Shown here: piece by piece, positions 1 through 64,000 of the stretch
Layout of the letters: each line of letters begins with the position of its first letter
Position numbering within the stretch: position 1 is the first letter of the stretch
DNA from: Tubulanus polymorphus
Lineage: Eukaryota > Animalia > Nemertea
Assembly (NCBI RefSeq): GCF_964204645.1
Contig: NC_134026.1
Location: 891,950-955,949 of the forward strand
Length of the DNA stretch: 64,000 nt
Direction: 5' to 3'
Notes under the pieces: model-generated
The model's database searches: none
Seen by the model: only the letters and a program-made list of their open reading frames with translations
What the model was told of the DNA's origin: nothing
Position numbers and translations under genes: made by a program

Positions 1-625
1 AAATCATGATGTAAATAGTTCAAATTGAGTTGCATATGAGCTATCCACGTTCCCCTCTCGACCCGTTACTCTCTCGACCCGTTCCCGTCTCGACCCTACC
101 GTACGATAGCGCCACCACAGTCGATTATTTGAACCATAACACTTGCGCGTATCGGATTCGGTTTTCACAGAACGATCAGTGACACTTCCCAACAATTTTA
201 GAACTTGATTAGATTCTTTAAACTTTTCATTGAAAGGATCGAATGAGGAAATCACCTCCAATGTGAATAAAAGTAAAAATTCAGGATGCGAAAAACAATT
301 TCCCGTCGAAATTTCCTCCCAGAATCTGGGAACAATATATTCACTGTTTAAAAGCTTTACACTAATTTCAAATGAATTACACGAGTTGAATTATTTTGGT
401 TTCTTAGAAATAAAATCAACTTTATTTAAATCCTTCAAACCATTTTTCTAAAAACGACCCAGCCCGCGGCATTTTAATTGGGACATGTTTCATTGTGCCA
501 TTTATCAATTCAAATGTAATTCATCAAATTTATGAAAAAAAAATTATTGTATAAATTTTGCAAAAAAATAAAGATCTTGTTCAATTTTTTGACGCGTTGA
601 TTTCTAGATCACGTTGTTCCCCACA

Positions 626-3190
626 CCATGTTCCCGTCTCGACCCTTCAAATCTGGCTCTACTCTCTACACAGTCCCGTGGACCCTATGTTCCCGTCTCG
701 ACCCTTCACATCTGTCTCCACTCTCTACACAGTCCTGTGGACCCTATGTTCCCGTCTCGACCCTTCAAATCTGTTTCCACTCTCTACACAGTCCCGTAGA
801 CACCATGTTCCCGTCTCGACCCTTCAAAACTGTCTCTAGTCTCTACACAGTCCCGTAGACACCATGTTCCCGTCTCGACCCTTCTAACCTGTCTCTAGTC
901 TCTACACAGTCCTGTGGACACCATGTTCCCGTCTCGACACTTCAAAACTGTCTCTACTCTCTACACAGTCCCGTGGACACCATGTTCCCGTCTCGACCCT
1001 TCAAAACTGTCTCTACTCTCTACACAGTCCCGTGGACACCATGTTCCCGTCTCGACCCTTCTAACCTGTCTCTAGTCTCTACACAGTCCCGTAGACACCA
1101 TGTTCCCGTCTCGACCCTTCACACCTGTCTCTACTCTCTACACAGTCCCGTGGACACTATGTTCCCGTCTCGACCCTTCACACCTGTCTCTACTCTCTAC
1201 ACAGTCCCGTAGACACCATGTTCCCGTCTCGACCCTTCAAAACTGTCTCTAGTCTCTACACAGTCCCGTAGACACCATGTTCCCGTCTCGACCCTTCACA
1301 CCTGTCTCTACTCTCTACACAGTCCCGTGGACACCATGTTCCCGTCTCGACCCTTTAAAACTGTCTCTAGTCTCTACACAGTCCTGTGGACACTATGTTC
1401 CCGTCTCGACCCTTCACACCTGTCTCTACTCTCTACACAGTCCCGTAGACACCATGTTCCCGTCTCGACCCTTTAAAACTGTCTCTAGTCTCTACACAGT
1501 CCTGTGGACACCATGTTCCCGTCTCGACCCTTCTAACCTGTCTCTACTCTCTACACAGTCCCGTAGACACCATGTTCCCGTCTCGACCCTTCACACCTGT
1601 CTCTACTCTCTACACAGTCCCGTGGACACCATGTTCCCGTCTCGACCCTTTAAAACTGTCTCTAGTCTCTACACAGTCATGTGGACACCATGTTCCCGTC
1701 TCGACCCTTCAAATCTGTCTCTACTCTCTACACAGTCCTGTGGACACCATGTTCCCGTCTCGACCCTTCAAAACTGTCTCTAGTCTCTACACAGTCCCGT
1801 AGACACCATGTTCCCGTCTCGACCCTTCAAAACTGTCTCTAGTCTCTACACAGTCCCGTAGACACCATGTTCCCGTCTCGACCCTTCACACCTGTCTCTA
1901 CTCTCTACACAGTCCCGTGGACACCATGTTCCCGTCTCGACCCTTTAAAACTGTCTCTAGTCTCTACACAGTCCCGTGGACACTATGTTCCCGTCTCGAC
2001 CCTTCACACCTGTCTCTACTCTCTACACAGTCCCGTAGACACCATGTTCCCGTCTCGACCCTTTAAAACTGTCTCTAGTCTCTACACAGTCCTGTGGACA
2101 CCATGTTCCCGTCTCGACCCTTCAAATCTGTCTCTACTCTCTACACAGTCCTGTGGACACCATGTTCCCGTCTCGACCCTTCAAAACTGTCTCTAGTCTC
2201 TACACAGTCCCGTAGACACCATGTTCCCGTCTCGACCCTTCAAAACTGTCTCTAGTCTCTACACAGTCCCGTAGACACCATGTTCCCGTCTCGACCCTTC
2301 ACACCTGTCTCTACTCTCTACACAGTCCCGTGGACACCATGTTCCCGTCTCGACCCTTTAAAACTGTCTCTAGTCTCTACACAGTCCTGTGGACACCATG
2401 TTCCCGTCTCGACCCTTCACACCTGTCTCTACTCTCTACACAGTCCCGTGGACACCATGTTCCCGTCTCGACCCTTTAAAACTGTCTCTACTCTCTACAC
2501 AGTCCCGTGGACACCATGTTCCCGTCTCGACCCTTCACACCTGTCTCTACTCTCTACACAGTCCCGTAGACACCATGTTCCCGTCTCGACCCTTCACACC
2601 TGTCTCTACTCTCTACACAGTCCCGTAGACACCATGTTCCCGTCTCGACCCTTCAAAACTGTCTCTACTCTCTACACAGTCCCGTAGACACCATGTTCCC
2701 GTCTCGATCCTTCACACCTGTCTCTACTCTCTACACAGTCCCGTGGACACCATGTTCCCGTCTCGACCCTTTAAAACTGTCTCTAGTCTCTACACAGTCC
2801 TGTGGACACCATGTTCCCGTCTCGACCCTTCTAACCTGTCTCTAGTCTCTACACAGTCCTGTGGACACCATGTTCCCGTCTCGACCCTTCAAAACTGTCT
2901 CTGCACTCTACACAGTCCTGTGGACACCATGTTCCCGTCTCGACCCTTCAAAACTGTCTCTAGTCTCTACACAGTCCCGTAGACACCATGTTCCCGTCTC
3001 GACCCTTCGAAACTGTCTCTACTCTCTACACAGTCCCGTGGACACCATGTTCCCGTCTCGACCCTTCTTACCTGTCTCTACTCTCTACACAGTCCCGTAG
3101 ACACCATGTTCCCGTCTCGACCCTTCTAACCTGTCTCTAGTCTCTACACAGTCCCGCGGACACCATGTTCCCGTCTCGACCCTTCACATC
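626..3190 (+). repeat. 59-bp tandem satellite array, 44 unit cores
   Basis: Unit CCATGTTCCCGTCTCGACCCTTCAAAACTGTCTCTAGTCTCTACACAGTCCCGTAGACA. The first ATG is at 628 and the last at 3165, a difference of exactly 43 x 59. Confidence 0.98.
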
Positions 3191-3769
3191 CGTTTCTAGA
3201 CAGTTTCTGGGATACTCTGACATATCTAATCGGCTTGTAATATTTCCACTCAGTGGGACGAGCCTTTAAAAAAGATGGAAATTAATATTAAAATTGGTCG
3301 AATATTCATTGATTAAAAAGATGAGAAATCTACAAAATCGATGCCGACGGACTGAATATTGATACATGTATACATAAGGAAAATTTCTACAATTTTCAAT
3401 CAAACTCAGTGAAATTTTCAGGAATATGTACCATACACATTACCATGAAAACTCATTAGAACGAACTCAAAGAACCAGAAGATTACAACCGACATTGTCC
3501 TAATAGTCGAAATTCTAGATTTTTGATAATCGATAATTCGGTAGGTATATCAGAAGTATAACTAGGCTACAATGTTCCTTGGCTGAATCCCATGGTCTTC
3601 AATACGAAAGGCTTTCATTCTCATCTTAATTTTCTTTTTTTTTCTGCCTGTTGTAGCCCGACAAATCGTGAATGACAAATCATTACTTATATCGAAATAT
3701 CTTGATACAAGATACGTAACACACAGCCACCATCTTAATGGCTTCACTAAACCTGTGTCCACTAAAAAT

Positions 3770-4268
3770 GTCGAGACGGGAACATGGTGTCCACAGGACT
3801 GTGTAGAGAGTAGAGACAGGTGTGAAGGGTCGAGACGGGAGCATAGGGTCCACGGGACTGTGTAGAGACTAGAGACAGGTTAGAAGGGTCGAGACGGGAA
3901 CATGGTGTCCACAGGACTGTGTAGAGAGTAGAGACAGATTTGAAGGGTCGAGACGGGAACATGGTGTCCACAGGACTGTGTAGAGACTAGAGACAGGTTA
4001 GAAGGGTCGAGACGGGAACATGGTGTCCACAGGACTGTGTAGAGACTAGAGACAGTTTTAAAGGGTCGAGACGGGAACATGGTGTCCACGGGACTGTGTA
4101 GAGAGTAGAGACAGGTGTGAAGGATCGAGACGGGAACATGGTGTCTACGGGACTGTGTAGAGAGTAGAGACAGGTTTGAAGGGTCGAGACAGGAACATAG
4201 TGTCCACGGGACTGTGTAGAGACTAGAGACAGGTTTGAAGGGTCGAGACAGGAACATAGGGTCCATGG
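3770..4268 (-). repeat. Inverted copy of the 59-bp satellite array, 9 unit cores
   Basis: GAGACGGGAACATGG cores run from 3773 to 4245 (8 x 59) and are the reverse complement of the left array. Confidence 0.97.
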
Positions 4269-4649
4269 AGAAACCCACGGGATCTGTAGAGAAAGATAAC
4301 GCGTCATGAATTTAACAATCATCTTTATTTTTTTTGCAAAATTCAGACATTAATTTTCTTCATAAATTTGATGAATTCGAATTGATTAATGGCAATAAAC
4401 ATGCCCCAAACAAAATGCCCCGGGCCGGGTCGTTTTTTGAAAAAACGGTTTGAGAGATTTAAAGAAAGTTGATTTTATTTTTTAGAAACCAAAATAATTA
4501 CACTCGTGTAATTCATTCAAGATTATATTTGAAATTAGTTTAGCTTTACCAGTAAATATATATTATTTCTGGGAGGAAATCTCGACGGGAAATTGCTTAC
4601 TTCGCATCTTGAATTTTTACTTCTGTTGACATTGGAGGCGTTTTCTTGG

Positions 4650-4847
4650 TAAGTGCAGATCCACACCTCTCGTGATTGACGCAATCTGCTGAATGACAGA
4701 ATCCAGGCTAAAATCTTTCTAGTGAAGATATCTAAAAATTAACCAATGGCAAACCACTGAATTGCTGAATTTTGAATCTGAAATACGTGTTGATATTAAA
4801 TGTAATTGATTGAACCGTTTACGCGGGGAGGTGCGGATCTGCACTTA
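4650..4847. mobile_element. Small MITE nested in the right arm of the foldback element
   Basis: TIRs TAAGTGCAGATCCACACCTC / GAGGTGCGGATCTGCACTTA. The segment is absent from the corresponding left arm (~245-260). Confidence 0.75.
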
Positions 4848-5726
4848 AGCTTATACCGTTTCCATCATTCGATCTTTTCAATGAAAAGTTTTCAAAAATC
4901 TAATTTGATTTTTTAAAATTGTTGGTAGGTTCACATGCGAAAAACGAATCCGATACGCGCCGTAGTGTTTTAGTTCAAATAATCGACTGTGGTGGCGCTA
5001 TTGTACGGTAGGGTCGAGACGGGAACGGGTCGAGACAGTAACGGGTCGAGACGGGAACGTGGATGGCTCATATATATATGAATTTAATATTACCACTTAT
5101 TTTTTATTGGCGAATGTTGACAAATTATCCTCGCTTGCCACTGAGTCAATCGGAGCATTCCCTGGAGAGACTACTCGCTTGCCGGTAACAGAATAGGAGT
5201 ATCCCTTCCCTCCTTATCTCCGAAGTGTACGTGGAATCGCCATGAAGTATGTATTTGTAAAGTGATCCTACGGTACCCAGAACGCCTGAGCTAATTGAGC
5301 GTCAACAAAACTATCAACGGGCCCCAGTGTAAGTGCTGTCAGTCAGTCGTATTGGTTTTGCCGTTGATATAATCGCAGTAAAAGCTTGTCCTCGGCAGAC
5401 CAGTTGGTGGGATTATTTTTTGGGTTGAAAAAGAAGTAGATTGCAAGAATGAAACACAGGGCTTGGTTTCATAGTGGAAGAGAAGTAATACCTGGGTATA
5501 TTTTGAAATTTGTCATTTGTAACCATGGTTTCTCATTGTTACTATGGTGGTTTTCACCCAGATTGAGGATTAGGGATAACTTTGATACTCAGTCTGTGAA
5601 ACAGGGCTCTGGAGTTTCATAAAAAGGATTAACTCTTAAATCGATTTAATTTCTTCATTAATTCAGTTTATCTTAAAACGATTAGGCCTCGAGCAATCCG
5701 GGATTAGCTATATTAAACTTAACTAA

Positions 5727-5917
5727 GGCTAAAAAAAATTGATACCTTGTTTCTCCGCTCTGCCGAGCTGTAAAGTTGACCCGGCCGGCCGCCAATCTAC
5801 CATCAATTTTACCATAACAGACCCAGCCACTATAAATGAACTGTTTACAAATTTTATCATATTTTACAAAATTGACCCGGCCGCTGCGGAGAAACAAGGT
5901 ATCATTTTTGTTTAGTC
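5727..5917. mobile_element. PIF/Harbinger-type MITE, copy 1
   Basis: ~30-bp TIRs GGCTAAAAAAAATTGATACCTTGTTTCTCCGC / GCGGAGAAACAAGGTATCATTTTTGTTTAGTC with a TAA target duplication. A highly similar copy lies at 27314. Confidence 0.85.
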
Positions 5918-5939
5918 TAAACGAATGACAAATTATAAA

Positions 5940-8420
5940 ATCAATCATATTTATTCTCATACAACAATTATACAAAATGCCAGAAGTGCTCGAAGAATGT
6001 TTGCTCTTCAAACACGTGGACTTTCAAAAGCAACTAGCAATGTCATGGTTCAAAAGCAATGTCATGGTTCAATTGACATGAACATGTTTAATCCAACAAC
6101 AACAATTATACCCAAATTACAGGTATTTATGTACTTTACTTGAGGAAGTGCCTCATTTACAAAAACATTACCTGTATTTCGAAAAAAAGTCTCCAACATA
6201 AAAACCAGAGATAAAAACATTTATTCAAACTGGAAAGCTTATGATTAACTAAACAGATTTAATTGTCATCAACTTTATTTTACAAGATAACTAGAGTTTT
6301 GCCACCTTTGCTCAGAAATGATCAAATTTGTTATTTTTTTAACATGTTACATTTGATGTTACATTCAAAAAGATTGCTGATTTCACAATACTCTTCGGCA
6401 GCTAAACACTTGCTTCTAACCGGTCAACAAGTTGTGTCCGGTTTAAGCTGTATTGACATTGATATAATCGCATCATCATGTTTTCCGCACATCCTCGTCT
6501 CCGGACAATGTTGGTGGAAATATTGGGTTGAAAAAAGTGGATTGCAAAAAACCACTCACTGGTCAACTAACAAAGTTCAGAATAGCTATTAACTAAACAA
6601 ATAAAATAAAGAATTTCAAACAAACATATTTATTATCATACAATAATTATACAAAATGCCAGGTATGTGCTCGAGGAATTATAACGTAAGTTCCTCAAAC
6701 ACGTGGACTGTATTTCAAAAACAGTCCAACCATGGACGCATAAACTATAAACTAGAGTTTATACAACCATGGTCCAACCATAGACTCTAAACGGAAATGT
6801 CTATGGGCCACAACCATGGGCTCTAAACTGTTAGAGTCCATGGCTCCCCGCACTAAAACCAGAGGTAAACCTGGCCAATTACCCTGGAAAGCGTAAGATT
6901 TAATGTTGAATCAATCTGATTTACATTTTTACTCTTAAAAGTTGACCTGGCCAGCCACCTTATCTACCTCATAGGTATTACTTTAAAATCATGATCAAGC
7001 TAACCATAACAGATTCGGCAGTTATAGAGATCAACTGATTACAAATATCATTGTTATTTACAAAATGACAGCTGGCCGATCAGGAAAAACAAGGTATCAT
7101 TTTTAGCCTTATAATGAGCTATCCAAAAAATAAGATTACCGTACTAGCCTTTAACATCACAATTTCTACTGCAAGGTATTTCAAGGTTTTTTATTCACCA
7201 AAAACATTTCGACTACAACTGATTCAGAAAATTTGAATCAATAGGATAATAATAAAATAACACAAAGAATTGTACACTCTCATCCATAAAACACTGACAA
7301 TTGGGACCAGTCTGAATGTCTAAGACTATTAATTTGACAATTCATGAAGTCACCAGGCATAAGTGACATTTGGCTATTTCATGAAATATGAAGCATTTTA
7401 TCATATCAACTCTTCAAATGACAATGTAAGAGATATTTAGGATACTCTGTTTATGTATCATCAATCATCAAAGAACTACATAACATATCTCCAACATATA
7501 AACATTAAAACTCCATAAATCCACAAATTCGTTCTCTCAAATAATCAATCTCTAATTTCATTTTATTAAACATTATTCTTAAAAGAAAACCGAAATTTCG
7601 CAAACTTTGCTTTGTATTTGAGGAATTGTAAGTTACTCGTTAACAAATGAGTGAACTGTATTCGAAAAACAGTTCAACATAAAAGCATTAAAACTAATAA
7701 AATCTACAGATTCAATCTTGAAAGCTTTAGATTAACTAATCAATCTTTATTTTTTCATTTCCATTAACATTATTTTACAAGATAACTAGAGTTTAAGTAA
7801 GATAAGTAGAGTTTTGCCAACCTTGCCTGAGGTTTTCGAACATTATCAATGTTATTTTCTCAACATTATTACGTTTAATGCAAAGTATTTTGAAGGTTTT
7901 TTAATTAAGATATATTGAGTATCATCGTATAGATATTTCATCTATCCATATATCTAGGTAAATTACAAATAACTGATTGCTGAGATATCTACAATTAAGC
8001 TGAATTCGATAACTTTTCGAGATCGGGAATGCATCGAGTGCAGATTTGAATCGGGCCCCATATATTGTAAAACCGACAATAGCTATCAAAACATAGCTAG
8101 GACAATTTACTAATCAACACTGTTCATATTTCCTTATTTATAGAAAAAAATGCTCCTCTATATTCGATAAAACCTCAGTTTGATGGTTGCTATAAACCTA
8201 ACTAAACAGCCGAAAAATTTTAAGATGAATAATGAACACGTATGTGTCGTTTTATTCTCATGACAAAAATTACACCTTGCTAAATGACAGGTATTTACGT
8301 ACTCGAGGAATTATCATCTAAGTACCTTGTTAACGAATGGACTGTATTTTAATAACAGTTCAACATAAGAGCATTTAAACAAGAGACAAAACCTACAAAG
8401 TCCCACTAGTCTTAACTTAA
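5940..8420. repeat. Degenerate dispersed duplicated blocks
   Basis: Recurrent motifs: ACAATTATACAAAATGCCAG (~5965, ~6642); GAGGAA...CTGTATTTC..AAAACAGTTCAACATAA (~6140, 6670, 7620, 8305); TTATTTTACAAGATAACTAGAGTTT (~6275, ~7771). Confidence 0.6.
6933..7108. mobile_element. Diverged, left-truncated copy of the same Harbinger-type MITE
   Basis: AAAGTTGACCTGGCCAGCC...ACCATAACAGA...AAACAAGGTATCATTTTTAGCC matches the body and right TIR of copies 1 and 2. Confidence 0.7.
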
Positions 8421-10190
8421 GATTTTCAAACATTATCAGTTCACTCATTCAATACTACGTTATTTCAGGGAAAACATGACAATAATTTTACTATCGATAA
8501 CTAATCATGTTTATAGCTGTTTAACATTCTTACTAAAAAAGAGTAAAATGTATCTCCCAGATATGATCCCTAAAACAATCAACAATAACAGCAGTGATAG
8601 GGTGTGCTATAGGTAAAAGGGCGGGCGATCTTTCATCAGTTATTTGAAGCATTCTATCGAATCAGTTATTTTTTAATGTGTTTGATTTAGTTAAGGTTTA
8701 TGGTTATTTGTTTTGTTTATTACTAACTGTCCGATAGAACACTTAAAACAACAACAGAAATGATCTCAAGAGGTTGGGAAACACGGAGAAGGTTGTTCTA
8801 TGAAAGAAGAACCTTTAATGATTAGATTAAGTTATTTAAAAAAAATTCCTGATGATGATTATAATTATAGAAGTTAACTATTGTTTTTTCGTTTTTGTTT
8901 ATTTTTTTATTGGTTATGATTTGTTTTTTTTTAAATATTTATTTTGTTATGTATTTTTCATTCATTGTTTTTTTTATTTACTTCTTTAATTATGTTCGAT
9001 GTATTTTGTACTATTTTTTACTATTTACATCATCAGGAATTTCTTACCGGTGGAAATATGGGCTCACTTTAAGAAAAGTGCTACAAATTCACTGCTGCAC
9101 CTAAATAATCGTTTATCATTAAACACCCCGATTAGGAGTTAAGCGATCATTGAAAGCCACTCAACCTTATGATATGGATGACGATGAAAGAAGTTAAAAC
9201 AGCTATAAACGGAATTAAAACGATCAAAATTATTGCTGGCCATTATTATTTATTCCTTTATATCACATTATTCCTAGCTATACCTCTCTTATACCTCTGT
9301 GGATACAATGTACTAAGATACAAGTTTTCATATACCTAGCTATGATCATCTACATGGGAGCTCAATGTGAAAATCGAGATATTCTACTCATTAGTCAAAT
9401 CGCTTTCATGGGAATTCGAAAAAATCAAAAAATACATCAACGCTTTGGTATATAAACTTATTTTTTGTACACAGAACACTGCCTAACATTTTAGTCTATG
9501 TTTTTCTTAACTACGTGATGATATTCAAGGGCGTAGCCAGTCTATACTGAAGGCCCACTTTTTGGCCATGGAATCATTTTCAAAACATCTTTATTCAAAG
9601 CCCATAAACTTGCTGGGCGAGTTTAGGAGTCCAAACTAAACAGGTATCAACTTCCTTTATTACGTTTAAAAGTTGCAACCGTTTAACTGACTACCCCTTT
9701 CCCTTTTGAACATTTAGGCTATGCAAATTATTTTCACTCTCAGGAAATATAAAATGAATCACGGTTTCTAAGAGACCAAACTATGTCATTATCACAAATC
9801 ATGCTAAGCTATGTTTAATGATGAAGATTATCTGAACTATCCTGTTGATATTATATCTCAGTTTAGGTACATTTCAACGGACCTACGTCAAACCGTGATG
9901 CTGAACGCGATCAATACCATCAATTAATGGAGCTTAGATTTTATGAAAGAATTAGGATGCCATTTTATTGAAATATTCAAATATGAATAGTTCCTTCTCA
10001 GGCCCAGAGCCCTAATTATCTAACTTATAATTTTCAATTATCAACATTAAAACTATTTCTTTATTTCCACCTCTTCAAATAGACAGTGAATTTTAAGACG
10101 CATTTAAATTAAACCCATGTTACACATCAGACTGGTTTGTGAAAAGATAATACACAAAATAAATCAATACTTTACATAGTCTACTGATGT

Positions 10191-10330
10191 TGCTGCTCCT
10201 GAACAAGTGTTTATAAGATACGCATTGTCTGTGCTGCTCCTGAATAACTGTTCACAATATATAAACATTGTCTCTGCTGCTCCTGATTAATTGTTTATAT
10301 ATAACACACGCATTGTCTCTGCTCCACCTG
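10191..10330. repeat. Minisatellite of ~41-45 bp, about 3.3 copies
   Basis: TGCTGCTCCTGA...CATTGTCT repeated. Confidence 0.75.
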
Positions 10331-11389
10331 TAGAAGAAATCTGTCATTGGGCGATAAACCGCTGCTGGCTGAATTTCTCATCTGGACTTCTGGGCCTATG
10401 CAGTTGAAATCTTGTTGAAAAAGTTGGACTCTTCTGTGGTAGTTGATGATTTCAATTCAAGTTGGAATATTCTGTTGGCTATTCGAACCAGTACATTTTT
10501 GACTAGATAATCTTAGGCTGAGCATTTTCTTATAGATGTAATTTAGCTGAAATGAATAAAAGAAGATATCCTGTAATTATACAATATCTTACAATATACA
10601 CAATTCTTCATAGAGCATTAATCATTATAAATTCCATGTAAATCAATTTACCTTTCAAGATAACGGGTTAGTGTCGGCTAGGAGTTCTAAGTTGGATGAG
10701 TTCTTCGTTGGTTCTAAGTTCAAGTTGTATACTTCTGTCGACTGTTCTAATCAGTAGATTCTAGATGGTTAGTTGATCTTAGTATGGGCTTTTTCTTATA
10801 GATGTGATTTGTGATAACTGTGTTTAGTGTCGGCTAGGATTGTCTAAGTCGGTTCATGAGTTAAATTCGTTGCGCTCTTCTGTGGTAGTTGATGAGTTCA
10901 ATTCGAGTTAGAATCTTATGTTGGCTTTTCTAATCAGTAGATTTTTGAGTAGTTAATCTTAGGATGGCCTTTTTCTATAGATGAGATTTAACTGAAATGA
11001 TTAAAAGAAAATATCCTGTATTCACATAATTCTTTATATAGCATTGATTATAATTTCCATGTAAATCAACTTACCTTTAACGATTGCTGGCTTGAGTAAT
11101 GGCTTGGATCCTCGGTGCGTTCGGATATTAGTTTCGAACCCCAACTGCCTAATTATTTGTTGTAGTAGTAGCATTAGTTCATCACTGTTTAAGACTAATG
11201 ATGGCTGGATATATATCAGATCAGCAATTTTGGTAATTAAATGCCTCTTCTGTGCGCTGTTCTCTAATCGGCAGATTTAAAACGAGTTGTTAACCTCAAG
11301 CGCGGCAGTTTCATATAAATATTATTTAGCTGAAACGATGAACAAAGATATCCTGTAAATACAAATATTTCATTCAGAATTAATCGTAA

Positions 11390-11949
11390 CTAGTGGTAAG
11401 CCCGTGGAAACCACAGGTGATTTTTGAACGAAGAACTTCCAACTTATTATTTCGTTGCATGTTAATTGAGTATTTGGGCATTTTAAAGTGGCCTAATTTA
11501 TGTGGTGAGATCAGCTGTGCCCATATAGAGACCATACGGGATCTCAGGACTCACTTGACCTTCTTCCCATGAAGGCCCAAGGTTACAGAACTATAGATAG
11601 AAACAAATATGTAAAGTACCGATATGATCATTTCATAATGTATGAATTTCATGACCCGGCAGCCGGGTCACAAAGGCAGCAGTGACCTGGCTGAGCAGTA
11701 GCTTGTACTGTATCAACAGTGACAACAGTAGCTGTCTCTAGTCAGTGACCCATGCACCCTCTGTGAACAGTAGGAGTAACTACAAAAATTTGGTAAGTGG
11801 CCCACCGCATAAATTCCAAAATAATTTTGAATGGAAACCATGCCCAAGTGATAAAAGACGTTGAGATCTACCGCTGGGCAAATTTTCAGGGCAATACATC
11901 CAGTAACGACGGAGCACTCGGTACAACAATTCGGTATTATTATATAAGA
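11390..11949 (-). mobile_element. Non-autonomous Helitron
   Basis: The minus strand starts A|TCTTATATAATAATA and ends CCTGTGG-TTT-CCACGGG (hairpin) CTTACCACTAG|T. It is inserted between A and T with no TSD. Removing it restores an intron matching the neighbouring repeat units. Confidence 0.85.
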
Positions 11950-12265
11950 TAATTTCATGTATATCAACTTACCTTTTATTATTGCTTTGTTCGCTATCAG
12001 CGAGGATCTCCTAAGTTGGTTAGTTGGTGTTGAGATCAACTCAAATTGGCCCCTTCAGTGTGCTGTTCTCTAATCGGCAGATTTTAAACGAGTTGTTGAT
12101 CTCATGAGCGGCAGTTTCACATAGATAGGATTTAGCTGAAAATGAGTAAACAAAGATATCCTGTAAATACAGATATTTCATTCAGAATTCAGGCCCCTTC
12201 TGTGCGCTGTTCTCTAATCGACAGATTTTAGATGAGTTCTTGACATCAAGTGCTCGTTTGACTTT

Positions 12266-12410
12266 GTATGAATTTCCTGACCCGGCAGCCGGGTCACATC
12301 GTACTGTATCAACTGTGACAACAGTGGCTATCTCAAGTCAGTGGCTATGCCAGCAGACCCATGCGCCCTCTGTTTACAGTAGGAGAGACTACAAAAATTT
12401 GGCAAATGGC
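12266..12410 (-). mobile_element. Internal fragment of the same Helitron family
   Basis: GTATGAATTTC.TGACCCGGCAGCCGGGTCACA...CTACAAAAATTTGG matches 11640-11800. Confidence 0.75.
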
Positions 12411-13084
12411 GCTGTTCCAGTTGGTCGATTTTGGAAGAGTAGTTGATCTCAAGCTGGTTTTCTTATAGTTGCAATTTAGCTGCTATGATTAAAGAAGATA
12501 GCCTGTAATGACAAATTATTTCATTTAGAATTCATCATTATCATTTCCATAAAATATCAGCTTACATTTCAAGTTTGCTGGGTTCCGTATCAGTTAAAAT
12601 GTTCTAAGTTCATCATGCATTTGATTTAAGCTTAGATTGTTGTGTGGGCTGTTCTTATCCGTAGATTTATGATCGAGTTGTTGATCTCAAGCTGGGCAGT
12701 TTGATGACAGGATTCAGCTGAAGAGTAAACAAAGATATCATGAAATCACAAAACATTTCATTGAGAATGAATTGAAATAATTCCATCTATACTCCATGTA
12801 TATTAAGTTACCTTTTATGGTTGCTGGATTCGTTATCGGCGTGGATCATCTAAGTTGGTTGGTTGATTCTAGTTGGCTGTGCGCTGTTCCAGTTGGTAAA
12901 TTTTTGACGAGTGTTTGATCTCAAGCTGGGTTTTTTCTTATAGTTGAAATTTAGCTGCAATGATTAAAAGATATCCTGTAATGACAAAGTTTTCATTTAG
13001 AATTTATCGCAATAATTTAAACTATATTAAGTTACCTTTTATGATTGCCAGGTTCATTATCGGCGAGGGTCTCCTAAGTTGGTA

Positions 13085-13265
13085 GTCTAATTTTACATAT
13101 CTTTTGTTGTTTTTTCCATGTAAATAGTCCGAAAGTTTACAATGTTTGAATTTTGTCTAATTTTACATTTCTTTGCTTTTCTTTTCATGTAAATAGTCCG
13201 AAAGTTTACAAGGTTAAGATAATTTTGTCTAAGTTTTTCTTTTTACTTTTGCTTTCTCCGTGTAA
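13085..13265. repeat. ~71-bp tandem duplication, about 2.5 copies
   Basis: GTCTAATTTTACAT...CATGTAAATAGTCCGAAAGTTTACAA occurs twice, followed by a degenerate third copy. Confidence 0.75.
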
Positions 13266-15511
13266 AGTTTTTTCAAAATCGGAAATCGAATTACAGATAT
13301 AGTTGCGTGATCGGCGGTCCATTTTACATAAATTTTCTTTTTCTTGAAATCCCAGCACATAACGGGAAATTCGGTTCCGGTGCCTTCAATTAATCTTCCA
13401 ACCAGTCTGAACCGGCAAGCGTCTGATTGGGGACTTTTAATACATCGAGATTTGGAATATCTATATTACAAGGTTGAAGATCATTTTGTACATTTTATGA
13501 CTAGTTGATTAATAGTATCATATAGTGCTAACCTGCTAGTAATATTGCCCCTATAAACATTTCGATTCCCAGCTAAACTATGTTCATATAATTAAATTAA
13601 CTTCATCGCCAATTAATAAACTTTTAAGAGATATGTATTCTTCCCACAGACATCTGTGCCCAGTGAATGGTATTCTAATCCATTTCAGTTATTTTAAATA
13701 TTGCTGGTAAAAAATATATACAATGATCTTATGATTATGATAATATAACTAGCTTAACGAACCCAGAATTCCCCAAAAACCTAACTGATTCAACAGATCC
13801 CACACACATGTGGCCCAGTTAGACGCAGACAACATTGCACGATACAGTCGTCTCATCCACTGCGCTATTTTTAATAAACTTAAATTCGTTATATTGAATT
13901 AATTCTAACTAATTTTCTGATATCTAAGCGATCCATTAATTAGTAACCATACTAGCCACAATTAATTGTCAGTCGAACAATATTTATATGGAGCCTGAAA
14001 ACCTACACGAGTAGAATTTCAGATGTGGTGAATTCATCACTATTTTAATTCATCAGAACTTAAGATAAAATTACATTTTTAGTGGTAAATTAAAATTCCC
14101 TTACCCGAATTGCAATACTATCTTTATTTCCCTTTTACAGTACACTGTGTATAAGGATCAAAAGACCTTGTAATGACTGGACCTCCCTAGTGCGGTGCAA
14201 GACATGATGCTGGAATATAGTTTGAAGGAAAGGGGTTAGTAAAAGAGAGCTATTAGCAAGAGGAATAAGACCTAAGTTAAGGATATCCTGTCAGAATAAG
14301 GCTCTCAATCTGACATACACAGTGAAATTGAAATATTTCCCCTCCCAAATTCAGGAATGTATTTGTGCACGTACAGTTTTGTTTTATCTCCCTTCGATCG
14401 GAAGTAAATCTGCATTAAATGATTTTGGCAATATGTATCAAAACTAACACAGCTGTATGAAGACACAATAGGTTCACTTAGATACAGATAAATAAGTAAT
14501 GTGCTCAGATACACATGTATCAGCTACATTTTTGATGTCTATGTACTTGAATTCAAAATAATTTCACATCATTGAATTTACCTTAATTGTAGATATCTAA
14601 GCAGTACCTTAATGAGTAATTCACCTTAGTTATATCCTTATTCATCCTCCAAGTTGTTTGTCCCGCGTGTTGACTAGGTAATGATGTTGTTGGAACGTCC
14701 AATGGTGCCATCGGACTGATGTTGGTAATACCACTATTATGGATGTTGGTATCACCAGACTTCCCACCATCGGAGTTTGACTTCTGGCTAGGGAAATGAC
14801 AAGATGAAGAGAGCACGTTATATATTAAGTCAAAATGTTTGTCAGACAGAGCCTGACCACTGTGGTTTGAGAAAGCTTTAATTATCTCATAACCATCCCT
14901 ATCATTAATAGTATTAACTATTTTTGTGCCACAGATTTATGCCAGCTCCGTTCGTGTCTGGGTTAGGTACATATACAGCCAAACCATATACCTCTTCCCC
15001 ACACGATAAGTGTTTCTTGAGAACACCTGTATTTTGGAATTAGTAAAAATCAACCCCTGATATACCACTATTGCCCCAAGTTTGCTTAAAATGAGCTGAA
15101 ATTAAATAGTACATAATCATTAATTAACAAGACAAAATTTGCAACTATATCTAACTTTGATAGTGGATGATGAAAAGATGAAAGGCCAGGATGAGGGGTC
15201 TGAGTCAGAAATCGAAGATACAGAGTTTACGATGTATTTGAAGTACACAAAAGATGCTCGAGATTACAGAGTTCACGAATACAATATTGACGTTATCATC
15301 CGCTGCGACAAGAAAAATTGGGCAAGATTTTGGTGGAAGGGGAAAGAACCTTGGATGAAAAATAAAATTTACACAGTTTCACGGCTTAAATCGAAGTACA
15401 ACCATATAGACGCTGGTAATACATAGTTTTAACGGCTTTACATCATATTTGATCTAACCCGAGAGAAAGAAGTCAGCACAGAACTTCTGGCTGATAACAG
15501 CAAAGTCCGGT

Positions 15512-16131
15512 TCTCAGGGTTCCAACTGGCAGCGGCAGAGTCGGAGTTCTGTAACGTGGCCTCTTCCCAGCTAGTGGCGGGGTGCAGACGACACGGGTGT
15601 TACTACGGAGGACCCACAATCAGAGTAAGATGGGAAGCGACAAACAACTTCGGCTTTGGGGGATATCCGATCTTCAAGCATCAACACCAAAAGACAACCG
15701 GCACCCAGATGAGAGAGAAAAACTGGGTGAACAGGGAGCCCATCAGCAAGATGCCAATGGGTAGCCTTAGGCGAAGAAACCAGCCGATTCAGACTAGAAT
15801 GGACCAAACTGGGGACCCAATTGAGAATTGAGCACACCACCTAAGACAACCGACACCCAGATGAGAGAGAAAAACTGGGTGAACGGGGAGCCCATCAGCA
15901 AGATGCCAATGGGTAGCCTTAGGCAATGAACCAGCAGATTCAGACTAGAATGGACCAAACTGGGGACCTAAAGATCCAACAGCCCCTTCAGTCGAAGAAT
16001 GCTACCGCCCCCATCTCATTCTGATTGCAGGTCCCCCGTAGTAACATCCGCATCACCAGCACTCCGCCACTAGCTGGTAAGAGGCCACATTAGTGAACTC
16101 AGACTCTGCCGCTGCCAGTTGAAACCCTGAG
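15512..16131. repeat. ~165-bp inverted repeat enclosing two direct repeats (~153-bp period)
   Basis: 15512-15675 is the reverse complement of 15970-16131 (roughly 80% identity by eye). AAGACAACC...CTGGGGACC occurs at ~15690-15818 and ~15844-15968. Confidence 0.9.
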
Positions 16132-16266
16132 ATTGAGAGGGCGGGGGCGAGGGATGAATGAAATGAAAGAAAAAAAAATGAAAAAACAAAAATAATATAG
16201 AAAAATAATGAAAAAAATAAAGATATAAAATATACCACACATTCATACGACACATATAAACTCCAT

Positions 16267-16378
16267 TCACTCCTCTTGCACACACCGCGCACACAACTCC
16301 ATCCACTCCGCTTGCACACACCGCGCACACAACTCCATCCACTCCGCTTGCACACACCGCGCACACAACTCCATCCAC
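16267..16378. repeat. 36-bp tandem repeat x3
   Basis: CACTCCGCTTGCACACACCGCGCACACAACTCCATC repeated. Confidence 0.92.
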
Positions 16379-19300
16379 CGCCACCGGCGCCACGCCACCG
16401 CTCCGAAATACTCCGCGCCACAAGATCGCCAGGAAACACAGCAAAAGCTGAAGAGCTCGAGAAAACGCCATCTGATCGTGTCAAAGACTAGTACTCGATT
16501 GAACGATTGTGGAGAAATTCCGCCCGGAGCTACGATCAAATGCAAACCCAAATGTAGATATTTTATTGAACGGAATTTATTATCAGTCCACGTCAGTTGA
16601 AAACCCGTTTTGATCGATGTTTTGTTGTTTATTTTAAATATAAATTAGATTTGATACCTACGGTTATTGACTAATATCTAATTGTGAGGGTTAGATTAAA
16701 GGATCGCGGTTGAATTTCCTACTCGCATGCCACAGCTCTGTCGATTCTCAACCGTCTAGTGCTGCCCCTAAATACTGTGGCGAAAACATAAACTAATCGA
16801 TTACTCTACCCGTATTTTTACGAGGCCTACGAGCAATCATCTCAACTTCAGATAATTGCTCGTAGCTCGTAGATGAGGAGGCCTACCATTAACATATCTT
16901 GCTTAGTTTACGTCCTTCGTGTCTTGTGCTATCCTAAGACTATAGATCATATTGGATCCATTTTCAGCGGTAGAGCGAGAATGATCCGAACAGTAAAGAT
17001 TGTTCTATTTTTCTAATAACTTTCTCCACGTCAATGTTGATAGTTTAAAAATTCAAAATACAAATTATGTTCAAATTCAGATTTCACAAACAACAACTCG
17101 TTGACCCACTGAAAGATAGCAGCAAAACAATCTCGGGTAATAAATGTTAGAATAAAAGGTTATCTCTCAGGGCCTATGGAAAAAGTACTAATTAGCATAG
17201 GAAAGGCAGGCCTACCCATGTAGGCTTACAATATCCAACTGCCTTGACGAGAGAAGAAGAATTAGCAACATAAACAAAATCGAAAAGGAAAATATCGAAA
17301 GTGCATGATATCAAATTAACTTTATGGCTGCTCAAATTCACTGCTCGTCAAATTCAACACCACTAAAACCGATGCCTGAAGTAGCTTGGGCTTGAAGCTC
17401 ACATCACCCAGATCACGGCAAATTAGATCCGAATTTCAATTGCTAGACTTAGGGTGTGCCGGTCGAATGAGAGAGTACAACATCTCAGGGAATGTCTAGA
17501 GTTCAAATGATACTGCGTAGATTTATTCGAGTTCACGCCAAGATTCATATATCAAACTCAAACAGTCCCATATAAATGAGCACCTGAAGACAGTCTACAT
17601 CAAGGACAGGGTGGCCATTTTGCAGAATCTTGGGAAGAAATCCTTTGAGGAAGCGATGGATAAAGGCAATTACATCTAATTAAAAACATGTTTATTGAAA
17701 ATATGCCTAGTTTACAATATTTCTCATTAAAAAACCAAAACCGACCCTGAAAATATATTCATTCTGCAAGGAGGTTGGTTGGCAAATTAGGTGGTATGAA
17801 ATTATTGGAGATTTGGCTGTCGGAGTATGGAATCACATTATGTTTCATTTAGAAGCCGTAGGCCTACGTCGTAATACATTGACGTGTTTGTGTTCAGATT
17901 TCACATGGTCACAGTCGAATGATCGCGTGTGACGGGTGTTTATCTCAGGGAATTCACTATGTACGCCGATTCAATTGAGTCCATTCATGCTCGTCACACA
18001 AACTAAGTCCCGTTATGATACCAGCCCTACCGTCGTGTCATATGTAGTTTTTTTATTAGAAAGCCTTCGTCTGTTTATTTTGTAAAATTATCACGAAAGT
18101 TACGAAATATTCCCATACATTACTATACCTCGGAGATAGGACGTTAACCTGGCGTAAAGCGTAGAATGATTAATTTTTGGGTTGAAACGATTTTGTGCTA
18201 ACGAGCTAAACTTAGTTCAATTATCTATAAAATCTTTTAATTTGACGCTTCCACCCGTCCTATGTAAAATGAAATCATCTTGGATAGGACCCCAAGACCC
18301 CCACTCTGATTTATGCGCCCCTCTGCTCTAAATTACAGATGGATCCACCTCTGAACTTCCTACGACCATTCGTCAAATCAAAAGACGTCCCACCTTAGAC
18401 TGTAAATTCGCGCTCAGTTTGGGTGCGTTTTTAGCAAAACACGAATTATACACACCGAGTCCCGCGTGCGGAGCTGAGAAATTTCACTCGTTTATTTCGG
18501 CCATTAATTAACCATTTCCAATTAACTAATTACGACTAAGCGCCACGCAATAGTATGTTTATATAATGATTTACGAAATTATTCAAAATGGAGATTGATC
18601 TCGATTGTTTTTATAAAGGATCCATCGATGTGTTATTGATCGCGCAGTCGTTGGTCTTCGAGATCAATAGGAATGAATAAATGAAAACAATAGACGAGTC
18701 GTCTGGCACGAAGTAGGGGGCGACAGTTGTGACAGACGATAATAAGGAAGATGTGATCCGATCCTGGATTGAAATAACGTTTAAAATAATTCCTAAACCT
18801 ACAAAAGCTGCGCGACAGATTACTGATGAAAGGCGAAACGTGATTTAAGACTGTAAGCACGCGACGGTATTCACAACTGATATAAATGACGACAAATGGC
18901 CGCGGGCTCGGATCGTTCTGAGATGGACGTGGCGTCGATTTAAGCGGGACTTTCCGAAGATAAAAATCACCTGCCCCTCTAAAAAATCAGACGTATGAAC
19001 ACACAAAAGTGCTAAAATAGACGACACTTTGTGTTTGAATTCGATAAATGGAAACCTACAGTCGTCAAACTAATACTCGACAAAAACACTTCCCATTGAT
19101 ACAGTTGTCTTACTACTTGAAGTAAAGATGTTAAAACCTACAACTCGTCAGAATCCGAAGATAAAGACAGTAGAATAACCACAATAGAACGTGCATGAAA
19201 TAAGAATATTGCATATCACCGGCGATTTCTCGAGTAGGAGACCGAAACTCCACGTCCTCTTAAATATAAATCCTATTGAGCTTCACTAAAATCGCCTTTG

Positions 19301-21565
19301 AATATACGAATTGTGTTTTTGATACACCTTATTTTGTTATATACAATATTTCATTTCATATTTTCATATGCTCAGAATATCTTTGCACAAAATAGATGGA
19401 TTCATTTTCTATTTTTCGAGTTCCTTTGTCTCGTGTGCTAATTTTCCATGGACTACCACTAAATACATGATTTACTAAATGAAAAACATCTTTCACTATA
19501 ACAAATGTTTTTCTACGAGAAACTCGTTGTTGTAAAGATGTGTTTTGTTCGTCAAAATTTCGAAAAACTACATTTTGCTCGGGAGTAGAAGCGAAGTAAA
19601 CGTTTGCATAACCGTTGATGGAACCGACAGAAAAAAGTGTCCTAAAGGTTTCCTTTAGTTTATCATTTATTGTCAACATTGCGTTTGTATCTTCGGGAAT
19701 ACCGTACTTAAGTTATAACAGTTTTTTTTCTTTCTGAGTGTTGAATATCTTACATCTTATATTATTATGGTAACATACACGGGTATAAGATGCACATATG
19801 AGAGATTTAAAAGAGACTTATTTTCTATTCATTGATAAACCGCTCGCTACTGATCATAGAAAATTAGATGGTGAAAAATCCGACCGGATTTCCGAAGAAT
19901 GAGAAGTCAATAAGATTAGCTCGTTCAGGGTTTACACAGCGAGTCGAAGAGCGGCCAATTTAGCGATTGAATAGAACACTCAGTTATTTCGGCTCGGTAG
20001 TTTTTAATCTGATTGACACACACAGAAGCTCTTCACCAAACGACGGATCGGAATTAATGATAGAGCCTATGCACCTTATCCGTCTAAACAGTGGTTAAAT
20101 ACACTGTCCCGGAGCAGACGACCGAGACGAGTACAATACAACGATAGAGATGTGGCTTTTTAAAATGACTCGGTGCGCATTAATTAGTTACGTGTATCCC
20201 GATAATACCGGAACAGACGAAATGACCAAATATCACACTAAATGCATCGTAGATATTTGATTTGAAATTATACCAGACGTAATTGAGTTAAGAACAACAG
20301 AAATTATCTACCAAATTCCCAGTCATCGACACCTAGAAATTACGTATAATCCACATTCTGGCAAACAAATGGCTTTTTGACTGGATTTATATCTTTAAGT
20401 ATATTCATTCTTATATGATTCAGGGAAAGTATCTTGGATTTGTGTCAACGGTCAGTCAGAATACGATTTTTCAGATCAGAATAAGCTAAAAATTATCATT
20501 ATCCCTTTATCTGGAGAATTATGACAATATCTTTAAAATGCGTTTAAGTTTCTTTTTCAAAAGTATATAGGTGGCAATATTATTAAACCACAAGGGCCTA
20601 TATACACACATTTAAGTTATTGAAAAAATATATATTCATCGTGATTGAAATAGATGAAACGTACAAATTCTGCCATCACGAAGAATACAACATAAAAAAT
20701 TTCTTCAGGTGAAGAGGATCTAGGATAACTATCTGAGAAAATTAAGAAAAGTTTATTTCTATTTTTATGCGTAGTTCTATTTATTAAAATCATGAGGCAT
20801 CTTCGTCGATTTCTTTTGTCGGGACGAAACCGTAAATGGTTTACGTACAATCAAACTTAACTAAAAATCTGTAGATTTCTTCACCTAATGCTGTTATGAA
20901 TTAACGAAGAGAACCTCATCGCGAGAATATTCAAATATCTCATGCTGCGACAACACTAAAATGAATCTTGATGAACGCATGTTTTAACGCTGTTATTGTC
21001 AATATTTATCGCGAAATTTCACAATTCATCAGATTATTCTTTTGTCGTTCAATCACCAGCCATATTACCCGCATTCTGGTTATATTTACACCAGTACTGT
21101 TTTAGGGGACACATGTAGCTGTGCTGTCTCGGTTTTAATTCACACTAGTTTCTGATCAGATGTAATCAGACAGACTGTAGGTTCATTCTGCGGCGTCTGC
21201 GACGACGGTCCCCGCCCTCGACAGCTCATGCTCGGTTAGGTGTAAATTCGCTCTTCGCTGACTATTCATCGCCACGCTTCGTCGCCAGACCTCTGTATTC
21301 ACAACGATAATGTCACCTCCTTCTGCCTCGTGATTGACACCGATTTCAACCAATCGCGAGCCGTATTCGCCTAGAATCGGTTGCTTCAATGAATTATGAC
21401 AAATTATTCAATAGTGTAATTGTTTCTGGTGGTATATTAGGAAGATGTTGACCATTTGGGGCAACACTCATCATCTACAACTTAGATAGATACGAATTAT
21501 TTTACATGCTCTCGTCCTGCTCTGAGAAACTTCACTGGAATAAGACATCAGCGATTAGTTATAGA

Positions 21566-24500
21566 ATGGCATCAGCTATGTATGAGGAACAATTATTCGG
21601 GCAAAGATCGAGGACCTTCCCGTTAAGTCATGGACTAGTTTCAGCAAGTCATCAGTCGTTCCCGTTTGCAGGATTTCCGATGACACACGATCCTCTTGGA
21701 TTAGGTAAGTTTTATCATCAGTTTTTTCTCGAAAATTCACTTTGGAAGGTTTGGAAAGTTCTGGTCATAAGAATAAGAAATAAGTAATGTCTGGTCTGAG
21801 CTGTAATGTGTGAATCTTTTTTCAAACAATAGAAATGATTTCCTTTAATTCTCTCTTAGATTTACATATAACGTATGATATTTTATGATATTTCGTCGAT
21901 AGAATCAAATATTCAAACAAATTGACTGTAAACCAATTGATGAAGGCAATTAACTGCATCTTCGTGGTGAACCTACGTAAAATGTTGATTAGATTATTTC
22001 TGACATCTGTCACAATCTATACCCACAATTTTGCCATTACGTATATGAGAGAATAACTGTTTTGATATTTGAATGAAGAAATTCTGATGTCTAATTGATG
22101 TATTAATTTATATCTTGAATTTCAGCTCCAGGACCGCAACAATTCGGTGCGTACGCTCACATGAATATGGGTGTCACGGATCACAAACGACTTTTGCATC
22201 ACGGCTCATCGCAACAAGACGAAAACAACAAAAATATCAAAATCAAACTCGAAAACAGAGAATTATGGCAGAAATTCCACGCTATTGGAACTGAAATGAT
22301 CATTACAAAAACCGGGAGGTGAGTACATTTTTAGAGAGTTGTTTTAATGTTTTGCAATTCAAGCTCCAAATCGAGTTTTTTATTTTCTATCATCAAAATG
22401 GAAACATTTTGACTAAAACGATTATCTTCGGAAAGCTACATTTCAACTTAAAATAATCTTTTACGTTTTACATTGTGCTGATTCTAATACGTTTTATTGG
22501 AATCAATTAGCGCTTTGACCATTTAGGATTAACAAAGTCAAATGTGAATCGCCTTTTGTAGAAGAAAAGCGTTATTTGTAAATGAATTTAATACGTGGGA
22601 TTATTAGCATTTAATCCTATTTTAAGTGGATTACAAAAGCGTGTTTGCAAACTTCATCAAATTTTACATTGTGTGGTTTCAAAAAGTCATTAAAACGGTG
22701 GGCGGATTCGCGGCAAAGTTGGCAAATAAAATCTTCAGAAGCGAAACATTAGCACTTCAGCGGCACGCTTTAGCTCCTTTCATGCGTCGAGAACTCCGTG
22801 GGTCCTCAAGAACCTGTCGCTTTTGTAGTCTTATTATTGACATAGAAATGAAACCATCTTTGAAGATGCCCGTAAAAACGTTTCAATTACGAAACATTTA
22901 TAATCCACGATGCTTTTATCCGATTTTCCTTTTTTCCATTTAATCAACGATATTTCGAATATCTTTTTTAGACGAATGTTCCCGACCTATAAAGTGAATC
23001 TAGAAGGACTGGAACCACACGCTAAATACATTCTCCTAATGGATATCATTCCTGTTGATGATTGCCGGTATAAATATCACAATTCGGAATGGGTAGTGAC
23101 CGGTAAAGCGGAACCTCACATGCCAGGGCGACTGTATATTCACCCAGATTCACCAGCCTCCGGAGCTCACTGGATGAAACAAACCGTCAGCTTTCAGAAA
23201 TTAAAACTTACAAATAACAATCTCGACCAAAATGGACATGTAAGTTACAAAACTTAAAATTAATTATCTTAAGATTTCTATCATCGTTATATGTAGAATT
23301 CTTATTACATGGTTCCATTTTGTTAAATATCTAATGTTCGATCTTTTTTTTTACAGATTATCTTGAATTCGATGCACAAATATCAACCTCGAGTTCACGT
23401 AGTTCAAGCTGATGATATATTCTCGATGAGGTGGAAGTCGTTTCATACTTACGCTTTTGAGGAAACTTCGTTTATCGCCGTCACAGCATATCAGAATGAA
23501 CAGGTAAATAACTTCTAATTTACCATGAAAATATCCACATCATGTATTTATCTTATTTTGAGAAATAATTTTTGATGCAAATGGAGATTCTGTTTAAAAG
23601 ATATTTTGGTTAAATTTTCGTCAATCATATCTTATGCATTTTTCAAAATCTCTCCATCCATAAATGAAATTTTGTAGAATATTTGTTGTTTCAAGCTGTC
23701 GCCAAAACTAGCGATAAATCGGCATAAATTACCTACATTCAGAAGTAATTTTGTAAAATCCTCTCACCGTGGACAATATCGGTGTCAATTTGAAGAGGTT
23801 GTCGTGTTTCCTCCGTATTGGATCAGGTGTCGACCATAGAATCAATTATTCATTTAAATCTGTAATTATTCACACGGAGACTTAGTTTACTTCGTTTAAA
23901 CCGTTGGCGATCGTTTTAAACAATAGTCAATCTGAGATAATTCCACCAATTTCCCGAGGTAAAAGATGGCTGTAATTTAGACAGAAGTTGTCACTCAACG
24001 ATACCCCGGTTGAATAATTAAGACACCACTGTCTTTATTTTCAAAAGAAGTGTCAAAGATTTGCTGGAAGCATCTCGGTTCCGGGCTATACCGCATTGAC
24101 CAATAGAATATCTAGTATAAACTATAATGCCTATTGTACGGCACAGATTTTCAAGGCCAATCTGTCTCTCTAATTAACTCCGCGTAATTAACTAATTTTC
24201 ACACCGATCACGTAAATAGAGGTGGAACATTTTCACGGCTGAATTATGAAGTATTTTTCATAGAGGTTTTGTGAGCGTGTCAGTGTTTGTATCTTGTGTA
24301 CCCAGCGGGGCATACCATATATCGCGTTAATTCCCACAAGTGAATTTGACATTGCCATTTTTTGTTTTTCTGTCTTAAAACGCAATTAAATGGTTGAATA
24401 TTTATACATTGTAGATAACTCAATTGAAAATCGACCACAATCCGTTCGCTAAAGGATTCAGAGATAATGGAATGGCGCGAAGAGATTGTAGATTACAATT

Positions 24501-25445
24501 CAAACGGTCAATTCACGATTCATCGGATTCTGACAATGATAAAGGTAAGGTTCATTATTCAATAATTGAATATTCCTATATAAGATTTGAAAACGTTCAG
24601 TGCTATTCAAATGATACAATGAAGACTATAGTTTTGGCCCTTTGTAACTGGCTTCATGATCTTTAGCTCTGTGATTTGGGCTATTTTTCAATGTTATTTA
24701 ATTCATTGATTATTTTTCAGATTGCATTTCAATGGACAAGAAAAAAATGAGACGCGAAGACGAAGATCAGGTCGACGGACACATCACATCTACGACTTGT
24801 AACGTGGGAAGTAGCGCCGAACATTTGATAAAACAAGAACCAACTCGTCTGGAACTGTCACCCGCCGGAACCAGTCCCGGTAGCGAGGGTCGTCTGAACC
24901 ATTCATCGTTAACAGACAGCGAGAAATCATCCGACCATTTGAACAGTAGCGGCGATGATCTAGGATCGTGTATCATCGGCAAATCTAGTACATCGATTAC
25001 TCAACCGCTTAGGCGTCAACCAAATCAGTTACTGTCACCGCAATGTCAGTATCTACCGCAAAATTCCTGTTCGTACTTCCAGCATAGCTCGTCACCGTTT
25101 CAGTTCCGAGGAGCCGATCAGATGTACTATCCTCATCCGCCTGCTCCTAATTGCTCGAATAATAGTTTTTTACCGGCGGTCACGACGGCCGGCGGATTTC
25201 TACAGCCTGTTCCCAGTATGAAACTACCAGCTGCTTGTCATATGTCTTCTCCAAGCGCTAATGCGTGTTCGATGACCAATACTTCACCTCATCACGGCAG
25301 CAGTCCGCCGTCTGGGTACGCGCTGACTGCAGGCTCCCAGTCGCACACTTCCATGTCGTCTTGTACTTACGTTCAACCGAATCAACATTATTCGATGATG
25401 AATTTGACGAGTAATCCACATTTCACGACCGGACCGCTCGTCTAG
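21566..25445 (+). CDS. T-box transcription factor, most similar to the Tbx6/16 subfamily (6 coding exons)
   Basis: Exons 21566-21704, 22126-22318, 22972-23239, 23357-23503, 24415-24544 and 24721-25445 join in frame via GT-AG introns. They encode a complete T-box: [23 protein letters not shown]...[14 protein letters not shown]...LKLTNN...[10 protein letters not shown]...[28 protein letters not shown], followed by a Ser/Pro-rich C-terminus. An alternative in-frame ATG lies at 21506. Subfamily assignment is uncertain. Confidence 0.96.
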
Positions 25446-27313
25446 AAATACTTACCGTTATAAACAGTAAATCAATGGCTGCTACAACGTTTTGTTATCA
25501 CAGTATATATAAATACCAACGGAGTTTCATCGACTGCATTTTATTTATTTCGTGTATAGATTACTTATAAAAGGACTAGTGAAAACTTGAATCAACGATT
25601 GAGTATAAAAAGTTGCATTTGATAGTAATGATTAACAATGATTATATTATATATTGTCAATGAATTAAATAATTGTTTATGGTGCTAAATATCTGTAAAT
25701 AAGTTGTATATGTTATAAACTGATGTAAAACATGATACATCATTATGTGTATAATGATTATAAATCTAAGCCCTACTATAGATACTTGTATTTTTCCTCC
25801 TCAAGACAAAACGGGATAAAAGAATGATCGGTTTTAGTTATCAACTGTATTATAGTAGATATTGCTATATATCGGTGTAATGTAAATGTAAAACTCTCAT
25901 TCAAATAAATGTATGAATTAACTCGAGTTTGTCAAATAAAACAATTTCAATAATATCTTTAAAAACGCGTGTTTTTCTTGTCTACTGCGGTATTGAATGG
26001 CTTGATTCTGGTAACGTCCATGAAACAAGGATACAGAAGTTCTCAGCAGCAGCTCTATGAGAGGAAATCTTCGATTTATATCATATTTGAAACGCTCGAG
26101 GAACACATTTTTTAGCAATCAGTCTATCATCTGTGGTCTATTTGAGATGATTAAATCGGTTTATCGAGGACCCTAATAATGAAGAATTTTGAACTTTTTC
26201 TTTAACCTGAGGGAGTTGTGGGCTCTCACTTAGTAACACGAGTGGGACTAAAGAATGTACGCCCGCATGTATTATCGTTATATCTGGCTCCTAAAAGGAT
26301 GCTTCGTTTCTGATCCAACAATCCGTCATCCACAATATCCACATCCAGTTCAAAATTAATAGCGATAAACAACAGAATCTGATTAAAAGCTTTATATTTA
26401 TTCATGTACAGATATCATAGTAACGGTACACACATAAACAAACATAATAATAATAATTCACATACGTCGGTTATTAATAAGGTACTGGTATTTACTATTT
26501 ACAATAAGATGGTCATATAAAAAAATGATCAACACCATGAATCTACAGCTCCGCACTCGCTATTGATAATTACTCAGAAATGAATCTTTATTCACAACAA
26601 ATAATGTTTCTAATAATATACATAAAACTATATGGATGATATTGGGTTTATTTCCACAAAATATAGACTATTAACTGTCTACTACTGGCATACTGGTGTG
26701 AATTGTGGCTTCATTACAAATTGACAGTCCTAGTTCCGAATGAAATGCTCAAAATTTCTCCAACCCTTACTCAATATTTGGTGTAAAGAGAATCTGTGCT
26801 GACTGTTTATTCTTCATCTTTGAAGCGGGTGAAAGAAATCATTATTTTACATTTTTCTTGATATTCCGATTTCTAAATTCGGATTATGAAATTACGCACA
26901 ACGAAATTACACAATTCCGTACAAATACAACAGTAATTTTTGATGATAAACTAGATTTAGGAGAAATCAGTGCCGAAAAATTTTATTGGCACAAAAAACC
27001 AACATATTTACATAATTTCTATCAGTTTCAAAGATACTGAAACATCTCCATTGAAGTATTTTCTAAATGCAAAAAATAATTTTGAAAATGTCATTAAAAA
27101 AATCTTTATAAATCTAGACGTTTTAGATGATATCATTTTTTCAATACAATGATTGAAAAAAATTATCTAATAACATTGATTTACTGGAGTGATTCTGTTG
27201 GCACTTGTTAAAAATATGATATACATGTATATTCATTTTATTCAGATAATCATTTTAAACCAATAATTGCTTGAAATTACTATGCCATGATAATGTTACA
27301 ACTTCATATATTA

Positions 27314-27533
27314 GGCTAAAAAAAATTGATACCTTGTTTCTCCACTCTGCTGAGCTTAAATGTTGACCCGGCCGGCCGCCTATCTACCCTATACATTACT
27401 TTTTTTAAAATCGTGATCAATTTTACCATAACAGACCCGGCCGCTATAGAAATGAACTGTTTATAAATTTTATCATATTTTACAAAAATGACCCGGCCGC
27501 TGCGGAGAAACAAGGTATCATTTTTGTTTAGCC
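27314..27533. mobile_element. PIF/Harbinger-type MITE, copy 2
   Basis: Same TIRs as 5727-5917 (GGCTAAAAAAAATTGATACC / GGTATCATTTTTGTTTAGCC) with a TTA target duplication. Confidence 0.88.
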
Positions 27534-28957
27534 TTACACTGACATAGAAACTGCTAAACATAAGAAAAATGATAGGTATATAATGCTGTGATTTGTAGAT
27601 GATGGTTCCTCAGTTATTAAATAAGATGTCAATAAAGGAAGCTTCCCATAAAATATACACATGAAAATGCCAATATCTAATGTATCCTACCTATAGTACG
27701 GTACACATTTGTAAGGCATTACGAAACATAAGAAAGGTTTCGGACTTTTTTGAAAGTACTACCAGATTCTAGTACACGTGGGTACCTACATATTTTATGG
27801 ATTGACTCCAATATTGTTTGGAGTAAAATACTCCCATGACAATCAATATCATACATACTCAAATATTCCTAAATACTCACAGAGTTCAATCGTTAAATAT
27901 TTACAGTTGTTTATCCCACGGAAGAATCCATGTTTATCAAACGCATTTCAGTTCAATATTGAATACTAGAACAGCACAGTTACGATGTAACATAAATTCA
28001 CACGATGTCTGTGAAAATGTTTGTTCTATTGTACTCAATTTTTGTAAACTAACGAAATAATATATCTATACGACGATATAATTGAATATTTTCATGGCGA
28101 ATGCGATATTTTTTTGAAGTCAAGAAACATTCTACACATCAGAATCTTTCTGCAACAACGGAATCGTGAAACTGTTTCTATTAAAAGTGAAATAAAATTG
28201 AAATCAAATGTATAAAAAACACATTCAGTATTTACAACATGAACACGTAAAAAACAATCGAATCATAATTTTCACCACGATGTTGATGATTATTACGAAG
28301 AAGCTACAGCAAATCAATTTGATCGAGGACTGGAGTCGACACGCACAGAAATTGTAAATACTAATGATCTCCAAGTCAGAGAACCGGCATGCATTATAGC
28401 TGTTTGAAATGTTTAAACAATTTTGTGGCATCAAGTTCAGTCATGGACTCGTCATTTGAGTGGTTTTCTAACTTATTATTCGCTGTTATTGGATTTTGTT
28501 TCAGTGAATGATTATATATTTGAAAAGAACGACACATTTTTCACTCGATGTATCAATTCTAACTATAGTCGCGATCACGCGTGAGACGATTTGGCCTGGT
28601 TTAAACAGGCCTGAACCAGACCTGAGTAAGATTTGGTGTGTGGCTAATATAAAAGCGTGTTCACACGTAAATCACTCATTGCCATTATCAAAATGCTGTA
28701 ATGGTAAGTCACTTCCAGAACATTTAACATTTGTATGTGTATTAATTTGTCCTGCACTCAAACACTTTTGATTGGGCCAAATTTAGCCTGTATCAAACAG
28801 ACACCAGTCGGAGCAGTTGGCCTGCGCCAAATTTTGCCGCATTATGAAGAACTGTTCTATGCGGTAACGGACAGGAACTCTCTCATAGATCAGCGTTTAT
28901 TGTGATTATTTGCAGCCTTCGTATATTGCAACATCACTGACTGTGTTATAAATGCAC

Positions 28958-28958
<1 letters not shown>

Positions 28959-28992
<34 letters not shown>
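28959..28992. repeat. (TA)n microsatellite just downstream of the MORC2 stop codon
   Basis: Uninterrupted TA dinucleotide run. Confidence 0.95.
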
Positions 28993-28998
<6 letters not shown>

Positions 28999-29036
28999 TC
29001 TGGTGGCAGCAATGAATCCTGCACATTTAGTTCACA

Positions 29037-32000
29037 TTATTCCTGCTGTAACGCTTGCTTTACACAAGCCTCCAATAATTCGTCGACTTGCTCCGAGTCA
29101 GATTCTGGATCGATATCGAAATCCTACAAAAAAAACACATTTCATATATTACAGGTACTATAGTAATCTTGGGCGTGGCTTAGGTTCCTATCAGGGACCA
29201 ACTATCAACTGATCAGGAAAACTAGATATTCGATAGTGTACTAATACAGTCCTAGTCCTTCAGAAAAAGACTTCCATATTAATTCAAGAAACATCAACAT
29301 TTTTGAATCGCGGACTAACGAGTAATTCGCGAAGAGTCATGAAAATACTGGACAAATTTGTGAATTCCCATGGGGTTAATTCATAGTCAGTATAACCATG
29401 ACTCTATCCAGTGCCATACTTTCGGATAATCAGTTTTTCATGCGGGCATCACAAACACTGTTCAAGTTTCGAAATGGAAATCAGACATGAAGCACTGCTG
29501 GTAAAATCCACCTGTTCTGACACCTTCATCAGGTATAAACCATTGTCCTCGATCCGCAATCTTCAAACAAAGCAGCTCATTTGACAAGATAATAATAGTA
29601 GAAAATGGTCGTCGTTTTTAAACAGTTCTGATAGAACAGGACCCGGGTGCTGACCCGAGGCAACGCGATGCGACCGTCCGGCATAACGCAGCCGGCACTC
29701 GTGCGACCGTCTACATCAATCACAAACCTACACTGTAACAGTGACATGAAATCTGCTAAGAGTTTTCAAGATGCACCACTTGTCACCTAATTGTCCGCGA
29801 TATCGATACATCTCATAAGATTTAACTGTCAACAGCTCCTTCGGTGTAACGAGTTAAACAGTATTATAGACACCGCGATCGCTTCAGGATAAACTTGAGG
29901 TCGCAATTCATACAAGTTAACTGTCCATTAAAACGGAATTATCTAAGTTGTTTTGATGTAAACATTGTCGCCATAGATTCTCTAACTATGTAAATTGAGA
30001 AATCTGCGACTAGTCATCGAATTAGACTTAACAATTTTTTACTCGCAAATCACGGGTGCCTTGGAATAAGGTCGATTGAATCCAGACTGATCCTAAATCA
30101 GCAAATATATGAAATTATAATTCAGATCTAGTTATTCGAAGATGAGCCATTAAAAAAGTTACGATTAGATTAACGGTTTCCTAAATGGTCGACCGAACCT
30201 GTTTAATCAGGCCATGATTCACAATTTGAAATATCAACCGACACGTCGTCAGGGTCCAACTCTCTCGGGGCGTGTCTCTAGCTCATTGTGGACGGCCACT
30301 TTGTGAATGAAAAACATGAAAGCCGTGATTTTTCACGGTCGAAAACGACATCAAATTACTCGATATTTCATGATATTATGTTGTTCTCTATTATGGTTTC
30401 GGAGAAAGGTGGCAAATTGTCTGTAACAGCAGCATCTGTTCATTCGATTTATAAGTGTTTAATATCGCTAAACGCCACTAATGTAATAAAGCGATACTTG
30501 AAAAGTGAAACGGCAATTATTCTATCCATCTCGCAATTACCACAATGAATTTCAACATTCTATAGACTGTATATGAAGTCAAAAGCAACGTTTTTAGCAA
30601 CAATTTTTAGTGAACGTTACTATTTGATGATGAGATATCTATAGAGAATCACACAATAATAACGAAATAATAATAATAATAATGTTTCCTTGAACTAGTA
30701 TTCATTCAACGTTTCGACTATATCCTAATAGTCTTCTTCAGGAATACTGTATTCCTTGAGCTAATAGTTTATTCAACGTTTCGACTTTATCTTAATAGTC
30801 TTCTTCAGGAATATGACTATAAGGATATAGTCGGAATGATGAATAAACCATTTGCTTAAGGAAACATTTTCGGACTTAATATCATTTTTCCGTTGTTATT
30901 GTGGGATTCTCAATAGATTTCCCTAAATTAGCATTTTAATTTTGACGAATTTCGCCCTAGTAAGATGCAAATTTCTAGCTACTTCACGCGCGAGCGTTTC
31001 GTAGCGAAAAGCGCGAAATAACTTCACAAGTACTTCGCGAAAAACCCATTAAAATTTGGTGCCAAGTTTCATCAGAACCGGCGTGAACCGTCGCCCGAAA
31101 CGGCGAACGTTTAGCGACGACGAGCCCGGTTTCAAATAATTAGAAAATAAATGATTCGGTATTTAAATGCGGCTGGCGTTTGTTATTTCCCTCGTCGGAA
31201 TTATACGAGGTGAATTTTGCATTACAAATTTTTCGCCAAAATCTATGGAATCTATGGAGACCGTAACGGAGTCATCAGTAATGACTGCGATGTTTTCGAC
31301 GTCTCGTAAAAGATTGTCTACGATTCCCCAGTCGACGTCGTAATTGAAAAGCACCAATAGGAACGCTGCGTCGTCGAGATGAGCTAACACCTTCGATGTA
31401 ACGTTCATTTTTCGGCGAGTATGAGCGTCATCACGAACGACGAAGGGGCTCGAGGTGTTAATTCATCGATACCGCGCGGGATAGACGACCGAATAATCCT
31501 CGGTGAATAAACAACATCTATGACCTTAACGTGTCGCGATTTGATGGAAACGATGCAAGTTTTCGCGGGTGAAATGGAGCTCAGCTGCAGCTCAGTCGAC
31601 AATGTGTGGACCGAGCTGTAAATGAGCGGTGAACATGTTTCTAGCGCGCCAAACCCGGAGAAAATCAGTTTTATGTGCCGGCTCGCGAGTTCGGCCGCAC
31701 ATAAACGGCGTTAAAACAACGGAACGCAGGCTCAGCTAGTCGTGCCCGGGCGTGTTAAATTAGCCAGCTGGGGCAGCGCGATGACTACTGCGAAAATACA
31801 TGTTTCATCGTTCTAATGGACAGTGTTTATTCCCTGAAGCTCGACTCATTTTACAATGAGATACATTTACAAATTGTACTGTAGATATTTCTACTCCCGA
31901 AAAAAAAACTGGTGTCTACGAAATGGAAAAAATACGTCAAACGGTTTTTTGTACTCACTTCGTTGATAGTTTTCAGCAATTTCGCGATCAGTTTTCGAAG

Positions 32001-35000
32001 TTGCGATAGTTTATCTTTTGCTTGATCAGATTCTTTTTTCTTGGTTAAAGCTTCCGCTTGGAAATTACTGACCAACTGGAGAGAAAAAACAACAACAGAA
32101 TCAAGGAGATTGTATTAGAGACGTGGCTGTGACAGGTCATTCAAACGCTGCAGGTCTCATCACGGTTTCATTCTGTTTAATTCAGTTGGTTCATAGCATT
32201 TGAGTCAAAATATTCCATCAGTTTTACTTTGAATTGCAGGTTTGTAATTCAAGTCTGGTTTTACTGGTCCCATTAGTTTTCTGATAGTTCTCTCCTATCC
32301 TCTCCCCACACTCATCAAACTTGCCTCAAATGGTGTCTCTAATAGCGCTTTGTAAACCAGATTAGAGTAATTTGACATCAAAAATAGAAGTTTCATAAAA
32401 TATGTACAATAAATTTCTCTGATTTTGAGAGTATTTTGATATTTTCAGGAGAATTAAAAAGCTTTAAAAAAGATTAGAAACTACTCTTAGATAGCAGTCA
32501 CAGTCAGGTCTCAGGTTTTGAGGGAGGTTAGAAAACCGTCAGGGATGAAATGTCCAATAATTTCTCCTACCTTTCTGAGACCTTTTTCATAATGATCGAA
32601 GAAATCATCCAGCGGAAACTGAGCGAGTTCTTGTAAACTGAGACCGGAAATCATTTCTTTCTCCATCGTCCATTCGGGAGGCAGAAAATATCGTAAACAC
32701 GTCCTGAAATATCATAACATAGCAGCAGGATGAAGTGGTTTTATAAGTGGTGAAAATATACCGCGCTGATTGTATTGGAATTACTGGTTTCCCTTCATGC
32801 TTCTATTTGCTATGTTTTTGGGCACCTTGATTGGTTTAGTTTAGTTAAGTTTAGTCCTGTCCTGTGGCATGGTGGATATGGAGTTTGACTCATAACCGAG
32901 AAATTGTGGGTTCGAATCCTACAGGTAGGACACATATCAGTGCCGGGTCGACTCACTGATTTAACTACAAAAGTCGTGCCTGGCAAAAATCTTCAACACG
33001 ATGAAGTTAGCCAGTAATAGGTAGAACTAGTTTATTTGACAAACTCATCAATTAGATACAAGGCAAGTTACAAAGAAAAATACATAGAATATGAACTAAA
33101 ATCCTATGAATGTATCTGGTAGAAATGTAATATAAATAGTTGATTCAAACATACCTGTATCCATCAGCTATTTCATCGTGATGAGTATTAGATGTAGATG
33201 ATGATGATGGAGTTTCTGTTATTTCTGCTGCCGAAGATGAAGTCGATTCTACGAGTGATTTCTCAGTTAGTTTCTTCTCACCGGTTATCTTCAAATCTTT
33301 ACTTTCTCGATCGAACCTACGAATAAAAACTTTCATCGATGTAAAATGTGCATTTAGACTTCATAAAACATTTTTAAATAAGTGTTGAGTGTAAAACCCA
33401 CTGCGAAAAAAAAAATGACAAGTTTTAAAACATCAATAAATTAATCAAAAATTCTGAATTCTAGAACAGCTGTTGTGAATGGTTTCATTATCCATCAGTG
33501 TTAATATGGTCTCTTGGACATCAAAATGTCCTTTTAGGATGTGAGAAGTTCATCACCCCTGGATCTAAACCTCTAGTATTAATTCACGGCGAATTTCTAC
33601 CTCTATTGCTTGAAATAAGTATTTACAAAATTGAGATTTTAATTTTACTTCCATTTCAAAATTCAGAAAATTCGATCAGAAAAACCACAACAATGTCGAT
33701 TCCACTTCTCAAAAAAATGTCTATCGGTACAAAAGATAAATTGCTTCAGGGACTTGCTCTGATATTGCAGTTAACCACTTCAAAACACTGGACAGAAGCC
33801 GCTAAAAATCAACTCCACGACAAAAAAAGACACATTTATCTTCGTTGTAGAAACTCGCTCGCTCGCGTGCCCCCGTTACAGGTAGAATGGGCATATGTTG
33901 AAACATCGACTAATAGTTGGAAATTACGGTGCTACCATCACACATCTGCTGCACTAGTAGGAGGCTATATTACGCGTGCCCGCGGGCCATACATTAATAC
34001 CGGTAATTTATACCAGGTCTGAACAAACACACGTCAAAACTTTCAATAGCCAAAAACACACACTGATTCTCTGACGAGAATCGAGCCTGCCTGCCTGCCT
34101 GTCTGCCTGCCTGTCTGTTTAATTTTTTCTTAGCCAAGCCTTCGAGTTGCGCATAATTAGAGGGGCCACAAATAAGATTTTTTTGACAGTCTAGACTATG
34201 CATGATGATATTTTACTGGTCTAGTAGAATTGTTGATGAGATCCAATCTATGTCCATACAAAAACATATATCGGCTAAACCACAGTTTATCATTGATACA
34301 ATGGTTTTCCTCATTTACCGATGGAATGATGGACTAGTGATAAATTGTCAAGTTGATGGTTTGTTATGGGACCGCATTGATCCATAAATCGTTGTCCTTC
34401 AGAATCTAGAGAACACATTCAAACTACATTATCTAGAACGTTCTAAATTTAGCCCATTCCAATTTTTGGCGTTAGTGTGAATGCGGCTTAGATCGTGATG
34501 AGACATTTTCAAGCTCGTAATTGCAGGTCTTACTAATGGAAATAAACTGTTAAACCGTAACGCATAAAACCGTCAGAAACCACAATTAATACACGGATAT
34601 ATCACAGCCAACGATACTTTTAATAAAAGCCCGAATGACATGCATAAAACATGCGAGTAATTCGACTGCATTCCATGTAAATGAATAGAATAGATTTTGA
34701 AGACTGGTCATTATTTCATTAAACGCACTACGAGTCAATATTCCCCGGAACCGTTGTCATCGGAGAGCACAGATGGACGAACATAGATCACGATTCCCCG
34801 AGCTATGATCAGAACTACAGTGATGTAATAAATACATGATTCTATTGACAGAGTTGATTCAATTACAGCCCGCGATGACCTTTACTCAATACCCATACAG
34901 GACGACATTGATCAATCACTATTAATCGTTATCTAATTCTATTTTGAAAAGTAATTTCCGATAATTCACCGAGACTCTAATCATCCTCAACTGCATGTGT

Positions 35001-38000
35001 TCAGTTTCTCTGTGGCCTTTTCTAACATAAGATCAAAAATGAAAATTTCAACCGGCTAATAATACCTCGAATGGCATTCAGTCGTTCGAGGGATTTGATT
35101 TTTTTAAACTGAATAAAGCAGTAATAAAATCAAGGAGGAACCACCGCATGCAACGTGATAGTAACAATCCAGGTCAAATTGGGCAGTACAAAATTGGTTC
35201 CGAAAGTGACTCACTTGTCTTACACAGTCAAATACGTAAAACATACATTGATACAAATATAAATCTCAACAAATTTTCCTGATTTTAAACTGATTTTTAG
35301 CGTCTTTACAAAATTCCCAGAACAGAAAAGTCCCTTCCCTTATTTCCAGGTTAGCAGCCACCCTGCATTAAGAAATTATAGAGGAGCTGCAACAAGGAAG
35401 GGACTCCTCACTCTTCATCCCTTTAATTACATACAGTGAAATGATACCAATTACTGAGTCAGAACTATTGTGATAAACCCTTACATACATCTGACTGGTG
35501 ACATTTCACAAATACTCGCAGTGTCAACTTCAGCCCACGACGAGTTAAACATATCACATTTTACTTTGATCTTCTTGAATTCCGGAAGAGCCGTACGCGA
35601 CATCGACTTTTATACGTCGCGTGACAACTTTGACCCCTCGGAGCAATAGCAGGCTGACAATCCTCACAGCATTCGATCCTCACAAATACAACACACGATT
35701 AGAAGAGAACCTGCTGAGAACGCACGGCAAATACACCGTTAATTGAAGTAATAATGAGAATATTCGAGGACGGGTGGTCAACTTTGATCCGACGATATCG
35801 TCATCAATTCCGGGTCAAAAAACAAGAAATTAATCCTATAATTGAGTTAAAAACTTCTCATTCACGACAAGACTCGTACTCTCGGGCTCAGAGTGAATAG
35901 CAGCAAAAAGAAAAGAAACAACATTGAAATACGATAAATGTCAATATACACCAAAACCTTATCATCAGACTTGATAGAAATACATTAGAATCTTCTCTGG
36001 ATACAAGATCCTTAGTTGTCGATATCGGTTTATCCCAGTTTACTTAAGATTTACGGTAAGTTTCTAATCAAAAATATATTCCCCTTGGAATACTTGGGGT
36101 ACTGAACATTAGCTGTGATTACACAGGGACGATTTGGACTGGGCCAAATTCGACTCGGGCCTGATCCGACGTTTTTGGTGATAATTTTTGGGAGCCGACA
36201 GATCCCCTGCATTAAGGTATCTAACTGTGGCATCAAATTCTAAAACATTCCGGGTTTTTCTCTCCTCCAACAAAAACGTGAAGCGTTGAAGCTTTCTATA
36301 TGACACCGCGACAAAAGAATTACATGAAAAACCTGCAGGAAGATAGTGAAGAGGTTAAACACAAGTGAAGCTCATTGATGAGTTTAACTTCCTGTTCATA
36401 ATCATTGTTCAATTCAAGCACAGGAGGTTTTAAAGAGCTTTGAGGAATAGTTTCAACTCCTCTCTTCAGAAAAGGCTGTGTCCACTTATATTGAAAACAG
36501 ATGTAATCAAGTGGGATCTAATGTAATGACACAACTAAATCAAATTTCATTTCTTCAATTCAAATGGCGACCATAACGAAATTAATCGGTGAACATGTGT
36601 ACAAATTTAGCCATGAAAATTTAACAAAATGCTTAGCAAATAAGAGTAATAAAATCTGTGAGTTGATACGACAAAGACAAGGAAACTCTTAAATTTACTA
36701 AATCACTTTTCAATAAACCAGATCTGAGAAATTTACGAAAGATTTATTGCCAATTTAGGAATATAAAATTGAGAATAAGATGTCTACAATTTGAACGATT
36801 AAAATTGCAAACTAAGACACAAGATGAATGGGGGTTAGTTACAGGTAACCATTACTAAACATATCATCCGCCGAACTAATAATTATAAGAGGAAAGTAAC
36901 GTGCGCGACTCTAAAATCTACAAAAGTGAAACTCTCCCCAGTGACTCTAACTACGCAGTTCACTTAATGGAACCGAAGTACTCGACTACATCGAAACCTA
37001 GCAATCTTCTTCGGCATCTTCGCGCAAAATTATCTTTCTAAATTTTTATCGGAGCATGCGCGCGTGCGTGTGCGCGATATCAATGTCTCGAGCGCTGAAT
37101 TCGAGACATTAAAAACAAAAGATCGACCATTCGGACAGCCTCGTGTAGCAATCACTCGGCATCTGGATAAGTGGGTGTGTTTGATAGCCGCAGCCTCGGG
37201 TGACACGGTAATTTCAGTTTCAGTTTAAATGAAACGCTATTATGAAGTTAATATAAACAGCGTTTTGTCGTTTTATTCCCAGATGGACCGATCACATGTA
37301 TTCAGTGTCATCTTTAAATTGTAGCTCTATTACTCTCCTGTGACGTCTCAAATGACGTCTCTATATTTTTTGAAAAATTTCAAAATCGTCGAAACCTTTT
37401 TTCAGATGCGCGATTTGCATAACGCACCAATATCACTGACGGCGCCATCGGCTAAAATCACTCGGAAATAAATCTGCTCAGTCGCCGGCATCGCGGTTAA
37501 TTCTGTTTTTAAAACAAACTTCTTTCGCTTCGAAAACAGAAATTCAAATCATCCCCGAAAAAAACCACGGTTTGTTCAGAAATTCTGCTGCATATGGCTC
37601 GTAAATGATCTGCCTATTATTCGGCCGAAGATCGTTAATCCAGATATGAGTCCGGCTGCTTTGACTTTACGAGTTTTCAATTGGCCCGACGACGTCGAGT
37701 GACTGGCGGTATCACGAGATTCTTATCGATAAGATCGAAATGTTGACAATGATACAAGACGTTGGTTACCAGAATGTTCATGTTTAGTAACACGCAGACG
37801 ACGCCCTCGAGCGATACAGAAAAAAACATTCTAAAACTCCGCAAATTCATTCTTTAAACCAAAGCTTTCATCAAAATAGACGCGAAGTCGACTAAATAAC
37901 ATGTTACGTCCTCGATCTAAAATGCAATTTGATTTCGAATTTGATAAGAAAAAACCGTCTGAAATGATTTTTAAAGAATTTTGTGAATTCGACGTAAAAG

Positions 38001-41000
38001 TCTAAAACATGGAACGTGGACAAAGAATAATCATCTAATTCTTCACGACCGACGACGGCGAGTGTGAAGCCTTTTAACAGAATAAACACAGTTGAAACGG
38101 ATGAAAGAACTACGATTAACTGTGGCTTATGTTTTGTTGTCGGAAGTTAATCAACTGTAATACAACAACTATACAGAAAAATAGACACCGAGAGGAGGAT
38201 CTAACCATAAATCTAGTCCGATGCCTCGCTCCGATGCCTCACTCCGATGCCTCACTCCGATGCCTCACTCCGATGCAACATTCCTGAAGTATATGGAAAT
38301 GAAAACACTTGAATTTACAGGGTTTGATATTAGCTGTATCCCAAAGGTACTCGATTATTTGTTGGAATGATGAAAACTGAAATAGAACAATCCAGACGCA
38401 TACAAGAAATTTCTCATTTCTGATGTTTAACTTAAACATAAACTTAAGCATAAACTTAAAAGGCTCCACCCACGACGGCTGTTAGTTTGTGGTCTCAATC
38501 TGAAAGTGTGGGACTCATTTGACACAAGTTAAAACAGATCTGATCAGTGTTTATCGAACCAACTTAAAGAACCTTCGAGACTTTTCGTCATCCAGGAATA
38601 CATCAAAATTTACGAGAAATATAAAGAATCAAAAAGGCTGATTTGAATTCTGATACAGAAATTAGAGAAGAGAGAATAATTATTGAAATCCGATAGAAGA
38701 GAACGGCTATGAATGTGAACTAGTTCGTCACCTGATTTGTCAGAGTTGGTGCTTAAAGTAAATTAACTAACGCGAGATATACTGAAATGTGATGTAAGAA
38801 TTATATGAGTTCAGCGTTAATGTGCGTTGTCACAATCTATCTTCACGCTTTACATGAACAACTTATGCATAGTAAGTTAGAATACCGCATTTGAAAACAG
38901 GTAAACAGCGCTTCAGAAGTTGCACCTTGATAATTCATATAAATATCATATACCAGACCACGTCAGTGTCCACCCTGTCAGTGTCCACCCTGTCAGTGTC
39001 CACCCTGTCAGTGACCACCCTGTCAGTGTCCACCCTGTCAGTGTCCACCCTGTCAGTGTCCACCCTGTCCATATTTCCATAGAGTAGACTTGATAATTTG
39101 GGGTACATTCTTTACGGATAATGATGAAAAGTTCATGAAAAAAAGTAGATCATATTTGAGCGACGAACAGTTAAACCAGTGCAGAAACAATCAGGTTTAT
39201 AAGACGACAGACCGAAAGAGAGATCGAGGGAGAGATCGAGGGAGAGACTCGGTGTCTCTGAACCGACATCAACTTCACATCCGTATCATTTCCAATTTGA
39301 ATAGCGCCGGAAATAAGCCGGAGTCGCACGAAGGTGTTTACTTCATTAAACAACTCCAGCCGAGAGTCATCCGGAGTCATCGGGATTCACCCGTCGTGTA
39401 AAACAGGTGACAAACATATAATAAAAGCGTCTGCCGTTACGTGTTAACCGTTGTATTCAAATAATAGAATGTTAATTTCCACTCGTTCTTTAAGACGTTT
39501 AATTACTCGTCTTTTTTGTAAGAATCGTCGTCACGTTTCATGTTTCTTCCCGTTAGATCTAATATCCTACAGAGTGAACAGAACGACCTGTTATTATCCA
39601 CGCTCTATTAGTTATAGACCTCGATTCAGTGGAACTTACATCCACACTTCCACACTAAATCATCGAACCAGACTTAAACACTTTATAAGTTCATTAAGCA
39701 ACTCGGTAGAAAATAAGAACTGCGTAAGAAATTGTTCGTCACGGTTCCTACCATTTTTCATTTCCAGGGACAAATATCAAAATTTCCAAAGCTACTAAAT
39801 GAGGAAAAGTAAATGACGTTTCATCGGGTCATCGTGAATTAGAGTTTTCAAGGCAGTACAAAAACCACGAGAATAAATTATCCCGACTTCATATCTGAAA
39901 TTCCTTAAGCTTTTTCACAGGTTCACACTTAAAATCTAATCGCTTTTCCAAGTCTTCTAAGACTTGGTTGAAAAATTAACTACTAATTTCTAACAACTTT
40001 CCCAGGATTTTCAGGAGCAATACAATTCCTAGATCTAATAGGTAAAATATCAAATCAACTGCTTACCATTTATCGTATTTGTCTTTTGGATTTTCGTCGA
40101 ATTTTACTTTCAATTTGCCGTTTTTCTCGTTGACTTTGACGACCACCCCGGAATACCTGAAATTCAAACATAATTCAAACATTTTGTCAAATAAGTGAAA
40201 ATTTGTGCAAAAACAAGAAGATAGCGGATCAGAAAAGATTTGTTTTGCTGAAATCGGTTAAAGTCAACCATTTATCATATCATCAATTGTGAAACCAGCA
40301 AAATATCTATGATATGCATGAATACCTAATCTGATAAATACGAAAAGTACAGGACAGAAAAAATGAAGAAAGTTATCATCAATGGATCAATCCTATTTCT
40401 AATTCGATGCAATATTGATGTATCTATACCCGGTACTAATTACAAATATACTTTATCAGGGTTTATACTATTCCTTGATTTTCCATAACTTTTCTAGGGT
40501 GATGTTCAAATCTCAAATGAGGTACGAGCTTAAACACCTGCAGGCAGAAATCAAAGTTAATAACTACTAAGCCTTTGGTACTAAAAAAACGAAAATACCA
40601 GATTTCTAAATTTCACGACTTTCCCAAGCTGTGAAAAAATAATTTCTAATTTCCAAATAATTTCCAGGATTTCCAGGCCTAGAACGAACCCTGTTTAATC
40701 TATTATAATGATTACTTTTTCAACATAAATCGGTGATGAAGTAATCTGAGGAAGAACAAGTATTCGCGGCGTGATTATCTAGCGGAATAGTCGTTAACAT
40801 TCGCATCTCTTCGTGAGGTATCCCCGCGAGGGTGCGAGAGGTATCTCCTCCCAGCACGACGCGGCGGCAGCAGCGTCGGAGCCAGTAACGTGTGAAAAAC
40901 CCATACAATATTGATGAGACACGGAGAGAGATGCGAGGGTGCTAATGACAAGTCGGTTTATGAATCCGCAGAGACGTAAACCGGCCCATGAAATAACGGC

Positions 41001-44000
41001 ATTTTATGCATCGACCAACTCATGACAAATGATCGCTATGAGCCATTTCGAGATATGATCGCGGAGAATGTAATGAAGTAGCATCAGTGAATAAATGATA
41101 CGTATATGAACAACATCAGTAGATCTCGTAATACTAAAACAACAGGGGCCTGAGTTAACGAAGACTGATACCCCGTAGAAGCGCATTTAAACTTTGCTTG
41201 CATGGAAATTTTGCTAGGCCTTTATAAATTTCATTTACTATCATTATCATCATTATTATTATAAGTATTATCATTACTGTAAGCATTAATAATGAAACTG
41301 TGAACAATGGAACTGGGTCCACCGGGAGCAGTGTCGTAAAGTCATAGCTTAGAATGAAGACCTGAATCTAAGACAAGCTTAGTTCTATAGCCAACCTGAT
41401 TACTAGAGAGTCGTAGTACTCATATCTACAGCTATGGCTATCCTACTCAGAGATTAGGGTAAATCAAAATTTGTAAATTTTGTTGCAGATTCTTTTTTAG
41501 GGCCAGCAGCTGTTACCGAAATACCTTCGGTAATTGGCTACAACAGGTTTAGGGACACAGATTTAGCGGTAAGAGCATTTGAAAATAGACGAATCTTCAA
41601 AATAACTTCTTATCCGACAAAGAATGATATGAATGTGATGGGACGATTCCTGCAGCTCGCAAAATTATAATGTGATCTCGCGCTGCTGACAAAACTGTCC
41701 AAATTTCCATATAATCGGCGGCGGTGGTGCCGGCGGCGGTGGCGGCGGCGCTGAGATGATGATCATTCGGAGAGGTGATTCGAAGCATGTTTTCTCAGTT
41801 CGGGGTGACGGATAAAGTGTCAGTTGGCATGCGATGTGAAAATAACCACAACATACGCTCGAAATGAGCCGACAGCAAAACGTTGACGCATTTGTGTAAA
41901 GAAACACTTCAGACATTCAGAACTACTGACGCAATATTCATAGTACGAAATAGCGCTCGCTCGGCTCGGAACGAATACTAGCTCGCTCGGCTCGGAACGA
42001 ATACTAGCGTCATAAAATCATAGAACTAATGATCACACGTTCATCTGTATTTATAGTTCAAGGATCAGAATCCGGTTTCACATTCAAGAGATGAAATATT
42101 ATTGAAAGTTAATCAATTTTGACTTTAACGTCAAATTCATCTGGAAATTTCATTGTTCTATTTGGTCTAGGTTTATGCGGCAACATAGAAGGCCATCTAA
42201 ATGCATTTATGAACAATCCAATAGGGTTTAGTCTCGGAAAACCAAGATTCAAACCACATGGATGTTAAGCAAGATAAAACAAAACAAAAGAACATTGTTT
42301 TGTAAACTCAAGACTGTGTTATCAGCAGTGTATGTTTGATGAATCACAATTGACGAGTTCCTCAGTTTTCAAACATATTTCAGAGAGAATATGCCAATTT
42401 TTTCTAATATAAATACAGTTGAACCTCGTTAATATGATTCTGTTTAAGATGAAACCCAATCACGATGATTTCCAGCATGTCCCAGCTATAGATATCTATA
42501 TAAATCAATACAAAGCTCGTTTAATACTCGACAATTTCACTTTCACCCACGAGATTCGTATTAACAAGATTCCACACTACATCACATTTGTATCAAAATG
42601 TATGATTATCATAATCTAATGCGACAATAGAATTAAAATACTAATTCATGAGAAACGATCGCTGTGCCGAGATCTGAGAAGTACTAGTTTAGTGCTACAG
42701 GTGGCAGCAGCATCTAGTCGAACTAAAAACACTCACCACTGGTCTTGCAATTTGGCTTTCACAATTTGTCCGATTTCTGAAAAAACACAGTGAAATTCTT
42801 GAATATCGTGCAATAAACAAAGAGTGAATGGTTAAAAAGATCGATGTAGTGAATATTGTTTTATATTTACCATCATCAGAAATAGGTTGATCTAAGTTTC
42901 CATTTACAATAGAATCTGCCTCCTAAAAAACAATGGATAATCAGTAATTTGGAAGAATATTTCAGAAGAACTATCAAAAGATACACGCACAAATGTATAT
43001 ATGTTCCTAAGGGGAAATCAGAAAGAAATTCTGCGGAAAAGCACATCAAGATTTTCTGCAAACAAAGTTCATTTCATAAAATTTCACACATTTTCTCACT
43101 ATATTTACATCAATCTCACCCCCCCCCCAGCCTCTGATATTCATGAGAGAAACTGAGGGCGGATTAATATTTATTCGTACCTCTTTTTTCCCTGATTTTT
43201 TTGTCGGAGGTTCGTCTATATCGGAATTCACCTCAGATGTCGTAGATATTTTTCTCTTACTGGTTGTCGCCGAGGGAGACGCAGCAGCCTTCGTTACTAA
43301 TGGCTGAAAATATTCACATCAAAATCATCGATCTCACGAATCCAACTTAAACCCAGTTTAAAATAGAATTTTCTAAGTTAAGGAGAAAGATAAACGCTTA
43401 CTGTTTTTTTCTTAGGTTCGTCGATTGAATCAGTATTTCTCCTAGTCGACCCGACTCGTGAAGACGGTGCTGCAGCTGCTTTTGTTACGGCAGGCTGAAA
43501 ATAAAATCGACCGATTGTTATAGGACGAATCGACTTGACTCCGGTCCAAAAGTGTTCTTCAATCGTAAGACTGGTCTGAAGTAGCAACTTAGATGGTCTT
43601 AGACTAGTTATAAATCAGACATGACTGTGCAACTGGCCCTTGGTCTAGAATTAAGCCTAACACTGATAAAATTGTGCATTTTGTCAAAACCCTTCTCAGC
43701 GTGTGTACCCAGTATATGATCTAAATTGTCGGTTTCTCTCAATGAATTACTACGGCGTGAGATCAACTTACTCTTGTTTTCGATCTAGCTGGCGGTGGTG
43801 GAGGTGAAGGAGACCGTTTTCTACCGCTAGATGTCGCCGCTAGTTTCTTCACTTCTTGCTGTCTTTTCGACGACAACGTGGAAGATTTATTATTATGGAC
43901 AGAGGGCGTTGTTGTAGGAGCGGACCGCGACGTCGAGTTACGCGCAGACGACGATCGAACGGGCGACGGAGCTCGTGTGAAACTCCGTCTCGATGGAGGA

Positions 44001-47000
44001 GGAGGAGACGGTGAATCCGGCGGCTGAGTACGACGAGATCTTTGAGGAGGCGGCGATGACAAAAACGACTGAAATAAATATGATAATGAAATAATTACCG
44101 GTGTTCAAAACATGAAAAGTTAAACCTGTAGACCTGGTTTCTCTTATTGTAGTCTTTTTTACCAAAAACTAGAGTAATTTGACTTTGAAAATGGTAGTTC
44201 AATTGAAAGTGAACAAGAAATTATCCTCATTTTGATGGAATTCCGATATTTTCGGCAGCAGCTGAGTTCTTATAAAGCATAGAAACTAGTTTCAAATACT
44301 AGTCATAGAATCGCTAAATTTTGTTGATATTTTGATGATAATAATGATCAGGCATATATGCCGCTAAACCAGACTACAGATATGCTTCCATGAATTCTCT
44401 ATACCTTGCCAGTGGTTTGTCCAGTTTCTGACTGCGATGAATCAGATCGGTATAAATCACGTGAAGACATCACTGTCTTCGTTTTCTTCACTTTCTCAAG
44501 TTCATCTTGGCTTCGTTTTATTTTCTGAAAAAGCGAACAAAAATAGCAGTAAAACGAACGTACGAATAGATTTCATATTCATTTCTTGAAATAATCATTT
44601 TATGTACGTCTTCTAAATCCTTAGCTTTTTGTTCGGCCGTTTTGATTTCCTTTTTCAGCACACCTTCTTGGATATTCATTTTTTGTTCCGCAGTTGAACA
44701 TCTGACAAACAAGAGAAAGGAATTCATTTCATTGATTTCAAGTCATAGAATTATAACCGGAGATGCCTATCTATTATCACATTACGTAGATGAGTTCATG
44801 CTGTAGAGAGCAACTTATCATGTTTATGAATAGACATGTGAAGTGTATATTGTTTTGATTAATTTTCCGAGAGCAGATTTCTCGAAATCTATCAAAGTTG
44901 CTGACGATGGTTTTCTCGTTTATACCAGGAAACAGCTTTGCTACCTGGTAAAAACTGGTATCATACCAGTTTTAACATATATCGTTTTGATACGTACTTA
45001 TTATGTGCAGGATCAGGATTCATCGAACAGATCCAATGTTCTGGAAATTCGCGACCGACATTGTTAGACGAGAATGGTAATATACGCCATTTGAGACATT
45101 CATCTGAAATTCATAAAACCACATCGTTAATTCAACCAGTCGTAAAAAGCATTCGGTTTCATCCTCGAAAAGATCAAATTCGGATAAACTTACCGCATTG
45201 TAGAGTAATATTCACTTGTGTTGCTCGTTTTCGTAAGAATTTTGGATCCTGCGAAGGGGGATCTTTCCAATTGGCGCTGACGTAGCCGAAGTTCTCCCTG
45301 AAAATCGATCAATTTTGAAACATTAATCACAGATCACATCAAATCTCTATCAATTCAACGAGAAATAATTATAGAATCTATCGACAGCGTTACATGTTCT
45401 CACCAAAACTTCGTTACTCCTTGTTGGACTGAAAAACAAAATGAAAATCTTAGCGTAATTGTATCATGAAATCATAATTACAGTCGAATACATGAATTTG
45501 AAATATCTAGAATGTTTTCACTTTCTGGATTATTGTAAACACTACACACCGATACCAACATCCTTCCAATATTGCACCATGTGTTCACCCATTGCTCGCA
45601 TTAAATGTCGAAATTCTTTTGCGTCTGCGAAATCTTGTTTATTGTGCGTTGGTTCCAGTACAAGATACGGCACATCGACGACACCTACAACTCCGCTACA
45701 AAACCTACAACATATAATACATCATTTCCATCAATCAAAGCTGAAATATTACAGGATAAATGAATATATTACTTGTAGTAATGATTTTACTGACTGATTT
45801 TAAAGTATAGTTAAAACTGAATATAGTTCAGGCCCCAGCTTCACAAAAAGGTTTAACTCTTAAATCGATTTAACTTAATCCCTTTTGTGAAACTGGGCCC
45901 TGGGTTTAAGTTGCTCAAAAGTTGGTTAGAGTTGAATGAAATGCTATCGAAACAATTGAAATTGCTCTGCTCCTTCGGTATTAGGACCCAGTTCTTAAGT
46001 ACCGAGTTCACATTTGACTCATTGAAAATGAACTGATTTTATCTTGTGTTAACTCTGAACTCACAACTTTTGAAGCCCAAATTTTCATATACCTCTTTCT
46101 CTCAGGTGTTACCTGTTTATGAATATATAAGATATACTTACACACCGCCGTCTGCTTGAGGTCCGACTTTCTGATACATTTTAATCATTCGACTACAGTT
46201 ATAAACGAACACTCCGTCCTGTCGTCTGTTGTCTATATTTATACCAAATATCAAATTCAATGTTTTCGGTTCCTTTAACGCTCTGAAAATAGATACCAAA
46301 CATTATATCTATTATTCGAATGTAAAAGAAGCAAGAATTTATAATTTCAACGTTAGAATTCTTACCGGTTTTTGCGTTCAGCTAATTGTTTCTTTAGATT
46401 AGCCTCTCTCCTCAATTCAGCCGATGTTGTTTGGGCGTTCCGAAGGTCAGCCTTATAAATACAATGAACATTCATTTGAAATACAGTGAGAAAGCGGTAC
46501 TAAAGATGAAAACTTCAAGACCCAACTTACTCTTTGTTCTTTAGTTCCTCCCGACAGACATTTTTGCGATAAATTCCTAGATTTACTTTCTGCTTCTCTG
46601 GCCTTATTTTCAGCTAAAAACGAAAATAAAACACAAAGCTACATGAATTTCTGTAGAGATATAACAAGTCTAGAAATGTGCAACTTTTATAACAACAGAC
46701 TCACCAATTCTGGCCTCATCTTTAGCTTTAGCCGCATCATTTTCTGACCTGGCTTTAAACCGACTAGACGCAAATTTATACAACCTAGGTTTATAGAGGC
46801 AATTCGCTAATCGCTGCGTGCGAACTTTTTTGCCTTGTATATAGAGTTTCATCCTCGGATCGACGTATAACATTGATGTATAAGCTCTGAATGATTTACG
46901 TTCAGGAACCAGTCTGAAATATTCAATTAGAATAAATGAATGAAACGAAGGGGAAACCTAGCTAGCTTTATTTCTAACACAGGGTCAGATTGATGAGCTC

Positions 47001-49819
47001 TGGTGGAATTTTCACATTTTTTCAAAAAAAATACCAGGATTTTTCGCATTTCAACACACACATTATTTCTACAATTTTCTAAGCATTTTCATCATTTTAA
47101 CAGATTTTTTAGCAGGTATCTATTTGTTCACAATTGTTTGCATCGATTTGAACCCTGTAATAAGCTTTACATCAATGACATCCGTGAATTAGAAAACAGA
47201 ATATACTGGACAGGGCCCAGTTCCATCAAAACTTCCAAATTATTTAAGATAAACTGAATTAAGGTACCTTAATGAACACTATCATTAACACTATCATTAA
47301 ATAAGTAGAAGATATTTTACAAACTGTCGCCGTCATATGAAAATTGTATACATCAAAATATTACATTTTGAGAAGATTTGATTCATAGCAATCGATAAAT
47401 CTATCTATCGAATTACAACCATCGAGACAAAAAATAAATGAAAAATTTTCATAAACTATTTGTAAAAAATTAGCGTGAAAAATTAAATACTAAGACAAGG
47501 AACGATATAGAAATTGAACTAGTCACAAAATTCAATTCAACAGGATTTACGGAATATAACAGATAATATTATAGTCTACATACACATTATCAACGCTGTA
47601 GGGAAATAAAGATACAGATCATAAATCATGAATCAATGTTTGTAAAAGCCACAATATAGAATAATTGTTTATTTAGACGCAACATTTCAAGAGATTTATA
47701 ATATCGAATCTAAATAAACAATTCGTTTATAATTGCGGGTTCAATTAGTATATAAACCTCTCTGGATTATTGGACACTTGAAATTTCAATAAATCAATAA
47801 GATAAAAAAGAATTCTAAAATCAAGACGATGATCTCTAGGGTGAGATCGAAACGTCATGTATTTTATATATTTTAGATTGTTCGAATAAATAAATACTTG
47901 GTTTTAAAATTCTTTTAATTTGTAGATAGTGGGTTTGAGTGTGAGTGTGGTGGTCGTTCTATTCAATAAATCAATTAACCTACCCTTCATCCGAGTCAAA
48001 CTCTCCAACTAGTGGATTAGCCAATAGAATATCCGTAGGAACGCTTTTTATATCCAATTCTGGTTGACCAGAATCTAACAGTTTCATATTAAATATTGTC
48101 ACTAATGTTCCCGATTTGCCTTTTATTTTGTTGAACTGCGCGAAAAATTCATCCTCGTTTTTATACGGGGAATATTTATATATAATTTCCATCTCTTTCG
48201 CGTACTGGAATAAAAACAAGAAGATATTCAGCGATAAAAATCGGACAGAAATAAAAGAACTTATTATCAAAGAAAAAACATTAAGAGTTACCAGGTTAAT
48301 CTATGAAAATGAAAATCGCTCGAATAGCATTTGAAATGAAATGTCTTCGTAATTGTGCATTTTTCTCCAATTTTAAGCCTACCTTTTCATGTGCGTTTGG
48401 ACCTTTTACAATCGGTTGCCGGGATTCGACGTAAAATGAAGGTATAGGAACAATAACCTAAAACAACAAATCATCAGTTAAAAAGAGATTATAATTCAGA
48501 TCTAAATCAACAGCACGAAAATAACATCTGCAATAATACAATAAATCATGCAATTTCATTTTTATACAAAAGCAGGATTTTTTCATAAGTTTGTATCTAC
48601 GGTATATAACCTCAGATAACTATTCTAATATATACGTATTTTAGTGTTGAGATGTGTTACCTCATCAATTCCCTGATCTTCGTGAAAAGTCCTCGACAAG
48701 AACAAACAACTTAAAGATTCTTCTTTCTTCGTAAACAGAATGAAATCATTGCCGATTCTCATCGAACCTCTGAAAATTTAAAAAGAAAATTCTCAAAATC
48801 TAGCGGCAATTTTTATCAAGGAAATTGACTGCGAATCTAAGGAATAAATAGAAATCGAATACTTACGACTTAAGGCCATTTCCGTACATTCCAATTAACT
48901 GCGAGTCCATTCCAGTTTTTTTGCTTGATTTTCCAAAGTTGACGATATCAACGGTTTCATCTGTAAATAATAAAAGCAATGTACATGTACAATGCACAGA
49001 AGGGTTAAGGGTATGTTCTATAACCGGTCTAGGGGTAAGGAAGGGTCAACAATGGGTTGGTCTACTTTAAGTTATAGAGTTGAATCATCGTAAATGAACT
49101 AATTTTAAATGCGTTATCGCGACTGGATCCGGGATTTTAAAATACCTGGAGTCATTCCTTCTCCGTCGTCGAGGAAGTTCAGCGTATATCCACCTCTCAA
49201 ATCCTCGTGATCCTCCGTGTATATTTCACATTTCGTCGCGTACGCATCCCTTGAATTATCGACCAATTCCGCTAGTGCGCCGAACAGAAACTCATGAGTC
49301 GTTCTTAAAAACAAAAAACAAAATTCAATTAACTTACTCAAATAATCAGTCATATTCACATCATCAATGAATAAACATATAGGGCACCAAAAATAGCTAA
49401 GCGATAATAAAATGCCATGTCCCCACTATTGCTGGTTAGTCCATTTAATTTGGTCTGTACCTGGAATGGGCCAAATTAATGCTGTGCACTCACAAATATT
49501 TTTAAATCTGCTCTTATCTGGTCCAGACACAAAACTGTGATTGTCAGGCAATTAGAGCAAAATTTCTATTCATACACTGAAAATGGTGCGTTCTAGAATT
49601 CAAAATGAGATCGATCTTAATTAATCTGTTCATTAAAAATGTACTGGACTGGACCAATTTAGAATGGACTAGTCTGAATGCTAGGCATGTTCTTAATAAT
49701 GTAGTGGGCACGTGGCAAAATTAAAATCAAATAATAACGAGGACAGGATTTTTTACTTACGAGTTAGTATGTAGATAATCAAAGCTCAGCTGAGCTCTGC
49801 TTAAAGTTGAGTACGACAT
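29037..49819 (-). CDS. MORC2: MORC family CW-type zinc finger GHKL ATPase, MORC2-like (~25 coding exons)
   Basis: N-terminal ATPase region: [40 protein letters not shown]...FLDDGEGM...[16 protein letters not shown]. Further motifs: LYVDPRM...LYKPR and [18 protein letters not shown] finger exons lie at ~45000-45300. Chromo-like exons are 42737-42776 and 40067-40156, followed by 33155-33316, 32571-32703 (TCLRYFLPP), 31959-32075 and the terminal exon 29037-29123 ([28 protein letters not shown]). The order is collinear with human MORC2 as recalled. Confidence 0.96.
30703..30747 (-). ncRNA. Minimal type I hammerhead ribozyme motif, copy A
   Basis: Minus strand GUAUUC-CUGAAGA-A-GACUAU-UAGGAU-AUAGUC-GAAA-CGUU-GAAUG: both catalytic boxes, a 6-bp stem II, palindromic ACGU in place of stem III, and stem I UAUUC/GAAUG. 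Confidence 0.75.
30770..30813 (-). ncRNA. Minimal type I hammerhead ribozyme motif, copy B
   Basis: Minus strand UAUUC-CUGAAGA-A-GACUAUUAAGAUAAAGUC-GAAA-CGUU-GAAUA, with a perfect 5-bp stem I UAUUC/GAAUA. It lies 67 nt from copy A. Confidence 0.72.
32858..32990 (+). mobile_element. tRNA-derived SINE head in a MORC2 intron
   Basis: A-box-like TGGCATGGTGG and B box GGTTCGAATCC at tRNA spacing. There is no closable acceptor stem, and the sequence continues into a non-tRNA body. Confidence 0.55.
38217..38277. repeat. 13-bp tandem repeat, ~4.5 copies
   Basis: TCCGATGCCTCAC repeated. Confidence 0.92.
38962..39066. repeat. 15-bp tandem repeat x7
   Basis: GTCAGTGTCCACCCT x7, one copy variant. Confidence 0.95.
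41955..42008. repeat. 26-bp tandem duplication
   Basis: GCTCGCTCGGCTCGGAACGAATACTA x2. Confidence 0.9.
45829..45902. mobile_element. Very short MITE-like palindrome (GGGCCCAGTTTCACAAAA family)
   Basis: CAGGCCCCAGCTTCACAAAAAGG...CCTTTTGTGAAACTGGGCCCTG. Related sequences occur at ~5605-5650 and 62620-62719. Confidence 0.65.
49410..49720. mobile_element. Degenerate MITE in MORC2 intron 1
   Basis: Imperfect inverted ends TGCCATGTCCCCACTA / TAGTGGGCACGTGGCA plus an inner inverted pair TAGTCCATT..AATTTGGTC / GACCAATTTAGAATGGACTA. Confidence 0.5.
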
Positions 49820-50580
49820 TTTTATCTCAATCTGATTAATTATCTGAATGTTTTGGATGATTGACTCTTGCTTCCTCCTAGTGATTCGCGGATAATTCAG
49901 GACATCATGATCCAATAATTGCGAACAACAGTTCCTCACAACAACAATGGCAATTGGATAATTCAGTAAGTTTTGAATTAATCAGTCTTTTTTAACGCAG
50001 GTTTTACTAGGCCTACTACGCTCCGCTATATATAGTCTAAAACACATAAACATAGGTTAATAATAGGCTTATGGCTGCGTGATGTATAAAGGGTCTGGAA
50101 ATAGCGAATTCATGTAGTAGTGTTGGAAATAATCCAGTGTCCAGGACTAGGATCAATTATTAATTTGCTGGATCGAATTGATTTGATGGTGACACTAAAC
50201 CAGACTTGTGAGCTGATCTACAGGAAATTTATCGATGATTCCGATTTTCTTGTAGGTAAAACTACACCGATTTGGTATATATGTTTGTTTTATCCGGCAA
50301 TATGTTTGATAAACATGGAAAAACCGCTACATTATAATGTATTTGCCTCTTGTTAGTCTCGATTTTTAGCCCAGACGCTAATGTGTAACGACGATTTAAA
50401 GAAATCTGGAAAAATAGATTTTCATTTTTCCAACGATATATTCAATTCCTTCTTCATGTATGAAATTTTCAATGGTTAGTTAAATCATTCCTATTTATTG
50501 AAGTAATCGAAAGTGGGAAATATAGGGTTTTGGGTGAATATTGAAAGATATATTTTGTAATCTTCGCAACAAAAAACAAG

Positions 50581-51785
50581 ATGTCAGCCTCCATGGGAAA
50601 GAAATTTTTTCGAAAAAAGCCAAATTCAAACGCTTCGACCTCGGATGAAGAGGAAAATGAACTGTTAAAAGATTGTATAGATACAGAAATGTTCCAAACG
50701 AATAGTGAAGGTTAGCTGCTTCACTATTCATTGATGATAAATATTGATTCTTTTTGTGTTGTTCGAATCGATACATTAGATTCAACCACTAGGTGGCAGC
50801 ATGTGCCGAAGTGTGATTATAGTCGGGCTGCGGCCCGTTTTAACCACTGGTACATATTTTTCAGTATCTAAAGAAGTGTCTAAAGATAATAACAAACCAC
50901 AGAAGAAATCAATTCGGTAAGCGCATTTCAGAAGCTTTTTATTTGTCTTATAAAGGATTTTTGGAATGTCTTCTTGCGCTAGTTATTTCATTTTGGCATC
51001 TTATTTTTAGAGACGTCTTGTATGGAGATAATGATATTGTAGACGAAAAGCACTTGTTTGAATCAACCCCAGGATTCAGGGATCATGTATCTAAGAAACT
51101 ATCACAATTTTTAGATAGGTGAGATAACTGCAGACGGGATTTCAAGGCTGCATTTTTTTATGCTATGAAAATGTTTTCTTTGATTTTAATGATGTATTTT
51201 TTTTCTATTTTTTGCTAGTGAAATACAAGAGGTGGCCTCAGTGTCCAATTCTCTCCAGCCAGATACAGAATCAATCCCTTCAGGTATCACCTCCAAACAT
51301 GGAAACTACGAATTCAATTTACACATGAATTATTTCTTACAGCACTATTGGCACTATTTTACAGGTTTCAAATTATTGTCTGCCTCAAAACCAGATGCCA
51401 TAAAATGTGCTGATAATGAAATTAAACCGATTGTAACTCCTCAGAGGAAACGAAAAGTTGAAAGCAGTGATAGGTATGCATAAATAATTAACTACCATTC
51501 ATATTGAACAAATATTCCTATTACTGAGTGACATTTTGATTTATTTCCAGCGATTCCGATACAGAGAAGTTTGCATCGATTGCTGTTACTACAGATTACA
51601 TTATAGAGAATAGTGCAATGCCTTCGGATATAAAACAAAAACAAATAACTATATCAAATAACTGTATTCATATTGAAGATACTGAAAGTAAAAAGGAACT
51701 CAAAGGAAATACGGAGCAGAAAGTTCCGGAAAAGAAACTCAAGAAGAAAACTAAACATAAGAAAAAAAAGAAAGATAATGATTGA
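50581..51785 (+). CDS. CUSTOS: Protein CUSTOS-like (C12orf43 homolog), 6 exons
   Basis: Exons 50581-50710, 50865-50916, 51011-51118, 51219-51283, 51365-51473 and 51551-51785 join in frame. Motifs TSDEEENELLKDC, KSIR, ESTPGFRDHVSKKLSQFLD (cf. human TTPEFRAHVAKKLGALLD), GFKLL, RKRK..SSDSDSD and a Lys-rich tail. Confidence 0.85.
50787..50802 (+). promoter_or_regulatory. CTCF core motif in CUSTOS intron 1
   Basis: CCACTAGGTGGCAGCA matches the CTCF consensus CCASYAGRKGGCRS. Confidence 0.5.
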
Positions 51786-52668
51786 GATTGTTTAGAAATC
51801 TGTGTAAAATACATTAATTTTCCAAAATCCATGTTTTTACTCTAATCCAGTCATGTTAGTCCAGTTTCTGTTTCGATATGTGGGACCAGAGGAAAAAGTA
51901 AAGAAATCCAAAGCCACAGTCACTGGTTTTATTCTATTCAGCCAATTTGAGGACTTTTTCAGCCGTATTCATAGAGAAAATGATGTAACTCAAGACAGTT
52001 TGTCAAGTCCATATATCAGAGTCTAAGGGTACCTTCAGATAGGGAACAGACCGGCCAATAGTGTCATTATATTGTCACTGAACAATTTTTTTGACAGCAG
52101 AAATAGATAAGTAAAACTTCTTTTCAGTTATATTCCTATATTTAAACAATATTCCTTACAAACAATGAATGCATAAAATAACATTTTCTACGACACGTGT
52201 TCCAGATACTAAACACTTCAGAAAATAATTAAATATTCTATAGATCCTTGATTTAAATTTCATAAATACTACTACAGTTGTATAGCACATTAATTAGTAT
52301 TTACATTAGACATTTACAGGTTTAAGTTTCCTATCATTAGTATCAGTGACCGACAAAGTGATAAACATCAAAAACTGAAAATAAGTTTTTTAAACAAATT
52401 CACCAAGAATAATTTCATATTTACAATTTTTCAAATCAGTCAAATTTTCTTAAGAAGGGATGAAGAAGGCACTTCATCTATTAGTAATATAAAGACACAA
52501 TACTGTGATCATCATCTACATCAGCAGACAAGGTGTTAAGTGCTGCATCATCTGTCTCACATACGATATCACAATTCACATCACTCACTGTCATGTTACA
52601 ATCACACGCATTAATCGCACAGCACACTATCATGAATGATAAATTTTTCTCTGCATTGTATGTGAATT

Positions 52669-54577
52669 TCATATCTCCTGAAATGAGAAAGTATTCGCTC
52701 AAGCAATCAATTCTTAGGACAGTAGGACACAATGAAGATGCCCGCAATAGTTACCTCTGTTTGAACTTGCACGTATTTCACTTTTGAAGGTCGACCTCTG
52801 ATAACAGCATAGCAGAAAATTGTGACCACCATCACGAACAGAAAGTAACTTGTATGCATCAAATGCAAATTGATCACAGAACGATCGTGCTGTAAGATAA
52901 AATCAGATAATTTGAGAGGAATTCTCTGCATATTCAGTAATAATGATCATAATGATGAGGCTTATACAGTGCTCTGTGCAGCCAGGCAGCTCTCAACAGC
53001 GCTTTATAGATATGCTTTCATTAATTGGTTATTATATCACCCTATTATATTATCTCATACTGAATCAATGATCTCTCCCTGATGACATCCAACCAGCTAT
53101 TCAGTGCTCGGACAGATACTCAAGCCAGATACTCCTGAGAGGAGAGAGACATGAACAAGTATCTTCTTGCCTGAGGAAACTTCTGTGACAAACAGCAAAT
53201 GAACCCATGACTTGGCATGATAGAGTGGAACACTCCAACCACTCACCCATGCCGCTCCAGACATCCTGGAGTGTAACACTCTAACCACCTGTCTGGCTTC
53301 CTAGAAATCGAATGCTCCAACCACTCACCCATACAGCTGGATAAAATAGACTTTTAAATGAATTCAAAAATATCATACTTACTAATGATAACATCACAGT
53401 TAATGCAGGGTTTATGTTGTAATGCACTGAGATTTTAGTCTGTTTTCTGCAGCGGTAATATTTGAAGAATGAATAATCTTTATGAGCCTCGACGTGGGCG
53501 TGATAGTATTCTCCTGTCTCATTCATACCGCGACACATCTGAGGTCTCCTTAAATATCAAACAACACAAAAATCATTCAGTATGTCTACACTGACTTCCA
53601 CATTCAATCATATTTGTAAGTTGAATCTTACCCATATTTTGATACTGGGAATACTGCAGGAGAAGCCTGGAAATGCACACAAGTATATATCTTAACCGGT
53701 TCGCATGTACCCTCTTCATTACACTGCGTTAGATTCCAATTATACGGTAATGAAAACGTAATATTGACGTCTTCCTGGGCTGCAGCACCTGCAAATAAAC
53801 CGATCGATTATCATTTGAGGTCAGTGAATTCACGCTGCATGAATAACGAACTATCACAAACCTTTTAGGCCGAGCTGTTGCCCCTTAACAACTCCGTGTA
53901 AATGTGTTACATTATTTCGAATACGAAGAAAATCTGTTTTAGGATGAACCGTTAAAAGGAGCGACACGGAATAATTCCTGAAGATAAAAAAAAGAAATCA
54001 TGAAAGTAGGTCCTGTGTTTGTAGATAAGGCTCACAGCTGAGAGGTGGTGGATTCGAACCCCAGTGAACCTATGGATAAATGCTTCAGGGGCCACCGGGT
54101 TATAATGTGAATTATTCTAATTGAAGAGATTTCCTAAGTACTGGAAAGAAAGTTGTCTTTAAGCCAAAGGGAATCGAAATATTTACCTAGATGTTTCATA
54201 AGTTAATATCCCATCATCATTTTCATCCGGGGCTGAATTTTCTTTCACTTGAGGTGGTGAATTCACGACAGGCGCGTTGTGCTCGGAATCCTTACCAGTT
54301 ACACAAAATTCCAACCGCGAGAAGCTCTCGAGAAAAACATTCCAATCCTAAAATTTGTATTTAGATTTATTAGATAAACGATGGTAAGGATATCTGGTTG
54401 TGATGATATTGAAAGCTTTACCTCGGCAAAATTAGGATCCTTTATTTCATTAACTTTGATTATGTAAGACAATGTTAACAGTACAATGGCGAACAATGAT
54501 ATGCTGATCATGAATAACACAAGTGGCGGTCGACTCGTCACAAAACCCTTCACATTTTCTACAGGAGTAAGAGCCAT
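52669..54577 (-). CDS. TMEM248: Transmembrane protein 248-like
   Basis: MALTPVENVKGFVTSRPPLVLFMISIS...DWNVFL...NVTHL...NITFSLP...ASPAVFPV...DRSVINLHLMHTSYFLFVMVVTIFCYAVIRGRPSK across ~7 exons, matching recalled TMEM248 motifs. The final tiny exon (EI*, 52669-52677) is uncertain. Confidence 0.92.
52937..53340 (-). mobile_element. tRNA-derived SINE with duplicated head in a TMEM248 intron
   Basis: The minus strand has repeated A-box-like heads (ATGGGTGAGTGGTTGGAG twice, plus GTGGTTAGAG) and a degenerate B box GGGTTCA. It ends in an L2-like tail AAAGCGCTGTTGAG...GCACTGTATAAG...TTATTA. Confidence 0.6.
54010..54110 (+). mobile_element. Degenerate tRNA-derived SINE fragment
   Basis: B-box-like GGATTCGAACCC preceded by a weak A box, in an intron. 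Confidence 0.35.
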
Positions 54578-55279
54578 TTTGAATTCTCTACCCGCTGAAA
54601 AGAAAAGGTTTCGCATATAATAATAATCGTTCTATTCTAGAGAACAGGCCCAAAACAGTAGATAAAATTCATATAGCGCCAATTTCAGTTCAAAGCCACA
54701 AGGCACTCCCTACTAGAAATGATTACTAAACCACGGCTGGAAGTGACGAGCGAACAGATAAGATATAAGTTCTGATTTGAATGCTGAGATGTTGTCAATT
54801 GTTGAATTATTGGTGATTATTCATGAGGTTTAATTTTATCGAATGAGCCATGAATGACACCAGGGAAATGTACAACGTGTCATAATAGTTATCCAGATAC
54901 ACTTGACTTAACGAAGCTGATACAGACTAAGCATTTCGCAATTAATTGTAAAATATCGTAAAACATAATCAGATAAAACCAGTCATCAAATGATAAACTT
55001 AAAGCTCACTATCTCTTTATTACTTACTGCCTTATAGCATGCGTGACACTGAATACGATAGGCAGGAATTTTGATATAAACAAATATTTATTTCACGAAA
55101 GCTCAAAACGTCAGCCATTTTCCTCCATCTTAATCTCGATGATTTCGGCTTCCATGTAATAAATTTGTTTTCAGAAGTTAAATAATTTCATAAATTAAAA
55201 CTAATATTCTTGAAAGATTTAAGAATATTAAAGAATGAATTATTTTTAACCGAATTTGATGAATCAAATGACTAAAATA

Positions 55280-55430
55280 AATACCGCGGCGGGAGGCCGC
55301 TAATCCGGGGGAACCTGTTTCAAAATAATACGTCACAGGCCACGTGTACGTTGACGTCGATGAATCGACGGCGCTGATTGGTTCAAATCTGACACCTGTC
55401 ACTCATCTAACCACGTGGATGATTATTTCT
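55280..55430. promoter_or_regulatory. Bidirectional promoter between TMEM248 and MNT with canonical E-boxes
   Basis: CACGTG at 55341-55346 and 55412-55417, ATTGG (CCAAT box) at ~55378, TGACGTC at ~55353 and a GC-rich patch, all between divergent genes. Confidence 0.6.
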
Positions 55431-55592
55431 CGACGCGTTTAGCTGTCGAGTGTTTTGATGATCGCATCGCCATCTTGATATCGCGCCGATATCTCCCAAA
55501 TAAAACCGAATTTAGAGCTCCGATGCGACTCTGAGTGCGCCACAATTGTGTAAAACGATCTAGAGCATCCCAGAGTGTGAAAATCCGGTGAA

Positions 55593-58500
55593 ATGAACAT
55601 CTCAACACTGCTTGAAGCGGCAAGTGTGATCGAGAGAAAGACGCCTCCCAAAGGCAAAGGGGCACGTGGTGAGTAACATCGCGCATACCAAAGCACATGG
55701 TACGCCATTAATTTGTTGTTGTCGTGTGTTGATATACGTTACTACGCATATTTGGAGCTTTCGTTCGGTTTTCATGAGCTCGACAATGGATAAGCATCAG
55801 TTGAAATCTTATGTTTAAATTCCATTAATGAAATAAATGTGTGTTGAAGTTGAGTTCGGACAAGTGAGATAAACAAACCCCCATATTGTGACACCTTACA
55901 GTTGTTACACACCCTTTTGATCTGATTACGTGCATTTAACACTAAACGGGTCAGGAAGAAAGTGTCCCATCCCTCGAATGTTTGATGCACCCAGAAGTCA
56001 AAGTTGACTTCGGTGAAGCTATTGTTTAATTCCGAACATGCAAATGTGAATTAGAGTTATTACTTAATTAAGAAATATCATGAGTACGAATTCATTAAAA
56101 AGAGCAGCAGGGTCAGGGAAAGGAAAATCCTGAAACAGAGGATGATGATAGGCTCAAGCATCATGCAGATCCTTCAAAACTTACTGTCAAATTTGACATT
56201 ACCTCAAGTTAAAGATAACTGCATATCTTTCCCTCAAAATTGATTTATCAATATAAATAGAATATTTATCAATTTTCCTTATATGAAATTTGATAATCTC
56301 TTCCAGAACTCTAGACTGTATGGCCTTAAAACATAAGTGTTCTTTTATTGTGTATTAGAAAAAAACTATCAACCTAATTCTCTAATGATAAACTGTTTAA
56401 GAAATAGATTGAAATAGCGAGTGATAAGAAATTCTTCACTGATATGATGGATATCATAACAGGTAAACCTTACACAATAGAAGTTTGCTTTCATATTTGA
56501 AATCTTGAAAATTGTGTTGTAAATAACTTGGAACAATAACATCCTGTGAAAATGAGACTTAATTCAAACTGATCCCAATGTGCTAATTAGTCGTATCCTG
56601 TTATTTTGATAGGCTCAGTTAAGATTATGAATTTGAGGTGAATCTCTTGAGCTGAGTTTTAACCTTTTGAATTGAAGCTATGGACCAATAGGGCCCGACA
56701 AAAAAGCTGCTCAGCGACTTAGTCATGAGGTCCAATTTGATAAACTTATAGTATAGTTCCTCTCATATTCTGAAATTGGATTTTCTTATATATAGTTAAA
56801 AGGCCGGCTGCTCGCTACGATTTCCATCCATATGCAAAGATCGGGCCCCCACCTGAGAAGGCGGCTAGATCGAGTAGACAAACCAAGCAAAAGCCGAAAC
56901 CAGACCCAACTGCTGCCGCTGCTGCTGCTGCTGCTGCTACTGCTACTGCTGATGTTGAGGTTGAGTGCAGCGAAGAAGAGAAAGAGTTTCGCATTCAGGG
57001 TCGTAGACCGGGAGGGTATGTGTCTATATTTTCTTGGAACGTACTTTTCAATAATTTGACTGTCTCTTTCATTTGGTCACTGTTTTGATAATTGTAGGGC
57101 GGGGACGAGAGAAGTGCACAATAAACTGGAGAAAAATCGGTGAGCATATCGTGAAACGAAACATGCATGAACAGACAGATCTGTCGTCAAATCAATAAGT
57201 TGTTACAGTTAGATTGATTAACCGTTTCAGACGCGCCCATCTGAAAGAGTGCTTCGAAAACTTGAAGAATAATATTCCGAGTATGGAGGATAAAAAGACA
57301 TCAAATTTAAGCATTCTGAGAAGTGCAATGAGATATATACACGTATGTATAAAATCTATCGATTACTTTATGGTTTTCAGTTCAATTACGTTAGTTAATT
57401 AGTTAAACATTTCATTGACCTTTTGATCTCTGACAACGACGATGTAGATGATATGCACGTTAAATGCTGAATGTGTAAGTGGGAGGTAGCTCGAGTGTTT
57501 CAATAGCCATGAATGTATCTAAACATTACATGTTTGTGGGTGTTGCCGCAATACAATTCTAAGTTGACTATTCAATATTGGGGCATACAATGTAGTAAGC
57601 CGTAAATATAACTCTCATTTTGGCGTTTTTGGAAAATTTACGGTCAATTTGACTTACAGCATGAATAGAATTTAAAATTGTGTAGATGACAACAGCGTCA
57701 TACCATGTGTATATATACACGTATATAACATGTGGTTTTGACGATTGGCCTATCAGTTTACAGTTAGTGGGTGGAGCACTGTTTTATTATAAACAGCCTG
57801 TCTGGCAATTTCGATCTTTCTTCTTAGATCATTGTCAAAAATAAGCACATGATAAAAAAAATAGGATGAATGACATAAACAAGCTATATAACTTCCCTCT
57901 GCTGCCTTTGTTGTTGTTATATATGTATGCGTTGAAATACATGTATTCATGATTATAATATATGAAGCCATGTTTATTTTATCTAGTGGTATAACCATAT
58001 TTGATAAATGGTTGAATGCTGGTATGGTCTTGTTGTTTAGTTCCATACTTTTCCCTCTTCTCTGTCAACATAAGTGTTAAATAATGATCAGTTTTTGGTG
58101 CTGAGCTTGAATGAAAGAATTAGTTAGTTTTAGACCCCTATTTGTTTACTGAATTGCGGAATTCCGTTGATTACATACGTGTAATAAAGTATCAAGTAAT
58201 ATAATATTCCGTATTTCAAGACTAAGATGAAAGTTGATCCTCGTATAGCAGGAACTGCCCCAACCCCGGGCTAAGGCCCTGATGGAAGAATCATTGTTGA
58301 AATTGTAGGATTACTATTTCATACTTGTCAAAATAACTCCTTCACGTCAACCTGAGGTCAATCTAACAATTGCGTAGATTTCTTGTATAGCCACGCTACT
58401 ACTCATTCCTGATACTAAAATGCGGTTGTAATTTGCTTGTTTCTATAGTTATTGAAACGTAAGGAACACGAGTTTGAAGTCGAAGTTCTGCGTTTGGCAA

Positions 58501-61500
58501 AATCGAAAAGTCGGCTACAAAAACAGCTCGAAAAACTGAATGAGGAAATACAGGATATGAATATCGATGTGGAACTTTTTCTAAAAGCTGAACTCGACGT
58601 TGATCAACATTCCATTTCAACAGCTACTGGTGAATATTTTTTTTTTCAATCCTTTGATCGTATCGTATTAAATGATATTCATGTTATTTAATTTTGTATT
58701 TTTTGTTTATTATTCTAACAGCAGGAGAAGATATTGATGATAACAAGTCAACTTCAACAGCATCAGGTACGTGTTAATTAATTGATTGATTACATGATCA
58801 ACAATAATCCATGGCAGGCGCGATACACGTTGTTGTCTATAGTGTGTGCTGGGAACAGTTTTCAGTGTCAGTGTCCCAGATGAATTGCGTCTCGTATTGC
58901 AGGGTGGCAATGGACCTGGAAAACCTGGGAAAATTCTTCAGAGATATACGAAAAACTCAGGGAAAGATATCTCAAAATTGGAGAAAAACTCAAGGAATTT
59001 GACAAAAATTGCAAAAAAGTGGAAAACACAGAATGTTGATATGTTATTGACCATGCGTTCCTTTAACAATACATGATTCACATAAAAGAATAAATTGTAA
59101 CATTTTAAATCAAGAAATTCCTTGGGGGACTCAGGGAATTTTGTTTTATAACATGGTAAAATCAGGGAAATCTCAGGGACTTTGTAAAGCTAGTATTGGG
59201 TGGGTTTAAGCCATGATAGATTTGTCCCGATGTTTGTTGAATGTTGATGAATATCTTACTCTGTTTTGAAAATTTCAGAAGGAGCCCCGAGTGATACAGA
59301 GGAGCCATCTGCTTCAAGTAATGAGAAACAAAACCTGAAACTTTTAAATCGGCCAGACAAAACTTCGATGAATTTGAAATCTGGTATGTTAATGATTGTT
59401 ATTCTAGATTTTGTCTTCAAATCGATTAAGGTAATAAAAATACATGGTGGATATGAATTATTAATAGTAATAACCTGAACAGAGTAACCTGTACAAATCA
59501 CTTAGTTCAGCTCCTTAGGAAATAAGAAGTGATAAATATGTGATGAATTGGTTGGATAATGGTATTTAGAAACATCAATAGATAATAACAAAAATAAATT
59601 GAGTATTCTTATGTATTTTTGATTATAAAGATAATGACGAATAATGATTAAATTGATAATAATCAAAATAGTAGTCAAATAGATCATTACTAACTGTTTA
59701 TTATCACTTCCCTACTGGGCCAAGTTTCATTAAAACAATTCTTTTTTGCACTCATCGATAACATAAACTGAATTTGAGATCATCTTTTTCACCTTCAATG
59801 AGTAGTGATTTTGTGATCTATGAAAGAGAATGTTTCTATTGTTTTAGTTTTGTTGAACACGAAGCCAGTTGTTTCGGCGTCTGCCGCGTCTCTAACGGTT
59901 CGACCACATGTCGCTCAATTATTACAACGAACTATCAATCAACGAGCCCAACAACAGCAGCAGCAACAACAACAACAACAACAAGCTAAAACGATGCCAC
60001 TGTTACGCCCTGCTGTTCAACAACCGACTACCTGTAAGTTTACTGGGTCCCTACAACTCATTGATTCCTTGATTGGTGCTTGAAACTCCTTTAATTCAAG
60101 CAGAATTCCCAAAACTTAAATTTTGACAAAAAGGCTATTTATTAGAAATGTTTGTAGTTGTACAATAAACTACGCCTACATCGATACAGTTTGGTCCAGA
60201 ATTAGGAGGTTACTTAATAGAAATTTGTTTACATAACAGTTTACCGAGATAAGCAGTACCAATTTAAGAGTCTCCAGTAATTGAGATATGAAAGTCTTAA
60301 GTGATGCAGACACTTCCTCGAAATTTTACATTTTCCCCCTTTAAATCTCCTTTCATCCAGGAATGACTTATCTGTAGATACCCTGGTTTAAAACATTTGT
60401 CAATTCTTGTATGTCTGTTTATTATACCATTGTTTATTTGACAGTGATCAATATTGGTAATGGTTTAGCGGTTCAGCCATCTCTGACTATTCCCGGGGTG
60501 CGGTTACCGTCAAACCTTCAAGCCGCGCTCGGTGGAGTTAAACTCGAAACTGATATCTCCGCAATCACCGGAACAAAGTCAAACGGTAATCTAAGAAGTG
60601 CTGCCACCACCGGGGAACCGAAGACACTAAACGGTATTACGAACAACTTCCCTTCGAATACGATTTCAACGGTGTTAAACACTCGCCCGTCGACGGCTGT
60701 TCTCCAACTAGTACCGAGTAATATGAAGTCCGACGGAGAGACCGCGCAAGCTGTCCTACAAATAGTGCCGTCTGCAGACGGAGACTCTGCGGCGACGGCT
60801 CAGGCTATTTTACAAATGTTACCGAATAATACCATTAAGAAGGAGGTAAACGAAACGAAACAGACGATGTTTCAGATATTACCACCGGCGAGTCGTATTA
60901 GAACTGAAACCGGTGCCGATCCAGCTTCAACCGTGCTGCAACTTTTACCATCATCGGCCGCCGCCGTGACTACGAGTAATAATGCGATTAAAAAGTCTGA
61001 CGGCGATGGAATTCCAAAAACGACGACGGCGACTCCGCAGTTGATTCAACAATATATTCTCACTCCGTCTGGGAATATAGCGACGATAGGTCAGGTCGTC
61101 GCGCCGACTGTTACGTGCTCGTTATCCCAACAGATGGCACCTGTGCTGAATAATATTTCGCAGTTGGTTCCGAATAATCAGCATTCGACGACGACGACGA
61201 ATCAACTGACAGCGATGCAACAAGTGATGCAACAATTATCACCCGGTACTCAAATATTCGCGCCGTTGTCGATGATGACTCCGTCTGTCCAACAGGTGTC
61301 GCCGGCGAATAATCATCTCAGTCAGCTGATCGCTAATCAGGCGATTTTCAAATCGGTGAATCAGTTGCCGATTATTCAGCCGCAAATACAATTACAGTCG
61401 CTCGGGCAACACATTGTTACCGGTAAATCAGGATTGATAATGGTTCGACCGCCGGCGGGCGGACCGGCGACCAACCAACCATCGGGGAGTAACGCCACTC

Positions 61501-61544
61501 AGAACGCGACCTCGGCGCTCGCGTCTAAAACTACAACTTCTTGA
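55593..61544 (+). CDS. MNT: Max-binding protein MNT-like (SID + bHLH-Zip repressor), 9 exons
   Basis: Exons 55593-55668, 56796-57015, 57098-57139, 57231-57342, 58449-58629, 58722-58766, 59279-59383, 59848-60033 and 60445-61544. Sin3-interaction motif MNISTLLEAASVIE; bHLH GTREVHNKLEKNRRAHLKECFENLKNNIP..DKKTSNLSILRSAMRYI; leucine zipper; STSTASEG motif. Confidence 0.96.
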
Positions 61545-62619
61545 TGAAAAGATCGGTTCATGTTTCAATGAACAGCAGAGTAATAATAGTAAATCTAGTC
61601 TGGAATAGAATTTTAAAAGTGTGCGCGTTTTACTTTGTCGTGATTTCAGCATACGGCGAAGTCGTCCCTGAAAATCCTCCTAATAAATCTATTGTGATAA
61701 AAAAGAGAAATACTTATATCGAGCATTTTAATCAGCAATATTTATTGATTTACGCGTGTGACCTGTAAACATTTAAGGAATTTAATTGATAATATTCCTC
61801 CTGACTTATTTATATTTGCCTCGTAACACGCATTATGTGCTTTCAAAGATACACGAAGAGATTTTCGGTTACACGTGTGTATTTTTGGTGCTATACGAGC
61901 GACGTCATCCTAATCCGTACGAGTACCGATGGATGTAAAGAATTATTGTAAAGAAATTGAAAATAATGTACAGTAACAAGAGTATATTGCGTAGAAACGA
62001 ATAGTAAATGTGAGTTTTGTAATGATGATATTTTGAAGATACATAAAAAAGGACTGGTAGCTAAAGGTGTTCTGTTATGGAAACTTTCTTTGTTTAGCTC
62101 GTCATTAGATTCGACTGGTAACTGTAATATGTTGTGACGCTCTTAGGTCTCAGAGTAGATATATGATTCACTTCATTGTTATAATATGAGTACTAAACAT
62201 GAACTCTATGCTTTGCTACCTATGTCTTCCGATTACCAAATTTTGCCTCGCAATATAATAGCTAGTTGTCTTTGATAATTGGATCTGAAAATGTATATCG
62301 CACAAGGTCTCTCACATTCAGCAGTGTTTCTATTACAAGTGAGAAAGTTACCGCAAAATCATTCCTTACTTTCATTCCCAGATGTTAGTTTAAGTATCCG
62401 TCGTATTTTACTCAAAGAACAGTTCAACGAATTCAGCAACGATCAAACATTTGAAACTGTCCTCGTTAGTTAATAGTTAGGGTATTATATATTATACATT
62501 ATGTAAATATGGAATGTAATTTATTTTTTTGTGTTGTATGTGAAGATCGAATGATTGTGATGTCGTTGTATTCCGTGGCCAATTGATCAAATTGAAAGAT
62601 CATGAATTCAGTCCCGATT

Positions 62620-62719
62620 GGGGCCCAGTTTAACAAAAGTGTTTAATTATCTCCAGAATTTTAGAGTAATTATTAGTCAGCGCTGAAAGAATGAAACCTT
62701 TTTGTAAAACTGGACCCAG
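62620..62719. mobile_element. Short MITE-like palindrome downstream of MNT
   Basis: GGGCCCAGTTTAACAAAAG...CTTTTTGTAAAACTGGACCC, with the same termini as 45829-45902. Confidence 0.55.
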
Positions 62720-64000
62720 AGCGGGAATTGAAAACCGAAAGTCTTACATAGAATGTGTAAATAGTTGTTTTCTATATATGATGTTTAAATATTGCGATTG
62801 TAAGTTTATACTTTTGGTATTTGTTAATGGAGGCATTGTCTTACGATAAAGTGGATTATTATATTATTTCGAAACAGACTTGCGGATTTATAAAATCATG
62901 TAGAATGTATGTACATACCCGGTATCATGTTGACTCGTAATAGCTTCCACTTCACCATGTGTTGTACGTGTTAGAGAACAAATCTAATCTTTCATTTGAT
63001 ATGGCTTCGGAATGTCAATTTGAAATATAGATTCAGTTGCTATGAAATAGAAACCACTCTAGATTTTTCAAGAATTCTGTCTTAGCAAGACTAGTGTTAG
63101 TAACGATGATCGATACTGATAGTCATGAAAAATATAATAGAATGATCGGACATTTTTGCAAAGATTTATCCCTTTAAACCAAAGATCATTGTTACCAAAG
63201 AATTGGGGCATAAGAATTTGGTTATTTATATCAGATCAGATCTAAAACTTGCTATATTTTAACTTCTATTGATTATATTTGAATGATGTCGAGATGGCCA
63301 GTTTTATGGTAGCTGGAAAAAATATCTAATATTATCGGAGGATGATTGAATCTTACGGTTGTTCCGTGTTTCTGCTCTATTCAGTGTTTGGTTCAGTCAG
63401 TGTTTGCTGTGTGAACACCACTAGAATGATAAATTGTTAAAAGAGTATAACTAGCTTGCAAGTCTCGTGAAGAATGTTTCTATCCTTTGTTACTTGAAGC
63501 ACATTCTGTTTAATTGTGACAATAAAAAAGTTGCAATACAAATAAATTATTTCTACAAGTTATTTTGTCTCTGTTTTGTCCTGGAATACAAGTTCTTTAA
63601 AGATTGCCCGTTATGCTGTTGTTGTATACTGTCTTCCCAAACATCTTAATCTATTATAAATTACTTTAAACTGCCTTTTCTCCTTCCATTGACCAGGATA
63701 TATGTTTGCGAGAATGTATGGGTTCCCCAATGTCTATATCAAGGGTGGAATTCACTAAAACTCGCTACTTTTTCTGCATCGAAATTGCTGAAAAGTGCTT
63801 ATTAACCTTTGCTTCAGTCTTACTACTACAAACTATGAAGACAACTTAATCTCATTCTTTTACTTTCAAAATTATATTTCTAAACTTCATTTACAACTGT
63901 ATTCTCATTACATGAATTCAGCTTAATAAATCTCAAATCTAAAGTTCTTTCTCAGAATCATCAGTTAACTTATTCACTTCGGTTGTCATCACTCTCTAAA

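What the first reader, a model, noticed from the sequence alone, without database searches (positions are those of the whole stretch)
30703..30813. Tandem pair of minimal hammerhead ribozymes on the sense strand of the last MORC2 intron
Seen: two 67-nt-spaced copies of UAUUC-CUGAAGA-A-[stem II hairpin]-GAAA-CGUU-GAAU on the minus strand, which is the MORC2 pre-mRNA strand. Stem III is reduced to the palindrome ACGU and cannot close in a monomer. Established: minimal type I hammerheads with palindromic stem III are characteristic of Penelope-like element repeats and are proposed to cleave as dimers. Inference: the two adjacent copies could pair to form an intramolecular double hammerhead cleaving after GUU. 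That would cut the MORC2 pre-mRNA before its terminal exon or release a ~67-nt RNA. The opposite-strand third copy (30812-30845) lacks CUGAAGA and has GGAA instead of GAAA, so only the host-sense copies look intact. MORC2 is itself a transposon-silencing factor (HUSH partner in mammals), which makes the setting intriguing.
Basis: partly seen in the sequence, partly recalled or inferred. Interest (0 to 1): 0.85.

Follow-up and report, generated by a model that had tools for sequence, protein, structure and literature searches.

The report
Penelope hammerhead relic in MORC2 intron
Two tiny self-cutting RNA motifs do sit on the sense strand of the last MORC2 intron of a ribbon worm, but they belong to a repeat with well over a thousand copies in this genome, likely left by a Penelope-type jumping gene, and a mirror-image copy transcribed just ahead of them is predicted to fold them shut, so they are likely an inert relic and not a switch on MORC2.

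Summary
Two minimal type I hammerheads, 67 nt apart, lie on the sense strand of the last intron (31958-29124) of the MORC2 gene of the ribbon worm Tubulanus polymorphus; the annotated protein maps 1010/1010 residues to the window. The functional inference is not supported. Raw DNA reads put the unit at about 1,800 copies per haploid genome (a lower bound), with tandem and inverted joints common elsewhere. The 'third copy' is a ~108-nt inverted arm, 5'-truncated exactly at the junction with copy A, which is the known Penelope layout of inverted truncated copy, partial tandem and tail. It is transcribed first and turns the ~290-nt insertion into a long hairpin (z = -12.8). That raises the predicted cost of a cleaving fold from 3.4 kcal/mol (isolated pair, one core) to 17-28 kcal/mol. 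Both copies carry helix-weakening departures from the commonest family letters. In another organism's contig the same motif follows a frameshifted Penelope-type GIY-YIG remnant. No Penelope ORF was linked in this genome, and no RNA data tested cleavage. Verdict: an ordinary new member of a known kind, likely inert. Interest 0.15.

The parts
30770..30813 (-). Minimal type I hammerhead, copy A: stem I 30813-30809/30774-30770, core 30808-30802, extra A at 30801, stem II 30800-30783 (fifth pair broken, A.A), GAAA 30782-30779, palindrome 30779-30776, predicted cut after U 30775
   Evidence: departures from the commonest family letter at 30801, 30792, 30787
30703..30746 (-). Minimal type I hammerhead, copy B: same layout shifted by 67, 6-bp stem II, U.G wobble at the end of stem I, predicted cut after U 30708
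   Evidence: family letter differs at 30734 in 96% of reads
30740..30756 (-). 7-bp hairpin at the A-B junction that captures the stem I 5' strand and C3-U4 of copy B
   Evidence: paired 0.65-0.85 in the isolated pair, 0.91 in full context
30814..30921 (+). Inverted, 5'-truncated copy of the unit plus tail, head to head with copy A. It comes first on the pre-mRNA and is antisense to either hammerhead. The repeat family ends near 30911.
   Evidence: loose ends at 30911 and ~100-fold read depth at 30867-30917
30634..30702 (-). Tail behind copy B, homologous to the outer part of the inverted arm, with a (TTA)n-like expansion
   Evidence: blastn 30634-30921 against its reverse complement, 68.8% over 308 columns, E 5e-23
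29124..31958 (-). Last intron (2,835 nt, GT-AG) of the MORC2 gene, which hosts the insertion
31959..32075 (-). MORC2 penultimate coding exon (residues 944-982 of P0001)
29040..29123 (-). MORC2 terminal coding exon (residues 983-1010 of P0001); AATAAA at 28901 further down

Best explanation
The ~290-bp stretch 30634-30921 is one copy of a high-copy repeat in the last MORC2 intron, likely a dead end-fragment of a Penelope-like retroelement, whose two sense-strand minimal hammerheads are predicted to stay folded shut by the element's own inverted arm and so likely do not cut the pre-mRNA. Steps: (shown) an inverted 5'-truncated copy, two tandem hammerhead units and a tail, joined head to head at 30813/30814; (shown) the unit has about 1,800 copies per haploid genome and occurs in tandem and inverted joints elsewhere; (inferred) it arose by Penelope-type retrotransposition that copied only the terminal repeat (pLTR) end; (predicted) during transcription the arm pairs first with copy A and later with copy B, so the two palindromes never meet in a cleaving fold; (inferred) the intron is spliced out with the hairpin intact and the copies drift neutrally.
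For: Depth of raw DNA reads is 6,132 over copy B and 2,996 over copy A against a flank mean of 5.5 (23 bins). The flank depth implies a 350-Mb genome, against 358 Mb by flow cytometry. 9,734 reads at the two equivalent positions give about 1,760 copies; 1,390 reads carry tandem joints and 131 carry inverted joints among the 15 of 178 joints shown. The layout matches Craig et al. 2021 (PMC8557442, passages). The motif meets the min-HHR traits of Cervera and De la Pena 2014 (PMC4209133, parts 1-2 of 4). The same motif in L001-L003 (3 near-identical contigs of one locus in another organism) begins ~75 nt behind a frameshifted GIY-YIG remnant: 13 of 39 scanned relatives carry Pfam GIY-YIG and 1 of 39 carries RVT_1. 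Hairpin -100 kcal/mol, z -12.8, 0 of 200 shuffles. Cleaving-fold penalty: 3.4, 8.4 and 11.3 kcal/mol alone; 20.5, 17.0 and 28.4 in context. Published min-HHR dimers cleave poorly, 8 of 9 Xenopus dimers gave no product, and the anole Poseidon hammerhead cleaved only with its protein.
Against: No Penelope ORF was linked to this family in this genome: no assembly is held, and tblastn of 40 Penelope-like proteins against the window gave 0 hits at E<0.05. The GIY-YIG link is from another organism and one locus. Both sense copies keep every core letter while the inverted arm has lost 3 of 8 in GAAACGUU; chance alone gives the intact cores with p about 0.13-0.20, from an incomplete list of differences. 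Nearest-neighbour folding omits tertiary energy, Mg2+, proteins and kinetics. The insertion seems to be present in two samples (depth at the locus-specific tail in X5 and X1), so it is not visibly a private polymorphism. The copy number counts partial matches at 80% or more from one run, and it may include arrays.
Confidence: 0.86

Rival explanations
1. Same origin, but the pair cleaves at a low level in vivo (most likely core A cutting after 30708) when helicases, ADAR editing or kinetics loosen the hairpin, with no effect on mature MORC2 mRNA.
For: The cores are intact; the one-core fold costs only 3.4 kcal/mol in the isolated pair; GUU is listed among cleavable NUH triplets (PMC3138052, passages); the arm is only ~80% complementary.
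Against: The cost is 17-20 kcal/mol more in context. The arm pairs with copy A as soon as copy A is made (0.77). U17 lets A14 pair across the dimer (0.34-0.44), which extends stem III into the core.
Confidence: 0.08
2. One reading: a functional intramolecular double hammerhead that cuts the MORC2 pre-mRNA before its last exon or releases a 67-nt RNA, and so tunes MORC2.
For: Sense strand, last intron, two intact cores, nested fold possible. The CPEB3 ribozyme shows that an intronic ribozyme can tune its host mRNA (PMC10919898, abstract and passages).
Against: The double fold costs 11.3 kcal/mol alone and 28.4 in context. The junction hairpin blocks core B. The polymerase would reach the acceptor, 1,584 nt on, in about 0.4 min at mammalian rates. 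With ~1,760 copies, a MORC2-sized gene holds at least one by chance about 10% of the time (uniform spread assumed; a sense tandem pair is rarer than that). The annotated protein includes the terminal exon.
Confidence: 0.03
3. The unit is an independent tandem mini-retrozyme or minisatellite (period ~67-69 nt) that no longer depends on a full Penelope element, and this locus is a dispersed dimer of it.
For: About 250 tandem joints per haploid genome. Retrozyme consensus lengths of 51-972 bp are reported (bioRxiv 10.64898/2026.07.22.740005). Tandem joints also appear in contigs of X4 and X8.
Against: Thousands of reads run on into other family-like sequence on both sides of the motif (loose ends), and the inverted arm with tail is a Penelope signature. 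The same preprint derives such retrozymes from Penelope pLTRs, so this differs from the best explanation mainly in name.
Confidence: 0.03

Closest known systems
Minimal hammerheads (min-HHR) in the pseudo-LTRs of metazoan Penelope-like elements (Cervera and De la Pena 2014, PMC4209133)
   Same: Type I layout, no helix III loop, palindromic 15.2-16.2, extra nucleotide between 9 and 10.1, G10.1-C11.1 pair, short helix I (5 bp), thousands of genomic copies, nearby copies on opposite strands.
   Different: Units only 67 nt apart instead of flanking a ~3-kb ORF; no ORF at this locus; helix II is 4-6 bp instead of the 7-8 bp of the Schistosoma families. No paper on nemertean hammerhead ribozymes was seen in the listing of one search ('hammerhead' + 'nemertean', 3 papers, listing only).
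Complex insertions of endonuclease-bearing Penelope-like elements: partial tandem + adjacent inverted 5'-truncated copy + 30-40 bp tail (Craig et al. 2021, PMC8557442; Frangieh et al. 2024, PMC11167929)
   Same: Inverted truncated copy abuts the 5' end of a tandem; tail-like extension of about 40 nt beyond the unit end; no target-site duplication found.
   Different: The tail is present on both arms here; nothing of the ORF body is left.
Non-LTR retrozymes (Cervera and De la Pena 2020, PMC7229834; bioRxiv 10.64898/2026.07.22.740005)
   Same: Non-coding tandem repeat with a type I hammerhead in each unit; about 44% of Xenopus tropicalis copies overlap introns.
   Different: Classical ones are 150-450 nt with canonical hammerheads and are shown as circular RNAs; here the unit is 67 nt with a minimal hammerhead, and no RNA was shown.
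Domesticated intronic ribozymes: amniote RECK/CTCL/DTNB hammerheads (review PMC6155905) and the CPEB3 HDV-like ribozyme (PMC10919898)
   Same: Sense strand of an intron of a conserved gene.
   Different: Those are conserved across species, and the RECK and CTCL hammerheads keep tertiary contacts. This one is a member of a high-copy repeat, has no helix III, and has an antisense arm in cis; its conservation is untested.

Membership tests
Penelope-type minimal hammerhead (min-HHR) | Conserved core CUGANGA ... GAAA ... NUH with helix I and II | tested here: met
   Both copies. The triplet is GUU.
Penelope-type minimal hammerhead (min-HHR) | Helix III reduced to a palindrome, needing a dimer | tested here: met
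   ACGU with no loop; monomers fold without stem III
Penelope-type minimal hammerhead (min-HHR) | Extra nucleotide between 9 and 10.1, and a G10.1-C11.1 pair | tested here: met
   A at 30801 and 30734 (U in 96-97% of family reads); G-C closes stem II
Penelope-type minimal hammerhead (min-HHR) | Large family of genomic copies | tested here: met
   About 1,760 per haploid genome from one raw-read run
Penelope-type minimal hammerhead (min-HHR) | Self-cleavage as a dimer | not testable with these tools
   Folding predictions only
Penelope-like element (endonuclease-bearing) | RT + GIY-YIG ORF linked to the repeat | tested here: inconclusive
   Absent from the window (0 hits); no assembly to search; the same motif follows a GIY-YIG remnant in L001-L003 of another organism
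Penelope-like element (endonuclease-bearing) | Partial tandem with an adjacent inverted 5'-truncated copy | tested here: met
   Junction at 30813/30814
Penelope-like element (endonuclease-bearing) | 30-40 bp tail beyond the pLTR | tested here: inconclusive
   A ~40-45 nt extension ends near 30911, but it cannot be matched to an ORF start without the parent element
Non-LTR retrozyme | At least two consecutive tandem units with complete hammerheads | tested here: met
   TRF period 67, 2.1 copies; the preprint's -5 kcal/mol filter is passed by copy B (-8.4) and narrowly missed by copy A (-4.7) on my 51-nt windows
Non-LTR retrozyme | Expressed as self-cleaved linear and circular RNA | not testable with these tools
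   No run on record as RNA holds the stretch
Domesticated intronic ribozyme (RECK/CPEB3 type) | Folds and cleaves as a monomer in its pre-mRNA context | tested here: not met
   No helix III; predicted penalty 17-28 kcal/mol in context. This is a prediction only.
Domesticated intronic ribozyme (RECK/CPEB3 type) | Conserved at the orthologous intron across species | not testable with these tools
   No related animal genomes can be searched; two samples of the same species label seem to share it

The most novel reading that the evidence does not exclude
A Penelope-protein-gated counter-defence: the element's own RT-endonuclease protein, or family RNA pairing in trans with the looped-out copy A, refolds the intronic hammerheads and cuts the pre-mRNA of the silencing factor MORC2 only when the transposon is active. 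The anole Poseidon hammerhead cleaves only with its protein, and the palindrome of copy A is predicted to be 55-70% unpaired in the full hairpin, so this is not excluded.
Probability: 0.03. Interest if true: 0.85.

Novelty: new member of a known kind. Interest (0 to 1): 0.15.

Why it matters
As found, it matters little. It adds a nemertean family of Penelope-type minimal hammerheads with a short (67-69 nt) tandem period. It also warns that an in vitro test on the two copies alone could give a positive result that the natural context is predicted to abolish. If the protein-gated reading were true, it would be a transposon-encoded ribozyme that turns down a host silencing gene in step with transposon activity. 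It would also make the open question of what Penelope hammerheads do in vivo directly testable. That MORC2 silences transposons in ribbon worms is not shown; it is known for mammals (abstracts).

Tried and rejected
Rfam: no hammerhead model matched, so membership rests on manual numbering.
Whole-genome search: no assembly held; copy number came from read depth.
RNA evidence: no RNA holder listed. Of 4 runs laid on 29005-33400, X7 and X6 laid 0 contigs and X4 and X8 covered only repeats and one exon piece. None bridged the last intron, so splicing, expression and cleavage were not tested. Summed contig depths (640,732 against 40 in X1) were not used as a copy number.
Viral contigs: 0 matches to the motif.
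L002 remnant: Pfam 0 of 9 frames, word-indexed homolog search 0 of 9 candidates, PDB 0, ESM Atlas gave no answer. Only the full phmmer scan placed it; P0023 was left out of the Pfam scan (39 of 40).
Target-site duplication: longest flank match is 6 nt and not at the ends.
Selection on the cores: not significant.
Intronic polyadenylation at the AAUAAA in copy A (30773): one of 12 such hexamers on the sense strand of the gene, inside the predicted hairpin region; not pursued.
Lunse et al. [quoted passage not shown] Their data, and supplements I did not open (min-HHR alignments of PMC4209133, closed bioRxiv tables), may already list this motif variant.
Earlier findings: none in this genome or by sequence.

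Full report
Observation. The minus strand carries two copies of the motif at 30772-30811 and 30705-30744, 67 nt apart. None of 100 dinucleotide shuffles of the window gave two matches. In hammerhead numbering, copy A has stem I at 30813-30809 with 30774-30770, the CUGAAGA core at 30808-30802, one extra A, stem II closed by G-C, GAAA at 30782-30779, the palindrome ACGU, and U17 at 30775. Copy B is the same shifted by 67. Rfam does not detect them.

Host gene. A search with the reading frame over the penultimate exon returned one protein, P0001, named 'ATPase MORC2-like [Tubulanus polymorphus]' by its sources; this is a palaeonemertean ribbon worm. All 1010 residues map exactly to the minus strand in 26 coding exons, 49819 to 29040, and the last intron is 31958-29124. 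Its best solved relative is human MORC2 (E 3.7e-270). The predicted cuts lie 1,183 nt behind the donor and 1,584 nt before the acceptor.

The element is larger than reported. The opposite-strand copy starts at 30814, the base next to copy A, and runs to about 30921. It mirrors copy B and the tail behind it (68.8% over 308 columns, E 5e-23; alignment). It lacks the CUGAAGA core because it is cut short at the junction. The insertion is therefore about 290 bp: inverted truncated arm, unit A, unit B, tail. Craig et al. 2021 describe this layout for Penelope-like elements: partial tandems, an adjacent inverted 5'-truncated copy and a 30-40 bp tail (PMC8557442, passages). I found no target-site duplication and no further copy in the window.

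Copy number. No assembly is held, so I laid public data on 30000-31500 at 80% likeness (4 of the 10 listed runs). In the raw DNA run X5 the mean depth of 23 flank bins is 5.5, which implies a 350-Mb genome; flow cytometry gives 358 Mb for the Atlantic species (PMC8468679, passages). Depth is 6,132 over copy B and 2,996 over copy A. The 9,734 reads at the two equivalent positions give about 1,760 units per haploid genome, a lower bound from one run. Among the 15 of 178 joints shown, 1,390 reads go back by 52-60 places (tandem units, about 250 per genome) and 131 change strand. Tandem and inverted arrangements are thus a property of the family. The family reads differ from this locus at the extra nucleotide (U in 96-97% of reads, A in both copies here) and in stem II of copy A (30787, 62%; 30792, 94%); 30% differ at the stem I wobble of copy B (30703). 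Both copies keep all core letters, which chance allows at about 0.13-0.20 (the list of differences was cut). Reads cover the locus-specific tail in X5 as well as X1, so the insertion seems shared by two samples.

Link to Penelope. The motif meets the traits listed by Cervera and De la Pena 2014 (PMC4209133, parts 1-2 of 4). An exact pattern scan found 0 viral contigs and 3 metagenome contigs, near-identical copies of one locus in another organism. There the motif is single and starts about 75 nt behind two frameshifted pieces (L002 5630-5925). These match 40 proteins at E<=0.001. Of 39 scanned, 13 carry Pfam GIY-YIG and one (P0024) carries RVT_1; its C-terminal part aligns to both pieces. That ties this motif type to the 3' end of RT-GIY-YIG elements. 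It does not prove the link in the worm: the 40 proteins gave 0 hits in the window.

Can it cut? A double hammerhead can be drawn without pseudoknot. In the isolated pair (30698-30816) the fold in which core A cuts after 30708 lies 3.4 kcal/mol above the ensemble, the fold in which core B cuts after 30775 lies 8.4 above, and both together 11.3. The asymmetry comes from a 7-bp hairpin at the A-B junction that holds the stem I strand of B. U17 also lets A14 pair across the dimer (0.34-0.44). In context the picture changes. The arm is transcribed first; it pairs with copy A as soon as A is made (0.77) and with copy B once the tail is made (0.66-0.67). The whole element folds at -100 kcal/mol, z -12.8, 0 of 200 shuffles. 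The penalties become 20.5, 17.0 and 28.4 kcal/mol at 37 C and larger at 15 C. Published behaviour points the same way. Min-HHR dimers cleaved weakly. 8 of 9 Xenopus dimers gave no product (bioRxiv 10.64898/2026.07.22.740005, parts 1-3 of 5). The anole Poseidon hammerhead cleaved only with its protein, and no RNA-seq reads ended at its site (PMC11167929, parts 1-2 of 4). From my own recall, not from a call: slow cleavage inside an intron often does not prevent the flanking exons from being spliced.

The MORC2 setting. With about 1,760 copies spread evenly, a gene of this span holds at least one about 10% of the time, and this intron 1.4%. A sense-strand tandem pair is rarer, but the gene was noticed after the fact. 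About 44% of Xenopus tropicalis retrozyme copies overlap introns, though introns are depleted relative to intergenic DNA. MORC2's part in HUSH silencing is established in mammals (abstracts) and was not shown for this animal.

What was not tested. No listed run is on record as RNA, and a second laying gave no contig across the last intron. Expression, splicing and cleavage remain open, as do orientation bias and conservation in other species. Eight earlier notes of this scan on other genomes describe similar intronic pairs and reach a similar reading; they are unchecked AI notes and are not counted as support. Two primary papers could not be read.

Verdict. A real feature, correctly named and placed, but an ordinary member of a known kind: a likely Penelope end-fragment whose hammerheads are predicted to be locked by its own inverted arm (0.86). 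Low-level cleavage without effect 0.08; functional MORC2 switch 0.03; independent mini-retrozyme 0.03. Interest 0.15.

Noticed in passing
window 623-3186 and 3770-4265: 59-bp tandem satellite, 43.5 copies at 93% matches, and a second array of 8.4 copies that reads as the same unit in the opposite orientation.
   Followed up: no
window ~21000-25440 (+): T-box gene (Pfam PF00907; TBX2/3-like by my recall) convergent with MORC2, with the 3' ends facing.
   Followed up: partly
window 30920-31800: CpG-rich (o/e 1.4-2.1) stretch in the same last intron, at single-copy depth as far as laid (to 31500); it could be a regulatory element of MORC2 or the T-box gene.
   Followed up: no
window 30735-30733 and family reads: The family's usual U at the extra position makes A9-U-G10.1 read AUG. 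In anole Poseidon the ORF starts at the beginning of stem II. Both copies here have A instead, so the AUG is absent.
   Followed up: partly
window 30749-30747: CAG directly precedes stem I of copy B. In Drosophila virilis Penelope an intron end maps to the 5' end of helix I, so this may be a vestigial acceptor in the sense orientation.
   Followed up: no
run X8: This run of unrecorded kind has a contig limited to a MORC2 exon (33206-33317) and hammerhead-family contigs with tandem and inverted joints, all with the family letter at 30734. It may show that other copies of the family are transcribed.
   Followed up: partly
window 32364-32503 (second copy 44170-44308) and 32854-33030: Two further dispersed repeats in MORC2 introns, with raised contig depth.
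   Followed up: no
window 54302-54631 (-): Exon with a Pfam TMEM219-family match (PF14940, E 1.8e-11), upstream of MORC2 on the same strand.
   Followed up: no
L002 3680-4477 and 6993-7514: Fragments that look like a hAT-type transposase and a TBC1D19-like exon near the hammerhead (my recall; Pfam gave 0 of 9). The locus looks like animal DNA inside metagenome assemblies.
   Followed up: partly
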